From an uncultured Chloroflexia bacterium (GTDB lineage Bacteria > Chloroflexota > Limnocylindria > Limnocylindrales > CSP1-4), in contig CAVYBU010000030.1 in the NCBI GenBank assembly GCA_963766735.1, positions 32,001 through 96,000 on the forward strand: a stretch of 64,000 bases of DNA, read 5' to 3'. The notes under the pieces are model-generated. The model was given only the letters and a program-made list of their open reading frames with translations. It was not told the DNA's origin and ran no database searches. Shown one piece after another: positions 1 through 64,000 of this stretch (positions are counted from its first letter, which is position 1; each line of letters opens with the position of its first letter). Both the position numbers and the translations under genes were made by a program.

Positions 1-1
1 G

Positions 2-424
2 CTGCTCCGGCCACTGCACCAGGAAGTGGCGGGTGACCGGGCGGACCAGGCGACCCGTCAAGGTCGCCGAGTCGATCCGGTCGAAGACCTCGACGTAGAC
101 GGTCACGGCTCCCAGCAAACGTCCCACGTAGAAGAAGGGTACGGCCACCGCCGCGCCGCTGGAGACGATGTGGGTCGGGCGCTCGCGTACCAGCACGCGC
201 ACGGCCAGGAGCGTGTTCCGGATGAGGTTGCCCAGATTGCGGTTCGTCGGGTGGTGGCACCAGTACGTCCGCTCGTCGCGCAGCGCCGACACGGCATCTG
301 CGGTGTCGAACGTGACCCAGAAGCGGTCCACATCCGTCCAGGCGTCACGGAGTGCCAGGAGATGCAGCAGGTGGCCCCCGCTAGAGCCAACGAGGGCGAC
401 CCTGATCACCCGACGACGGGTCAC
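2..424 (-). CDS. PssD/Cps14F/Alg14-family oligosaccharide biosynthesis glycosyltransferase subunit (3' end runs off the window)
   Basis: Manual translation, absent from the ORF track: VIRVALVGSSGGHLLHLLAL...FWVTFD...PTNRN...IVSSGAAVAVPFF...VYVEVFDRIDSATLTGRLV...FLVQWPEQ. GTG at 424 overlaps the upstream TGA (GTGA). Confidence 0.88.
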   Translation of the reverse strand, partial: MTRRRVIRVALVGSSGGHLLHLLALRDAWTDVDRFWVTFDTADAVSALRDERTYWCHHPTNRNLGNLIRNTLLAVRVLVRERPTHIVSSGAAVAVPFFYVGRLLGAVTVYVEVFDRIDSATLTGRLVRPVTRHFLVQWPEQ

Positions 425-1615
425 CGTGTGAGATCCGCGACGACCGCCGCGACTCGCTCTGCGGCGTCCCGTCCAGACGCGGCCACGTATGGTTCGAGGC
501 CCGCCTGCTGCCGGTCGTAGGCCGCGGGATCGATGGCGGACCGGTACGCCGTCAGCGCTGACCGCAGGTCCGTTGCCGTCCGGATTGCGGCGAGGAAGGG
601 GTCGGCGACGAAGGATCGCTCGTAGCTCTCGTACCGATCCGCGATGATGACCGCCCTGGCGATCCGGCCCAGGCTGACGGCCTCGAGGAGTCCGGTCGAC
701 ACCATGGCGAGCACGAGGTCGCTGCCGAGGATGCTGGTCTCCATCGACTCGTCGTCGGATGTCACGACGGCGAAGCCGCGCTCTGACCACGCTTCGACCC
801 GGTCACGGGGATGGACCCGGACCACGAGCTCCAATCCCAGGTCCCGGCACGCGGTGGCGACCGTATCGACGTCCCGGGACTGAGCCTCGTCGGCCTCGTG
901 CTGCGCGTGCCATGCGAAGGCAGCCGGTCAGGTACAGAACCCGGCGCACGGAGCTCGGCCGGTCCGTCCCGGTCGCGTGCGGCCACCGGGGCAGCCCCGT
1001 GGCCACGACCTGCGCCGCCCGGGAGCGCATCGAGACCAGAACCTCCGCGGAGTGTCTCCCGAGCACGAACACCACGTCAGCTGGCGACAGGCCAACGTCC
1101 GAGGGCAGGATGATCCCGGCAGGCGTCGCACGGACGAGCCTGCCGAACCCCTTCAGCAGAGAGCGAACGCGGTTGAGGCCGTTCGTGGGCGCCGCGTAGT
1201 CGCTGATCATCCCGTCGAGGAGGATCGCCACCTTCGCCGGTCGCGCGAGTCGCATCGCGAGACGCTGCAGTGCGCCGTCGTTGAAAGCGATGATCACGGC
1301 TGGATGGCCGACGGCGCGCCGCATCGGTCGCACGCTTCGGAGGATGGCCCGGACCTGTCCGAGAGGGGTCATCCTGTAGAACGGGCGATCCAGAGTGACC
1401 AGCAGCTGGCGGATGTGGGCGGTGCCACCCACTAGCCCCGGATCGAGGTCCTGGTGGAACACCCCATCCATCAGCATGACTTCAGGGACCATCTCATGGG
1501 CGACCAGCTCCGGGATGAGGATGAGGGTCGTTTCCAGGTGCTGGCCATTCTGCGGAAGCAGCAGCACGACAGGCGATCGATTCGCCGACGACTGGTGCGA
1601 GGGTGCGTCCGCCAT
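421..1615 (-). CDS. Polysaccharide biosynthesis protein, GT-B/capsule-export-like; +1 frameshift near 922
   Basis: ORFs 803-1624 and 421-834 join after removing one base (VLYLTG|AFAWHAQHEAD...LVVRVHPRD...MVSTGLLEA). The HP and ST..LEA motifs are typical of sialyltransferase/TagF-like GT-B proteins. Confidence 0.6.
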
Positions 1616-1638
1616 CGGCCGCACCCTATCATCTCGTC

Positions 1639-2811
1639 ATGATCCCAGTGAACGCAGACGCCGGGTCGCCTCTCGGGCAACTCGCCTCGGAGCCGACGGC
1701 TCCTGGCTTCCTGCTCCTCCGGCGTGCGCTCCTCAACGCGGGTGATCACTTGATCGTCAAGCGCGCCCGGCGCTTGATCGAGGTCGGCCACCCCGGCATC
1801 ACGATCGACATTGCCGATGCGTGGCGCCCCCTCCGTGAGCAGGTGCCCGCGGATCGCCTCGCCGGCTACCGGGCCATCGTCATCGGCGGGGGACCGGGGT
1901 ATGCGCACGGGTTGGCGCGGACGTACCCGATCGGTGACCTGGGGGGTCTGCCGCCCGTCGTCCCCCTGGCGCTCGGCAGCTACGTCGTGCCGGGCACCGA
2001 GGCGCAGCTCGGGGCCTACCACTTTGCCGGCGAGGATCGGGCGTTCCTGGACCGGGTGTACGAGCGCAGCCCGTTCCTCGGTGCGCGGGATCCGGTGAGC
2101 GCGGAGCTGCTGCGCCGGAACGGCTACGACCGTGTTCTCATGACTGGCGATCCAGCCTGGTACGACCTGGAGCGCATGGGCGAGGACATGATCGTCCCGC
2201 CTGCGCTGGACCGTATCGCGCTGACGGCTCCAGCGAACCCCGCGTATTCCCGGCAGGCAATTCGACTGTTCGAGGCACTCGCAGCCGATCGGCCGGAAAC
2301 GTCGTTCCAGATGGTCCATCACCGCGGCGTCCAGGTGCCTTTCGCCAGACTCGCAGATCGCCACGGTTGGGAGAACCGGGAGATCAGCGGAACCGCCGAC
2401 GGGTTTGCCCTGTACGACGAGGCCGCAATGCACGTGGGCTATCGGGTCCACGCCCATCTCTATGCGATGAGCCGCGGCATTCTCTCCTACTTGGTGGCCG
2501 AGGACTCGCGGGGCACTGGGATGATCGAGGGGCTCGGCGGTGGGGGGACATCCGGCTTCGGTGACGCGCCGGGCTCATTCGCGATCTTCTCCATGCGTCA
2601 CCTGCCCCGCTACGCGAACCCAACCAAGCCGGGTAGGTGGCGGGCTGGGCCGGCCGCGGGCCGCCTGCTTGGCCTGCCGGACGTCGCGCCCGGCGTCGTC
2701 GGGATGATCCGTGCCGACGAGGCAGCCGGGTTCCCTGCGCATCAGGCCGCACGGCTACGCATCCGGGCGACGATGAAGACCATGCAGCGCATGGTTGCCT
2801 CCCTGCCGTGA
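1639..2811 (+). CDS. Polysaccharide pyruvyl transferase family protein
   Basis: NAGDHLI, IGGGPG, ARDPVS, TGDPAW and GYRVHAH motifs. Confidence 0.8.
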   Translation: MIPVNADAGSPLGQLASEPTAPGFLLLRRALLNAGDHLIVKRARRLIEVGHPGITIDIADAWRPLREQVPADRLAGYRAIVIGGGPGYAHGLARTYPIGDLGGLPPVVPLALGSYVVPGTEAQLGAYHFAGEDRAFLDRVYERSPFLGARDPVSAELLRRNGYDRVLMTGDPAWYDLERMGEDMIVPPALDRIALTAPANPAYSRQAIRLFEALAADRPETSFQMVHHRGVQVPFARLADRHGWENREISGTADGFALYDEAAMHVGYRVHAHLYAMSRGILSYLVAEDSRGTGMIEGLGGGGTSGFGDAPGSFAIFSMRHLPRYANPTKPGRWRAGPAAGRLLGLPDVAPGVVGMIRADEAAGFPAHQAARLRIRATMKTMQRMVASLP

Positions 2812-2917
2812 CCGAGCACGTTGTCGTCATCAGTCCGGCCCTGGCGCGGGCAGCCAACCGTCTCGTGCTCCCAGCACTGCAGGGAGCGCGTCATGTGGCC
2901 GGGGGCGAGACTCGACC

Positions 2918-4009
2918 ATGACGACGACAGTCGGCGCGATCGGCCCCTTGCGCGTTGAGATCACCGGGACCGGTCCGCTCGCGGCTGAGCTCCGGCAGGA
3001 GCTCAGCCCTGCAGACCGAGGCACGGTCGACCTGAGGATTGTCCTCGCGGATCGAGGCGAGGTGATGCGCCGCATGTCGCCCGCAACATATTCGGCGAAG
3101 CGGCACATGGCCTTTGGCGTCGACCGCCTCACGGCGGACGACCCGCTCCGCTATGGCCTGTTCGGCCTGTTCCAGGGCAGTCCAACCGAGCTGGTCATCG
3201 AGTCTCAGACCGAGCGCCCGTTCTCCCGCTTCAAGCGCTCGCTCGGTCCCCAGATTGGGATGCATCCGGTCCTCACGTACTCGCTCCTCTGGTACGTGGC
3301 GCATGTCCTGCTCGTCCGGCGGGGAGACGTCTCGATCCATGCCAGCGCGTGGGAAGAGGCAGGAACCGGGGTCGCCATCGCGGGGACCGGCGGCTCGGGC
3401 AAGACGAGCCTGCTGTTCCACCTCCTCGACACCCGACCCGCGGTGCGGTACCTCGGGGAGGACTTCACGATCGTCGACGCGGCGGGTCGCCTGGTGTTGA
3501 GCCCGAAGTCGGTCTCGGTCTTCTCGAGCGACCTCCAGACCGGGGCGATCCGGCTCGATGACTACCGGGGTGGGATGGGCGCCTGGCGACGGCTCCGCTG
3601 GATGGCGTGGCGCTCGCTCGGGACGACCCCGATGATCAAGATCCCGGTCGCCGCCGCCCTTGCTCCGGAGCGGATCGGCGACGGAGCGCCGCTGGGCTCC
3701 CTGGTGTACCTGATCCGCTCGGACATCGAGCGTCCTGTCGTGGAGCCCGTGGCACCGGCAGACGTCATCGCCCGGCTGCTCCATGTGGGCTGGCGGGAAC
3801 ACAAGCGCCTCCTCGAGCTGTTGCACATGGTGTCCGCCAATGCCGGGACCGGGGTTCTCATCCCCACGCCGGACGCCTTCGAGGAGGCGGAGCGGGTTGC
3901 GTTCGGTGCCGCGATGGGGGGCGCCAGGGCCTACCTGGCTCGCGTCCCGGCACGGGCGTCGCCGGACATGATCGCCAACGCGCTTCGAGATGCTGGCGCG
4001 ATCCCGTGA
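2918..4009 (+). CDS. HPr kinase-related P-loop protein
   Basis: IHASA...AIAGTGGSGKTS Walker A followed by YLGEDFTIVD (the HprK DD-motif position). Confidence 0.6.
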   Translation: MTTTVGAIGPLRVEITGTGPLAAELRQELSPADRGTVDLRIVLADRGEVMRRMSPATYSAKRHMAFGVDRLTADDPLRYGLFGLFQGSPTELVIESQTERPFSRFKRSLGPQIGMHPVLTYSLLWYVAHVLLVRRGDVSIHASAWEEAGTGVAIAGTGGSGKTSLLFHLLDTRPAVRYLGEDFTIVDAAGRLVLSPKSVSVFSSDLQTGAIRLDDYRGGMGAWRRLRWMAWRSLGTTPMIKIPVAAALAPERIGDGAPLGSLVYLIRSDIERPVVEPVAPADVIARLLHVGWREHKRLLELLHMVSANAGTGVLIPTPDAFEEAERVAFGAAMGGARAYLARVPARASPDMIANALRDAGAIP

Positions 4010-5004
4010 ACGACAGGGCTTCCGCGCCCGCCTGGGCGCCAACGGACGACCAACTGGCTCAGTTCCAGTTCAGCCCGGTCCGGCTGCTCCATGCGAACCC
4101 GAGCAAGCGCTCCGTCGTGTTCGCCGGCCGGTGGCGGGACACTCCGGCCGTGTGCAAGTGGGTAGACGCGGGGGCCCCGCAGGGTTCCTTCACGGCGCTG
4201 GAGCACGAGCGCCGCCACTACGAGGCCGGGCGCTTCGGCGCCGCGGCCGAGCTGCTCGACGCGGGTCCCGGCTACCTGATCCTGAGCGAGGTCCGAGGAA
4301 GGAGCCTTCGATCGGTCCTGGAGGTCGCCGCCCAGACAGGGGACGTCGAAGGCTTCGTCGAGGCGACGGCGGCGGCCTTCGCGATGCTCAGCGCGGTGTA
4401 CCCGCCGCTCGGATTGGATACGGGAGAGCCCGAGGATCCACGTGCCTTCGAGGCCGCAGGCGAACGCCTCTACCGGGATCTCCTGCGCTCGGGTCCTCTC
4501 GGGACGCGGCGGGGCCGCGCGACGAGGTTGGTCGGTCGGATGCTGGACCTCGCGTGCCGCCCGGGGACGCGCCGGCTGCTCCGGCGCCTTGGCCCAGGCA
4601 CGGGACTGACACAACCGGCCTGGGCTCACGGGGACCTGCACCTCGACAACCTGAACCTCGACCCCAGTGGCAAGGTGGGCGTGATCGACTTCGGCACCTC
4701 GGATGATCGCGGCTTCCCGGCACTCGACATCACCTACGCGGCGGTGACCATGGCGGCGTACGCGGCCGCCGACCCGCGGATCGAGGCTGCCTTCCGGCTC
4801 CTGGTCGACAGAATGGTGGACGGTCTGGCGCCGCGGCCACGGGCCCTGGGTGACCTCGTCTGGCACTACACGGCGATCGCGCAGACGAACCCGCGCTTCG
4901 CGCCGGGCCTCGGGCGTCGCTCGCTCCTGCGTGCCCGTCTGCGCTGCCTGGTGCGTTGCGCGATCCTGCCGCTGCTCCCCGTTGCTGTTCACCCAGGTCG
5001 CTAG
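4006..5004 (+). CDS. Aminoglycoside phosphotransferase/protein kinase-like protein
   Basis: AVCK, HGDLHLDN and VIDFG motifs; GTGA overlap with the upstream gene. Confidence 0.7.
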   Translation: MNDRASAPAWAPTDDQLAQFQFSPVRLLHANPSKRSVVFAGRWRDTPAVCKWVDAGAPQGSFTALEHERRHYEAGRFGAAAELLDAGPGYLILSEVRGRSLRSVLEVAAQTGDVEGFVEATAAAFAMLSAVYPPLGLDTGEPEDPRAFEAAGERLYRDLLRSGPLGTRRGRATRLVGRMLDLACRPGTRRLLRRLGPGTGLTQPAWAHGDLHLDNLNLDPSGKVGVIDFGTSDDRGFPALDITYAAVTMAAYAAADPRIEAAFRLLVDRMVDGLAPRPRALGDLVWHYTAIAQTNPRFAPGLGRRSLLRARLRCLVRCAILPLLPVAVHPGR

Positions 5005-5176
5005 TGCTGCGCTCGGCGCCTGACGCCGGTGATCACGTGTCAAGCAGGCGGAGCAATTCGGGTCGGGCATGGCCACGAGAGGAGGCCGCCCCCGGCCGCC
5101 GTGGCTCTCTCGCTCGCCGGCGGGCGAAGCATCCGCGCTACCATGGCGACCGTGACCCCGATGGTGGCAGTCTGAC

Positions 5177-6820
5177 GTGATCGAGCGCGTTCTCGTCATC
5201 ATCCCGGCCCGCGGGGGGTCCAAGGGGATCCCGCGCAAGAACGTCCGCAGCCTCGCTGGCCGCCCCCTCATCGCCTACGCGATCGAGACGGCGCGGCGGT
5301 CTGCCCGCCGGCCGGACGTGTTCGTGTCCAGCGAGGATCCGGAGATCCTCAACCTCGCTGGCAAGCTGGGCGCACAGATCCACCGGCGGGATCCCCGGCT
5401 GGCGGCGGACGACACAACGCTCGACGCGGTCGTCGTCCAGGCGTACCGGGAGATCGTCGCGCTGGTCGGCCACGAGTACGAGATCGTCGTCACGCTTCAG
5501 CCAACGTCGCCCCTGCTGACCTCTGCCACGCTGGACGATGCCATCGACGCGTTCCATGCGGACCCGGCGCTCGAGACGCTGCTCTCGGCGGTGGATGACA
5601 CCCACCTGACGTGGGCGCGGGCAGGCGATCGATTCGTGCCCCGGTATGCGGAACGCGTCAACCGCCAGTTCCTGGAGCCGGTGTATCGGGAGACCGGCGG
5701 CTTGATCGCGTGCCGCGGCCGGACGATCGCGAGCGGCAGCCGGATCGCGCAGCCGGCGACCCTGCTCCCGGTCTCCGGGGGTGAGGCCATCGATATCGAC
5801 ACGCGCGAGCAGTGGGCCCTCTGCGAGTGGTACCTCTCGCACGGCGACATCCTGTTCGTGGTCGCCGGATACCCGGAGATCGGCCTCGGGCATGTCCACA
5901 ACGCGCTGACCGTCGCCAATGGGCTCGTCCGGCATCGCGTTCGCTTCCTCGTCACCGCTCCGAGCGAGCTTGCGTATGAGGTGATCGCCGCCCACCACCA
6001 CGAGGTCCACCGCCAGCATGGGGACGATCTGGTCGATGAGATCGTGCGGCTCAGTCCGGACGTCGTCGTCAACGACCGCCTCGACACCGGCGCGGACGAG
6101 ATCCGCCGCCTCAAGGCCGCAGGGCTCTGCGTTGTCAACTTCGAGGATCTTGGCACGGGCGCACGGCACGCAGATCTTGTCGTCAACGCGATCTACCCCG
6201 AGCTCGAGGTTCTGCCCAATCACCACTTCGGGCCGCGCTACTTCTGCCCGCGGGCGGAGTTCGTGCTGACGTCTTCGCGGCCGGTCGTCGAGCGCGTCGA
6301 GCGCGTCCTCGTGACCTTCGGCGGCGTGGACCCGGCGAACCTCACGCGACAAGTCCTTGCAGCACTGGACGAGCCCTGTCGCGATCGCGGGATCGCGCTC
6401 GAGGTGGTCGTTGGGCGCGGTTATGCGGCTTTCGAGACGCTCGCGCCCTTCTCCTCAGTTCCCATCACCCAGGCCGTCGCCGACATGGCCGACAGGATCC
6501 GGTCCGCGGATGTTGTCATCACGTCCGCAGGCCGCACGGTATTCGAGATCGCCTGCCTCGGGACGCCGGCCATCGTCCTCGCCCAGAATGCACGGGAGCT
6601 GAGCCACACCTTCGCGTCCGAGGACAACGGCTTCGTCAACCTCGGGCTCGGCACCGACGTGTCCGCTGACACGCTCCGGACGGCCTTCACGGATCTCGTC
6701 GATGACGCCGCCCGACGGCGGCAGCTGCAGCGCCGGATGCTGGACAATGACCTCAGAGCCGGGACTGACCGGGTCGTCCGTCTGATCGAAGCGGCACTGG
6801 AGGAGCATGTCACTCGCTGA
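5177..6820 (+). CDS. Acylneuraminate cytidylyltransferase (NeuA/PseF) fused to a PseG/SpsG-like nucleotide-sugar hydrolase domain
   Basis: IIPARGGSKGIPRKN, LQPTSPL and IDID in the N-half; IGLGHV, LVTFGGVDP and AGRTVFE in the C-half. Confidence 0.88.
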   Translation: MIERVLVIIPARGGSKGIPRKNVRSLAGRPLIAYAIETARRSARRPDVFVSSEDPEILNLAGKLGAQIHRRDPRLAADDTTLDAVVVQAYREIVALVGHEYEIVVTLQPTSPLLTSATLDDAIDAFHADPALETLLSAVDDTHLTWARAGDRFVPRYAERVNRQFLEPVYRETGGLIACRGRTIASGSRIAQPATLLPVSGGEAIDIDTREQWALCEWYLSHGDILFVVAGYPEIGLGHVHNALTVANGLVRHRVRFLVTAPSELAYEVIAAHHHEVHRQHGDDLVDEIVRLSPDVVVNDRLDTGADEIRRLKAAGLCVVNFEDLGTGARHADLVVNAIYPELEVLPNHHFGPRYFCPRAEFVLTSSRPVVERVERVLVTFGGVDPANLTRQVLAALDEPCRDRGIALEVVVGRGYAAFETLAPFSSVPITQAVADMADRIRSADVVITSAGRTVFEIACLGTPAIVLAQNARELSHTFASEDNGFVNLGLGTDVSADTLRTAFTDLVDDAARRRQLQRRMLDNDLRAGTDRVVRLIEAALEEHVTR

Positions 6821-7869
6821 GCTGATTTCCGCCCACCGTGCGGTCGAGCCCCCGATCCGGCGCCCGTTCATCGTGGCCGAAGCCGGCGTGAACCACGAAG
6901 GATCGATGGAGATCGCGAAGCGTCTCATCGACGAGGCGGCCCGCGGCGGTGCCGATGCCATCAAGTTCCAGACCTACAAGGCGGATACGATCGCCGTTCG
7001 CAACAGCCCGGCGTACTGGGACCTCTCGAAGGAGCCGACAACCAGCCAGCACGAGCTGTTCGCGAAGTACGACACGTTCTGGAAAACGGAGTACGAGCAG
7101 CTCCGGCGCTACTGTGATGACGTCGGGATCGAGTTCATGTCGACCCCGTTCGACGCCGAGTCCGCGACCTTCCTGGCAGACCTCCAGGGAACCTTCAAGA
7201 TTGCCTCGGCCGACCTGACGAACCTCCCGTTCATCCGACACATCTGCAGCTTCGGCACGCCAATCCTGCTTTCCACGGGGGCATCAGAGCTCTGGGAGAT
7301 CGCCGAGGCCGTGGACACGATCGGGCGTTGCGGCAACCCACTGGCGTTGATGCACTGCGTGCTCAACTACCCGACCGACCGCCACTCCGCCAACCTCGGG
7401 ATGATCGTTGACATGCGACGGCGCTTCCCGGAGGTGCGGATCGGGTACTCCGATCACACCGTGCCCGATCCCGAAATGAGCGTCCTGACCACCGCCGTCC
7501 TGCTCGGAGCGAGCATCCTCGAGAAGCACTTCACGCACGACAAGACACTGCCCGGGAACGACCACTACCACGCGATGGACGAGGCGGACCTGATCAGGCT
7601 GGGCGCTCGAATTCGACGACCTGTTCTCGACGCTTGGCTCGTTCGAGAAGGCCGCGCTGGCCAGCGAGGCTCCCGCGCGCCTGAATGCGAGGCGAAGCTT
7701 GGTCTCGGCGCGGGTCATCCCGGCGGGAACCGTCATCGGCTCGGAGGACCTGACCTGGAAGCGTCCTGCCCACGGAATCAGCCCCAGGTTCTATGACCAG
7801 GTCCTGGGTCGGACGGCGCGGTCCGATATCCCGGACGACCAAGTCCTCCAGTGGTCCATGCTGGAGTGA
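6807..7869 (+). CDS. neuB: N-acetylneuraminate synthase family protein (NeuB/PseI/SpsE) with SAF domain; +1 frameshift near 7601
   Basis: IVAEAGVNHEG, KFQTY, STPFD, GYSDHT and EKHFT motifs. The SAF tail (NARRSLV...LTWKRPAHGISP...WSMLE*) lies in another frame and ends at 7869. Confidence 0.88.
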
Positions 7870-8804
7870 GGGTTCTCGTCACCGGCGGCGCGGGGTTCAT
7901 CGGTTCGAGGGTTGCCGCGGCGTCGGTGGCGGCCGGGAACGAGGTCATCGTCGTCGACGACCTGTCCACCGGCTCTCGTGCCGCCGTGCCGGCGGGTGCC
8001 CAGTTCCTGGTCGCCGATGTTGCCGATCCGGCGATCGCCGATCTCGTCCGGGATCTCCGCCCGACGGTCGTCATCCATGCGGCGGCGCAGGTCAGTGTCG
8101 TCCGCTCGGTGCGCGACCCGGGCAGGGACGCGGATGTGAACGTGGGCGGGACGCGCAATGTTGTCGACGGAGCCGTCCGGGCCGAGGCGCGCCGCATCGT
8201 GTTCTTCTCGAGCGGCGGGGCAATCTACGGCGAGACGACAGGGGCGACAGAGTCCGACCCGGCCCTGCCGAAGAGCCCATATGGGAGGAACAAGCTCCTC
8301 GCGGAGGGGGTGGTCGCCGGTTCCGGGATCGGTTTCGGGATCGCCCGGCTGTCGAATGTCTACGGGCCGGGGCAGCGCAGTGATCTTGAGGGCGGAGTGG
8401 TCGCCATCTTCACCGATGCGGTTGCCGCCGGGATGCCGGTCACGATCTACGGCGACGGGCAGCAGCGCCGAGACCTGATCCACGTTGATGACGTTACCGA
8501 TGCAGTGCTCCGGATTTCGACCTCGGACCTGTCGGGAACCTGGAACGTTGCCACGGGCTGCGCCTGGTCGGTCGTCGAGGTCCTGGAGAAGATCGAGGCG
8601 CGCATCGGACGCAGCGTTGCCCGGTCCTGGGCTCCCGCGCGGGAGGGCGACATCCGCGATTCCTGCCTTCGGATCGACCAGATCGCGCGAGACCTTGACT
8701 GGCGACCGAGCCTCGACCTCGATGGCGGGCTGGATCGCACCGTCGCCGCGACACGCGAGGCGGGCCGGCAGCACGACCGCCCTGGTAGCGAGACAAGCCC
8801 GTAG
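7866..8804 (+). CDS. NAD-dependent nucleotide-sugar epimerase/dehydratase (GalE/WcaG-like)
   Basis: VLVTGGAGFIG, HAAAQ, SSGGAIYG, YxxxK (YGRNK), NVYGP and RDLIHVDD motifs. Confidence 0.9.
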   Translation: MRVLVTGGAGFIGSRVAAASVAAGNEVIVVDDLSTGSRAAVPAGAQFLVADVADPAIADLVRDLRPTVVIHAAAQVSVVRSVRDPGRDADVNVGGTRNVVDGAVRAEARRIVFFSSGGAIYGETTGATESDPALPKSPYGRNKLLAEGVVAGSGIGFGIARLSNVYGPGQRSDLEGGVVAIFTDAVAAGMPVTIYGDGQQRRDLIHVDDVTDAVLRISTSDLSGTWNVATGCAWSVVEVLEKIEARIGRSVARSWAPAREGDIRDSCLRIDQIARDLDWRPSLDLDGGLDRTVAATREAGRQHDRPGSETSP

Positions 8805-8870
8805 GCCGCCTGGGTCGGCGTCTATCGTGGCGGCACCGAACGTGATCGCATGGTCGCTGTCGGGCACCGG

Positions 8871-8982
8871 CTGGTTCTACGACGCGGACGGCAAGGAGAT
8901 CACCCTGGTCCGCGGCCCGATCTTCATCCAGGTCGTCCCGACGGGCGCCAAGGTCACCTACGACGCCAAGACCCTGGACTGA
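8871..8982 (+). pseudogene. Orphan 3' fragment resembling the C-terminus of a DUF3048 (YerB-like) protein
   Basis: WFYDADGKEITLVRGPIFIQVVPTGAKVTYDAKTLD* with coding-like codon usage but no credible start or N-terminal body. Confidence 0.55.
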
Positions 8983-9145
8983 GGCTGGCGACGGCCATCC
9001 AGGCCTCGCTCCGGACCGCACTGCGACGGCGCCGCGCCGCCCTCGCGACGGCGCGGCGAGGGCGCGGCGACGGGCGTACGACAACCCCGCCGCCGGGTAC
9101 TTTCGATTGGTGCCCGGCGGCGCCGCCGGGTGACAGCATGGCGCC

Positions 9146-11024
9146 GTGAAGCGCCATCGTCTCGAACCAGGATCGCCCTCCGTCCCGCCGTCACCTCCGA
9201 CGTCGCACCGGCAGGCTTCATATCGCCGCGTTCGTCGTCGGGCTGATCGTGCTCACCTTCGGCCTGGCCGGCTGGGCCCTCAAGGGGGGCCCGTCGTCGG
9301 TCGAGGAGATGATCCTCGCCATCGACCTCACGATCGGCGGCACGATCCTGCTGACCGGAGCCATGGTCGGACGGGCGCGGGCCGCCGAGGGTCGCCGGGA
9401 CGCACAGTTGCGGGTGCTCCAGCTCGCCGCCAGGCGGATGAGCGCCAGCCTCACCCCGGAGGCGGTCGGCCGCGCCGTCGTCGAGGAGATGCGCTCGATC
9501 ATCGACTACCACAACGCGCGGGTCTACCTCCTGGAGCCACCGGACGACCTGGTGCCGATCGCGTTCGAGGGCCGGGTGGGTGCCTACGAGAAGGTGGACC
9601 TCGAGATCCTGAGGACCAGGGTCGGCGACGGCTTCACCGGCTGGGTTGCGCAGCACGGGTCCGCGATCCGGGTGGACGACGCCACGAGCGACCCGCGGGG
9701 CAGGACGATCCCCGGCACGGACGACGTGGACGAGTCGATGCTCGTGGTCCCCATGCAGCACGACGAGGGGCTGGTGGGCGTCGTGACGCTTTCCAAGCTT
9801 GGCCTCCGCCAGTTCGACGACGACGATCTCCGCCTCCTCTCGATCATGGCCGACCAGGCCGCCACGGCCTTCACCGGCGCGGCGCACCTGGCGCAGACGA
9901 AGCTCCTGGCCTCCGAGCTGCGCCAGCTGCTGGACATGAGCAGCGCCCTGTCGCAGTCACTCGATCCCCGCGACGTGGCGGTGCTGATGGCCAAGCACCT
10001 GGCGAGGGCGGTCGGCGCGGAGCAGGCCCTGATCAGCGACTGGGACCACGCGAACGACCGGCTCCGGACGCTGGGCTGCTACCCGGAAGCCGTGCGCCCG
10101 GAGATCGCCGACTTCTACGCCCTCGCCGACTACCCGTTGAGCCGGCGCGTCCTCAACGAAGGCGTGATCGCGGTCCTGGACGCCGAGGATCCAGATGCGG
10201 ACCCGGCCGAGGCCGCCCTGCTGCGGGCCGAGGGGATGCGCGGCCTGGTCATGTTGCCCCTGATCGCGAAGGGCGAGGCCATCGGCCTGGTGGAGCTGAC
10301 CGGGTGCTCGCGGCCCACCAGCGATCCCGGCCAGATCACCCTCGCCCGCACGATGGCGCAAGAGGCGGCGATGGCCCTCGACAACGCGCGCATGTACGAG
10401 ACGGCACGCGACCTGGCCGACCGCGATCCTCTGACGGGGTTCTTCAACCACCGCTACCTGCACGAGCGACTGTCCGATGAGATCGTCCGCGCTGTCCGGT
10501 ACCGGCGGCCGCTCAGTGTCCTGATGCTCGACCTCGACGACTTCAAGCTGGTCAACGACACGTTCGGTCACGTATACGGGGATCGCGTGCTGGTGCACGT
10601 GGCGGAGCTTGTGCGATCCATGCTCCGTGGCTCGGATGTGGCCACCCGGTACGGCGGCGACGAGTTCGCGGTGATCCTCCCCGAGACCGGGCGCGACGAT
10701 GCGGCGCGGGCGGCGGAGCGCATCCTGGACGCCTTCCGGGCGTCGCCGTTCGCGGCCGAGGGTCGCCGAGCTTTCCCGGTGGGGGCGTCGATCGGCATCT
10801 CCACGCACCCGTTCGACGGGCGGACCGCCACGGACCTGATCGCCGTTGCGGACCTGGGCCTGTACGCCGCGAAGGACGCGGGTGGCGGGGTCGCCCTCCC
10901 GGGTGACGAGGCGCTGGCGCGGGCGGCGGATGAAAGTCCAACGAGGGTCGCGCCTCCACGACGGCGCCTGCCCGCGGACGTCGAGGCCCTCCTGGCGAGT
11001 GCGGTGGGGTCCGGAGAGGCCTGA
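9146..11024 (+). CDS. Membrane-anchored GAF-GAF-GGDEF diguanylate cyclase; probable +1 error at 9149-9150 (uninterrupted ORF starts 9249)
   Basis: Two TM helices, two GAF-like domains, DPLTGFFNHR, DLDDFKLVND, RGSD I-site and RYGGDEF. GTG at 9146 lies 6 nt after a -10-like CAGCAT. Confidence 0.88.
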
Positions 11025-11145
11025 CCTGGTACGGAAGTACCGGGGCCCGTTTGGCCATCAGTACCAGGTATCGCGCTTGTCCCGTGGCCGGTCGCGGACC
11101 ATCCTGTTGCCCAGGGTGATGATCAGGGGACGCGCACTGGGTGAC

Positions 11146-12549
11146 ATGAGGCCGCGCGGCGATGTGCGGGGCCTGACCCGGCGTCCCTTCGGCCCCGCAT
11201 TCGCTGCCCTCGCCGTGGTCGAGTTGGCGTACTTCCTCGTCGCGCCCACCCCCGTGGGCATCCTCATCCTCGCCCTGGTCGGGCTCCTGGGCATCGCGGC
11301 CGCCCGCGAGCGGCAGGGGGTCGCCGGCTCAGCGGCAAGCCGCCGGATCGAGGCTGAGTCCTACTCCCGCATCCTGCGCGGCCTCGCCCGCTCCGTGTCG
11401 CCGGACGCCATCGTGGACGCCATCGTGGAGGAGCTTGGGAACGGCACCGGCGCGGATCACGTGGTCGTCGTGCGTCGCCGGCCGGAGACGCGCAACCTCG
11501 AGGCGATCATGTCGTCCACGCGCCCCGGCGCCCCTGCGTCGCGCACCTCCCTGCCGCTCAGCGTGCTGGAGGACCCGGCAGAGGGTGCTGCGATGGCCCG
11601 GCTCGCCATTGCCGTTTCGCGCGGACGACGCTTGACCGCCGTCCGGATCCAGCCCGACCCGGGGGGTGACCCGCTGCTGGTGCCGCTCGGGATCGCCGCT
11701 GACCGACTCGGCACACCTTCCGGCGCAGGCCTGGCGCCAGACGCGGACGGCGGCGGCGTTGCGACGGCCGTGGCGCCGGCCGCGTCGCGGGTCCGGGCGC
11801 GTCGCCCGGGGCAGGCGATCCCGTCCGGCGAGGGTGCCGACCAGCGCATCGCGGATCGCATCGCGGAACGCCTGCGTGACATCTATGGGCTGCGCAATCT
11901 CGCCGCGGCCCCGCTCCGCGTCGACGGCAAGGTCGAGGGGGCCATCGTGCTGTCGCGTCGGACGGGTTCCTGGCCTGACAGCGCGCGCCGGATCCTGGAG
12001 GCCGCCGCGGTCGAGGCCTCGGCGGCGCTCGCACGCGTCTATTCGCTCCGGGATGCGGAGGCGCGCGCCACGACCGATGCGCTCACCGGACTGCCGAACC
12101 GCCGCTACTTCGACGAGTACCTGGGCCTGCTCGCCCGCCGCCGCCGCGCCGACGACCGCGTGGGCGTGCTGATGGTCGACATCGACTGGTTCAAGAAGCT
12201 CAACGACACGTTCGGGCATGCGGTGGGGGATCACGTCCTGCGCGAGGTTGCCCAGGCCGTCGCCGGTGCCGTGCGGGAGGGCGACGTCCCGGCCCGCTTC
12301 GGGGGCGAGGAGTTCGCGGTGCTGTTGCGGAACCCGGGTCCGGTGATCGCGGTCGAGGTGGGGGAGCGCGTCCGACGTGCGGTGGGCAGCCTTGACCTGC
12401 GCCGGATGGGCGTGCCGGGGGTGAGCGTCTCCGTGGGCGTCGCAGTGGCCGACTCACCGGACACGGACCTGGGCGTGGTGATCGACGAGGCGGACCGGGC
12501 CCTGTATCGCGCCAAGCGCGCGGGGCGCAACCGGGTCGTGGCCGCGTAG
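11146..12549 (+). CDS. Membrane-anchored GAF-GGDEF diguanylate cyclase
   Basis: N-terminal TM pair, GAF-like region, DALTGLPNRR, REGD I-site and RFGGEEF. Start position approximate. Confidence 0.88.
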   Translation: MRPRGDVRGLTRRPFGPAFAALAVVELAYFLVAPTPVGILILALVGLLGIAAARERQGVAGSAASRRIEAESYSRILRGLARSVSPDAIVDAIVEELGNGTGADHVVVVRRRPETRNLEAIMSSTRPGAPASRTSLPLSVLEDPAEGAAMARLAIAVSRGRRLTAVRIQPDPGGDPLLVPLGIAADRLGTPSGAGLAPDADGGGVATAVAPAASRVRARRPGQAIPSGEGADQRIADRIAERLRDIYGLRNLAAAPLRVDGKVEGAIVLSRRTGSWPDSARRILEAAAVEASAALARVYSLRDAEARATTDALTGLPNRRYFDEYLGLLARRRRADDRVGVLMVDIDWFKKLNDTFGHAVGDHVLREVAQAVAGAVREGDVPARFGGEEFAVLLRNPGPVIAVEVGERVRRAVGSLDLRRMGVPGVSVSVGVAVADSPDTDLGVVIDEADRALYRAKRAGRNRVVAA

Positions 12550-12589
12550 GGTCCGGTCCGGCGCCGGGTTCGCCCGTACCATGCGAGGC

Positions 12590-14398
12590 GTGACGGCCAC
12601 CAACGACGACCTGGCGCGGGTCTTCCACGAGATCGGCGACATCCTCGAGGTCAAGGGCGAGATCCCGTTCAAGACCATCGCGTACCACCGCGCGGCGGAC
12701 GCGATCGCGAAGGCGCCGTTCGACGTCGCGTCCGCCTACGCCGCAGGCGACCGCCGCCCGATCGCGGGCGTGGGCAAGGCGATCGGCGACAAGATCGCGG
12801 AGATGGCGACCACCGGCCAGATCGCCCTCCATGAGCGCCTCCGGGCGGAGATCCCGCCGAGCGTCGTGGACCTGCTGCGCATCCCGGGCGTCGGGCCCAA
12901 GACGGTGCGCCTGGTCTGGGAGGGCCTGGGTGTCGAGAGCATGGACGACCTGCGACGCGCCGCGGAGGCCGGCCACCTGCGCGGCCTGCGGGGCATCTCC
13001 GCCGGCACGGAGCAGCGGATCCTCGAGGGCATCACCCTTCTCGCATCGCGCCCGCAGCGCATGCTGCTCGACCGGGCGCAGGCCATCTCTGACGCGCTGG
13101 CCGCACAGCTGGCGGACACCCCGGGCGTCGCGCGGATCGTCCAGGCGGGGTCGCTGCGTCGTCGCCGGGAGACGGTCGGCGACCTGGACCTGCTCGTGGA
13201 GACGGACGCGCCGGAGGCGGTCATCGACCGCTTCGTCCACCTCCCGGCCGTCGAAGGCGTCCTCGGCGCGGGTAGGGCGAAGGCCGCCGTGCGCCTGGCG
13301 GGCGGCCCGCAGGTGGACCTGATGGTGATGCCCCGCGGCGAGGCCGGCACCTACCTCGTCCACTTCACGGGCTCGGCGGCCCACAACGTCCGCCTCCGGG
13401 GCATCGCCCGCGACCGCGGCTGGAGCCTGTCCGAGAAGGGCTTCCTGCGCCTCGACGCCGAGGGCGAGCCCGCGACCGGCGATGCCGCCGAGCTCCGGAC
13501 GTTCGAGGACGAGGCGGGCGTCTACGGGTTCCTCGGGCTGCCGTTCATCGAGCCCGAGCTGCGCGAGGACGCGGGCGAGGTGGAGGCGGGGTATGCGGGC
13601 GGGCTGCCGTCGCTGATCGCACTCGCGGACCTGCGCGGGGACCTGCACAGCCACTCCGAGTGGAGTGACGGCGTCCACGCGATCGAGGTCATGGCCGAGG
13701 CCGCCCGCCGTCGCGGCTATGCGTACCAGGTGCTGACCGACCACTCGCGGAGCCTGGGGATCGCTCACGGCCTGGAGCCCGCGCGGGTGGAGCTCCAGCG
13801 CGGGATCATCGCGGCGCTCAATGCCCGGTTCAGGGCGGAGGAGGCGGCCGGGACGCTGCCGGCCGGCGCGAGCCCCGGCGGCTTCCGTCTGCTCCACGGC
13901 TGCGAGCTGGAGGTCCGCGCCGACGGCCGCCTCGACTACGAGGATGACCTGCTGGCGCGCTTCGACCTGGTCGTGGCCTCCGTGCACGTGGCACGCCGCC
14001 AGCCCCGGGCGGAGCTGACCCGCCGGACGCTCAACGCCATCCAGAGTCCGCACGTGGACGTCATCGCCCATCCGGCCGGCCGGATGATCCAGGACCGCGA
14101 CGACCTGGACCTGGACTGGGACGCGGTCTTCGAGGCGGCGGCGGCGACCGGGACGGCGCTGGAGATCAACGGGTCCCCACACCGCCTGGACCTGGCCCCG
14201 GCGCGGGCCCGGCGGGCGGTGGAGGCGGGTTGCCTGCTCTCGATCGACTCGGACGCGCATCGGACCGAGGAGCTGGCCTATGTCCGCTGGGGCGTTGACC
14301 AGGCCCGGCGCGCGTGGGTGGAACCGCGGCACGTGGTGAACACGCGGAGCCTGGACGACCTGCTGGCCTGGGTGGCGGCCAAGCCCTCCCGGGTCTGA
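12590..14398 (+). CDS. polX: DNA polymerase X family protein with C-terminal PHP domain
   Basis: HhH motifs (GVGKAIG, PGVGPKT), GSLRR, GDLDLL (DxD intact), HFTGSAAHN; PHP motifs DLHSHS, TDHS, AHP, DSDAH. Confidence 0.95.
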   Translation: MTATNDDLARVFHEIGDILEVKGEIPFKTIAYHRAADAIAKAPFDVASAYAAGDRRPIAGVGKAIGDKIAEMATTGQIALHERLRAEIPPSVVDLLRIPGVGPKTVRLVWEGLGVESMDDLRRAAEAGHLRGLRGISAGTEQRILEGITLLASRPQRMLLDRAQAISDALAAQLADTPGVARIVQAGSLRRRRETVGDLDLLVETDAPEAVIDRFVHLPAVEGVLGAGRAKAAVRLAGGPQVDLMVMPRGEAGTYLVHFTGSAAHNVRLRGIARDRGWSLSEKGFLRLDAEGEPATGDAAELRTFEDEAGVYGFLGLPFIEPELREDAGEVEAGYAGGLPSLIALADLRGDLHSHSEWSDGVHAIEVMAEAARRRGYAYQVLTDHSRSLGIAHGLEPARVELQRGIIAALNARFRAEEAAGTLPAGASPGGFRLLHGCELEVRADGRLDYEDDLLARFDLVVASVHVARRQPRAELTRRTLNAIQSPHVDVIAHPAGRMIQDRDDLDLDWDAVFEAAAATGTALEINGSPHRLDLAPARARRAVEAGCLLSIDSDAHRTEELAYVRWGVDQARRAWVEPRHVVNTRSLDDLLAWVAAKPSRV

Positions 14399-14594
14399 CG
14401 CCCGGCCTGCCCCGTCGCGCCGCCGCCGGGGCGGCGTCCGCCGCGCGAGCCCGCTGCGTCGCGCCGTGCCGCCCTGCCGAGCCCGCACCGCCGAGCCCGC
14501 CTCGCCCGACGCCCGCCCCGCCGTCGGGGCGGCGTCGCGCCGCCCGCGCCCGCGCCCGGTCGCGTCAGCCCCCGCCGACGTACCATCGGCCGCG

Positions 14595-15419
14595 ATGCAC
14601 GCCCCCGACCCCACGTCCGCCCACGGCCGCCACGAACTCGTGCTCGTGGTGACCCTGCTCGTGGCCATGTCGCGCCTGGTCGAGCCGCTGGACGCCTTCC
14701 TGATCGCCGGCCTGCTGCCGGTCGTCATCCTGGTCGCCGGCGTCGGGATCCTTGCCGGTGACGAGTCACCGGCCCGTCCATTCGAGGCGCTCCTGGTCCC
14801 CGCGGTGCTCGCGGGCGGTGCCGTCGGGGCGATCCAGCTGGTGCCAGCGGGCTTCGGCCTTGTTCCGTACCTCGTCGTGTTCGGCTTCCTCCTGGACCGG
14901 ACGCTGCGCCTGGAGATGCGCCTGCTGGCCCAGGCAGGTGGCGCCACGGATGCGGACAGGGCCCGGGTGCTGCTTGCCGCAATCGTCGCCGCATTCGTGG
15001 CGTTCACGGGGGTCGCGGCGCTGGTGCCGGGCGGCCTGCTGGCGCCCGGCGGCTCCGCGGTGGCCGCCGGGGGGACCCTCACCGGGATCTGGCTCATCGT
15101 CCTGGCCGTCGACGACGCCCTGATCGCGTTGCTCCTCGGGTACCGCGTGGCAACCTTCCGCTACGGCACGACCAGGGACGCGGCCCGCTCGGCCGTGACC
15201 TACGCCATCGTCGTGGCCGTGGCGGCCGGGGCGATCAGCGCCATCGACCTGCCGAGTCTCCTCGGCCCCGCGGTGCTCACCCTCGTGTTCTACCTGTGGG
15301 ATGCCCTGCACGGCAGCGCGCCTGCGCGCCGGCGTGAGCCACGGTTCCTATGGGAGACGATATTGCTGGTCGCACTCGCCGCGGTCGTGGTGGCCTGGAA
15401 CGTCAGGCTCGGCGGCTGA
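14595..15419 (+). CDS. Multi-pass membrane protein of unknown function
   Basis: About 8-9 hydrophobic segments; ATG 8 nt after TACCAT. Confidence 0.75.
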   Translation: MHAPDPTSAHGRHELVLVVTLLVAMSRLVEPLDAFLIAGLLPVVILVAGVGILAGDESPARPFEALLVPAVLAGGAVGAIQLVPAGFGLVPYLVVFGFLLDRTLRLEMRLLAQAGGATDADRARVLLAAIVAAFVAFTGVAALVPGGLLAPGGSAVAAGGTLTGIWLIVLAVDDALIALLLGYRVATFRYGTTRDAARSAVTYAIVVAVAAGAISAIDLPSLLGPAVLTLVFYLWDALHGSAPARRREPRFLWETILLVALAAVVVAWNVRLGG

Positions 15420-15526
15420 CCACCCGCGTTTGACGGCAGCGGCGGAGGGTGTTAGAAACACGTGCCCGGGACCGTTGCTGTTTCGGCGTGTCCGCCCCGA
15501 CATGCCCTCAGGCCCGACGCCTCCCG

Positions 15527-16408
15527 ATGGACCGAAAGGAATACCTCCACGTGACCTTCCCCGAGATCGACGCCGCAGCCCAGACGCCCGCCGGCCAGAC
15601 ACGCCTGAAGCGCCAGCTCGCCGAGCAGGCCATCGCGTACGCCACGGCCGCGCGCTGGATCGAAGCGGCTGAGACGAACCGGCGCCTGCTGGAGCTCGGG
15701 CCCGATTCCGAGTCCGAGAACCGGCTCGCCAAGGCACTCTGGGAGCAGGGCGACCTCAGTGCCGCCCGGGAGCACTACCAGAAGGCGCTCGCGCTGGACC
15801 CGACCAACCGCATCGCCGAGCGCAACATCGACCGCCTGAAGGTCCTGCTCGTCGAGGCGGGCTCCAAGACGGTCGCCGCGACGCCGGGCTCCAAGGCCCC
15901 GGTCAGCATCTTCGTCGAGGAGACCGGCAAGACAGGCTTCGCGCACCTCACCAGCCTCGCCCGCCCGGCAGAGCTTGCCCAGGTCAACCCGGGCGACGCT
16001 GTGGAGCTGATCCCCGAGGCGAACCGCCTCATCGCCATCAGCAACGGCATCCGGATCGGCATCGTGGAGCCGCGCGTCGCAGCGCGCCTGCTCAAGCTCA
16101 TGGCAGACGGCAACAAGTACCTCGCCGGCGTCACCTCGCTGGGTGACCGGGACGTGCGCCTGATCATCCGCGAGGTCTTCCAGGACCCACGCAACTACGG
16201 CAAGGTCAGCTTCCCGACCGCCGCCAAGTCCACGGACCTGCGGCCGTACACGAAGGGCACGCTGGTGCGCGAGGACGAGGAACTCGAGGAGGATCTCGAG
16301 GACGACGTCGAGGACGAGGAGATCCAGAACCTCGACCGGGTCCTGCCGCCGGAGGAGACGACGGACGAGGCGTTCGTCGAGGAGACCGACGAGCTCGACG
16401 AGTCGTAG
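15527..16408 (+). CDS. Tetratricopeptide-repeat protein with HIRAN-like central domain and acidic tail
   Basis: TPR pattern (NRLAKALWEQGDLSAAREHYQKALALDPTNRIA); VNPGDAVEL...IGIVEPRVAARLLKLMADGNKY resembles HIRAN; E/D-rich C-terminus. Confidence 0.8.
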   Translation: MDRKEYLHVTFPEIDAAAQTPAGQTRLKRQLAEQAIAYATAARWIEAAETNRRLLELGPDSESENRLAKALWEQGDLSAAREHYQKALALDPTNRIAERNIDRLKVLLVEAGSKTVAATPGSKAPVSIFVEETGKTGFAHLTSLARPAELAQVNPGDAVELIPEANRLIAISNGIRIGIVEPRVAARLLKLMADGNKYLAGVTSLGDRDVRLIIREVFQDPRNYGKVSFPTAAKSTDLRPYTKGTLVREDEELEEDLEDDVEDEEIQNLDRVLPPEETTDEAFVEETDELDES

Positions 16409-16502
16409 GGGCGGCCACGGTCGTCCGCGCCACGCCGGCGGTGCGCGGCGCCGCCCGAGTGCGTGCCTGACCGCTGCGCGGAGGTCTGCGACAATCCCGC
16501 CC

Positions 16503-19262
16503 ATGGCGGGTCGAGCGCTCCTCATTCGAGCCGAACCGGGTTTCAGCCTCCCGGCCTTTGAGCGTGCCGCCCCCCCACCCCCGCCGGCGCTCCTCACCGC
16601 CCGACTGGACGCGGGCTCTGTTCCGGGAGATATCGTCCTGGACCCGTTCGGCCGCGGTGGCTGGGTGGCGCGGGCCGCCATCGATCGCCAGCGCAAGGCA
16701 GTCAGCATGGAGGCCGGCGCACTCGACCGCCTCCTCGCGGAGGTCGTTCTGCGACCGCCGGACCTGCGCCACTTCGACGCTGCGATCCAGGCCATGGCCG
16801 CATCCGCACGTCACGAGACCAGCCTCAAGCAGTGGATGAGCGACCGCTACGCGAGCCGCTGTGCCACCTGCGACCGGCCGATCGTCCTGGACGAGGTCAC
16901 CTGGGCCGTCGAGTCCACCGACGAGGATGGGCGCCCGGCCGGCCCGCGTCCCATTCGCAAGCACTACCGCTGCCCCGTTTGCCGGGACCAGTTGGGCGGT
17001 GGCGAGCAGCGTCAGGCACCGCTCGACGCCGGAGACGTGCGCCTCGCAGTGGACCAGGAAGGCAGCGAGGTCCGGGACTGGCTCCTGGACCGCTTCCCGG
17101 TCCTCGAGGGGGGCGAGCTCCTCGGCCACGAGCTGCTGGATCTCCATACGACGCGCCAGCTTGCGGGGCTGGCCGCCATCCTGGAGAGGATCGAGGGTGA
17201 CCTCCGGGCAGAGTCGATCGTCGCGGCGATGCGCCTCGCCCTCCTCCATGCCATCGCCCCCGCCAGCCGCCTCGCGACGTCTGCCGGGCGTGTGGCCCCG
17301 CTGAAGATCATCCAAGGTCACGTGAAGGCCCCCGGCGGTGCCACGTGGCGGGAGCGCAACCCGTGGCTGGCCTTCGAGGATGGCGTCCGGGTGGTGCGCG
17401 GCTTCGTGCAGCGCCTGGAGAGCGGCGCCTGGGGGCCCGTTCCGGCGCGCCTCGGCGAGGACCTGCGGAGCCTGACGGAGGGCGCCGCGACCGTGGTCCT
17501 GAAGCAGGCGACTCCCGCGGCGTTCGGGGCCCTGGGTCTGGAGATGGAGCGCCTGGCGGGGACGGCGATTCGCCCGCGCGTCCGGCTTGCACTTGGCACG
17601 GCCCCGCTGAGGCCGACCGTGGACCGCCTCGCCTGGGCCTACCACGGCGCCGCGTGGGTGCTGGGCCGGGAGGCCGCCGCGACGCTGCCGCTGGAGCCCC
17701 TGTTCGGGCCGGGCGTCCGAGCCGGCTGGGGCTGGCAGGCGACAACGATCACGCGGACCCTCCGCGGGATCGAGCCGGTGCTGGCGAAGGACGCGCGGGT
17801 CGTCATCCTGCTGGAGGGCGACGGCCCGGAGTCGCTGGTCGCGAGCGTGCTTGGAGGCGTCACGGCCGGCTACCGGCTCGCGGCCGCGCGCCTGCCCGAG
17901 GCCGGCCGTGACACGGGTGGCGTGGTGGAGCTCGTGCCCCCCGGATCCGGCGCCGTCCCCGGCGGGCCCAGGACCCGGGCCAACGTCGGCCTGCCCGCCG
18001 TCACCGGCGGAGCGGGGGACCTGGACGTGGTCCCCTCGACCCGGCTGTTCGCGGCTCCGGAGCGCCGCGTCAACGCGCCGTTCTCGTCGGAGGACGCCGC
18101 CCGGGCCGTGGTGGAGGCGACCGTGGAGGTGCTCAAGCTGCGCGGTGAGCCCGTCAGCTTTGGCGGGCTCCTGGGTGAGATCCTGGTGGGCCTTGACCGG
18201 GCCGGTCATCTCCGTCGCCTCGTCCGTCCGCCCGCCCCTCCGGCCGACGTGACTCAGGACGCGGTGACCGCGACGGACGCGCCGCCGCCACCGCCTCCGC
18301 CCGCCGGCAGCCCCGCAACGCCGCCTGCCGCCCACGGGCCCTCACCCGGACCGTCGCCGGTCCGGCCGCCGGCCCACGCCGACCACGTGGACCGCCTGCT
18401 CGGCCTGGTCCACGACGCCCTCGCGGGAGCCGATGGCCGGCGCCTGGCCCAGGTGGCCGAGGATCGCTGGTGGCTGGGGGAGCGGGGCGATCGCGAGGCC
18501 GCGGCCGTTCCCCTTGCGGACCGCGTTGAGTGGGCCGTCTACAGCCTCCTGTCCACCGCGGGACCCCTGTCCGAGGGCGCCTTCCTGGACCGGGTCGCCG
18601 GGCTGTTCACCGGCCCGGACCTCCCGGACGAGGCGCTCGTCCGGGCCTGCCTGGAGAGCTATCGGAGCATGGCTTCCACCCAGGATCGCCTCGTCACGAC
18701 GGACGACCTCGCCACTCGCACGCGGGAGCACGGCGAGCTGATCGCGACCCTGGTGGACATCGGCCATCGCCTGGGCTTCTCCTGCTGGATCGGCGCACGC
18801 CAGCAGAACCGCCAGTGCGGCGACGGGCGCCTGTCCGACCTCCTCGACCACCGCGAGATGTCGGGGCCGCCGTCGATGGGCCGGATCCGGGCCGATGACC
18901 TGGAGGACGTCGACGTCATCTGGTACGTGCGCGGCCGTGCCGCCCTCGCCTGGGAGGTGGAATGGACCGCGATGGTGGGCGAGGCGATGCTCCGTCGGCA
19001 TGCGCGCCTTCCCCTCGACGAGCGCCTGGTCCGGATCCTGACCGTCCTGCCGGAGCGGGCCGAGCTGGTGCGGCACAAGCTGGAGCGCAGCCCGCTCCTC
19101 AGGTCGGCGCTCGAGGACGGTGGCTGGCACCTGGTGAAGTCGAACCACATCCGGGACTGGGCGGATCGGGAGGTCGTGGCGCTCGCGGACCTTGAGTCGC
19201 TGCTGGGCCTGGACCCCGCGGTGGAGCGCACCGGCGACCAGCTGTCGCTCTTCAGCGGCTGA
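16503..19262 (+). CDS. 919-aa protein with a degenerate DNA methyltransferase-like N-terminus, Zn ribbon and C-terminal PD-(D/E)XK-like domain
   Basis: PGDIVLDPFGRGG (SAM motif I-like), CATC...CPVC, no DPPY (TAPL instead), C-terminal DVDVIW...AWEVEWT. Confidence 0.6.
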   Translation: MAGRALLIRAEPGFSLPAFERAAPPPPPALLTARLDAGSVPGDIVLDPFGRGGWVARAAIDRQRKAVSMEAGALDRLLAEVVLRPPDLRHFDAAIQAMAASARHETSLKQWMSDRYASRCATCDRPIVLDEVTWAVESTDEDGRPAGPRPIRKHYRCPVCRDQLGGGEQRQAPLDAGDVRLAVDQEGSEVRDWLLDRFPVLEGGELLGHELLDLHTTRQLAGLAAILERIEGDLRAESIVAAMRLALLHAIAPASRLATSAGRVAPLKIIQGHVKAPGGATWRERNPWLAFEDGVRVVRGFVQRLESGAWGPVPARLGEDLRSLTEGAATVVLKQATPAAFGALGLEMERLAGTAIRPRVRLALGTAPLRPTVDRLAWAYHGAAWVLGREAAATLPLEPLFGPGVRAGWGWQATTITRTLRGIEPVLAKDARVVILLEGDGPESLVASVLGGVTAGYRLAAARLPEAGRDTGGVVELVPPGSGAVPGGPRTRANVGLPAVTGGAGDLDVVPSTRLFAAPERRVNAPFSSEDAARAVVEATVEVLKLRGEPVSFGGLLGEILVGLDRAGHLRRLVRPPAPPADVTQDAVTATDAPPPPPPPAGSPATPPAAHGPSPGPSPVRPPAHADHVDRLLGLVHDALAGADGRRLAQVAEDRWWLGERGDREAAAVPLADRVEWAVYSLLSTAGPLSEGAFLDRVAGLFTGPDLPDEALVRACLESYRSMASTQDRLVTTDDLATRTREHGELIATLVDIGHRLGFSCWIGARQQNRQCGDGRLSDLLDHREMSGPPSMGRIRADDLEDVDVIWYVRGRAALAWEVEWTAMVGEAMLRRHARLPLDERLVRILTVLPERAELVRHKLERSPLLRSALEDGGWHLVKSNHIRDWADREVVALADLESLLGLDPAVERTGDQLSLFSG

Positions 19263-19352
19263 CCTCGGGGACGGGTACGCTGGTGAACGTTCGATCGGCC
19301 GCATGGGTCGCCTGCCCTGCGGCTGAGCTCTCCTAGCCTGAGGGTAGCCTCC

Positions 19353-21035
19353 GTGACCGACGCCGCACCCGTCCCGTCTCGCATCGACGAGATCGCCGAG
19401 CGCTTCTGGGAGGACTTCCTCCGGCTCAATCCGACGACGGCCACCGTCTACGGCGACGACCGCTACGACGACGTGCTCGAGGACCCCGGACCCGCCGGGC
19501 GGGCCGCCGTGCGGGCGCTCTTCGAAGGTGCGAACCGCGACGCCCAGGCCATCCCCGAGGACGGCCTCCCGGTCGAGGACAGGATCACCCGCGACATGCT
19601 CCGGATCGTCGCCGAGACGGTCGTCGAGGCCGATGACCTGGGCTTCCACGAGATCCGAGAGGTCGACCAGATCGACAACCCGATGACGGGGATGGCCCAG
19701 CTTGCCCAGTTCCAGAGGGCGGATACGCCGGAGCGCCTGGAGAAGTGGCTGGCTCGGCTCCGCGCCTACGGGCCCTACGTGGACGCCCGGATCGCCGTGA
19801 TGCGCGACGGCGTGGCGTCGGGCCGGACGCCGGCCCGGATCGTGGCGGAGCGGCTCGTCGACCAGCTTCGTCCCACGGCGTCGCTGCCGGCGGACGAGGC
19901 GGTCCTGACCGTCCTGTCACGGGTCGCCTCGGACGGGGATCGCGCCCTGGTTGCCGAGGTCGTCCGCGACGTCGTCCTGCCGGCCGATCGCCGGTACCTC
20001 GAGGTCCTGGAGCGGGAGGTTCTGCCGGCCTCGCGCGACGTACCCGGGCTCGTCTCGGCCCCCGACGGCGATGCCCTCTACCGGCACGCCATCCGGTCGT
20101 GGACCACCATGGACGCCAATCCGTCTGATGTCCACCAGGTGGGCCTCGACGAGCTGGCGGCGATCGACCAGGAACGGCGTGACATCGCGCGTGTCGAGGG
20201 CTACGGCGATGTCGCGGCCTACCGGCTCGCGCTCGCCACGGACCTGGCCAACCAGGCCCCGACGCAGGATGCGCTGGTGGCGCGGGCCACCGAGGACATT
20301 GCCCGCGCGGCGGCGGTGGCCCCAACGATGTTCGGGCGCCTGCCGCGGGCCGGCTGCGAGGTCCGCCCGGTCGAGGCGTTCAAGGAGCAGAACGCGCCGT
20401 TCGCGTACTACTACCCGCCCGCCCTGGACGGGTCCAGGAGCGGTACCTACTACGTCAACACCTACGACCTGCCCAGCCGGACGTACTCCAAGCTGGCGTC
20501 CACCACGTACCACGAGGCGATCCCGGGTCATCACTTCCAGATCAGCCTGGAGATGGAGCACCCGAGCCTCAACGTGTTCCGCCGGCTCGGCGCCCGGCTC
20601 GCGGGGGGCGCCTACGTGGAGGGCTGGGGGCTGTACGCGGAGCGCCTCGCGGACGAGCTGGGGCTCTACCGGAGTGCCGCCGAGCGGTTCGGAATGCTCG
20701 AGGCCCAGGCCTGGCGCGCCTCGCGTCTCGTCGTCGACTCCGGGCTGCACGGCCTGGGCTGGTCCAGGCAGCGGTCGGTGGACTGGCTCCTTGCCTCCGG
20801 CCTGTCCGAGACCGACGCCAACATCGAGACGGACCGCTACATCGTCTGGCCCGGCCAGGCGCTCACGTACATGCTGGGTTTTCGCGAGATCCGCCGCCTC
20901 CGCCGCGAGCTCGAGGCCCGCGATGGCGACCGGTTCGACCTGAAGCGCTTCCACGACGAGCTGATCGGACACGGGTCGCTGCCCCTGGCGACGCTCGCCC
21001 GCCAGCTACCGCTGTGGGTGACGCCCGCGGAGTAG
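19353..21035 (+). CDS. DUF885 family protein (putative metallopeptidase)
   Basis: YHEAIPGHHFQ, YVEGWGLYAE, RLVVDSGLH and PGQALTY motifs. Confidence 0.92.
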   Translation: MTDAAPVPSRIDEIAERFWEDFLRLNPTTATVYGDDRYDDVLEDPGPAGRAAVRALFEGANRDAQAIPEDGLPVEDRITRDMLRIVAETVVEADDLGFHEIREVDQIDNPMTGMAQLAQFQRADTPERLEKWLARLRAYGPYVDARIAVMRDGVASGRTPARIVAERLVDQLRPTASLPADEAVLTVLSRVASDGDRALVAEVVRDVVLPADRRYLEVLEREVLPASRDVPGLVSAPDGDALYRHAIRSWTTMDANPSDVHQVGLDELAAIDQERRDIARVEGYGDVAAYRLALATDLANQAPTQDALVARATEDIARAAAVAPTMFGRLPRAGCEVRPVEAFKEQNAPFAYYYPPALDGSRSGTYYVNTYDLPSRTYSKLASTTYHEAIPGHHFQISLEMEHPSLNVFRRLGARLAGGAYVEGWGLYAERLADELGLYRSAAERFGMLEAQAWRASRLVVDSGLHGLGWSRQRSVDWLLASGLSETDANIETDRYIVWPGQALTYMLGFREIRRLRRELEARDGDRFDLKRFHDELIGHGSLPLATLARQLPLWVTPAE

Positions 21036-21118
21036 GTCCTGGCGATGCGTGCGAGCCCGCCCCGGGTGACGCCCGCCGGGCAGCCGCGCCGATGCGGCGC
21101 TACCGCGACCGGGCCTGC

Positions 21119-22534
21119 CTAGCTGTCGAAGCCGATCCCGACCGCGTCCATCGCGCGCAGGAACCAGCTCCGGCGGCCCGCGTGATCGTCGGCGGAGATG
21201 ACGGCGCGACGCATGAGCTCCACCGTCGGGGTCCGCAGGGGCTCCGGCGGGATCGGCAAGGGCGAGGACCGCACGAACCGGAGATCGAGGCGCGGCGAGT
21301 CCGGTCGCAGCACCAGGTCCCGCAGGATCCCGCCCCCCCAGCGGGCTGCCCCGACCCCCAGGCCGGTGTAGCCCAGCGCGTAGTGCACGCGCCCGCCCAG
21401 CGCCTCGCCGAAGGTGACGGAGAACCGCGTGGTGGTGTCGATCGCCCCGCCCCACCGGTGCGTGTAGCGGATCCCGGCCAGCTGCGGGAACGCGGCCTCG
21501 AAGTTGGCGGCGAGCTTGTCGAACGTCTCCGGCCGCTGGTCGTGTGCGGGGAGCACCTGGTTGCCGGGGTGGTACACGGCGTCGTAGCCGCCCCACAGGA
21601 TCCGGTCGTCTGCGGACCGGCGGAAGTAGTGGAACTGGTTGCCAGAGTCCGACATGCCCTCGCGGCCGGCCCAGCCGATCGAGTCCAGCTGGGAGGCGGA
21701 CAACGGCTCCGTCATGAGGACGTAGTCGTAGATCGGGACGAACACCGGGACCAGGCGGCGCATCCAGCCGCTGTACGCGGAGGTGGCCACCAGCGCGTGC
21801 GCCGCCTCGATGCGCGCGCCGCCCTGGATGTCGATCGTCACGCCGCCCGCCCGGCGCCGGATCCCGGTGACGCGCGACCCCTCGTGGATGGCCGCCCCGC
21901 GCCGCTCGGCGGCCGTCGCCAGGCCCCAGGCCAGCTTCGCCGGGTTGACCAGGACGCAGTGCTCCGGGCCGGCCCGGAAGCCCGCCAGCCAGCGCGGTGA
22001 GTGGACCTCGGCCTGGATCGCAGCCCGGTCCAGGAAGCTGAAGCCGCTGCCGTGGCGATCCCCCAGCTCCACGTAGGCGGCCAGCTCCGCCACCTCGTGC
22101 TCCTGCGTCGCGACGCCCAGGGTCCCTGTGGCCTCCAGTTCGGCATCGATGCCCTCGTCGCGCACGAAGGCCACCAGATCGGCCAGGTTCTGCTTCCCCT
22201 CCGCCTCCAGGACGTCGATCTCCTCCGGGTGGTGGAGCAGACCGTTGGACAGGCCGTGCGTCAGCGAGGCCTCGCAGAACCCGCCGTTCCGCCCGCTTGC
22301 GCCCCAGCCGACTCGGTCCGCCTCCAGCACGGCGACCCGCAACGAGGGATCGGCGTCGAGCAGGGCGATGGCGGTCCAGAGCCCGGTGAACCCACCCCCG
22401 ACGATGGCGATGTCCACGCGGCTGTTCCCCGACGCGGGGGCGCGGACTGGTCCGGGGTCGCCGCTGGCGAACCAGAAGCTGCCGCCGGCCGGTCCGGGGC
22501 CTGATCCGGTAGGGGTGCCGGCGGGGGTGCTCAT
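21119..22534 (-). CDS. FAD-dependent oxidoreductase (DadA/PuuB-like amine oxidase)
   Basis: IVGGGFTGL, GASGRNGG, WGGAID and GYTGLGVG motifs. Confidence 0.9.
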   Translation of the reverse strand: MSTPAGTPTGSGPGPAGGSFWFASGDPGPVRAPASGNSRVDIAIVGGGFTGLWTAIALLDADPSLRVAVLEADRVGWGASGRNGGFCEASLTHGLSNGLLHHPEEIDVLEAEGKQNLADLVAFVRDEGIDAELEATGTLGVATQEHEVAELAAYVELGDRHGSGFSFLDRAAIQAEVHSPRWLAGFRAGPEHCVLVNPAKLAWGLATAAERRGAAIHEGSRVTGIRRRAGGVTIDIQGGARIEAAHALVATSAYSGWMRRLVPVFVPIYDYVLMTEPLSASQLDSIGWAGREGMSDSGNQFHYFRRSADDRILWGGYDAVYHPGNQVLPAHDQRPETFDKLAANFEAAFPQLAGIRYTHRWGGAIDTTTRFSVTFGEALGGRVHYALGYTGLGVGAARWGGGILRDLVLRPDSPRLDLRFVRSSPLPIPPEPLRTPTVELMRRAVISADDHAGRRSWFLRAMDAVGIGFDS

Positions 22535-22624
22535 CGCGCTGACACTGTACGCGGATCTCTGTCTCCGTGGCTGATTGACGTGCGCATTTCGTACCTGTAT
22601 CGGTCATCGGGGACGATATTCGTG

Positions 22625-22683
22625 TTGACGCCCGCGACGGTGCTGTGGCACGATCGGGCTGAGTTGTTGCATAGCCCGCAACA
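22625..22683 (+). promoter_or_regulatory. Sigma70-type promoter followed by palindromic operator TGTTGC-N7-GCAACA
   Basis: TTGACG (22625) - 18 nt - CACGAT; inverted repeat at 22665-22683 ahead of the aminotransferase-IclR genes. Confidence 0.55.
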
Positions 22684-22780
22684 CACGTCCTATGAGGCGC
22701 CTGTCGCGGGCCCCCGTACGTCGCCGCCAGAACTGCGGAGGCGGCCCGTCAGGGCCGCGGGGTCGAAGCCTGGAGGCATC

Positions 22781-24154
22781 ATGACCGCCGAACCCGCCGC
22801 GCGCCCCACCCCTACCCTGGACCGCCGGCGCCAGCTGGAGATGTACCGCCGTGCGATCGAGACGCTTCCCGGTGGCACCAACTCGAACTTCCGGGCCTGG
22901 GGCGAGGACACCATCTACGTCGACCGGGGCAAGGGCGGCCTGGTCTGGGACATCGACGGCAACGAGTACATCGACCTCCGGATGGGCTATGGGCCGGTCG
23001 TGCTCGGGCACGGTGACGATCGCGTGGACGACCACGTCAACGAGCGGATGCGCCGGGGCGTCAGCTTCTCGATCACGAGCGAGGACGAGGTCCGCGCGAT
23101 GGAGCTCCTCAAGGAGCTCAATCCCTGGGTGAAGAAGGCGCGGATGACCGTGTCCGGCACCGAGGCGACGATGCATGCCATGCGCGTCGCGCGGGCCTAT
23201 ACCGGCCGCACGAAGATCGTGAAGTTCGAGGGCCAGTACCACGGCGTCCACGACTACGCGCTGATCAGCGTCGCGCCCAGCAACATGGCCGATCTGGGCG
23301 ACGAGGACAACCCCGTTGGCCTGGCCTGGGGTCGCGGGATTCCGGCCGAGATCGCGAAGACGATCATCCCGGCCCGCTACAACAACATCGAGCGCTTGCG
23401 GGCGCTGTTCGAGCGGCAGGGCGAGGAGATCGCCGCGGTCATCGTGGAGCCGGTCCTGGGGAACGCCCAGGGCATCATGCCCAAGCCGGGCTTCCACCAG
23501 GCGATGCGGGCGCTCACCGAGGAGTTCGGCATCCTGCTGATCTTCGACGAGGTCAAGACGGGCTTCCGGTTCGCCCGGGGCGGCGCGGCCGAGTTCTTCG
23601 GCATCACGCCGGACCTCGCGACCTACGGCAAGGCGCTGGCCAACGGCTACCCGACGGCGGCCTTCGGCGGGCGCGAGGAGGTCATGAGCGTCCTCCCCGG
23701 CAGCGTCAGCCACGGCGGCACGTACGCGGGCAACCGCGTCGCCGCGGCCGCAGCGACCAAGACCATCGAGATCCTCCGGGACACGGACGCGCTCGCCACC
23801 ATCCGAGCCACCGGCGAGCGGATCCAGGTCGGCCTCCGGAGCCTCCTGGACGCCAAGGGGCTCGCCTACAACATCACCGGCCATCCGTCGATGTTCGGGA
23901 TCATGTTCACAGAGCACGTGGCGTCCGAGTACCGCGACTGGGCGAACACGGACCATGCCCTCTACGACGCCATCGCCGTGGGGATGCACGCCCGTGGTGC
24001 CATGCCGGAGCCGGACAGCCGCGAGCCCTGGTTCATCTGCGAGGCGCACGCACAGGGGGACACGGTGGACCGCGTGGTGTCGATCTTCGGCGATTCCCTG
24101 GATGCAGCCCTGGAGCTCAAGGCCCGTGGTGAGTTGGATGCGTCCGCTCACTGA
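22781..24154 (+). CDS. Class III PLP aminotransferase (HemL-like, probably catabolic)
   Basis: SGTEATM, FEGQYHG, IFDEVKTGFR and TYGKALANG (PLP lysine); GGAGG RBS. Confidence 0.9.
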   Translation: MTAEPAARPTPTLDRRRQLEMYRRAIETLPGGTNSNFRAWGEDTIYVDRGKGGLVWDIDGNEYIDLRMGYGPVVLGHGDDRVDDHVNERMRRGVSFSITSEDEVRAMELLKELNPWVKKARMTVSGTEATMHAMRVARAYTGRTKIVKFEGQYHGVHDYALISVAPSNMADLGDEDNPVGLAWGRGIPAEIAKTIIPARYNNIERLRALFERQGEEIAAVIVEPVLGNAQGIMPKPGFHQAMRALTEEFGILLIFDEVKTGFRFARGGAAEFFGITPDLATYGKALANGYPTAAFGGREEVMSVLPGSVSHGGTYAGNRVAAAAATKTIEILRDTDALATIRATGERIQVGLRSLLDAKGLAYNITGHPSMFGIMFTEHVASEYRDWANTDHALYDAIAVGMHARGAMPEPDSREPWFICEAHAQGDTVDRVVSIFGDSLDAALELKARGELDASAH

Positions 24155-24179
24155 CGCCCCGCTCCAAGGTGACCTTCGC

Positions 24180-24950
24180 ATGACGTTCGACGGGAGCGCG
24201 GTCCGATCCGTCGACCGCGCTGCCGCCCTGCTGCTCGCCCTCGGGGATTGCGCCGGCGAGGCCGGCGTGACCGACCTTGCCCGCCGCCTGGGCTTGCACA
24301 AGTCGACCGCGTCGCGCCTGCTCGCGACGCTCGAGAAGAGGGGCCTCGTGGAGCAGGACGAGGAATCCGGCAAGTACCGCCTCGGCCTCATCGTGATCCG
24401 CCTCGCCGAGCGCGCGGAGCGCACGCTGGACCTCCGCGTCATCGCGATGCCGGAGCTGGATCGTCTTTCCCGGGTCACCCGGGAGACCACCGGGATCGGG
24501 GTGCTTGACGGCGACCAGATGCTCACTGTCGCCCAGGCCGATGGGCCCAACCTGGTCGCGATGGGGGACTGGACCGGCCGGGCCGCTCCGCTCCACTCGG
24601 TTGCGGCGGGCAAGGTCCTGCTCGCGTCCCTCCCGGAGCGGGAGATCATGCGACTCGTTCGGCGCGGCCTGGCCCGGTGCACCGAGCGGACCATCACGCA
24701 GCTGGAACCCCTCCTGGAGGATCTGGCCCGGGTCCGCCGGCGCGGCTACGCGACGGCGTTCGGAGAGTTCAAGGACGGCCTGAACGCCATCGCCGCCCCC
24801 GTCCACGACGCGCGCGGCCAGGTGATCGCTGCCGTGGACGTATGGGGTCCAGCGTTCCGGGTGACGCCGGGCCGGATCCCGGAGATCGCTGGCCACGTCC
24901 GCGAGGCCGCGGGCGCGGTGTCGGTGCGCCTGGGTGGAACGCCGGCCTGA
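24180..24950 (+). CDS. IclR family transcriptional regulator
   Basis: VRSVDRA, HTH (LGLHKSTASRLL), HSVAAGKVLLA and RRRGYA. Confidence 0.93.
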   Translation: MTFDGSAVRSVDRAAALLLALGDCAGEAGVTDLARRLGLHKSTASRLLATLEKRGLVEQDEESGKYRLGLIVIRLAERAERTLDLRVIAMPELDRLSRVTRETTGIGVLDGDQMLTVAQADGPNLVAMGDWTGRAAPLHSVAAGKVLLASLPEREIMRLVRRGLARCTERTITQLEPLLEDLARVRRRGYATAFGEFKDGLNAIAAPVHDARGQVIAAVDVWGPAFRVTPGRIPEIAGHVREAAGAVSVRLGGTPA

Positions 24951-24982
24951 GCTCCGCGGGCCTGCGCTAGGCTAGGCGTGCC

Positions 24983-25930
24983 ATGAAGATCCCCCCCGAC
25001 CTCGAGGAGCGCCTGCTCGAACTGTTGCAGGATCCGATCCTGCCGATCCTGCTGATCATCCTGATCGCGGCGATCTTCATCAGGATCGTGCACGTGGCGA
25101 TCCGTGGCCTGATCAAGGCGCTGCTTGACCGGGAGTCCACCGAGGGCACCGCCCGGGAGCTGTCCGCGGTCGAGATCGGGAAGCGGACGGAAACGCTGGA
25201 CTCGCTCGGCACGGGCGTCGCCCGCCTGTTCATCGCGGTCATCGCTGGAGTCATGATCCTCGGCGAGCTCGGCCTGAACATCGGGCCCGCCGTCGCCGGG
25301 CTCGGCGTTGTCGGGATCGCGGTCGGCTTCGGCGCGCAGAGCCTGGTCCGGGACTACCTCAACGGAGCCCTGATCCTGATCGAGAACCAGTTCGCCATCG
25401 GGGACGTGGTCACGATCGCGGGCGCAACCGGGACCGTCGAGGATTTCAGCCTCCGACGAACCACCCTGCGAGACCTGTCGGGCGTGGTCCACACGGTCCC
25501 CAACGGTGAGATCCACGTGGCCTCGAACAGCACCCGCACGTGGGCCCGGATCAACGAGCACATCCAGGTTGCCTACAGCACGGATATCGAGCGGGCCATC
25601 GAGGTCGTCAACAGGGTGGGCCGGCAGATGTACGAGGATCCCGAGTGGCGGCGGCGGGTCATGGAGGCCCCAAGCGTGCTGCGCGTCCAGTCCCTGGACG
25701 AGTCGGGCGTGACGCTCAAGGTGACGGGGACGGTGCGAGCCTCCGAGCAGTGGGCCGCTGCCGGCGAGTTGCGCCGGCGACTGCTCGTCGCGTTCAACGA
25801 GGCCGGGATCGAGATCCCGTTCCCGCACCGGGTGATGATCTCGCAAAGAACGCCGGCCGGCACCGTCGACGGGACGGGGGCGCTGGCCGCGGCCGAAGGT
25901 GATGATGCAGACGACGGGGAACCCGATTGA
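24983..25930 (+). CDS. MscS-family mechanosensitive channel
   Basis: GIAVGFGAQSLVRD, ENQFAIGD, VPNGEI and GIEIPFP motifs. Confidence 0.93.
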   Translation: MKIPPDLEERLLELLQDPILPILLIILIAAIFIRIVHVAIRGLIKALLDRESTEGTARELSAVEIGKRTETLDSLGTGVARLFIAVIAGVMILGELGLNIGPAVAGLGVVGIAVGFGAQSLVRDYLNGALILIENQFAIGDVVTIAGATGTVEDFSLRRTTLRDLSGVVHTVPNGEIHVASNSTRTWARINEHIQVAYSTDIERAIEVVNRVGRQMYEDPEWRRRVMEAPSVLRVQSLDESGVTLKVTGTVRASEQWAAAGELRRRLLVAFNEAGIEIPFPHRVMISQRTPAGTVDGTGALAAAEGDDADDGEPD

Positions 25931-26001
25931 GGCGTCTCCGCCTTGGCCCCGCCCGACGGGCGCGTAGAATGACCCGACCCAGGAGCTGAGCGGAGGGACA
26001 G

Positions 26002-27973
<1,972 letters not shown>

Positions 27974-27977
27974 CCGC

Positions 27978-28640
27978 GTGCCGTTCGGGTTTCTCAAACG
28001 CAACAAGCCGGACGAAGCGGCCGGCGCTGCGGAGCGGGTGCCGTCCTCGGCAACCCGCCCTGCCGGGGCGGTCCGAGGCGTGGCGTTCACCGCCCTGACC
28101 GAGGACTGGCGACTGCGCGGACGGATGCAGATCCCGGGCAGGTTGTCGGATGCACTCAACAAGCGGGACGCGATCGACATCACGGATGTCACCTGGGGAC
28201 CGCCCCAGGACGCCGGTGCCCTGGAGCCCGCACCCGGTCTGAGGTCCGTCGACCCGTACGATCTGATCCTGGTCACGGCGGGCGAGGACAGCCTGCCGCC
28301 GTTGACCGACGCGGAGCGGGCCGCGCTGAAGAGCCACAAGGTGGCGTACGACGTCGCCCTCGAGGTGCCGCCGTTCCGTGTGATCGGGACGGTCTACCTC
28401 CATCCGGGGTCGGAGCCGGATCGCCTGCTTGACCGGTCGAGCGAGATGTTCGTCCCGGTGGTGGACGGCGTCGCGAAGCTCGGCGACGTCGAGGTCAGTG
28501 ACCCGGAAAGTGAGGTGATCCTCGTCAACCGGTTCTATCTGCGGGGCGTCGTCCAGGTGGACAAGCGGACGGGTGTGCCGCACGTGAAGCTTCCAGGCTC
28601 GCCGCTGGGTGGGACGAGCTGGCAGGACCGCACCCGCTGA
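27978..28640 (+). CDS. Hypothetical protein with two tandem related beta-rich domains (DUF6812-like)
   Basis: GTG 4 nt after the acs stop; [18 protein letters not shown] resembles [20 protein letters not shown]. Confidence 0.65.
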
Positions 28641-28691
28641 TCGTCCGGGGAAGAGTCCGGGAGGTGGCCCGGCCCTGGGAGGCGTCCCGAC

Positions 28692-29921
28692 TCAGGCGCG
28701 TGCGGCCGCCGCACGTCCGAACAGGTTCAGGCCCGCGCGTGCGGGTTCGCGCTCGGCGATGCCGAGCAGCCGGTCCGTCAGGGTCTGGAACTCGCCGCTG
28801 ATCTTCTCCTTGGGAGCCATCTCAACGAGCGCCCGGCCCTCGTTCGACGCCTTGACCTGGAGCAGTCCGCCGGAGCGGATCTGCGCGTAGGCGGGCATGC
28901 CCAGGGCCTTCTCCACGTCGGCCACGGAGACGCCGCTGGCGGCACGGTTGACGACCAGCGACAGGCGATCCCGCATGCCCAGCTCCTCGGCGACGTCGCG
29001 AAGGGTCAATGCGGCCCGGATTGCCGGCAGGTCCGGCGTGACCGGGACCAGGATCCGGTCGGCCTTGTCGAGAACGGCGCGGTTGAGCGGGCTGTAGGAC
29101 GGGTGGAGGTCCACGATCACCCAGTCGGTGGTCCGTCGCGCGACGGTGAGGGCTGTCGCCAGGCGGCCGGGTTCCAGGATCTCGTTGTGGATCGGGTTCG
29201 CGGTCAGCGGCAGGATCCTGATGCCAGACGTGTGCACGGAGGCCAGCTGGTCAAGGGTCTGAGCCGGGCCGCCCTCAAGCTCGTCGCGCCACGCGTCCAC
29301 GACCGTCGGGACGCCGTCCATGCCAAGCGAGGCCGGCACGTGGCCGGTGACCGTGTCCGCATCGACCAGCAGGACTCGCTGTCCGCGGGCGGCCAGAACC
29401 GTCGCGAGATTGGTGGCGATCATCGTCTTGCCAACCCCACCCTTGGGATTGAACACCGCGATCATCTGACCCCGTCCGCCCCAACTGCCCGACTCAAGCT
29501 CGCCCTGGAGGATCGGGCCGCTGCCGTCATCCACGGCGACCGACCGGATGCACATCGCCTCGATGCGCCACCGGATCGACTCGGCGGAGTAGGGGCGGGT
29601 CAGGTACTCGTCGCTGTCATGGCCGGGCGCCGACGCGTCGATCCTGTCAAGCGCCGCCCCGTTGACCACGAGCAGCGCCGGGATGTTCCGTCCCTGCTCG
29701 TGGAGCAGCGACCACGTGTAGGCGCCGCCGTCGAGCTCCCCTTCGACGTCCACGACGGCGACCGCCACATCCCTGCGGACGGCCAGCAGCACCGCCAGCT
29801 CGTGCGCATCGGCGACGGGGACCGGCTCGTAGCCGTTCTCGCGCAACTCGCTGGCGACGGGAGTCAGCTCCGCGTCAGGCAGCAGGATCGCGATAACGGG
29901 GCGGCGGTTCGAGGAGCCCAA
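28692..29921 (-). CDS. CpaE/TadZ-like protein: degenerate receiver domain plus MinD/ParA ATPase
   Basis: N-terminal receiver-like fold (AVVDV...EYLTRPY); deviant Walker A PKGGVGKT; LLVDAD; VIVD; LVVNR. Confidence 0.82.
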   Translation of the reverse strand: MGSSNRRPVIAILLPDAELTPVASELRENGYEPVPVADAHELAVLLAVRRDVAVAVVDVEGELDGGAYTWSLLHEQGRNIPALLVVNGAALDRIDASAPGHDSDEYLTRPYSAESIRWRIEAMCIRSVAVDDGSGPILQGELESGSWGGRGQMIAVFNPKGGVGKTMIATNLATVLAARGQRVLLVDADTVTGHVPASLGMDGVPTVVDAWRDELEGGPAQTLDQLASVHTSGIRILPLTANPIHNEILEPGRLATALTVARRTTDWVIVDLHPSYSPLNRAVLDKADRILVPVTPDLPAIRAALTLRDVAEELGMRDRLSLVVNRAASGVSVADVEKALGMPAYAQIRSGGLLQVKASNEGRALVEMAPKEKISGEFQTLTDRLLGIAEREPARAGLNLFGRAAAARA

Positions 29922-29925
29922 GGGG

Positions 29926-31467
29926 TCAGCCCTCCGTCTCGGGATCGCGCGCGGTCACGGACACGAGGCTGTCGGTAGCGCTGGTCACCCGCGCTGCGAA
30001 GCCGGGCATGCTCGGGATCGCGTCCCGGAACGACACGTCGGGCAGATGGGTCACGTTGAAGACGAACTCACCCTCCGGTCCCGAGGACACGGCGACTCCC
30101 TGTACGCCCGCCAGGCGGCCCAGGTGGCGCTTGAAGCTCGCGATGCTGGCCACGGAGACGAGTCCCGTGACGACCACCTGTGTCGTGCGGGGATCGCCGC
30201 CGATGGCGTCATCGCCGTGACCGGGCATCAGGCTCGCCAGGCGGTCCGTGAAGGACTGGGTCTCGGGGTCGAGGGCGTCGAGGCGGGCGGACATGGCGGC
30301 CTCGGCATCCACGGCCTCTGCAGCCACGGCCTCGGACTCGGTCTCCGCGTCCTCGGTGCCGATCAGCCGCTCCTCGACGGCCTCGTTGACGTCCGGGATG
30401 GTCGCGGTGGCGGCCATGACGGTGTCCGGATCGACCGGATCGACCGGATCGCCGCTATCGGCGTCGCCGGGGTCGCTCTCGGGCACGTCGGCCGTGGCCC
30501 AGCCCGAAGTGTCGTCGGCGCCGGCAGGATTCTCGTCGGCTCCGGTGGTCCAGGTCTGATCGGGCCTGCCCCAGGCACTCCCGGCTTCGTCCTCGGACAC
30601 TGCCTCGGCGACGGCCTGGGCCTCAGCCTCGGCGACGGCCTGGGCCTCAGCCTCGGCAACCGCCTCGGCAACTGCAGGCGCTTCTGCCTCGGCAACTGCC
30701 TCGGGCTCCGCTTCCACGATCTCGACCGGCGCGAACGCCGAGACGTCCATCGTGTCGAGGTTCGCCAGGGCATCGAGCGCGGGGGGCTCGGGCATTGCCT
30801 CAGCCATCGTGGCCAGTCGTGCGGGATCATCCACGCCCGCAAGCCCCTCCACGTAGGCTTCCATGTCCGCGCGGTACTGGACGACCGCACGATCGACTTC
30901 ACCCACGCGGCACTCGACAGCGGCGGCATGGGAGGCCAGCTCGGACTCGAGGGACGACTTGCGCGCCGCGATCCTGGCGTCGGTCTCTTCGCGGATGCGG
31001 GCGATTTCTGCCTTCGACCACTCCTTGATCGAGGCAAGGTCGGTCTCGGACTGGAGACGGATGCCCTGGGCTCCTTCCGCGGCAGCCGCACGGATGTCCT
31101 CGGTCACCTGCGTGGCGTCAGCATCGACCGCGGCGAGTGCCTGGTCGCGGGCGGACTCAGTGGTGGCCCGGATCGCCGCGGCCAGGTCGGTCATCAGCTG
31201 GGTGGGCTTCCTGGCCGCGTGTGGCTGCAGTGTCGGAGTAGCGGCCGGCGGGGTCATGTCGGGCTCCTCGACGGGTGGCTCGGCGGTCGGTGCCGGGCTG
31301 GTCCATGCTGCGGGATCGGATTGAGGCCAGGGCGAAGCGCCCTCGTCGGTCTGATCGGTGACGGCTTCGGGGCCTGCCTCGACCGGCTCAGCGCGATCAG
31401 CATCGTCATCTGAGTGATCAGAGCTCCAGGGGAGCCGGAATCCGGAGCGGGTATCGACGGTCGCCAT
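29926..31467 (-). CDS. Acidic, low-complexity coiled-coil protein with small C-terminal alpha/beta domain
   Basis: Start MATVDTRSGFRLPW with GAGGA RBS; coiled-coil stretch; AEAEAQAV repeats; globular C-terminus. Confidence 0.7.
   Translation of the reverse strand: MATVDTRSGFRLPWSSDHSDDDADRAEPVEAGPEAVTDQTDEGASPWPQSDPAAWTSPAPTAEPPVEEPDMTPPAATPTLQPHAARKPTQLMTDLAAAIRATTESARDQALAAVDADATQVTEDIRAAAAEGAQGIRLQSETDLASIKEWSKAEIARIREETDARIAARKSSLESELASHAAAVECRVGEVDRAVVQYRADMEAYVEGLAGVDDPARLATMAEAMPEPPALDALANLDTMDVSAFAPVEIVEAEPEAVAEAEAPAVAEAVAEAEAQAVAEAEAQAVAEAVSEDEAGSAWGRPDQTWTTGADENPAGADDTSGWATADVPESDPGDADSGDPVDPVDPDTVMAATATIPDVNEAVEERLIGTEDAETESEAVAAEAVDAEAAMSARLDALDPETQSFTDRLASLMPGHGDDAIGGDPRTTQVVVTGLVSVASIASFKRHLGRLAGVQGVAVSSGPEGEFVFNVTHLPDVSFRDAIPSMPGFAARVTSATDSLVSVTARDPETEG
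30602..30710. repeat. Intragenic 24-bp tandem repeat (AEAEAQAV)
   Basis: gcctcggcgacggcctgggcctca occurs exactly at 30602 and 30626, followed by degenerate copies. Confidence 0.8.
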
Positions 31468-31677
31468 TGGTTGGCACTTCCTCTGCGAGACGGGCGGGCC
31501 GGGGCCTGTGCGCACCATATGCGCTCGGACACGCTCGGGAGGAGTCTCTAGAGGTACCAGTGGACGGTTCCGGTGGTACCGGGGGGCCGCGCATTCCCGG
31601 GCCCCCCGGAGCAGGCCCGCACGGGCCGCGCGCCGCCATGGACCGGCGATCCGGTCCGGCCGATTACCATGGGGGCT

Positions 31678-32808
31678 GTGGAGCCCACCATCCAATCGTC
31701 CGTCGGTCCGTCCCATCGCTCGTCCACGTCCGCATCGGAGGCGTCGTCCGGGCCGCAGCCCCGGGCCGGCGACGCGTTCGATGGCATGCCCGGCCTGCCG
31801 GACAGGTTCGGGCGCGCGCTGCGCGACCTGCGCATCTCCGTCACGGACCGCTGCAACTTCCGGTGCGGGTACTGCATGCCGGCCGAGGTGTTCGGGCGCG
31901 ACTTCGCCTTCCTGCCGCGGTCGCAGGTCCTCGACTTCGAGGAGGTCACCCGCCTCGCCGCGATCTTCGTGCGGCTAGGGGTGCGCAAGCTCCGGATCAC
32001 CGGCGGCGAACCCCTCGTACGCCGTGACCTGCCGGTGCTGATCGGGGCCCTCGCGGGAATCCGGACGCCCGACGGCGAGGCCGTGGACCTGACGCTGACC
32101 ACGAATGGCTCCGCCCTCCGGCCCCTGGCGGGCCCCCTCGCCGCCGCCGGCCTGCAGCGCGTCACGGTCAGCCTGGACTCGCTCGACGACGCCGTGTTCG
32201 GGGCGATGAACGGCGTGGACTTCCCGGTGGCCCGGGTGCTGGACGGGGTTGCTGCCGCACGGTCGGCCGGCCTGGCGCCGATCAAGATCAACACGGTGGT
32301 CCGGCGAGGGGTGAATGAGGCGTCGGTGCTGCCGCTCGTGCGCTGGGCACGCGACGAGGGGTTGGTGCTGCGCCTGATCGAGTACATGGACGTGGGGCAC
32401 TCCAACGGCTGGAGGCTTGACGACGTCGTGCCCGCGTCCGAGATCCTGGCGCTCATTGACGCCGAGCTGCCGCTGGAACCGCTTGCGCCGGGGTACCGGG
32501 GCGAGGTGGCCGGCCGGTACCGCTTCCGGGACGGGTCCGGCGAGGTGGGCGTGATCGCCTCCGTCACGCGTCCGTTCTGCGGCGATTGCACGCGCGCGCG
32601 CCTGTCGGCCGAGGGGCACCTGTACACGTGCCTGTTCGCGGTGGACGGGGTTGACCTGAAGACGCCATTACGCGCCGCCGAATCGGACGCGGCGCTGGAG
32701 GCCCGGATCCGCGCGGTGTGGGAAGCGCGGGCGGACCGCTACTCGGAGCTGCGGAGCGAGGCGACGGAGCGGTTGCCCAAGGTCGAGATGTTCGCGCTGG
32801 GCGGGTAG
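31678..32808 (+). CDS. moaA: GTP 3',8-cyclase (molybdenum cofactor biosynthesis)
   Basis: LRISVTDRCNFRCGYC radical-SAM motif, CGDCTRARL...C and C-terminal GG. Start uncertain (31669 or 31678). Confidence 0.96.
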   Translation: MEPTIQSSVGPSHRSSTSASEASSGPQPRAGDAFDGMPGLPDRFGRALRDLRISVTDRCNFRCGYCMPAEVFGRDFAFLPRSQVLDFEEVTRLAAIFVRLGVRKLRITGGEPLVRRDLPVLIGALAGIRTPDGEAVDLTLTTNGSALRPLAGPLAAAGLQRVTVSLDSLDDAVFGAMNGVDFPVARVLDGVAAARSAGLAPIKINTVVRRGVNEASVLPLVRWARDEGLVLRLIEYMDVGHSNGWRLDDVVPASEILALIDAELPLEPLAPGYRGEVAGRYRFRDGSGEVGVIASVTRPFCGDCTRARLSAEGHLYTCLFAVDGVDLKTPLRAAESDAALEARIRAVWEARADRYSELRSEATERLPKVEMFALGG

Positions 32809-32863
32809 GCTCGTCCCGCGAACCGCCGCGGAGATCTCCCGCGCCGACGGCTATGCTCGACAC

Positions 32864-33739
32864 ATGAGCGATGCCACCGCGCCCGTCGATCGAACCCGTC
32901 CGATCCCCCCGGCCGAACAGCCTGCCCGTCTCGCCGCACTCGTCGGAGCCGTCCGCGCGCGGACGGACCTGGTGCCACGGGTCGGAATCGTGCTCGGCTC
33001 CGGCCTGGGCAGCCTCGCCGACGCGGTGGAAGAGCCGGTCTCAATCCCCTTCGAGGATCTCCCGGGCTGGCCCGTGGCCACGGCCCCCGGCCACGCAGGC
33101 CGCCTGCTGTTCGGGCGGCTCGCCGGTGTCCCCGTCGCGGTGCTGCAAGGTCGCTTCCACCTCTACGAGGGCAACGACCCGGGCCTCGTGGTCCAGCCCG
33201 TGCTCCTGTTCCGCCAGCTGGGGGCTCAACTGGTCATCCTGACCAACGCGGCGGGCGGCACAAACCCGGCGTTCGGTCCCGGGACGCTGATGGTCATCGC
33301 GGACCACATCAACCTGACGGGCAGGACGCCGCTCCTGGGCGAGAACGCGGACGAGCTGGGCCCACGGTTCGCGGACATGACCGACGTGTGGACCCCTGCC
33401 CACCGGGCGGCCCTCATCGCGGCGGGTGTGGCGGAGGGCGTCGAGCTTGAGGAGGGGGTCTACGTGGGCCTGCTCGGTCCCACCTACGAGACCCCGGCCG
33501 AGGTCCGCATGCTGCATGCGCTGGGCGCCGATGCCGTCGGCATGTCCACGGTCCTCGAGGCGGTCGCGGCCCGCTGGGTCGGTCTCGAGGTCTGCGGCGT
33601 CTCGCTGGTGAGCAACGCGGGCGCGGGGTACAGCGGCCAGCCGCTGACCCACCAGGAGGTCCTCGAGGCTGGTGCGTCGGCGGGTCCGAGGCTGGCCCGC
33701 GTGCTCCGCCGCTTCATCGCGGGGCTCGGCTCGGACTGA
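32864..33739 (+). CDS. punA: Purine-nucleoside phosphorylase (trimeric type)
   Basis: IVLGSGLG, GRFHLYEG, TNAAGG, GPTYETPAE and VGMSTV motifs. Confidence 0.95.
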   Translation: MSDATAPVDRTRPIPPAEQPARLAALVGAVRARTDLVPRVGIVLGSGLGSLADAVEEPVSIPFEDLPGWPVATAPGHAGRLLFGRLAGVPVAVLQGRFHLYEGNDPGLVVQPVLLFRQLGAQLVILTNAAGGTNPAFGPGTLMVIADHINLTGRTPLLGENADELGPRFADMTDVWTPAHRAALIAAGVAEGVELEEGVYVGLLGPTYETPAEVRMLHALGADAVGMSTVLEAVAARWVGLEVCGVSLVSNAGAGYSGQPLTHQEVLEAGASAGPRLARVLRRFIAGLGSD

Positions 33740-33799
33740 CTCCACGCACGGTCCGCGGCTCAGGCCGTCGGGCCGATATACCCGGAGGTGACCCCGCTG

Positions 33800-34012
33800 C
33801 TACCGGCCCCCGCCGCCGGCGGCGTTCCGCGCCGCCCGATCCAGGATCACGCCCAGGGCAAGGATCCCGAAGAACACGCCGAGGAACAGCAGGATCATGC
33901 GGTCGTACCCGGACCACGCGGTCCCGGAGAGCCCGGCCAGCCCGGTGATGGCCGCCGCGATGACGAAGGCCACGACGCCGATCGAGGTGACGGTCTTGTT
34001 CGGTCGCTTCAT
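33800..34012 (-). CDS. Small two-TM membrane protein
   Basis: 70 aa with two hydrophobic helices; AGGAG upstream. Confidence 0.6.
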   Translation of the reverse strand: MKRPNKTVTSIGVVAFVIAAAITGLAGLSGTAWSGYDRMILLFLGVFFGILALGVILDRAARNAAGGGGR

Positions 34013-34115
34013 GCAGCTGATGTCTCCTGGTTGCGGTGGATCCTGGCGCGAATGCGGCGATGGGTCGGGGCAAGAGTACCGGGGGGAACGGTGGTCCGCG
34101 CGATGCCCGGACATG

Positions 34116-34146
34116 CCGACACCCCGCCACGAGGGCGGGGTGTCGG
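34116..34146 (-). terminator. Stem-loop downstream of the fasciclin gene
   Basis: Perfect 13-bp stem ccgacaccccgcc/ggcggggtgtcgg with a 5-nt loop; no U-tract. Confidence 0.55.
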
Positions 34147-34208
34147 GGATGGAGGAGCCAGACCGCCGGGATGGAGGTTCGCCCCGGCGGAGGATCGGTG
34201 CCGGTTGC

Positions 34209-34733
34209 CTACGGGAGCAGGACGGAACCGATGACGTGGATCACGCCGTTGGACGCGGAGATGTTGGTCTCCAGGATGCCGGCAGCACCCAGCTCTCCCC
34301 GGGAGAGCTTGTCCCCGTTGAGCATCTGGTAGCGCGGCGCGGCGAGCACGGACGTGGCCTGCCGGCGCCCGGGGGTCACGTGGTAGAGGAGGATGTCGGC
34401 CAGGGCTCCGTTGCCGAAGGCAGCGTCGACACCACCGGCATCGATGAAGTCGATGACGTCCTGCTCGCTGAGGTCAGTCTGCAGGATGCCCTCGAACGTG
34501 GTCACGAAGGCAGCGTCCGTCGGGGCGAACACCGTGAGCTGGCGGGTGCCGTCGAGCGCACCGGCGAGGCCGGCCTCGATGACCGCAGCCTGGAGGACGT
34601 CGAACTCGCCGTCGTTGACGAGGACGATGTCCGTGATGGTCATGTCGCCGGGCTTGTTGGATGCCAATGCCGGGGCGGCGATGGTGGTGACCGCGATGGC
34701 GGCCGCGGTGATGCCGAGAGCGATGCGGCGCAT
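34209..34733 (-). CDS. Secreted fasciclin (FAS1) domain protein
   Basis: Signal peptide, TVFAPTDAAF, ILLYHV and SNGVIHVIGSVLLP; AAGGAG RBS. Confidence 0.93.
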   Translation of the reverse strand: MRRIALGITAAAIAVTTIAAPALASNKPGDMTITDIVLVNDGEFDVLQAAVIEAGLAGALDGTRQLTVFAPTDAAFVTTFEGILQTDLSEQDVIDFIDAGGVDAAFGNGALADILLYHVTPGRRQATSVLAAPRYQMLNGDKLSRGELGAAGILETNISASNGVIHVIGSVLLP

Positions 34734-34783
34734 TGGGTTGACTCCTTTCGGTCAGGTGGCTGGTTGTCCGAGATCTGGGGTGG

Positions 34784-35599
34784 CTAGCGGCGGGCGCGGC
34801 TGGTCGCGAGGCGCATCGCGCCCACGAACGAGGCAATACCGGCCACGAGCAGGAGGAGCGCGAAGGATGTCGTGGTCGTGCTGGTCTCGGTGGCGCCGAC
34901 CGTGTCTGTTGCAGGGGCGGCGACGCCGTCCACGCCCACGGCGGCGGTCAGCGTCTCGCCTTCCAGCGAGCCGATAGCGAACACGCTGTAGGACGTGGCG
35001 GCCTCAAGGGCGAGCGGGCCCGGATCGAGCGGGCAGACCGTGTTGTCGGCGGTTGCGCAGACCTTCAGGTCGTAGCTTCCGGGCGCAAGAGTCAGGTAGT
35101 CGGTCTTGTCGGGGTAGGAGAGGTTCTCAACCACCTTGGCCGAGCCGTCCTGGGTGAGAACGTCGACCGCGGGCGTGTCGGCCGAGAAGTGGACGACGCG
35201 GACCTGGGTCTTGCCGGCCTTCGGGGACGGGGTGTCGGTGATGATCTGGGCCTCGATCGAGGCGAGCACGTTTGTGGCGGCGATCGTGTAGTGGGTGCCG
35301 GCGGCGAGCGCGACGCCATCAGCAACGATGGGGCAGACGGTGGCGTCGGCGGTGGCGCAGACCTTGAGGTCGTACGTGCCCGCGGGCAGCTTCACATAGG
35401 CGGACAGGTCGCCGAACTCGAGGCCGGCGAGCGGGTCGCCCACCTTGTCTCCGTTGACGTAGACGTCCACCGCCGGAGCGTCCGGCGATGCGTGGAGCAC
35501 GCGCACCATCGCGTCATCGGCTGCGCCGACGGGGCTCGCGATGGCGGCGAGCGCAAGGGCGGCGACGATCGCCGCAGGTCGAGAGAGTCTCTTGGACAC
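34784..35599 (-). CDS. Secreted DUF4397-domain protein with C-terminal membrane/sorting segment
   Basis: Two repeats VRVLHASPDAPAVDV / VRVVHFSADTPAVDV; C-terminal APATDT - spacer - TM - RARR. Confidence 0.88.
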   Translation of the reverse strand: MSKRLSRPAAIVAALALAAIASPVGAADDAMVRVLHASPDAPAVDVYVNGDKVGDPLAGLEFGDLSAYVKLPAGTYDLKVCATADATVCPIVADGVALAAGTHYTIAATNVLASIEAQIITDTPSPKAGKTQVRVVHFSADTPAVDVLTQDGSAKVVENLSYPDKTDYLTLAPGSYDLKVCATADNTVCPLDPGPLALEAATSYSVFAIGSLEGETLTAAVGVDGVAAPATDTVGATETSTTTTSFALLLLVAGIASFVGAMRLATSRARR

Positions 35600-35682
35600 C
35601 TGGGTTCTCCTTGTGGTCTGCCGGCCGGGGTCCACGTCTGGGAGCCGAGCCGTGTGGCAACCTTTGTCTAAGGTCTGCGCAG

Positions 35683-35711
35683 AGAATAGACACACCGGAG
35701 AAGGTTGTCAA
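35683..35711 (-). promoter_or_regulatory. Near-consensus sigma70 promoter for the DUF4397-fasciclin genes
   Basis: TTGACA - 17 nt - TATTCT in an AT-rich patch. Confidence 0.8.
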
Positions 35712-35864
35712 GTGTTTGTTCAAACGTCTGGGGCGGACCCGTCTACAGATACTGGACGAGCACGGGCAGCGCACCCTCCGGTCGGTGGCGGCCCGGGGAA
35801 GACCGGCTCGGACAGATGGCGGACCGGCTGCACCGCGCGCCGGACCGCCTGCACTGCGGGGAGG

Positions 35865-36722
35865 TCAGCGAACGGGCAGGTTCCGCCCTGGGGCCCTGGT
35901 CTCTTCGCGCTTCTGGGCCCAGGCGGCGAGCACGTTGTCCTTGTGGGGACGGATCGGGCAGTGCTCGTCGCGGTTGTTGAACTCGTCGCAGTAGCCCAGC
36001 GGCACGCACTTGGGAGCGAGGAACGACCCGAGGAACGGCGACACGCCGAAGACCTCGTGGCGGATCAGCTGGAACAGCCGACGGATCTCCCACTGGGCCA
36101 TCGTGCACAGGCGCAGGCCGGACATGTGGATCAGTGCCCGCAGATTCGTCGTCATGACGAGGTTCGTCCGGGTGGCGTTCGGGAACACGAAACGCGCGTC
36201 CTCGCCCGGCACGCCGGCCTCCAGCAGCTCGCCGTAGAGGCCCAGGGCTCCGTCGACCTGCTCCTCGAAGCGGGCACGCAGGCCCGCGTCTCCCTCCGCG
36301 ATCGTCGCCGGGAGCATGGTGGCCGCCCCCTTGAACTTCACGTACCGCTGGCTCTGCTGGTCGAAGGCAACGCCCGCGCGATGGCGCACCAGCTGGTGCG
36401 ACAGCGTGCGTGACACGCCCGACAGCGCAAACGTGAACACGATGTGCTCGATGGTGGAGCCGTGGCCGGACTCGATGACGTTGGAGATCAGCCGCTGCAT
36501 CGACTCCGGCGCGACTTCGCCGGCCACCGCGCGCCGGAAGATCTCCTGGGGATCCAGCTCCGAGTAGCAGGTCCGACAGGCCGTGTAGACCAGCGGTACG
36601 TAGAAGCGCTCCACGATCTCCCGGTCCGGGAACAGGAGCGTTGCCTTCATCCCAAGCTCGTGGCGGCCGGGGTTGCGCGGGATCCCGGACTTCGTGCGCT
36701 GGGGCGCGGGGGCGTCTGCCAT
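35865..36722 (-). CDS. thyX: FAD-dependent thymidylate synthase
   Basis: GHGSTIEH, SHQLVRHR...DQQSQRY, EDARFVFP and AQWEIR motifs. Confidence 0.95.
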   Translation of the reverse strand: MADAPAPQRTKSGIPRNPGRHELGMKATLLFPDREIVERFYVPLVYTACRTCYSELDPQEIFRRAVAGEVAPESMQRLISNVIESGHGSTIEHIVFTFALSGVSRTLSHQLVRHRAGVAFDQQSQRYVKFKGAATMLPATIAEGDAGLRARFEEQVDGALGLYGELLEAGVPGEDARFVFPNATRTNLVMTTNLRALIHMSGLRLCTMAQWEIRRLFQLIRHEVFGVSPFLGSFLAPKCVPLGYCDEFNNRDEHCPIRPHKDNVLAAWAQKREETRAPGRNLPVR

Positions 36723-36741
36723 GGGCAAAGTCTATGCGGCC

Positions 36742-38067
36742 CTACGCTGCGGCGCGCGTTTCAAGGACCCGGCGGTCGACCTCGCGGAACCACACCCAGT
36801 ACAGGATCGTGGCGATGGTGTACAGGGTGATGATCGTGATGAAGCTGACCGTGTAGCCGGCCTCGAACCCCAGCGTGGCCTGGAGGGAGGCGTACCAGAG
36901 GCCGCCGATGATCCACCCCACCTGCCACAGCACGCTCATCGCCGCGGACAGTGTCGCCCGCTCGCCCGGCGACACACGCTCCATCGCGAACGCGTTGAAG
37001 ATCGGGTTGCCGGCGTTCATCAGGGAGTTCCGCACCGCCATCGCGGCAATCACCATCCACAGGACAGGGGAGAACCCGAGGACCACCAGGAACGGGATGC
37101 TGGCCCCCTGGACCAGCACGACGGACGTGATCTGGCCGAACCGCCGGGCCAGCCGGGGCTGGAAGAGGATCGCCGCGAGCGTCCCGAGCGAGGTCAGGGC
37201 AAAGACGGCATTGAGCGATGCCAGGTTGAGCCCGAACTTCACCTGCACGAACAGGTTGAGGAAGGGGATCACCTGGCCGGCCCCGATTGAGATGAGCAAC
37301 CCCGGGAACAGCAGCCTGGCGAACAGAGCCCGGTCGCGGACCGTGATCCCGAGCCATGTCCGCGAGCGGCGAGGATGGTCCGGGAGGGCGGCCGGATCTG
37401 CGTGTGGCCCCAACTGCTGCCGCAGCCTCGCCCTCGGCCGATCGTCGGACAGCAGTCCCACGGTGGCCAGGCCGGCTGCAGTGAGCAGGGCCATGATGAT
37501 CAGGATGATCCGGTACGTGCCCGACCCTGCCGGGTCCAGCCCGAGAGAGATCGCGATCAGCCCCGCGACCAGGCCGCCGAGGACGGCCGCGACGATGTTG
37601 GTGAAGCTCTGGATCGCAAACTGCATGGCGAACAGCTCGTTCCGGTGCGATGGCTCGCTGTGCTCCGTCAGGTATGGCGCGATGACCACCTGCATGGCCT
37701 GGCTCCCGGCCGTGAACAGGCAGGCGGAGACCACGATCACCGGCAGGGCCTCACTGGCGATCAGGCCGAGCAGGGCGACCAGCCCGACGGCCATCCCGCC
37801 GCCGATGACCATCCGCCGCCCGACCCGGTCGGACGCTGCGCTGGCTGGAAAGGCGACCAGCGCGCCCGCCACCGAGGAGACGGTCGACACCAGCCCGATG
37901 GTGGCGGGCGAGAGCCCCAGCGAGGCCAGGTAGAGGTTGAAGTCGATCCAGTACAGGCTCATCGCCGCGCCGGCGACGAGGGTGGTGACGAGGATGATGC
38001 GCGCATCGCGATGGAAGCGGCCCCACGCCCCGTGGAGGAACGGTCCGAGCCGACCGGAACCGGTCAC
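36742..38067 (-). CDS. MFS transporter
   Basis: About 12 TM helices; SDRVGRR motif A and LARRFG. Confidence 0.9.
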   Translation of the reverse strand: MTGSGRLGPFLHGAWGRFHRDARIILVTTLVAGAAMSLYWIDFNLYLASLGLSPATIGLVSTVSSVAGALVAFPASAASDRVGRRMVIGGGMAVGLVALLGLIASEALPVIVVSACLFTAGSQAMQVVIAPYLTEHSEPSHRNELFAMQFAIQSFTNIVAAVLGGLVAGLIAISLGLDPAGSGTYRIILIIMALLTAAGLATVGLLSDDRPRARLRQQLGPHADPAALPDHPRRSRTWLGITVRDRALFARLLFPGLLISIGAGQVIPFLNLFVQVKFGLNLASLNAVFALTSLGTLAAILFQPRLARRFGQITSVVLVQGASIPFLVVLGFSPVLWMVIAAMAVRNSLMNAGNPIFNAFAMERVSPGERATLSAAMSVLWQVGWIIGGLWYASLQATLGFEAGYTVSFITIITLYTIATILYWVWFREVDRRVLETRAAA

Positions 38068-38125
38068 GCTTCTGCCGGCGCGTTGGGGAGGTCGCCCCGG
38101 CGCCGCTCCGGACCCAGGGTCATCG

Positions 38126-40205
38126 TCACACCAGGATGCGCGGGATCCGCTCCGACCACGCACGGGCGAAGAAGGGCTCGTCGTCCAGCCGAACGTCCAG
38201 ATCCACCCGCACGTCGAACGCCGTCTCGTCGGACGCGATCCCTCCGGTCGCCCGGATGTCCACGTCGAAACCGGGCCCTGTCCAGTGGTATGCGACCACC
38301 GTGTCGAGGTGGGTGTTCGCAGGGTCCGGGTCCGAGGCCGTGAGGACCAGCCGCTCCGAGGAATAGACCCGGGATCCATCCTCGAGGAGTACCGCGCCGC
38401 CCTCGCCGATCGTGACGGCCACGGCGCCGTTGATGACGTCCTCCTCGATCCGCCAGACCGCCGGCTCCTCATCGCCCCCACCCACGTCGCGCAGGCCCGC
38501 CGGCGTCAGCTTGAACGGCGTCGGCGTCCAGGGTTGGGGCCGCCGGAGGGAGGACCGGCAGCATGAGCCGGGACGGGGCGAGATGCCCGTGGTGGACGCG
38601 GAGGTCGCCCGACAGCGGGGAGGGCCAGAGGACCGGCCAGTAGCTCGTGAGGACGGTCAGGCGGATGCGGTGGCCCGGGGTGAACCGGTAGCCCGTGGCG
38701 CGGAGCGGGATCCGGACCTCCTCGGAGTGCTCGCTCCCGGCGGGCTCGACGGGCATCGGCTCCGGATCCGTGTCCGACCGGCGGTGGGTGAGGTTCAGGA
38801 CGCCGGTTGCCACGAGCGAGGAGACGCCCGCGGGCGAGACCTCGGACAGGCGCACGACGCAGGTCGCCACCGGCATGGATGCCGAGACGTGCAGGACCAC
38901 CTCCGGGATGCCGATGACCGAGATGCCCTCTCCCAGGGGCGGCGAGGTGTAGGTGAGGCCCCGCATCTCATCGGGGCGCAGGTCCCGGGCCAGGCCGTTC
39001 GGGTGCCAGCCGGCGCCCCAGGAGAGCGCGCCGGAGGTGCCAACCGTCGCGCGGTGCCTGATGGCGCGCACCCCGCCGGCTGATGGGGGCCCGTCGCTCA
39101 GCGAGCCATCGCCCAGGAAGAGCTCCTTTGCCGCCGTCCCGGGCACGGGCAGCGCTTCGGCCGCCCGCCATCGGCCCGGCCACGCGGCGGGGAATGCTTC
39201 GGGCTCGGCCCACGTGTGCTCGAACCAGGTCACGGCGGGCTCTCGCTCCCAACCGTTGTCGATGCCCTTCAGGTAGCGGTCGAAGAAGCGGACCATCTCG
39301 TGGAGCCAGTCCAGGTTCGGCCCCGGATAGGCGTCGTCCGGGTAGGAGTGGATCCAGTTGCCCACGAGCGTCCTGCGCGGGGCATTTACGCAGCGCTCCT
39401 GGATCCGGAACGCGGGGTCCACGTAGGAGTCGTTCCAGCCGGCGACCTGGAAGACGGCACAGCCGAGGGCCTCGTAGTCGGGGGCCAGGGACCCGGAGCG
39501 CCAGAACGGTCCGTCGGTCTGCTCGCGGATCCAGGGGAACAGCCACGGCGGGGTCTGCTCCAGGCGCTGTCGCCACTCGTCGCGCCACCCGTCGCCGCGG
39601 AAGGCGGGCAGCGGCGGCATCGCGTTCATCCCCAGCTGGCTGACGGCGTACTGGCACTTCTCGCTGGCCGTGACGCAGCCGCCGCGCATGTGGACGTCGT
39701 CGCGGTAGCGGTCATCCGTGGCGTACATCGGCAGGATCGCGCGCAGGTGGGGCGGACCGAGCTTCGCGACCTGGATGGAGGTGAAGCCGCCCCAGCTGAT
39801 GCCCCACATGCCGACGTTGCCGCTGCACCAGGGCTGCCCAGCCAGCCACTCCACGGCGTCGTACCCGTCGAGCGTCTGCTCATCGGTGTACTCGCCCTCC
39901 GCGATCCCGGGGGAGCTGCCCGTGCCCCGGACGTCCAGCCTGCACAGGGCGAACCCGCGGGCCGCGAGCCACTCTCCGCGAGCCACGTCCGCGTTGCGTC
40001 GCCAGTTGTCCTTGCCGTACGGGATCATCTCGAGGATGACCGGGAACCGCTCACCTGGTGCATTCGCGAGGGGTCGCGGGAGCCAGAGGTTCGCGCTCAG
40101 CTCGAGGCCGTCCCGGACCGGGACGCGGACATCCCAGCGGACGTCGTGGTGGTACCGGGGCTGCGAGGCGGGGCGCAGGATCTCTGCAGGGTCGTGGTCG
40201 GGCAT
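38126..40205 (-). CDS. CocE/NonD family hydrolase (S15 peptidase-like); +1 frameshift near 38528
   Basis: VRDGLELSA, PYGKD, DVRGTGSS, GISWGG nucleophile elbow, GWND and GNWIH. The C-terminus continues in ORF 38126-38485. Confidence 0.9.
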
Positions 40206-40289
40206 CTCCCTGCGAGTCTATGCGCGCGGCGCCCGGGATGCCCATCGGTCTGCCTGTCGAGCTCCTGGATCCTGTGGCGCCCCGAGCAG

Positions 40290-41315
40290 CTACGGTGCCC
40301 CGAGCGCCCCGGCGAAGAACTCGATCAGGCGGGACTCGTACCCCGCGGGATCCACGTAGACGCCCTGCGTGTGGCCCGCCCCCGGCACGATCCAGGCGTC
40401 CGGCGTGGTTGCACCAGCGGCAACCGCGCGGTCGTGCAGCTCGACGGCCATGGTTGCCGGCAGCACCGCATCGTCCGCGCCGTGGACGAAGGCGATCGAC
40501 CGGCCGGCGTACTCCTCCACCTGGTCGATTGGGTCGAACCTGGTGAGATCGTCGCCCGCGATGATCCGTGCCCAGAGGAGCGCACCCGGCACGAGGATGC
40601 CGGTGATCCCCGAACCGTCCTTCATCTGGTCCTTGAGGAAGAGCCGGATCCCCTCGTACATCTCGGTGGGCGAGGAATCCGCCCACACCGCTGCCACCTG
40701 CGGCTCCTGGCCGCCGGCGACGATCGCGTTGACCGACCCGAACGAGAACCCGAGCAGGCCGATGCGCTCGGCGGGAACGCCCTGCGACCGGACCCAGTCC
40801 CAGCCGCCCAGGACGTCCAGGTACTCCTCGCTGCCGCCGGCGAAGCGGGCATCATCGCCCTCGGAGTCCCCGTGGTCGCGGATGTCCATCAGGAACACGG
40901 AGAAGCCGTTCCGGTGGAGCATCCCGGCCGCGAGGAGCACGCTCGCCTCCCTGCGGCACGACTGGACCCCGTGCACCAGGACCACCGCCGGGGCATCGGC
41001 CGACTCGGCGGGGATCCACCAGCCGGCCAGCTGCGCGTCCGGGATCTGCGGGTCCCGTGACGTGAAGCTCACGTCCTGCGGGGCCGGCATCGGGTTGGCC
41101 GCGGGGAGTCCCTGGTCAAACTCCTTCGGCACCGTGTATCCGGTCGGCGTGTTCGCCACGTCCCCGGGCCAGCACGCCCGCGGCGCCTTGCCGACACCGT
41201 CGTAGACCATGAACGAGACGGCTCCGTAGCCCAGGACCGCGATGACGGCGATCACCGCCAACGCGATCAGGACCCATCGTCGTCGTCGGGAAGGACGCGA
41301 TGCGGTTGTGCTCAT
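40290..41315 (-). CDS. Membrane-anchored alpha/beta hydrolase
   Basis: N-terminal TM; LVHG, RDHGDSEG, GFSFG, HGADD and GAGH motifs. Confidence 0.88.
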   Translation of the reverse strand: MSTTASRPSRRRRWVLIALAVIAVIAVLGYGAVSFMVYDGVGKAPRACWPGDVANTPTGYTVPKEFDQGLPAANPMPAPQDVSFTSRDPQIPDAQLAGWWIPAESADAPAVVLVHGVQSCRREASVLLAAGMLHRNGFSVFLMDIRDHGDSEGDDARFAGGSEEYLDVLGGWDWVRSQGVPAERIGLLGFSFGSVNAIVAGGQEPQVAAVWADSSPTEMYEGIRLFLKDQMKDGSGITGILVPGALLWARIIAGDDLTRFDPIDQVEEYAGRSIAFVHGADDAVLPATMAVELHDRAVAAGATTPDAWIVPGAGHTQGVYVDPAGYESRLIEFFAGALGAP

Positions 41316-41413
41316 GGCGCAGGCCCCCTGTTCCGTGTTGCACTGAGAGCGGTTGCTGCCCGTTGCGGGCGGACAGCGACGACTGCCTGCCCCGAAGACG
41401 CTACCTTCCCCCA

Positions 41414-41986
41414 ATGCGTGACATCAGCCGCCAAGCGCGCACGGTTGGCCCCTGGCGCCGCAGGAGCCGCCGCCTCGCCTACTCCAACCCCTGGCTGGAG
41501 GTCTACCACGACGAGGTCGACCGCCCCGACGGCAGCGAGGGCATCTACGGCGTCGTCCATTTCCGGACGCGGGCCGTGGGCGTGGTGGCCGTCGCGGACG
41601 ACGGACTGCTGCTTCTCGTGGGTCAGTACCGGTACACGCTCGACGAGTACAGCTGGGAGATCCCCGAGGGCGGCGTGGAGGACGGGGAGGCGCTGCTCGA
41701 GGGCGCGCAACGGGAGCTCCGCGAGGAGACGGGCTACGACGCGGCGGAGTGGCGGCAGCTGTGCCGGATGACGGTGTCCAACTCCGTGACCGACGAGCGC
41801 GGCGCGATCTTCCTGGCGACGGGCCTGCGCGCCGGTGAGGCGGCTCCGGAGCCGACCGAGGACCTCACCCTGCGCTGGGCGACGCTGGACGAGGTCCTGG
41901 CAGAGATCGGTTCGGGCGCGATCCACGACGTCATCACGCTCGCGGGCGTGAGCCGATACGCGCTGGAGCTGGCACGCCGCGCCTGA
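41414..41986 (+). CDS. NUDIX hydrolase (ADP-ribose pyrophosphatase-like)
   Basis: QYRY, WEIPEGG...AQRELREETGY Nudix box. Confidence 0.92.
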   Translation: MRDISRQARTVGPWRRRSRRLAYSNPWLEVYHDEVDRPDGSEGIYGVVHFRTRAVGVVAVADDGLLLLVGQYRYTLDEYSWEIPEGGVEDGEALLEGAQRELREETGYDAAEWRQLCRMTVSNSVTDERGAIFLATGLRAGEAAPEPTEDLTLRWATLDEVLAEIGSGAIHDVITLAGVSRYALELARRA

Positions 41987-42060
41987 TGCAACGCAGGCTC
42001 GCTGGGATCCGTCCGGCCCCCGCGTCGCATCCATCGGCAGTTGAAGTGGGGCGGTCTGTT

Positions 42061-42075
42061 GTATAACGGTTACAC
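42061..42075. promoter_or_regulatory. Candidate palindromic operator GTATAACGGTTACAC upstream of the ABC operon
   Basis: Near-perfect AT-rich palindrome next to TTGAAG/TATAAC promoter-like elements. Confidence 0.45.
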
Positions 42076-42153
42076 CATTCAGCGCCGAGCGCGGCATGGA
42101 GGACGTCCCTGGATGGGCTGACAGCAGCCCGCGGACACTGGAGGAGACACCTG

Positions 42154-44058
42154 ATGCAACAGACTCCGCGCCTGCGCGCAGCGCGGCCGCTTGCGGCACT
42201 CGCCCTCGCCGCCGCCATGCTGCTGCCGGCGGCTGCCCCCGTTGCCGCCGCCGATCCCGTCGTCCTCACCGTCGGGACGACGCAGGACTTGGACTCCACG
42301 AACCCGTGGAACACGTACCTGGTCGTCGGCTACGAGGCGTTCCAGCTGACCTACGACCTGCTCACCAACTTCGCCCAGGACACGTCCCCGGCTCCGGGCT
42401 TCGCCGACTCCTGGGAGCGCTCCCCGGACAAGGTGACCTATCACATCCGGGACGGGATGAAGTGGTCCGACGGCACGCCGGCGACGTCGCAGGACGTCTG
42501 CTTCTCGTGGGGCCTGGCCATGGCGGCCATCGCCGACGAGACGAACGTCGGTGCCGGCTACCTCGACCCGAACCTCGTGGACAGTGGCGTCACCAAGATC
42601 GAATGTCCTGACGACAGCACGTTCATCGCCTACACCACGGACCAGTCGGACCGGATCTTCCAGACCTACATCCCGATCCAGCCGAAGCACATCTTCGGTG
42701 ACATCGACTACAAGCAGATGGCGGAGGAGAAGTTCGAGGCGCCGCTCGTGGGTACCGGCCCCTACCAGCTCGTCGAGTGGAAGACCGGCGAGTACGCGCG
42801 GTTCGTGCGGAACCCCAACTACTGGGGGCCGCAGGGCTTCCAGGACGAGGTCGTCATCCGCTTCTTCCCCGACAACACCGACGGCATGTTCCAGGCGCTC
42901 AAGAACGGCGAGCTGGACTACGCCCACAACGTGAACGCGGACCAGTTCAAGCAGCTCCAGGCGGATCCGGCCTACACGACCGTCGCCGGCAGCGCGAACG
43001 GCTGGACGCAGCTCGCCTTCAACACGTACGGGACCGGAACCGGCAAGACGATCAAGGACGGCGGTCCGTCCACACAGGCGCTCCTGGACCCGGCCTTCCG
43101 CGACGCGCTCGGCTACGCCGTCGACCGGCAGGCCCTCGTGGATCGCGTCCTCGGCGGCTTTGGCGACGTCGGCACGACGGCCGTGCCGCCGGTGCTCGAG
43201 CAGTGGCACGTCACCCCGGACAACCTGCGCACCTTTGACATCGAGCTCGCCAAGTCGAAGCTGGATGCCGCGGGCTACAAGCTCGACGGCAGCGGCAACC
43301 GGCTCGACAAGGAGGGCAAGCCGATCAAGCTTCGCCTGTACGCGCCGGACTCGGACGGCAACTATGCCAAGGTCGCGGAGTTCGTCAAGGACTGGTACGG
43401 CCAGCTGGGGATCGGGGTGTCCACCCAGGTCCTGACCAGTGCCGCGCTCGGCGAGCTGGTCCTGCCGCCGCCCGACGCCAAGGCCAAGTACGACATCGAG
43501 CTGTGGGGCTGGGCCGGCAACCCCGATCCCAACGCCCTGCTCCAGATCTTCACCTGCGACGCCATCGGCAGCACCTCCGACAGCCAGTACTGCAATCCCG
43601 AGTACGACAAGCTGTACGCGCTCCAGCTCACCCAGGCTGGTGAGGAGCGAAAGGCGACCCTCGCCCAGATGCAGAACCTGCTCTACGACGAGGCGCCCTA
43701 CGACATCCTGTTCTACGACGCCAACCTCGACGCCTACCGGACGGACCGCTTCGCCGGCTGGCAGAACATGCCGGACAGCGGCACGCCGATGTTCACTTAC
43801 GGCGACCTCGGCTACTCCCTGCTGACGGACGCTACGGCCGTCGCCACCCCGGCGCCGACCGAGCCCGCGGGCGCAACGGCCGAGCCGGGGGCGACGGCAG
43901 CGCCGGCCACGCCGGCACCCGATTCCGGGGGTACCTCGAGCGATGACTCGAGCTCCACGCTCATCCTCGGGCTGGGCGCCGTCATCTTGATCGTGATCGT
44001 CGGTGGCCTGATCCTCAGCCGCCGCCGCAAGACAACGCCTGCCGACGACGACGAGTAA
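42154..44058 (+). CDS. ABC transporter substrate-binding protein, family 5 (Opp/Dpp), with C-terminal TM anchor
   Basis: Signal peptide, IRDGMKWSDGTP, VGTGPY, RNPNYWG and FRDALGYAVDR; GGAGGAG RBS. Confidence 0.93.
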   Translation: MQQTPRLRAARPLAALALAAAMLLPAAAPVAAADPVVLTVGTTQDLDSTNPWNTYLVVGYEAFQLTYDLLTNFAQDTSPAPGFADSWERSPDKVTYHIRDGMKWSDGTPATSQDVCFSWGLAMAAIADETNVGAGYLDPNLVDSGVTKIECPDDSTFIAYTTDQSDRIFQTYIPIQPKHIFGDIDYKQMAEEKFEAPLVGTGPYQLVEWKTGEYARFVRNPNYWGPQGFQDEVVIRFFPDNTDGMFQALKNGELDYAHNVNADQFKQLQADPAYTTVAGSANGWTQLAFNTYGTGTGKTIKDGGPSTQALLDPAFRDALGYAVDRQALVDRVLGGFGDVGTTAVPPVLEQWHVTPDNLRTFDIELAKSKLDAAGYKLDGSGNRLDKEGKPIKLRLYAPDSDGNYAKVAEFVKDWYGQLGIGVSTQVLTSAALGELVLPPPDAKAKYDIELWGWAGNPDPNALLQIFTCDAIGSTSDSQYCNPEYDKLYALQLTQAGEERKATLAQMQNLLYDEAPYDILFYDANLDAYRTDRFAGWQNMPDSGTPMFTYGDLGYSLLTDATAVATPAPTEPAGATAEPGATAAPATPAPDSGGTSSDDSSSTLILGLGAVILIVIVGGLILSRRRKTTPADDDE

Positions 44059-44085
44059 GTCACTCGTGGCCCAGGGCATGCACCA

Positions 44086-44119
44086 GGGGGTAGGGGTCGC
44101 TCACGGCGGCCCCACCCCC
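44086..44119 (+). terminator. Intercistronic stem-loop after the substrate-binding protein gene
   Basis: gggggtaggggtcgc-tcacg-gcggccccaccccc; this position is typical of attenuating or stabilising hairpins. Confidence 0.5.
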
Positions 44120-44141
44120 ACGCCCGCCTGACCGCACGCCC

Positions 44142-45113
44142 GTGAACGCTCACTACCTGGCCAGGAAGCTGGCCCAGGCATTCGTGACGATCGTCGCGAT
44201 CATGATCCTCAACTTCCTGATGTTCCGGATGATGCCGGGCTCGCCCGACCGCGTCATCAAGAACCCCAACCTCACGCCCGAGACGATCGCGGCCACCCGC
44301 GCCCGCTGGGGCCTCGACAAGCCGCTCCTCCCCGACCAGCTGATCGCGTACATGGGCGCGACCGCGACGGGGGACCTGGGCTATTCGATCTTCTACCGCG
44401 GGCGGCCCGTGACCGACGTGCTGGCGGCCAAGGTCGGACCCACGATCCTCCTTGTGGGCCTGGCCGAAGCCTTCGCGATCTTCGGCGGCCTCAGCATCGG
44501 CGCCTATGCCGGCTGGCGACGGGGCGGGAAGGTGGATTCGATCGGCACCGGCGCCAGCCTGATCCTGTACTCGATGCCGTACTTCGTGATCGGCATGCCC
44601 CTGATCATCGTGTTCGCGGCCGGGCTCGGCTGGTTCCCGACCTCGGGCATGACCACGCCCGGAATGTCGGACCAGCCACTGGTCAACCAGGCCTGGGACC
44701 TGGGCCGGCACCTGGTGCTGCCGCTGGCCGCGGTGAGCCTCGGCCTCCTCGGCGGCTACTCGATCCTCATGCGGTCGTCCATCATCGACACCCGCAACGA
44801 GGACTACGTCACGACGGCCCGGGCCAAGGGCCTGCAGGACGGCTACGTCCTGCGCCACCACGCGTTCCCCAACGCCCTCCTGCCCATGGTGACGCTCATC
44901 GCCATCAACCTCGGCTACGTGGTGGCCGGTGCCATCACCGCCGAGATCGTGTTCAACTGGCCTGGCCTCGGCACCCTGACGATCCAGGCGCTGAGCGCCC
45001 GTGACTACCCGGTGCTTCAGGGGATCTTCCTGCTGGTGGCCGTGTCGGTCGTCATCGCGAACCTGATCGCCGACATTGTCTACGGCTTCCTTGACCCGAG
45101 GGTCGGCGTATGA
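44142..45113 (+). CDS. Peptide ABC transporter permease (OppB/DppB family)
   Basis: GLDKPL, EDYVTTARAKGL, FNWPGLG and RDYPVLQG motifs. Confidence 0.94.
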   Translation: MNAHYLARKLAQAFVTIVAIMILNFLMFRMMPGSPDRVIKNPNLTPETIAATRARWGLDKPLLPDQLIAYMGATATGDLGYSIFYRGRPVTDVLAAKVGPTILLVGLAEAFAIFGGLSIGAYAGWRRGGKVDSIGTGASLILYSMPYFVIGMPLIIVFAAGLGWFPTSGMTTPGMSDQPLVNQAWDLGRHLVLPLAAVSLGLLGGYSILMRSSIIDTRNEDYVTTARAKGLQDGYVLRHHAFPNALLPMVTLIAINLGYVVAGAITAEIVFNWPGLGTLTIQALSARDYPVLQGIFLLVAVSVVIANLIADIVYGFLDPRVGV

Positions 45114-46063
45114 CGTCGGCGACGGCGCCGGTCCCCGCGGCAGCGCCGATGTCTCGGCCCTTGACGTCCGTCGATCGCGCACGCGACTTCGCCGGCAAGT
45201 TCCTGTCCCGGAACGACGGCCGGTTCGGTCTGGCGATCCTCCTCATGTTCGCGGTCCTCGCGATCTTCCCCGACCTGTTCGTGGGCAAGCTCGAGACGGT
45301 GACCACGGCGACCGGCCAGTCCCTCCAGGGCCCGGGCGGCGGCTTCCTGTTCGGCACGGACGAGCTTGGCCGGGACCTCCTCAACATGACCGTCCACGGC
45401 GCGCGGATCTCGATGACGATCGGGCTCATGGCGACGCTGATCACCGTCTTCTTCGGTGCGGTCGTGGGCATCGTCGCGGGGTATGTCGGGGGCAAGACCG
45501 ACCTGGTCCTGATGCGGATCTCGGACTTCTTCCTGGTGCTCCCGACCATCGTCCTCGCGATCATCCTGGCCCCGGTCATCCTCGACATCGTGGGCGCCGA
45601 CGCCGAGCTGTTCGGCATCCGGGCCACGATGCTCGTCATCATCGTCGTCATCGGCCTGACGAGCTGGGCGACGACGGCCAGGATCATCCGCTCCCAGGTG
45701 CTCTCGATCAGGATGCGCATGTTCGTCGATCGAGCCCGGGTGGTTGGTTCGGGGCCGGGGCGGATCATGCGCCGCCACGTGCTGCCCAACGTCATCAACC
45801 TGATCGTGGCCCAGGCGGTCCTGACCTTCGCGGTCGCCGTGTTCACCGAGACGACCCTCGCCTTCATCGGGCTCGGCGACCCGTTTGCGCCGTCGTGGGG
45901 CCAGATCCTCAACAACGCCCAGGGGGCCGGTGCCCCCGGCCTCGGGGCCTGGTGGTACATCGCGCCCCCGGCGATCTGCGTCGTCCTGGTGGTGCTCGCG
46001 TTCACGCTCGTCGGCAATGCGCTCGACGACATCCTCAATCCGAAATCGGGGATCCGGCGATGA
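45110..46063 (+). CDS. Peptide ABC transporter permease (OppC/DppC family)
   Basis: FGTDELGRD, RHVLPN, PSWG and GNALDDILNPK motifs. Confidence 0.94.
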   Translation: MTSATAPVPAAAPMSRPLTSVDRARDFAGKFLSRNDGRFGLAILLMFAVLAIFPDLFVGKLETVTTATGQSLQGPGGGFLFGTDELGRDLLNMTVHGARISMTIGLMATLITVFFGAVVGIVAGYVGGKTDLVLMRISDFFLVLPTIVLAIILAPVILDIVGADAELFGIRATMLVIIVVIGLTSWATTARIIRSQVLSIRMRMFVDRARVVGSGPGRIMRRHVLPNVINLIVAQAVLTFAVAVFTETTLAFIGLGDPFAPSWGQILNNAQGAGAPGLGAWWYIAPPAICVVLVVLAFTLVGNALDDILNPKSGIRR

Positions 46064-47184
46064 CGGTGAATCCGGACATCCGGGGCCAGCGCCAGTGGCC
46101 GATGCCCAAGCTCGCCGACCCGAATGCCCCGCTCCTGAGAGTCGAGGATCTCGCCGTCCGGTTCCGGATGCCCAACGGCAGCGTCAAGGCCGTGGACGGC
46201 GTCAGCTTCGGGCTGGACGACGGGGAGGCGTTGGGGATCGCGGGTGAGTCCGGCTGCGGCAAGACGACGACCGCCCTGTCGCTCCTGCACCTGCTGCCGG
46301 CCAACGGCTACATCAAGCGGGGCAAGGTTGAGCTGTTCGGGATCGACCTCGTGCCCAAGACCGAGCGCCAGATCGCGCGGTACCGCTGGCGCGAGATCTC
46401 GATGGTGTTCCAGGGCGCGATGAACGCGCTCAACCCGGTCCAGCGGATCGGTGCCCAGATCGCCGAGCCGATCGAGATTCGCCTGGGCCAGCCGAGGGAG
46501 GCGTCCCTCAAGCGCGCGGGCGAGCTGCTCGAGCTGGTCGGCATCCCCAAGCAGCGCGCGAATGCCTACCCCCACGAGCTCTCGGGCGGGATGCGGCAGC
46601 GGGCGATCATCGCGATGTCGCTCGCGTGCGACCCTGCGATCGTCATCGGGGACGAGCCGACCACGGCCCTGGACGTCATGGTCCAGGCGCAGATCCTGCA
46701 GTTGCTCGAGCAGCTGCGGCGCGACCTGGGCCTGTCGCTGATCCTGATCACGCACGATCTCTCGGTGATCGCGGAGACCTGTGATCGGGCGATGATCATG
46801 TACGCCGGTCGCGTCGCGGAGGAGGGGGCCGCTCGCAAGCTGTTCACGGCCCCGAGGCACCCCTACACGCAGAAGCTGCTGGCGGCGTTCCCCAACATCG
46901 AGACCGACCGGCGAACGCTGGACGTCATCCCAGGGATGCCACCCGACCTGCGCCACCCGCCGCCCGGGTGCCGGTTCGCGCCGCGCTGTTCGTTCGCCAT
47001 GCCGGTGTGCACGGAGGTCGTGCCGCCCGAGGTCCGCTTCGCCGATGGCGTCCGAGTCGCCTGCCACCTGTACCCGAACTCGGACGCACCGATGGCGGGC
47101 TCGGGTGTACTGGGATCGGCGGACGGCCCGGGCCTGGCCGGCGCCGCAGGCGCCGCCGCCTCGACCGGGGAGACCGCGGCATGA
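46060..47184 (+). CDS. Peptide ABC transporter ATP-binding protein (OppD family)
   Basis: GESGCGKT, LSGGMRQR, DEPTTALD and GCRFAPRC motifs. Confidence 0.94.
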   Translation: MTVNPDIRGQRQWPMPKLADPNAPLLRVEDLAVRFRMPNGSVKAVDGVSFGLDDGEALGIAGESGCGKTTTALSLLHLLPANGYIKRGKVELFGIDLVPKTERQIARYRWREISMVFQGAMNALNPVQRIGAQIAEPIEIRLGQPREASLKRAGELLELVGIPKQRANAYPHELSGGMRQRAIIAMSLACDPAIVIGDEPTTALDVMVQAQILQLLEQLRRDLGLSLILITHDLSVIAETCDRAMIMYAGRVAEEGAARKLFTAPRHPYTQKLLAAFPNIETDRRTLDVIPGMPPDLRHPPPGCRFAPRCSFAMPVCTEVVPPEVRFADGVRVACHLYPNSDAPMAGSGVLGSADGPGLAGAAGAAASTGETAA

Positions 47185-48302
47185 CCGCGCAGCGCGGCGT
47201 GCCCGAGTCCGAAGGGGTGACGCTGCCCGCATCTCCCGCCCCGTCGACCGCTGAGCCGGCGCCTGCGTCCGGGGAGGAGCTGCTCCGGCTCGAGGGCCTC
47301 GAGGTCTTCTTCCCGATCCGCGGCGGCCTGCTCGACCAGGTCCGCCGCATTCCGCGCGGCTACGTCCGCGCCGTGGACGGGATCGACCTCACCATCAAGC
47401 GAGGCGAGATCCTGGGTCTCGTCGGTGAGTCCGGCTCCGGCAAGACCACCACCGGACGCGTCGTCGTCAAGCTCACCCGGCAGACCGGCGGACGGGTGGT
47501 GTTCGGTGGCGATGACGTCACGACCCTCTGGGGGTCGAGGAACCTCGGCGACTATCGACGCCGGGTCCAGCTGATCTTCCAGGACCCGTACGAGACGCTC
47601 AACCCGAAGCACTCCATCGGCGAGTTCGTCCGGGAGCCGCTGGAGGTCAACGGGATCGGGACCTCGCGCAAGGATCGCGACGAGCGTGTCCTTGCCGCGC
47701 TCGAGGCTGCGGGCCTGCGTCCCGCCGCGGACTACGCCGCCCGATACCCCCATGAGCTGTCGGGTGGCCAGCGGCAGCGGGTGGTGATCGCGGGCGCCCT
47801 CGTGATGAGCCCGGACCTGGTGGTCGCCGACGAGCCGGTGTCGATGCTGGACGTGTCCATCCGGACCGAGCTCCTGCGCCTGATGCTCGACCTGCGCCGG
47901 GAGCGGGGCCTGGCGTACCTGTTCATCACCCACGACCTGTCGGTCGCCTGGGTCCTTGCCGACCGTATCGCGGTCATGTACCTGGGCAAGATCCTGGAGA
48001 TCGGTCCCGCCGAGCAGGTCATCAAGTCGCCACGCAACCCGTACACCCAGGCGCTCGTCTCCGTGAGCCCGTCCCCGGACCCGCCCGAGACAGGATCGCG
48101 CGCCAACCGCACCATCCTGCAGGGCGAAACCCCCGACGCCGCCCACATCCCGCCCGGGTGCAGGTTCCATCCCCGGTGCCCCGTTGTCTTCGACCGTTGC
48201 CGGACCGAGGAGCCGCCGTTGTTCGACGTCGGCGGCGGGCAGCAGGCTGCCTGCTGGCTGGTGCAGGAGGCATCGGCCGACGCGGCTTCTGCCGGCGCCT
48301 GA
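47181..48302 (+). CDS. Peptide ABC transporter ATP-binding protein (OppF family)
   Basis: [24 protein letters not shown] and GCRFHPRC motifs. Confidence 0.94.
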
Positions 48303-48306
48303 ATCG

Positions 48307-48337
48307 CCGACGCCCCGGCGGGCAGCCGAGGCGTCGG
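48307..48337. terminator. Hairpin between convergent genes
   Basis: ccgacgcc...ggcgtcgg inverted repeat. Confidence 0.5.
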
Positions 48338-48373
48338 ACGTTGTGCGGGCGCGCTGTCCGCGCCTGTGGTCGG

Positions 48374-49039
48374 TCAGGCGGCCTCGTCGGCGCCACCGTC
48401 GACGGCCTTCCAGGCCAGCCAGCCGAGGACCGCGCCGACGACCGGGGCCACGATGTAGATCCAGATCACGGACACGTCCCCGCCGACGATGGCGGAGCCG
48501 AGCGACCGGGCCGGGTTCACCGAGGCGCCACTCAGGGAGGCGATGCCGAAGTGGATGGCGACAAGCGTGAGCGGGATAGCCAGGGCGGCCAGGGCGGGCG
48601 CACGCTTGGTTGCTGCGAGGATCACGGCGATGAAGCCGGCGGTCGCCACGACCTCGATGATCAGCGCACCCATGTCCGTGATCCCGGCAGCCGTGTTCGG
48701 CGCGGTGATGCCGGCCTTCACTGCGTCCTGGCTGACGGCGACCATCACCAGCACGCCGGCCCCGATCGCGCCGATCACCTGGGCCACGATGTACCCGACC
48801 GCGTCCACCGGAGTGGTGCGCCTGTCGAGGACCATCGCCACCGTGACGGCCGGGTTGAAGTGGCCGCCCGAGACGTGGCCGAAGGCGAAGATCGCGGCCA
48901 GCAGGCCGAAGCCGAACGCGAATGGCACGACGAGGAGCCCCGAGGCGCCGGCCGCTCCGAACGCAGCCACCGACAGGTAGCCGATCGAGAAGAACAGGAA
49001 CGAACCCAGCAGCTCTGCTGCGTACTTGCGGAAATCCAT
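48374..49039 (-). CDS. MIP family channel (AqpZ-type aquaporin)
   Basis: SGGHFNPAVT and SVNPARS (NPARS, not the glycerol-facilitator NPARD). Confidence 0.92.
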   Translation of the reverse strand: MDFRKYAAELLGSFLFFSIGYLSVAAFGAAGASGLLVVPFAFGFGLLAAIFAFGHVSGGHFNPAVTVAMVLDRRTTPVDAVGYIVAQVIGAIGAGVLVMVAVSQDAVKAGITAPNTAAGITDMGALIIEVVATAGFIAVILAATKRAPALAALAIPLTLVAIHFGIASLSGASVNPARSLGSAIVGGDVSVIWIYIVAPVVGAVLGWLAWKAVDGGADEAA

Positions 49040-49154
49040 CGCCGTCTCCAACCTCCCGGGGCGGCGGCGTCCCTCGGCGCCGGCTCTACCCTACCGGGCA
49101 GTATGCCGTCTGCGGTGCCTGTCGCGTGCGGGATCGCGGGCCTGTGTCCGGACG

Positions 49155-49295
49155 TCAGGCCGCGCTGGCCAGCTCGGGCGGCAGGGGATCGTCAGCGAGG
49201 TCGAAGCGGATTGCGCAGGCCGGGCAGTCCAGGGCACCGGACTCGAGGTCCAGCGGGGCGGGTTCGTCGCACAACGGGCAGTCGGCGAAGAGCAT
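49155..49295 (-). CDS. 46-aa zinc-ribbon microprotein
   Basis: MLFADCPLCDEPAPLDLESGALDCPACAIRFDLADD...; two CxxC motifs; GGAG RBS. Confidence 0.65.
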   Translation of the reverse strand: MLFADCPLCDEPAPLDLESGALDCPACAIRFDLADDPLPPELASAA

Positions 49296-49425
49296 CGTGG
49301 GGGTCTCCAGGAACGGCGGGAACGGTGGGTGCGCGTGCATCACGCCCGGATCGTCGCGGAGGCTCGTGACACCTAGCCTGTCACGGGGTGAGCGCGGATC
49401 GTCCGTCGAGGTGAGAATGGCAACC

Positions 49426-50328
49426 ATGACCGCTGCCGCCATCGAGACCGAGGGTCTCCGCAAGGCGTACGGGGGAACGCTCGCCCTGGATGGACTGGAC
49501 CTCAGCGTGGCCCGGGGCGAGGTCTTCGGCTTCCTGGGTCCCAATGGGGCCGGCAAGACGACCGTCGTCAAGCTGCTCCTGGGCCTCACCCGGGCGAGTG
49601 GCGGCGGGGGCACCGTTCTCGGCCGCCCCCTGGGCGATCGCGACGCGCGCCGTCGCATCGGCTACCTGCCCGAGCTGTTCCGCTACCAGGCCTGGCTCAC
49701 GGCAGCCGAGGTCCTGGAGCTCCACGCGACGCTTGCCGGCCTGCCCGCCGCCGGCCGGAAGGCAGAGATCGGGCGCGTCCTCGAGCTGGCGGGGATTGCG
49801 TCGCGCTCCGGGGACCGGACCGGCGGCTTCTCCAAGGGAATGCAGCAGCGGCTGGGCCTGGCCGTGGCCCTGCTGGGTGACCCGGAGCTCGTGATCCTGG
49901 ACGAGCCCACGTCCGCACTGGACCCGGTGGGACGTGACGACGTGCGCACGATCATCCGGGAGGCGCGAACCCGGGGCTCCACGGTGCTCCTCAACTCGCA
50001 CCTGCTGGGCGAGGTCGAGCGGCTCTGCGACCGCGTCGCGGTGGTCCACCGGGGTCGCGTCATTGCCGATGGGACGCTGGGTGACCTGCTCGGCGAGCCC
50101 GCGGTGCGCCTCCGGGTCACGGGCCTGCCCGACGACCGCTCGTCGCTGGATGCGTTCGGCACCGTCACCGAGGACGAAGGCTGGCTGGCGATCCGGCCGG
50201 TGGACCCGGCGCGCGTACCGGACATCGTGGCGACCGTGGTCGCCCTCGGGGGGCGGGTCCATGCCGTGGATCCCGGGCGCCGCTCGCTGGAGGATCTGTT
50301 CCTGGACCTGGTCCGGGAGGCCCCGTGA
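49426..50328 (+). CDS. ABC-2 type exporter ATP-binding protein
   Basis: GPNGAGKT, FSKGMQQR, LDEPT and NSH motifs. Confidence 0.93.
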   Translation: MTAAAIETEGLRKAYGGTLALDGLDLSVARGEVFGFLGPNGAGKTTVVKLLLGLTRASGGGGTVLGRPLGDRDARRRIGYLPELFRYQAWLTAAEVLELHATLAGLPAAGRKAEIGRVLELAGIASRSGDRTGGFSKGMQQRLGLAVALLGDPELVILDEPTSALDPVGRDDVRTIIREARTRGSTVLLNSHLLGEVERLCDRVAVVHRGRVIADGTLGDLLGEPAVRLRVTGLPDDRSSLDAFGTVTEDEGWLAIRPVDPARVPDIVATVVALGGRVHAVDPGRRSLEDLFLDLVREAP

Positions 50329-51191
50329 CGCCGCGGCTCATCCTCGCGATCGCCGTGCTCACGATCCGCGAGATCGCACGGAGGCGGATCCTGTGGGTGA
50401 TGCTCGGGCTGTCGGTTGCCAGCGTCATCCTGGTGGGCTGGGGCGTGGAGCGGCTGGTCTCGCTCGCGCGCGAGCAGGGTGCCGACGAGCTGGAGATCCG
50501 CATCGGCGTCAGCCAGGTCCTGATCATGATCGCGTTCATGTTCAGCTTCGTGCTCGCGATGTCGGCCGCGTTCCTCGGGGCGCCGGCCATCGCCTCGGAC
50601 GTTGAGACCGGCACCATCGCGGCGCTGCTGGCGAGGCCGCTGCGTCGCGGAGACCTGCTGCTGGGGCGCTGGCTCGGCCTGGCGATCGTGATCGCCGGCT
50701 ATGCGGCCCTCTCCGGTGCGCTCGCCATCGCCGTCGTGCGCCTGGTGAGCGGCCACGAGCCACCCGAGCCCGTGCTGGCGATCGCGTTCCTGTCCTTCCA
50801 GGCCGTCACGGTGCTGAGCGTTGCGCTCACGCTGGGAACCCGATTGCCGGCGATCGCGGCAGGTGCGGTGACCGTCGTCCTGTTCGGCCTCGGCTGGTTC
50901 GCGGGCGTACTGGGCAACGTCGCGGTGGCTTTCGGGGCGGGGCCGCTGGCCGGCGTCGGGGATGTCGCCCGGGTCCTGATGCCCAGCGACGGCCTGTGGC
51001 GGGGTGTGATCTATGGGCTGGAGCCGCCCGTGGTCCTCCTTGTGGCCGCCGGGCGCAACGCGAGCGCCATGCAGGCCAACCCCTTCTTCGCGAGCGCACC
51101 GCCGCCGGCCGCGTTCCTGGCCTGGAGCGTCGCGTGGGTGGTCCTCGTCCTCGCCGCGGGTATCGTGCTCCTCCGTCGCCGTGAGCTCTGA
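50325..51191 (+). CDS. ABC-2 type exporter permease
   Basis: Six TM helices; DVETGTI..LLARPLRR..LLLGRW; GTGA overlap. Confidence 0.9.
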   Translation: MTPRLILAIAVLTIREIARRRILWVMLGLSVASVILVGWGVERLVSLAREQGADELEIRIGVSQVLIMIAFMFSFVLAMSAAFLGAPAIASDVETGTIAALLARPLRRGDLLLGRWLGLAIVIAGYAALSGALAIAVVRLVSGHEPPEPVLAIAFLSFQAVTVLSVALTLGTRLPAIAAGAVTVVLFGLGWFAGVLGNVAVAFGAGPLAGVGDVARVLMPSDGLWRGVIYGLEPPVVLLVAAGRNASAMQANPFFASAPPPAAFLAWSVAWVVLVLAAGIVLLRRREL

Positions 51192-51201
51192 CGGTCCCCG
51201 C

Positions 51202-51759
51202 ATGGTGCGTGTCTACCTTGGTCATGGGGCGTCCGGCCGGGCCGCGTCCATGGCGCCCTGGGTGGACGGGCTGCGCGCCCGAGGGTTCGAGGCGTTCGCG
51301 CTGGACCTGCCGCGCCGCAGGGCCGAGGACGCGGTGGCCGCCTTCGAGGCCCAGGTGCCCGACGAGCCTGGCGTGGTGGTGGGCGGCCACTCGTACGGCG
51401 GACGCGTCGCGTCGCTCGCCGTGGCCGGGGCGGGCTCGGGTGGATCGGGTGCGACGGGCATCCAGCCCGGTAGGTACGCCGGCCTCGTCTGCCTCAGCTA
51501 CCCGCTCCACCGTCCTGGCGCCCCGGAGACGGCGGCCGCCCGGACGGCCCACTGGCCCGCGATCACGGTCCCGGCCCTGCTGCTGTCGGGAACTTCGGAC
51601 CCGTTCGCGCGGCTCGACCTGCTGGAGGCGGCGATGCCGGCGCTCGTCGCCGGACGGTTGGTGACCTATCCGCGCCTCGGGCATTCGCTCAAGCCGGTCC
51701 TCGACGACGCGCTGGACCGGGTGGCGGCGTTCCTCGCCGGGCTCGAGGCAACCGGGTGA
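51202..51759 (+). CDS. Minimal alpha/beta hydrolase (KANL3/Tex30-like)
   Basis: GHGA, GGHSYGGR, LSYPLH, GTSDPF and GHSL motifs. Confidence 0.85.
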   Translation: MVRVYLGHGASGRAASMAPWVDGLRARGFEAFALDLPRRRAEDAVAAFEAQVPDEPGVVVGGHSYGGRVASLAVAGAGSGGSGATGIQPGRYAGLVCLSYPLHRPGAPETAAARTAHWPAITVPALLLSGTSDPFARLDLLEAAMPALVAGRLVTYPRLGHSLKPVLDDALDRVAAFLAGLEATG

Positions 51760-51794
51760 GCGTCACGTAAGGCGCCCCGGCTAGGATCCCCGTC

Positions 51795-52400
51795 ATGGAC
51801 AACCTGCCCGCCGCCATCACGGAGGACCGATACCGCTGCCGATGGGGCGACAGCCCCGATCCCGAGTACCGCGCCTATCACGACCTCGAATGGGGCGTCC
51901 CGGTGCGGGACGAGCGCCACCTGTTCGAGCTGTTGATCCTCGAGGGCGCCCAGGCCGGCCTCTCCTGGTCCACGATCCTCCACAAGCGCCCCGGGTACCG
52001 GCGCGCGTTCGACGGGTTCGACGCGGCGACGGTCGCCACCTACGGCGACGAGGACGCGGCCCGGCTCCTGGCCGATCCCGGCATCGTGCGCAACCGGGCC
52101 AAGGTTGCCGCAGCCATCGGCAACGCCCGGGCGACGCTGGCGCTGCACGAGGCCGGGTCGTCGCTGGTGGACCATCTGTGGTCGTTCGTGGACGGGCGCC
52201 CCGTCGTCAACACCTTCGGCTCGCTCGCGGAGATTCCGTCCGAGACCGAGGTGTCCCGGGCCATGAGCACGGATCTCCGACGTCGCGGCTTCAGGTTCGT
52301 GGGGCCCACGATCTGCTATGCGCTCATGCAGTCGGCCGGGCTCGTGAACGACCACGAGACGGCATGCTTCCGCTGGGCGGAGGTGCAGGTCCCCGCGTGA
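51795..52400 (+). CDS. tag: DNA-3-methyladenine glycosylase I
   Basis: RCRW, YHDLEWG, LEGAQAGLSW, GFRFVGPT and NDH...C motifs. Confidence 0.96.
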   Translation: MDNLPAAITEDRYRCRWGDSPDPEYRAYHDLEWGVPVRDERHLFELLILEGAQAGLSWSTILHKRPGYRRAFDGFDAATVATYGDEDAARLLADPGIVRNRAKVAAAIGNARATLALHEAGSSLVDHLWSFVDGRPVVNTFGSLAEIPSETEVSRAMSTDLRRRGFRFVGPTICYALMQSAGLVNDHETACFRWAEVQVPA

Positions 52401-52469
52401 GGGAGGCGGCCGTGATGGCCCTGGCGACGGCCGGGCCAGCGCGACGCCGCGGGGCCAGCGCTGCAGACG

Positions 52470-53621
52470 TCAGCGCGAGGCGCGCCAGGCGTCCCGGAGC
52501 CGGATCCGCCCGCCCGTCTGGAGAACGGCGCCCGAGTAGACGCGCCCGCCGATCACGAACAGGATCCAGATCGCCACCAGCATGATGGCCACGCTGAGCA
52601 CGGTCTCCCATGCCTCGATCCTGCCCAGGGCGGCACGCATTGGGACGACCATCGGCGCGGACGGCGGCAGGAACGTCATCACCCGCGCCAGGATGCCGTC
52701 CGGCTCCTGGGTCACGAAGACGATCGACAGGAAGTAGGCCAGCGTCGCCACCATGGTCACCGGCAGCGAGGCGTTCGACGCGTCCTCGACGCGGGACGCC
52801 AATGCCCCCAGGAACCCCATCGCGGTCGAGTAGAACGCGAACCCGAGGATGAACCAGCCGAGGAGCTGGATGACTGCCCCGGTGGTGGTGGCAGGCAGGG
52901 TGAGCCTGCCGCTCAGCTGGGCGATGGTGATCCCGGCGAGCACCAGCACCGCCAGCTGAGCCAGCGCCAGGACTCCGATGCCGAGGACCTTGCCCATGAG
53001 CAGGTCCCGCGGATTGACGGTGGCGAGGATGACCTCCACCACCCGGCTCTGCTTCTCCTCGACGACGCCGTTCAGGACCCAGGACCCGTACGAGAAGATG
53101 CCGATGAACATGAGGATGATCCCGATGTTGGCGAAGATGATCGCGGTCATGTCCTCGGCGCTCGGCGGCTCGAGGACCGTCGTGGCCGGCGGCAGCGCGC
53201 CTGCACCGGCACGGAGAGCGATGACGGCCTGGCCGGCGATGCCCTGAAGGGTGGCGCTCGCGGCCTCGAGGACGATCAGCTCACCCGGGCCCGACAGGTC
53301 CGCGGGGACGTCCAGGGCTGCGTCGATCGTCTCGTCCTGCAGGGCGGCCTCGGCCGCAGCTCGGTCCGGCAAGGCCGAGATCACGAGGTCCGCCTCGAAC
53401 GCAGGCGCCAGCGCCTGGAGCGTCGACTCGAGCCCGGCGGGCGTGTTCCCGACCAGGGCAAGCTTGATCGCGTCGGGGCTGCCCAGGAACATCGACGGCA
53501 GGATCACCCCGCCGACGATCAGGACGAGGGTGATCAGCAGCGAGCCGACGTAGCCCTTGCTGCGGCCGCGTTCGATGATCTCGCGCATCGCCACCAGGCG
53601 GACGGAGCGCACCCGGCTCAT
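52470..53621 (-). CDS. ABC transporter permease (NatB/YhaP-like)
   Basis: VVEEKQSRVVEVIL and LLMGKVLG motifs. Confidence 0.9.
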   Translation of the reverse strand: MSRVRSVRLVAMREIIERGRSKGYVGSLLITLVLIVGGVILPSMFLGSPDAIKLALVGNTPAGLESTLQALAPAFEADLVISALPDRAAAEAALQDETIDAALDVPADLSGPGELIVLEAASATLQGIAGQAVIALRAGAGALPPATTVLEPPSAEDMTAIIFANIGIILMFIGIFSYGSWVLNGVVEEKQSRVVEVILATVNPRDLLMGKVLGIGVLALAQLAVLVLAGITIAQLSGRLTLPATTTGAVIQLLGWFILGFAFYSTAMGFLGALASRVEDASNASLPVTMVATLAYFLSIVFVTQEPDGILARVMTFLPPSAPMVVPMRAALGRIEAWETVLSVAIMLVAIWILFVIGGRVYSGAVLQTGGRIRLRDAWRASR

Positions 53622-54535
53622 CGGGCGTCCATCGCGGCAGGTTGCGGCTCGGTCACCGCTTCGAGGAACAGCTCGGACAGCTTCGGCGGCTCGTAGCTGA
53701 ACCGGCGGACCTCACCGGCGGCAATGGCCTGGGCCAGCAGCGCCCCCAGGTCCGCGCCATCGTCTACCAGCAGCTTGAGCCGGTCGCCCTCGCGGCCGAG
53801 GATCGTGTTGCCCGTCGACGCATCCAGCCAGGTCCCTCCGGAGCCCGCGACCTCGACCTCCAGGTGACGGCGACCGGACCTGGCCTTGAGCGCATCGATG
53901 CCGCCGGCTGCCACCACACGGCCGCGGCTGATGATCACAACGTCCTCGCAGACCTCCTCGACCAGGTCGAGCTGGTGCGAGCTGAAGACGACGCCGACGC
54001 CAGCGGCCGCGCGCTCGCGCAGCACCTCGGACATGGTGGCGATGCCCAGGGGGTCCAGCCCCGAGAACGGCTCGTCGAGGACCAGCAGGATCGGGTCGTG
54101 GACGAGCGCGGTCGCCAGCTGGACCCGCTGCTGGTTGCCGTGCGAGAGGTCCTCCAACTTGGACTTCGCTCGATCTGCCAGGCCGAAGCGCTCCAGCCAG
54201 CTGCCGGCGCGGGTCCGGGCGTCCCTGGCCGAGAGGCCATGGTGCTGTGCGAAGTAGCTGAGCTGGTCGCCGACACGCATCCGCGGGTACAGGCCGCGTT
54301 GCTCTGGCATGTAGCCGAAACGGAGACGGGCTCTCGCGTCGATCGCCTTGCCGTCCCACAGGGTCTCGCCCGTGTCGGGCACGGCGAGCCCGAAGACGCA
54401 GCGCATGGCGGTCGTCTTGCCGGCGCCGTTCGGACCCAGGAACCCCACCAGGCGTCCCGGGCTGGCGGCGAACGAGGCGTCGTCGAGGGCGGTGACGGGG
54501 CCGTAGCGCTTGGTGAGGTTGCGGATCTCGAGCAT
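53618..54535 (-). CDS. ABC transporter ATP-binding protein (YhaQ-like)
   Basis: GPNGAGKT, GYMPEQRGLY, LSHGNQQR and LDEPFSGLD motifs. Confidence 0.93.
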   Translation of the reverse strand: MLEIRNLTKRYGPVTALDDASFAASPGRLVGFLGPNGAGKTTAMRCVFGLAVPDTGETLWDGKAIDARARLRFGYMPEQRGLYPRMRVGDQLSYFAQHHGLSARDARTRAGSWLERFGLADRAKSKLEDLSHGNQQRVQLATALVHDPILLVLDEPFSGLDPLGIATMSEVLRERAAAGVGVVFSSHQLDLVEEVCEDVVIISRGRVVAAGGIDALKARSGRRHLEVEVAGSGGTWLDASTGNTILGREGDRLKLLVDDGADLGALLAQAIAAGEVRRFSYEPPKLSELFLEAVTEPQPAAMDAR

Positions 54536-54653
54536 CGGGCTCCCGGGCGCGAGCGGGTGGCGCGTGATCCCAAAACGATACTCCGGCACGCACATCGCGC
54601 GAGAGAGATGCTGCGGACGAGCGTAGGATGGTGCCCTGCCCGGAGGACATCCG

Positions 54654-55487
54654 ATGACCACGCCCGATCCGGCCGATCCCGTCCGCGACGACTCGCCGAC
54701 CACCCCCGTCGACCCGCCGCCGATCCCGCCCGTGACTCCCTCCCAGCCCCCGACCAACGCCTCGCCGCCAGCCGGCGCGGCCCCGTGGGACGTTCCCGCC
54801 CAGACTTCGGCGCCGCCCTCCTGGGCCGCAAGCTCCGGCCCAACCCAGCAGACGCAACCGCAGCCGCCCCCGCATCCGCATCCGCAGTCGCCCCCGCAGA
54901 CGCAGATGCAGCCGCCCCCGCAGACGCAGACGCAGCCGGGTCTCGTGGCCGGCATCGTGCTGGTCGTGATCGGCGTCGTCGTCCTGCTGATCCGCTTGGT
55001 GGACACGACCCTGGGATCGAGCTCGTGGCCGCTCTGGATCATCGTCCCGGGCCTCGTGATGCTCATCGGCTCGCTCGCAATTCCGCCCCGTGGCGGCCTG
55101 GGTCTCGCCATCCCCGGCACGATCCTCGCCATGGTCGGCGGCATCCTCTGGGTCCAGGACGCATACGGCCTGTACGGGACGTGGGCCTACGCGTGGGCGC
55201 TCGTCGCCCCGACGGCACCCGGCCTCGCGATGCTCGTCTACGGCCTCGCCCGGGGCGACCGCGATCTGGCCGCCGACGGCTTCCGGACCACGCTCGTGGG
55301 CCTTGGCCTGTTCCTCGGGTTCGGGTTGTTCTTCGAGGGCGTGGTCGGCATCTCGGGGCACCGGATCGCGAACCTCGATGAGGTGCTCCCGTACGTCGTG
55401 ATCGGCTTCGGGGCGCTGCTCGTGGTGGCCTCGCTGTTCACCGGCCGGCGCAACCGCCGCGATCCGGGCGGCACCGGCGGCGCCTGA
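54654..55487 (+). CDS. Membrane protein with Pro/Gln-rich N-terminus (LiaF/LiaI-like TM region)
   Basis: P/Q repeat, then about 6 TM helices (GIVLVVIGVVVLL...WPLWIIVPG); TAGGAT -10 and GGAGG RBS. Confidence 0.75.
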   Translation: MTTPDPADPVRDDSPTTPVDPPPIPPVTPSQPPTNASPPAGAAPWDVPAQTSAPPSWAASSGPTQQTQPQPPPHPHPQSPPQTQMQPPPQTQTQPGLVAGIVLVVIGVVVLLIRLVDTTLGSSSWPLWIIVPGLVMLIGSLAIPPRGGLGLAIPGTILAMVGGILWVQDAYGLYGTWAYAWALVAPTAPGLAMLVYGLARGDRDLAADGFRTTLVGLGLFLGFGLFFEGVVGISGHRIANLDEVLPYVVIGFGALLVVASLFTGRRNRRDPGGTGGA

Positions 55488-55490
55488 TCG

Positions 55491-56708
55491 CTACTCGAGC
55501 TCCAGGATCTCGTACCGGATCTCGCCGCCCGGGGTCACGATCGTCACGGCGTCCCCGACGCGCCGGCCCATCAGGGCCGCGCCGACCGGCGAGATGCTCG
55601 AGATCCGTCCCTCGCGGGAGTTCGCCTCCGCGGAGCTGACGACCTGCATGACGGACTCGTCACCATCCACCTCCACGCGGACGCGCGACCCGAGCCCGAC
55701 CACGGCACCGCGCTCTGCAGGCGCGACGACGACCGCGATCTTGAGCTTGGCCTCGAGCGCCTTGATGCGTCCTTCCAGGAACCCCTGTTCCTCGCGGGCC
55801 GCGTGGTACTCCGCGTTCTCCTTGAGATCTCCGTGCTCGCGCGCGGTGGCGATCCGCTTGATCACGCCCGGCCGTTGTGCATGCAGCTCAGCCAGCTCCG
55901 CCTCGAGCCTCTCCATGCCCTCCGGCGACAGGATGATCGGCTCGTGGACCTTCCGGGGCGACCCCTGGGCGGCATAGGCGGCGGCCGAGGCGATCCGGCC
56001 GGTGCCTCTGCCGGGCGCCGGACGGCGGCCGCGCTTCGCCTCGTCGCGGGCGCCATCGGCCTCGGCGGGCGGCAGGTCCACGATCCGGGTGACGGGCGGC
56101 GGCTCCGGGACCTTGGCCTCCGGGATCAGCGCGTTGGTGATGCCCGTCTCCTTGCGGGCACCCGTCTCTGCCCGCAGCACTCCCCAGGGCAGCACCGGGT
56201 CGGGTGCGTGCAGCGCAGCACGCTCGGCCGCAGGCACCCAGGCGGCGAAGGCATCCAGCAGCCCGTCCTCGTACTCCTCGGGCGCATCGGTCGCGGCCCA
56301 CCAGATCCGCAGGTCACCGAGGTTCCGCAGGAAGTGGAGCCACAGCCCGGACCACGCGGGCTTCCGGTCGCCCGGGACGGTCTTGATGATGCCGGCGATC
56401 CGCCCGGACACCGATCCGGTCGAGGACCCGATGAAGATCACCTGCTGGGACGGCAGCCAGAACCGGTTCAGGCGCAGCTGGAGGTCCCGCGATACCGGTC
56501 GCTCGCCATCCAGCCGGAGGTCCGGCACCCGCTCCAGCCACTTGCCGATCAGCGAGAGGTCCAGCGGCGGCGACGGCAGGGGGGCCTTGAGCTCCACCAC
56601 GAACACGCCGGGCGCCTGGTGCCGGACCTGGCGGCCCCACTGAGCTGGGCCGTCGGCCATCAGGCCGACCTCTCGGAGGAGGGCGGGGGCGCTGCGGTCA
56701 TCGGGCAT
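55491..56708 (-). CDS. greA: Transcription elongation factor GreA fused to an N-terminal GIY-YIG-like domain
   Basis: C-terminal GreA (HGDLKENAEYHAA, ISSISPVGAALMG) preceded in frame by about 250 aa (PGVFVV...VIFIGS...R...E..LLDAF). Confidence 0.85.
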   Translation of the reverse strand: MPDDRSAPALLREVGLMADGPAQWGRQVRHQAPGVFVVELKAPLPSPPLDLSLIGKWLERVPDLRLDGERPVSRDLQLRLNRFWLPSQQVIFIGSSTGSVSGRIAGIIKTVPGDRKPAWSGLWLHFLRNLGDLRIWWAATDAPEEYEDGLLDAFAAWVPAAERAALHAPDPVLPWGVLRAETGARKETGITNALIPEAKVPEPPPVTRIVDLPPAEADGARDEAKRGRRPAPGRGTGRIASAAAYAAQGSPRKVHEPIILSPEGMERLEAELAELHAQRPGVIKRIATAREHGDLKENAEYHAAREEQGFLEGRIKALEAKLKIAVVVAPAERGAVVGLGSRVRVEVDGDESVMQVVSSAEANSREGRISSISPVGAALMGRRVGDAVTIVTPGGEIRYEILELE

Positions 56709-56790
56709 CGGGTGTTCACACGCTCGTGGTGGGGGGCGGTCCGGCCGGGCGACGGCCGTCGCGAGCCGGGGGGCGTATCGTCGCACCATC

Positions 56791-58290
56791 ATGCCGAACA
56801 CACCGCAAGAGCGCGAGCCGGACCCCACGGGGGCCCCGGTCGGGCGACGACGCTGGCCACGGCTCGCCGTCGTCGGCCTGGTGGCGGTGTTTGCGTTCAC
56901 CGTGGCCGTCGCGGGAGGCGGGATCGCGGGCGGAGGGCCCGGCGCGCCGGCCGACGCGGCTCCATCCGCTGCCACCTCTCCGCTCCCCATCGATACTGCC
57001 TCGCCCCCGGTCGCACCGGCCGGACCAACTGCGCCGCCCCCGACCTCGCCTCCGTCCGCCACGCCGGCACCGACCGCCGGGGCGTCGGCCTCTCCCGCCC
57101 CAGGACCAGCCCAGGTCGCGGACGCGCTTGCAGCACGGCTGGACGCCCGTCTGGCGCAGCTCCGCAAGAGCTCGGCCATCCCCGGGGTCTCGGTCGCGAT
57201 CGCCTGGGATGACGGGCGCCTCTGGCTCGGTGCCGCCGGCATGGCTGACATCGCGGCCAAGGAGCCGGTGACGATCGACACGGCCTTCGCGCTGGCCTCG
57301 GTGTCCAAGACCCTGACCGCCGCAGTGGTGCTGCAGCTGGTGGGGGAGGGCTACCTGGCGCTCGACCAGCCGGTGGCATCACTCCTGCCGGCGTACGAGC
57401 TGGATCCACGGATCACCGTCCGGATGCTGCTCGACCACACCAGTGGCCTGCCGGACTACTTCCTGAACCCGAAGATCGAGAAGCCGCTGCGGGCCGAGCC
57501 AGACGACGCCTGGACGCCGGAACGAGCGTGGACCTACGTCCGTACCAAGCGCCCCGTCCCGGGAACGGTGTGGAGCTACTCCAACACGAACTACATGCTG
57601 TTGGGCGAGGTTGTGGAGGCCGTGACCGGGAGGACGATCGCGCTCGAGGTGCGGACCCGCCTGCTGGATCCGTTGGGACTGCAGAGCTCGTGGTACCAGG
57701 TCGTGGAGGAGTCGCGGGCGGAGGGCGCGACGGGATACCGGCGCGTGGCGAAGGACGGCGGCGGCTCCCGGTACGTCCGGGTGGCCCCGCCGAGCGACGT
57801 CATGCCGTTCCGGTCCGTGGTGACGGCGGCGGGCGGAGCGGGCTCGATCGCGGCGACCGCCGTGGACGCTGCTCGCTGGATGGGCGCCTTCGCCCGGGGC
57901 GAGGTCCTGCCTGCCGCCGTCCAGGCGGCGATGGTGGCGGACGCGGAGCTGACGCAGGCGATGGCGGCGGGCGTCGGATACGGGCTGGGGATCAGGGTCT
58001 TGTCGCTCGACGGCCGCCGCGCGCTGGGACACTCGGGCCGGTTCCTGGGGTTCAGGAGCGTGGTGGCGTACGTGCCTGAGGCGGGTGTCTCGATCGCGGT
58101 CCTGACCAACCAGGGCAGCTACGACCCGGCGAAGATCGCCACCAGGCTCCTGAAGGTCGCGGCGCCCCGCGCGGACATCACGCCGCCCCCGCCCTTCACG
58201 CCCTCGCCGTCGTCGTCGGCAGGACCGGGTGCATCGGCGCCCGCATCTGCATCGCCGTCCGGCTCCTTCTCACCCGCCTCGCCGGGCTAG
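56791..58290 (+). CDS. Serine hydrolase (class C beta-lactamase/D-Ala-D-Ala carboxypeptidase-like)
   Basis: SVSK (SxxK), LLDHTSG, YSN and HSG motifs; N-terminal TM and Pro-rich linker. Confidence 0.9.
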   Translation: MPNTPQEREPDPTGAPVGRRRWPRLAVVGLVAVFAFTVAVAGGGIAGGGPGAPADAAPSAATSPLPIDTASPPVAPAGPTAPPPTSPPSATPAPTAGASASPAPGPAQVADALAARLDARLAQLRKSSAIPGVSVAIAWDDGRLWLGAAGMADIAAKEPVTIDTAFALASVSKTLTAAVVLQLVGEGYLALDQPVASLLPAYELDPRITVRMLLDHTSGLPDYFLNPKIEKPLRAEPDDAWTPERAWTYVRTKRPVPGTVWSYSNTNYMLLGEVVEAVTGRTIALEVRTRLLDPLGLQSSWYQVVEESRAEGATGYRRVAKDGGGSRYVRVAPPSDVMPFRSVVTAAGGAGSIAATAVDAARWMGAFARGEVLPAAVQAAMVADAELTQAMAAGVGYGLGIRVLSLDGRRALGHSGRFLGFRSVVAYVPEAGVSIAVLTNQGSYDPAKIATRLLKVAAPRADITPPPPFTPSPSSSAGPGASAPASASPSGSFSPASPG

Positions 58291-58417
58291 TCCCCCAGGA
58301 CCCGGCCTTCTTCGAGGGATTCGACCCGCCAGGACCGTCGAGGGCGACCGCCTGCGAAGGAGCGCCCCTGCCAGCTTGCCAGGCTTCCGGCCGGCAACCG
58401 GCACGGCAGATGCCGGC

Positions 58418-59680
58418 CTAGGAGCGGCGCCGGCCACCGCCCGAGCTGGAGCCGGCTGGGCGACCTCGCCCGCCGCCACCGGACGACGAGCCGCCGGTCC
58501 CGCGCGGCGCGCGCAGCGGTTGCGCCTCCGCGTCACGACGCGGCACGAAGCCGTCGGCGACCTCCCAGGGGATCGCGGTCTGGAGCAGGCGCTGCACGCC
58601 GCGCAGCAGGTCCGCCTCGTCGATCGTGACCAGGCTGATCGCGTCGCCCGTGGCCCCGGCCCGGCCCGTGCGGCCGATGCGATGCACGTAGTCCTCCGGG
58701 TTCCACGGCAGCTCGTAGTTCACGACGTGGGGGAGGTCCTCGATATCCAGCCCGCGAGCGGCGACGTCCGTCGCGACCAGGACCCGGATCTCACCCGCCT
58801 TGAACGCCTCGAGCGCCTTCGTCCGGTCGGACTGCGCGCGGTCGGAGTGGATGGCCGTGGCAGGGACGCCATGGCGGTCGAGCCACGAGGCCAGGCGAGA
58901 GGCGGCCAGCTTCGTGCGGGTGAAGACAAGCACCTGGCGCCAGTCGCCCTCGATGATCAGGTGGGCGAGCAGCTCCTCCTTGCGGTCGCGGTCGACCGGG
59001 TAGACCAGCTGGCGGACGGCCTCGGCGGCGGTTCCGTGGCGGGAGACCTCGATGGTCTCGGGGTTCGTGAGGATCGAGCCCGCGAGGCGCTTGATCTCGT
59101 CCGAGAACGTGGCCGAGAACAGCAGGTTCTGCTTGCGGTTGGGCAGCAGGTCCAGGATCCGGCGGATGTCGGGCATGAACCCCATGTCCAGCATCCGGTC
59201 CCCCTCGTCCAGCACGAGGATCTCGACCTGGGTCAGGTTCGCGGCGCGCTGGCCGACCAGGTCCAGGAGGCGGCCCGGCGTGGCAACGAGGATCTCGATG
59301 CCCGCGAGCAGCTCCTTGATCTGCGGGTCGAGCGGGACTCCGCCGTACACCACGGAGGCGCGGAGCGGGATCTTGCGGCCATAGGTCCTGATGGCCTCGG
59401 AGACCTGGACGGCCAGCTCCCGCGTGGGCGTCAGGACGAGACAGCGGACGGGGTGACGCGCGGGCGAGAACGACGTGTTCGCGTACGGGCGAAGGCGGTC
59501 GAGGATCGGCAGCGTGAACGCGGCCGTCTTGCCGGTGCCGGTCTGGGCGGCGGCGAGGACGTCCCTCCCGGCCAGGATCAGGGGGATCGCCCGTTCCTGG
59601 ACGGGCGTCGGCTCCTCGTAGCCTTCCTCGGTCACGGTCTGAAGGAGGTCGGCTGAGAGCCCCAGCTCTTCGAAGCGCAA
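58418..59680 (-). CDS. DEAD-box RNA helicase (RhlE-like)
   Basis: Q motif, AQTGTGKT, PTRELA, DEGD, SAT and HRIGRTGR; TTG start after GGAG. Confidence 0.94.
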   Translation of the reverse strand: MRFEELGLSADLLQTVTEEGYEEPTPVQERAIPLILAGRDVLAAAQTGTGKTAAFTLPILDRLRPYANTSFSPARHPVRCLVLTPTRELAVQVSEAIRTYGRKIPLRASVVYGGVPLDPQIKELLAGIEILVATPGRLLDLVGQRAANLTQVEILVLDEGDRMLDMGFMPDIRRILDLLPNRKQNLLFSATFSDEIKRLAGSILTNPETIEVSRHGTAAEAVRQLVYPVDRDRKEELLAHLIIEGDWRQVLVFTRTKLAASRLASWLDRHGVPATAIHSDRAQSDRTKALEAFKAGEIRVLVATDVAARGLDIEDLPHVVNYELPWNPEDYVHRIGRTGRAGATGDAISLVTIDEADLLRGVQRLLQTAIPWEVADGFVPRRDAEAQPLRAPRGTGGSSSGGGGRGRPAGSSSGGGRRRS

Positions 59681-59829
59681 GGTGTTTCGTCTTCTCCGGT
59701 ATCGGCCGCTGGGCGGCGGCCGGCGTCTGCGATGGCCCGGCGCGGCGCCCGCGTGGTGCGCATGAGGCACCGGTGCGCGAGGGCGGCGGCGACCGCCGGA
59801 CTGTGGGGAGCATACTCGACAATGGGCGC

Positions 59830-60330
59830 ATGAGCGCACGGGGCACGCGGGCGATCGATGTTGTACGGCGCGCGGGCGCCGCGCATACGGTGCATGAATA
59901 TGCGCACGACGCACGGTCGGCGCGACACGAGGGCGGGTCCGGGTATGCGCTCGAGGCGGTCGAGGCCCTGGGGATCGAGGCCGCGCGGGTGTTCAAGACG
60001 ATCGTCGTGAGCGTGGACGGACGCCCGGGCCTGGCGATCGTGCCGGCCGACGCCGAGGTCGATCTCAAGGCGGTGGCGTCCGCGCTCGGCGGGCGCCGTG
60101 CGGTCATCGCGCCGCCGGCCGACGCCGAGAAGGTGACGGGCTACGTTCTCGGTGGCATCAGCCCGCTCGGGACCCGGCGCCCGCTGCCGACGGTCCTGGA
60201 CGCCAGTGCGGCTGGTTTCCCCACGATCCACGTTTCGGCCGGACGGCGCGGGCTGGAGATCGAGCTGGCCGCCTCGGACCTGGTCGCGCTGGCCAGGGGT
60301 TCCATGGCACCGATCGCGAGGCGGGGCTGA
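59830..60330 (+). CDS. ybaK: Cys-tRNA(Pro) deacylase
   Basis: VFKTIV, TGYVLGGISPLG and SAGRRG motifs. Confidence 0.93.
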   Translation: MSARGTRAIDVVRRAGAAHTVHEYAHDARSARHEGGSGYALEAVEALGIEAARVFKTIVVSVDGRPGLAIVPADAEVDLKAVASALGGRRAVIAPPADAEKVTGYVLGGISPLGTRRPLPTVLDASAAGFPTIHVSAGRRGLEIELAASDLVALARGSMAPIARRG

Positions 60331-60482
60331 TCGGGCGTCATGGCGCACCGGAGCAGGTGGTGCTGCGGGCGGGCTCCGATAGGCCGGTCCCGCCCGCGGC
60401 GCGCCCCGTGACGCCGGACGAGATTCGTCGACCTGGACTTTTCGGGCCGTTCGGCCCTCGGTGCGCCCCCGCCGCCCTCTGA

Positions 60483-60742
60483 CATACTCCGCGGGACCCA
60501 ACGGGGTCGGAAACGTCCGAACGCAGACAGGCCGACAACCGAAGAGCCGTCCCCCGGCAGGCACCCTGTCGCTCTCAGGTGGGCCGCCACGCTGCACCGG
60601 ACCCCCGGCGGTCCCCCGGTCCGCCGTGCGGACGAACGTGCCGCGCCCGCCCCTCGCCACCCATGTCCAGCCGCCGACGGCCACAACTCCAACCGTCGTC
60701 CCGCCCCAGGCGTGGCGTTCTGGCCGAAGGGAGGCAAGAGGA
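60483..60742 (+). promoter_or_regulatory. Candidate structured 5' leader (possible cis-regulatory RNA)
   Basis: CATACT -10-like box followed by about 250 nt with several hairpins; no confident Rfam identity. Confidence 0.3.
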
Positions 60743-61588
60743 TTGCTGCACACCCACCAAGGCGCCCAGAGGGCGTCCTCCAGGAGGATCCGGTCGCTGC
60801 TGACCGGCATCCTCGCCGCACTCGTCATCGTGACCGCCTCGACCGCGGGAGCCCCTGAGGCTCGCGCAGCGACCGCCAAGGTCGTGATCGTCGTCGGTCC
60901 GGTCGGCAGCAGCACCGCCAGCTACAAGCGCAGCGCCCGCTCATTGGCAAGCCTCGCCCGCGGCTACGGCGCGTCGGTGACCGAGGTCTACTCCCCGTAC
61001 GCCACGTGGTCGAAGGTGTCCGCGGCCGCCAAGGGCGCGAACCTCCTGATCTACCTGGGTCACGGCAACGGCTGGCCCAGCCCGTACGGGCCGTTCGCCA
61101 GGAAGTCCAAGGACGGCATGGGCCTGAACTCGACGTCGGGCAACGGCAACCGCAACAGGAAGTATTACGGCGAGTACTACATGGCGCGTCTCGGTCTTGC
61201 GCCCAACGCCGTGGTCGTCCTCAATCGTCTGTGCTACGCATCGGGCAACTCCGAGTGGGGCGCTGCCAACCCCTCGAAGTCCACGGCCATCAAGCGGGTG
61301 GACAACTACGGCGCCGGGTTCCTGCGTGGGGGCGCCAAGGCGGTGTTCGCCAGCGGCATCACGAGCGTGTCGTACGTGGTGAAGGGCCTGTTCCGCGGCT
61401 CCGCCTCGATGACGATGTCGCAGCTGTTCTGGAAAGACCCCAGCCGGACCGGCCGGTACAAGTTCTCGTTCGCCTCGACGCGCACGCCAGGGGCAACGGC
61501 TCGGATGGACCCGTACGCGCGCAGCCGCTACTACCGCTCGGTGATCGGCAGGCTGAGCACCACGGTGGGAGAGTGGCGCGGGGGCTGA
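60743..61588 (+). CDS. Secreted basic hypothetical protein with a possible clan CD (caspase/gingipain-like) His-Cys dyad
   Basis: Signal peptide; LIYLGHG...VVVLNRLCYASG; TTG start after GGGAGG/GAGGA. Confidence 0.65.
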   Translation: MLHTHQGAQRASSRRIRSLLTGILAALVIVTASTAGAPEARAATAKVVIVVGPVGSSTASYKRSARSLASLARGYGASVTEVYSPYATWSKVSAAAKGANLLIYLGHGNGWPSPYGPFARKSKDGMGLNSTSGNGNRNRKYYGEYYMARLGLAPNAVVVLNRLCYASGNSEWGAANPSKSTAIKRVDNYGAGFLRGGAKAVFASGITSVSYVVKGLFRGSASMTMSQLFWKDPSRTGRYKFSFASTRTPGATARMDPYARSRYYRSVIGRLSTTVGEWRGG

Positions 61589-61613
61589 CCCGAAGCTGCT
61601 CGCAGACACGCGG

Positions 61614-61642
61614 ACGGCGCCGGTCGGATCGACCGGCGCCGT
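61614..61642. terminator. Probable bidirectional terminator hairpin
   Basis: Perfect 13-bp stem acggcgccggtcg/cgaccggcgccgt between convergent genes. Confidence 0.7.
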
Positions 61643-61681
61643 TCAGGTTCGAGGCGGTGTGGCCCGGGCCCGAGGTGTCCC

Positions 61682-62707
61682 CTACGCCGTGACGAAATCG
61701 TCCGGCGCGGACCAGGAGTGCAGCGTGGCCAGGTAGTTGGCACGCTCGAAGGCCGTCGGGTCCTTGATCGTCGCGGCGCTCGCGCTGCCCCGCAGCTGGT
61801 TGACCGACTCGTACTCCCGCTCGGTCATCCAGGCGACCAGCTGATCCTGTACGGTCCGGATGTGATCCGGGCCGTCCCGAAGCACGGCCGATGCGACCAT
61901 GGCGACATCCGCACCGACCAGCAGCACCTTGAGCGCGTCGCTGCCCGAGTGCACGCCTGACGTGGCAGCCAGCCCCACGCCCGTGCCCAGCTGCGGGCGG
62001 AGGATGGCGATCCACCGCAATGGCATGCGCAGCTCCGAGGGGTGGCTCAGGGCAACCCGGTTGACAACGTCGAACGTGTCCAGGTCCAGGTCCGGCTGGT
62101 AGAAGCGGTTGAACAGCACGAGGCCGTTCGCCCCGGCCGCCACCGCCCGGCCCGCGAAGTTCGCGAGGGCGGAGTACGACGGTCCGAGCTTCACGGCCAG
62201 CGGGATGTCCACCGCCGCACGCACGGCCGCGATGAGCTGGAGGTCCATGTCCTCGCGGTCCACGGCCGTCATGCCCGGGTTCGCGGCCAGGTGGTACAGG
62301 TTGAGCTCCAGGGCGTCCGCCCCGGCATCCTGCATCAGGCGGGCGTAGCGGACCCAGCCGCCGGTGGTCGCCGCGTTCAGGCTGGCGATCACCGGGATCG
62401 TGAGGCTCTGCTTCGTCTTCTCGAGGCGCGTGAGGTAACGGTCCCCGATGCCCTTGAACGTGTCGATGCCCGGGAAGTAGCTCAGCGCCTCGGCGAAGGC
62501 CTCGGTGCCGGCTTCGAGGGCGCGGTTGAGCTCGATCTCCTCGTTGAGGATCTCCTCCTCGAACAGCGACGGCAGCACGACGGCGCCGACGCCGGCGTCC
62601 TCGAGCTGCTTCGCCGACACGGGGTCCCCCGTCAGGGGCGACGAGGAGGCGACGATCGGGGAGCGGAGCTCGAGCCCGAGGTAGCGGGTGCTCAGGTCGG
62701 GGGTCAC
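61682..62707 (-). CDS. Dihydroorotate dehydrogenase-like protein (PFOR-associated family)
   Basis: YLGLELRSPIV, SLFEE, LELN, LFNRFYQPD and FERANY motifs; overlaps the nifJ stop. Confidence 0.9.
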   Translation of the reverse strand: MTPDLSTRYLGLELRSPIVASSSPLTGDPVSAKQLEDAGVGAVVLPSLFEEEILNEEIELNRALEAGTEAFAEALSYFPGIDTFKGIGDRYLTRLEKTKQSLTIPVIASLNAATTGGWVRYARLMQDAGADALELNLYHLAANPGMTAVDREDMDLQLIAAVRAAVDIPLAVKLGPSYSALANFAGRAVAAGANGLVLFNRFYQPDLDLDTFDVVNRVALSHPSELRMPLRWIAILRPQLGTGVGLAATSGVHSGSDALKVLLVGADVAMVASAVLRDGPDHIRTVQDQLVAWMTEREYESVNQLRGSASAATIKDPTAFERANYLATLHSWSAPDDFVTA

Positions 62708-64000
62708 GCCTCGTCTCCCTTCTCGCCGGCGCCGAGCGCGGCGACCAGATCCGCGTTCGCGTCAACGGCATTGACGTGGGGCACGCTGCGGCGCATGCCC
62801 GCCAGCTGCTCGTAGTAGCGCCATCGCTCGTCGGCGTCGGCCTGGGCGAGCTCCGCGAGCTGCGCGGCACGCTCCGGGTCTGTGCGCTCCAGGATGGCGA
62901 ACCGCGTCTCGGTGGCCACGAACTCCCGGATGGGAATGGACGGCTTGGCGGAGTCCAGCTTGAACGGCTGTCCGTCCTCCACCTCGCTGGGCTGGAACCG
63001 GTAGAGCGGCCAGTAGCCGCTCTTGACGGCGTCCTTCTGGTGCGACATCGAGCGCGACATGTCGATGCCGTGGGCGATGCAGGTCGAGTAGGCGATGATC
63101 AGCGAGGTGCCCGGCCAGGCGTCCGCCTCGAGCAGGGCCTTGGTCGTCTGGGCATCGTTGGCACCCATCGAGACCTGCGCCACGAATACGTTGCCGTAGG
63201 CCCGGGCGATCGCACCCAGGTCCTTCTTGCCGGTCGACTTGCCGGCAGCCGCGAACTTCGCGACCGCGCCCCGCGGCGTGGCCTTGGAGGCCTGGCCGCC
63301 GGTGTTGGAGTAGACCTCGGTGTCGAGGACCAGGATGTTGACGTTCCTGCCCGACGAGAGGACCTGGTCCAGCCCTCCGAAGCCGATGTCGTAGGCCCAC
63401 CCGTCGCCACCGACGATCCAGACGCCCTGGCGGACGAGATCCGCGCTGAGCGCGAGGAGCTGGCGGGCGTCCTCGCCGTGGTCGCCGTCGATGCCCTCGA
63501 TCAGCTCCCGGAGGCGGTCCACACGGGCGCGCTGGGCGATGATCTCGGGCTCGGTCTCCTGCGGGCTGTCGAGCAGCTCGCGCACGAGGTCGTCGCCCAC
63601 GATGGGGGCCACGCGCTGGAGCAGGTCGCGGGCGAAGGTCGTCTGCGCGTCGAGCGCGAGGCGCATGCCCAGGCCGAACTCGGCGTTGTCCTCGAACAGG
63701 GAGTTCGCCCAGGCGGGACCCCGGCCCTGGGCGTTGACCGTCCACGGGGTGGTCGGCAGGTTGGCACCGTAGATCGACGAGCAGCCGGTGGCGTTGGCCA
63801 CGATCATCCTGTCGCCGAACAGCTGGGTCACGAGGCGCAGGTAGGGCGTCTCGCCGCAGCCGCCGCAGGCGCCGGAGAACTCGAACAGCGGCTCGAGGAC
63901 CTGGGAGCCCTTGACCGTGTCGTGCGGGATCAGGCTGCGGTCGAGCGGGGCGATCGCCGTGAAGGCGTCCCAGCGCTCGCGCTCCGCGTCCCGGTGATCG
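62704..64000 (-). CDS. nifJ: Pyruvate:ferredoxin/flavodoxin oxidoreductase (3' part; 5' end outside the window)
   Basis: FEFSGACGGCGETPY, ANATGCSSIYG, GGDGWAYDIG, YSNTGGQ and YSTCIAHG motifs. Confidence 0.96.
   Translation of the reverse strand, partial: DHRDAERERWDAFTAIAPLDRSLIPHDTVKGSQVLEPLFEFSGACGGCGETPYLRLVTQLFGDRMIVANATGCSSIYGANLPTTPWTVNAQGRGPAWANSLFEDNAEFGLGMRLALDAQTTFARDLLQRVAPIVGDDLVRELLDSPQETEPEIIAQRARVDRLRELIEGIDGDHGEDARQLLALSADLVRQGVWIVGGDGWAYDIGFGGLDQVLSSGRNVNILVLDTEVYSNTGGQASKATPRGAVAKFAAAGKSTGKKDLGAIARAYGNVFVAQVSMGANDAQTTKALLEADAWPGTSLIIAYSTCIAHGIDMSRSMSHQKDAVKSGYWPLYRFQPSEVEDGQPFKLDSAKPSIPIREFVATETRFAILERTDPERAAQLAELAQADADERWRYYEQLAGMRRSVPHVNAVDANADLVAALGAGEKGDEA

Follow-up and report, generated by a model that had tools for sequence, protein, structure and literature searches.

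The stretch of DNA analysed here (64,000 nucleotides, hereafter the window) carries on its minus strand an open reading frame at 55491..56708, which runs without a stop for 405 codons and ends with the stop codon at 55491-55493. The 405-aa translation has three parts: an N-terminal domain (N-domain, residues 1-195, 56124..56708), a linker (residues 196-255, 55944..56123), and a GreA module at residues 256-405, all on the minus strand. A divergent gene for a beta-lactamase-family serine hydrolase (56791..58290, plus strand; PF00144, E 1.3e-70) lies between the fusion gene and the gene of a DEAD-box RNA helicase (58418..59680, minus strand; Pfam DEAD and Helicase_C, with the frame open up to 59914). 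A scan for promoters and terminators around the gene gave nothing usable. The first-pass annotation had described the protein as GreA fused to a degenerate GIY-YIG nuclease-like domain, and every string that it quoted was located in the translation: PGVFVV (residues 33-38), WLPSQQVIFIGS (84-95), LRIWWA (133-138), EEYEDGLLDAF (144-154), and GDLKENAEY (293-301).

The database's own gene call for this protein (P0002) is 389 aa long and lacks residues 1-16. The start at 56708 is supported, because the columns of L10 and L16, which lie within the omitted segment, were conserved at 90% or more in 32 aligned relatives, free-standing relatives of the N-domain included, and because an AF2 helix (residues 7-13) covers part of the same segment. 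A DNA contig from a public run (X1 record 1), possibly from the window's own source sample, spanned the linker at 55878-56219 with one mismatch. RNA-library contigs of relatives (90-95% alike) mapped onto both halves of the gene, which is no proof of transcription. Upstream of the start the frame stays open to 57308 (605 aa), and long spurious frames therefore do arise at this place. The fusion might on this ground be an artefact, either because an error in assembly or sequencing has merged two adjacent genes or because the upstream frame is a long spurious one of the kind typical of high-GC DNA. We consider this practically negligible. Among the best matches in the database, which come from many assemblies, have 389-410 aa, and are 73-100% identical to the window protein, both GreA domains stood behind the same N-domain in 120/120, so the same fusion is encoded elsewhere and the sequencing error that the first-pass annotation had considered does not account for it. 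A single frame for both parts was also seen in 31 named genome records. At the protein level residues 1-195 are conserved, with a confident fold in the model, and the alignment showed no conserved start codon at the GreA boundary.

The N-domain was present in all 23 other sampled genomes of the window's family, whose members, where named, are Candidatus Limnocylindrales. With the window genome included, 21 of 24 family genomes encoded the N-domain and GreA in a single frame. Two more kept the N-domain joined to a different C-terminal domain of about 75 aa (the second architecture), which matched nothing in Pfam or PADLOC and for which all Atlas scores were below 0.9. At least two GreA_N matches were found in 32/41 family genomes. 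The same genome as the fusion encodes a stand-alone canonical GreA of the 155-aa class, a second greA of the kind that the first-pass annotation had proposed to look for in relatives, and the fused GreA half was 42% identical to it. In a GreA tree obtained by a quick IQ-TREE search, the 52 fused GreA domains formed one clade (SH-aLRT 97), from which the family's 17 canonical GreAs were separate. Judged from these sequence comparisons, the fusion is genuine, has a single origin, and exists alongside canonical greA. The host family was abundant in sediment and water metagenomes, as judged by run labels.

The GreA half was intact, as had been claimed. PF03449 (GreA_GreB_N) matched residues 258-327 (E 1.1e-26; 93.2 bits, cut-off 24.5) in the coiled-coil domain (residues 256-330, 55719..55943, minus strand), and PF01272 (GreA_GreB C-terminal) matched residues 336-404 (E 1.6e-19, 70.1 bits against 26.9) in the globular domain (residues 331-405, 55494..55718, minus strand). 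The coiled coil was modelled by AF2 as helices 262-291 and 299-324, and the strands of the globular domain were modelled with confidence. The acidic tip GDLKENAEY lies at residues 293-301 (55806-55832, minus strand). Its string was identical to that of E. coli GreA (1grj) in the alignment with the family profile (E 1.7e-28); the two acidic residues of the coiled-coil tip correspond to D41 and E44 of the E. coli protein. Two NCBIfam GreA cut-offs were passed (NF001263, 149.7 against 145 bits; TIGR01462, 148.4 against 139), and the protein scored below the cut-offs of three further GreA equivalog models. The window protein thus shares both Pfam domains and the tip with canonical GreA, and differs from it in 255 additional N-terminal residues and in belonging to a separate paralogue clade. 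The first-pass annotation had stated that GreA is normally a stand-alone factor. This holds in general, except that NCBIfam already models long GreAs with N-terminal extensions, NF004969 ('transcript cleavage factor/unknown domain fusion protein', 718 positions) and NF011309 (906 positions), which are presumably proteins of chlamydiae and spirochaetes. By the model descriptions these also place a C-terminal Gre module behind a large additional N-terminal region. The window protein differs from them in that its Gre part alone matched, far under the cut-offs (40.7 against 697 bits and 85.1 against 714 bits).

The linker is rich in Pro, Ala, and Arg (10 Pro, 12 Ala, 11 Lys plus Arg) and basic (pI 10.4), and is predicted to be disordered. 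In the full-length AF2 model the pLDDT was below 50 at residues 218-228 and 230-254 and the pTM was 0.56, by which the two domains are modelled as structurally independent. A short linear motif, IVDLPPAEADG (residues 209-219, 56052..56084, minus strand), stands in the linker at a fixed spacing behind the N-domain. The motif pattern was found 12-15 residues past the domain end in 7/22 fused representatives, 7/31 fused loci, and 117/121 close relatives, and also in two proteins of the second architecture. It occurred in 3 of 4400 shuffled-linker controls.

No Pfam family matched residues 1-255, and the N-domain has no NCBIfam family either. The AF2 model of the N-domain was confident (pLDDT 97.0, pTM 0.91). 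When it was searched against 48,161 chains, 12 had Z of at least 2, and the top seven were all GIY-YIG proteins: T4 EndoII (2wsh; Z 7.4, 107 aligned residues, 2.9 A), the UvrC N-domain (1ycz; Z 6.4, 80/89 residues, 2.2 A), a plant Grx N-domain (Z 5.9), I-TevI (1ln0; Z 5.6), R.Eco29kI (3mx4; Z 5.0), PD-T4-3 (Z 3.9), and Hpy188I (3oqg; Z 3.9), all Z-scores being below 8, a range that according to the tool may reflect a common arrangement. The top ten Foldseek matches were all R.Eco29kI and weak (best E 0.075). A further structural comparison agreed with the GIY-YIG assignment. Aligned with 23 UvrC N-domains by hhalign, the family alignment gave a probability of 90.9% (E 1.2e-6, 65 columns), and the YIG, Arg, and Glu positions were paired: F92 with the Tyr of YVG, R103 with the Arg, and E147 with the Glu. 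Among 81 family members there were nine sub-threshold matches to four Pfam families named as GIY-YIG-related (PF20815 in five members, PF01541 in two, PF10544 and PF19239 in one each; best E 0.003). The window protein itself reached no Pfam model of the GIY-YIG clan, even below threshold, and its N-domain sequence had only a chance-level match to PDB chains (E 1.6). The family profile returned only Gre-family chains from the PDB, because the alignment included Gre columns. The agreement of these several weak lines, from structure and sequence, supports a predicted GIY-YIG fold of the N-domain (alpha/beta, the motifs lying on a three-stranded sheet), as the first-pass annotation had proposed. 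The domain shares with GIY-YIG nucleases the fold and the succession of motifs, from GIY through YIG, Arg, and Glu to Asn, and the consensus of its family is GVY...YIG..R...E...FAN. Its differences from the known ones are an insertion of about 50 residues between strand 1 (GVF, residues 34-36) and strand 2 (FIG, residues 92-94), and additional N-terminal elements.

The six active-site codons span 56178..56603 on the minus strand and were assigned by HMM-alignment column counts, with hhalign for F92, R103, and E147. The free-standing relatives carry Y, Y, R, H, E, and N at these positions. The window protein carries F36 (56601-56603), F92 (56433-56435), R103 (56400-56402), A118 (56355-56357), E147 (56268-56270), and V177 (56178-56180), so that four of the six are replaced, among them both motif tyrosines, as had been noticed, and additionally the family His and Asn. 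The equivalence of V177 to the canonical Asn was derived from motif order and not from superposition. The Tyr of GIY was present in 18/19 free-standing relatives and 8/22 fused representatives, and the Asn in 18/19 and 15/22. In the YIG motif, where G94 is kept, Tyr was present in 18/19 and 14/22. The conserved Arg of the helix after YIG (R103) and the metal-binding Glu (E147) are retained. By HMM-alignment columns the full set of six was found in 17/19 free-standing relatives, 1/22 fused representatives, and 0/121 close relatives. The fused lineages differ in the pattern of loss, and one clade of fused proteins retains all six residues (12/31 loci, a share biased upward, as the 31 loci were picked with a pattern requiring the His). 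In the organisms of that clade, cutting by the domain may still be possible, judging from the residues kept. The proteins of L076 and L089 are examples of relatives with the complete Y, Y, R, H, E, N set.

Because the two tyrosines of the motifs are gone, together with the His and Asn of the family, the N-domain of this genome is most likely not a nuclease. The first-pass annotation had suggested a nucleic-acid-binding or nuclease module brought to backtracked RNA polymerase, possibly coupling transcript cleavage to the sensing of damage or R-loops. In the nuclease version of this idea, GreA would carry an active enzyme to polymerase that has stalled or backtracked, and the enzyme would cut DNA or RNA there. 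In favour of an active enzyme are the GIY-YIG fold, the retained R103 and E147, the clade with the complete set, and the layout of a catalytic domain, a long linker, and a targeting domain. This layout is common among GIY-YIG enzymes; in I-TevI, for instance, a linker tethers the nuclease part to the part that finds the target. Against it, besides the four replacements and the missing set in the close relatives, stands R.Eco29kI with the first-motif Tyr changed to Phe, which was deposited as an 'inactive variant' (title of 3nic). The charge of the domain also speaks against it. The pI of the N-domain was 6.3, and the median was 6.2 in fused and 9.2 in free-standing proteins, the loci in this comparison being biased toward proteins retaining the His. 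A charge so close to neutral speaks against a strong affinity for nucleic acids and points to no particular partner. With four of six residues replaced and the basic charge lost, nuclease delivery by this particular protein was not borne out, and we regard it as very unlikely.

The loss of catalytic residues in several patterns among the fused lineages would also suit a passenger domain without function, the remnant of a mobile nuclease on a protein that is simply a second GreA. The conservation of the domain speaks against this. At the genus level dN/dS was 0.23-0.35 for the N-domain and 0.17-0.26 for GreA. Across the fused representatives the identity was 49% in the N-domain, equal to the conservation of the GreA C-terminal domain across the family (46-57% for the GreA domains), and 30% in the linker. 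These values point to purifying selection on the fused N-domain despite the loss of its active site. Moreover, ten residues, R12, D19, P21, E39, R134, W136, T140, E145, Y146, and D148, were newly fixed, being conserved at 85% or more in 53 fused sequences and at 25% or less in 52 free-standing ones. Judging from their positions in strand 1, strand 3, and the Glu helix of the model, these residues would cluster around the former active site. Since the domain is confidently modelled, has gained at least ten residues that are invariant in fused forms only, and is retained throughout the family (21/24 genomes, plus the two with another C-terminal domain), we consider a passenger quite unlikely.

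A DEAD-box helicase gene was found by tblastn upstream and on the same strand in 26/31 fused loci, and the next-best neighbour in 12/31. The serine hydrolase gene was present in 12/31. In loci with flanks of 1.5 kb, tblastn detected no DEAD-box gene (0/75), a result that covers the surroundings of the sampled short GreA genes and carries no information on the fused loci. The linkage to the helicase could perhaps be an inherited gene order within one bacterial order.

The free-standing relatives are about 200 aa long and occur in several other phyla, where they are located in prophages and defence islands. Two (L060 and L062) lay in prophages, between the genes for terminase and portal, and others were found beside integrases (L057 and L124), IS66 (L091), AbiH/AbiC/RnlAB (L107), a WYL regulator and a DUF4011 helicase-nuclease (L087), HsdM/YhcG (L112), and HEPN-MNT (L117). 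Fusions of the GreA/B C-domain with nucleases are described as counter-invader systems (Kaur et al. 2021, PMC8195603), and one such fusion (Agp/Bab) was shown to protect against phage T5 (bioRxiv 10.1101/2024.11.07.622273). These surroundings and precedents would suit a conflict or defence protein that guards RNA polymerase, a role proposed for the TPR-GreA/B-C-PIN proteins, with the Gre part docking on a phage-hijacked polymerase and the N-domain as effector or sensor. The TPR-GreA/B-C-PIN proteins join an RNA-polymerase-docking Gre domain to a nuclease-type domain and draw their N-terminal modules from the conflict-system repertoire, and in both respects the window protein resembles them. 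They contain only the Gre C-domain, plus TPR and PIN, with a varying effector. The window protein, unlike them, is a full GreA with coiled coil and acidic tip, and its catalytic residues have decayed. It contains no TPR or PIN, as Pfam at E up to 1 gave the two Gre domains only. Its gene is fixed and vertically inherited, being kept in every sampled family genome with one origin and a conserved chromosomal neighbourhood. The scan of five neighbours in the window revealed no integrase, restriction, or abortive-infection family, and neither the window protein nor nine relatives had a PADLOC match (2023 library, which may omit such a system). A defence role is thus rather unlikely.

In this study, we believe that the gene encodes a second, lineage-specific, cleavage-competent Gre paralogue with a neofunctionalised pseudo-nuclease module, and we give this reading a probability of roughly 0.6. 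Like canonical GreA, the GreA half (the C-terminal 150 residues) would bind the rim of the secondary channel of RNA polymerase and would stimulate cleavage of the RNA when the polymerase has backtracked. The N-domain, tethered by a basic and flexible linker some 60 residues long, would then sit outside the channel mouth. This domain probably descends from the free-standing nuclease family of prophages and defence islands, and its remodelling would have come after a single fusion event. Because the catalytic residues and the basic charge have been lost and new invariant residues have been gained, the remodelled domain is best read as a putative module that serves the Gre factor in binding or regulation. 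Candidate ligands would be the 3' end of the RNA, whether excised or extruded, DNA in the vicinity, the RNA polymerase surface, and the product of the helicase gene. The earlier observation was confirmed, and the earlier interpretation is supported in part. HelD, a helicase-like protein whose Gre-like N-terminal domain enters the secondary channel of RNA polymerase, offers a comparison. It also joins a secondary-channel-type domain to a second functional module, and it differs in domain order and partner domain.

The new acidic residues E39, E145, and D148 surround the retained E147, and R103 is retained as well. It is conceivable that the fused domain has been re-wired, with E39, R134, W136, E145, Y146, and D148 forming a new catalytic or ligand site at the mouth of the secondary channel. 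Such a site could hold or break down the 3' piece of RNA that is released by Gre-stimulated cleavage, or could sense a nucleotide. Together with the DEAD-box helicase that is inherited alongside, it would form a rescue system for stalled transcription complexes that is specific to the lineage. We hold this only as a tentative and unlikely option. The literature searched contained no paper joining "GreA" with "GIY-YIG".

The factors that enter the secondary channel of RNA polymerase are few and have been studied well, and almost every Gre factor consists of two domains. On the reading of a Gre paralogue with a pseudo-nuclease module, a whole bacterial family keeps a second Gre factor with a third domain, which would have been derived from a mobile nuclease and then rebuilt. 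This would be a clear example of a nuclease fold that has become a pseudo-enzyme under selection. With the N-domain a subfamily of GIY-YIG also comes into view, which comprises several hundred clusters and has no name in Pfam, NCBIfam, PHROGs, or PADLOC. The lineages that retain the catalytic residues are the place to seek a true polymerase-tethered nuclease. Overall, the family may provide a natural test case for the effect of a tethered module on the behaviour of a Gre factor.

The fusion gene spans 55491..56708 on the minus strand and reads open for 405 codons; every sequence string quoted in the first-pass annotation was found in its translation. Pfam placed two Gre domains at residues 258-327 and 336-404 of the product and gave no match in residues 1-255. 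The protein exceeded the cut-offs of the NCBIfam GreA models NF001263 and TIGR01462, and the tip GDLKENAEY lies at residues 293-301. This indicates that the GreA half is intact, as had been proposed. Met17 is the start in the public gene call (protein P0002, 389 aa) and in 16 of the 120 relatives listed. Residues 1-16 (56661-56708, minus strand), which that call omits, form a helix in the AlphaFold2 model and are shared by distant relatives too (at least 90% of 32 sequences have L10 and L16). Because these residues are conserved and helical, 56708 is the correct start, and the public calls are 16 codons short.

The best 120 database relatives of the fusion protein (73-100% identity, 389-410 aa) all had the same N-terminal region followed by both Gre domains, which removes the earlier concern about a sequence error. 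When residues 1-250 alone were searched against 1.84 billion cluster representatives, 732 matches were obtained at E <= 0.001 and 471 at E <= 1e-10. Among the Pfam-scanned representatives, both Gre domains were present in 19/19 of those with 397-478 aa and in none of those with ~200 aa. In a phylum sample of 401 genomes, the N-domain was found in 23/23 other genomes of the window's family, 0/4 genomes of a sister family with small genomes, 1/16 genomes of another family of the class, and 3/25 genomes of one further family, where the matches were weak and partial. Counting the window's genome, N-domain and GreA share a single frame in 21 of the 24 family genomes; two genomes of one genus have a different C-terminal domain instead of GreA, and one locus is broken off at a contig end. 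The sources name the family organisms Candidatus Limnocylindrales (an order of Chloroflexota), and one cluster member carries the name Candidatus Dormibacteraeota, which a taxonomy search did not return. The fusion is genuine and old, and that it is an artefact is extremely improbable. One family genome also has a second N-domain copy (L033, G253:C1:673292-673813) with an in-frame TGA, probably a decaying duplicate.

A second, stand-alone greA, raised earlier as a possibility, does exist: it is a short gene on contig 4 of the window's genome that shares 42% identity with the Gre half of the fusion protein. At least two GreA_N matches were found in 32/41 family genomes. The 8 with a single match are mostly incomplete, and the genus without the fusion is among them. 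A quick maximum-likelihood tree was built from 97 Gre domains (midpoint rooting only; matches covering >120 query residues; locus L178, whose genome is flagged unpublished, left out). It grouped 51 fused Gre domains in one clade with L073, whose frame is interrupted by an assembly gap (SH-aLRT 97). The 17 canonical family GreAs formed a separate clade (SH-aLRT 94) beside the GreAs of the sister family. A single fusion in a second Gre paralogue is the reading that explains this tree most simply. In the wider phylum, 28/60 other Chloroflexota genomes sampled (about half; genome G038, flagged unpublished, included) had at least two GreA_N matches, so Gre paralogy is common in the phylum and older than the fusion.

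The AlphaFold2 model of the N-domain, built from an 81-sequence alignment, had a pLDDT of 97.0 and a pTM of 0.91. Foldseek against the PDB gave no match at E <= 0.001; R.Eco29kI, a GIY-YIG enzyme, filled its ten best rows (best E 0.075, TM 0.32). With a structural aligner, just 12 of 48,161 representative chains reached Z >= 2, and the top seven were all GIY-YIG: T4 EndoII (Z 7.4, 107 aligned, 2.9 A), the UvrC N-domain (Z 6.4, 80 of 89, 2.2 A), a plant glutaredoxin N-domain (Z 5.9), I-TevI (Z 5.6), R.Eco29kI (Z 5.0), PD-T4-3 (Z 3.9), and Hpy188I (Z 3.9). The glutaredoxin N-domain and PD-T4-3 belong to this fold class, which their entry titles do not say. A second comparison agreed. Because Z values of 3.9-7.4 are middling by the aligner's own scale, independent support was sought in the sequence. 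The family alignment matched 23 UvrC N-domains from the window's genome and its relatives in hhalign (probability 90.9%, E 1.2e-6). There, F92 falls opposite the Tyr of YVG in UvrC, R103 opposite its Arg, and E147 opposite its Glu. Pfam gave nine sub-threshold matches among 81 family members, all to four families with GIY-YIG-related names. The family consensus, PGVYVVEL ... VLYIG.T..SL..R ... LRVWWA.T.APEEYED.LL ... LPFANL, keeps the motif order GIY, YIG, Arg, Glu, Asn and has an insertion of ~50 residues between strands 1 and 2. We conclude that the first reading was correct in assigning the GIY-YIG fold.

Six columns are near-invariant in the free-standing relatives (Y36, Y92, R103, H118, E147, and N177). 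N177 would be the canonical Asn judging by motif order only, and H118, 15 residues past the Arg, may not be the counterpart of the His in other GIY-YIG enzymes. At these columns the window protein reads F, F, R, A, E, and V, and the domain is indeed degenerate. All six residues were intact in 17/19 free-standing ~200-aa forms (representatives at 50% identity whose domain is complete), 1/22 GreA-fused representatives, 0/121 close relatives of the window protein, and 11/26 representatives with other or cut tails, after 87 further incomplete representatives were excluded. Among 80 named genome loci retrieved separately, they were complete in 12/31 fused genes, a share that is inflated because the peptide pattern used for retrieval contains the His. 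Even so, this shows that there is a clade of fused genes with an intact site. For the window genome, the earlier idea of a nuclease delivered to RNA polymerase is unlikely given its six-column state, and we consider an active nuclease in the N-domain highly improbable.

Records with free-standing relatives bear the names Firmicutes/Bacillota, Bacteroidota, Planctomycetota, Proteobacteria, and Acidobacteria, among others. Where the sources name these proteins at all, it is as "hypothetical protein", and none of the 120 listed has a precomputed Pfam domain. Neighbours were scanned at 14 loci. At two, in a prophage setting, the gene is flanked by those for the terminase large subunit and the portal (L060 5920-6609, abutting the terminase gene; L062 5989-6609), a position typical for homing endonuclease genes. 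An integrase was adjacent at 2/14 loci and an IS66 transposase at 1/14. Elsewhere the neighbours were AbiH/AbiC/RnlAB, a WYL regulator with a DUF4011 helicase-nuclease, HsdM with YhcG, and a HEPN-MNT pair. PHROGs gave only weak matches, to an endonuclease family (E 0.003-0.006), and PADLOC gave none. These surroundings are the setting of homing-type or defence nucleases.

A second architecture was also observed, in which the same GIY-YIG-type domain and linker are followed by a ~75-aa C-terminal domain replacing GreA (L081 5917-7014; L097 5920-7023; L085 5890-6861; also L008, L016, L017, L128, and L132). All six residues are intact wherever the frame contains the complete domain. The C-terminal pattern is ...LQRLAC / IACRR ... 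LRELLKAGVIEG ... RW.I, with no Pfam, PADLOC, or clear Atlas match. Both architectures occur together in genome G205. The single match in the other family of the class (L007, G293:C5:21907-22503) has a catalytically intact N-domain and behind it a different tail, of ~125 aa, with no Pfam match.

TPR-GreA/B-C-PIN proteins with variable N-terminal effectors have been described and predicted to act on hijacked RNA polymerase (Kaur et al. 2021, PMC8195603). According to a 2024 preprint (10.1101/2024.11.07.622273), one protein of this type defends against phage T5 and requires its Gre C-domain. NCBIfam already models other long GreA fusions. Therefore, the idea of Gre with a nuclease-type domain is already in print. 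A literature search for "GreA" with "GIY-YIG", or "GIY-YIG" with "secondary channel", found no paper, with subscription journals largely outside its reach, and the words "fused", "fusion", and "additional domain" are absent from a 2015 review of secondary-channel factors (PMC4598747). A description of the GIY-YIG-GreA architecture was not found in the searched literature. A defence role for the fusion protein would suit these precedents and the surroundings of the free-standing genes, and we regard this role as unlikely. PADLOC gave no match for the window protein or nine relatives with a 2023 library that may not include such a system.

Within the genus, dN/dS was 0.23-0.35 for the N-domain vs 0.17-0.26 for the Gre half (NG86, three pairs with dS ~0.8; more distant pairs were saturated). 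Identity of fused representatives to the window protein was 49% in the N-domain, 57% and 46% in the Gre domains, and 30% in the linker. The median pI was 9.2 in 19 free-standing domains vs 6.2 in 22 fused ones (6.3 in the window domain). R12, D19, P21, E39, R134, W136, T140, E145, Y146, and D148 are present in at least 85% of 53 fused and at most 25% of 52 free-standing sequences, part of this set being biased by the His-containing retrieval pattern. Several of them fall on strands 1 and 3 and on the E147 helix, and by the logic of the fold they would surround the old active site. The N-domain is remodelled, not decaying, and a functionless passenger is quite unlikely.

Flanks of up to 6 kb were compared at 31 fused loci. 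In 26/31, the same strand carries a DEAD-box helicase gene upstream of the fusion gene, directly adjacent in eight; the next commonest neighbours were a serine hydrolase (12/31) and one unnamed frame (9/31). In the window, the hydrolase gene stands between the helicase and fusion genes. The short Gre genes sampled elsewhere in the phylum had no DEAD-box gene in their 1.5-kb flanks. The helicase linkage points to a functional link; it could also be inherited gene order. The window helicase frame (58418-59914) ends in a Gly/Ser/Arg-rich tail. Its real start is uncertain, since the frame runs on for ~78 codons ahead of the point where the conserved core begins (LRFEELGL). On the other side of the fusion gene, a low-complexity stretch (~54650-55000) affects both strands: a LiaF-like membrane protein (54654..55487, plus strand) takes from it a Pro/Gln/Thr-rich N-terminus, and the opposite strand reads as Cys/Gly repeats in an over-long frame upstream of an ABC ATPase gene.

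The full-length model (pTM 0.56) showed two confident domains, a linker below pLDDT 50 at residues 218-254, and no fixed contact between the N-domain and the Gre half. The motif IVDLPPAEADG (window form) occurs 12-15 residues past the N-domain in many relatives and in the second architecture; such a motif appeared in just 3/4400 shuffled linkers. RNA-library contigs of relatives map to both gene halves, which is compatible with expression of the fusion gene and no proof of it. In established structures of Gre factors on RNA polymerase, the N-terminus of Gre sits at the mouth of the channel, so an N-terminal extension is sterically plausible, and the extra domain would stay outside the channel, on a leash. 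We believe, with a probability of about 0.6, that the fusion protein is a cleavage-competent Gre paralogue carrying a neofunctionalised pseudo-nuclease module.
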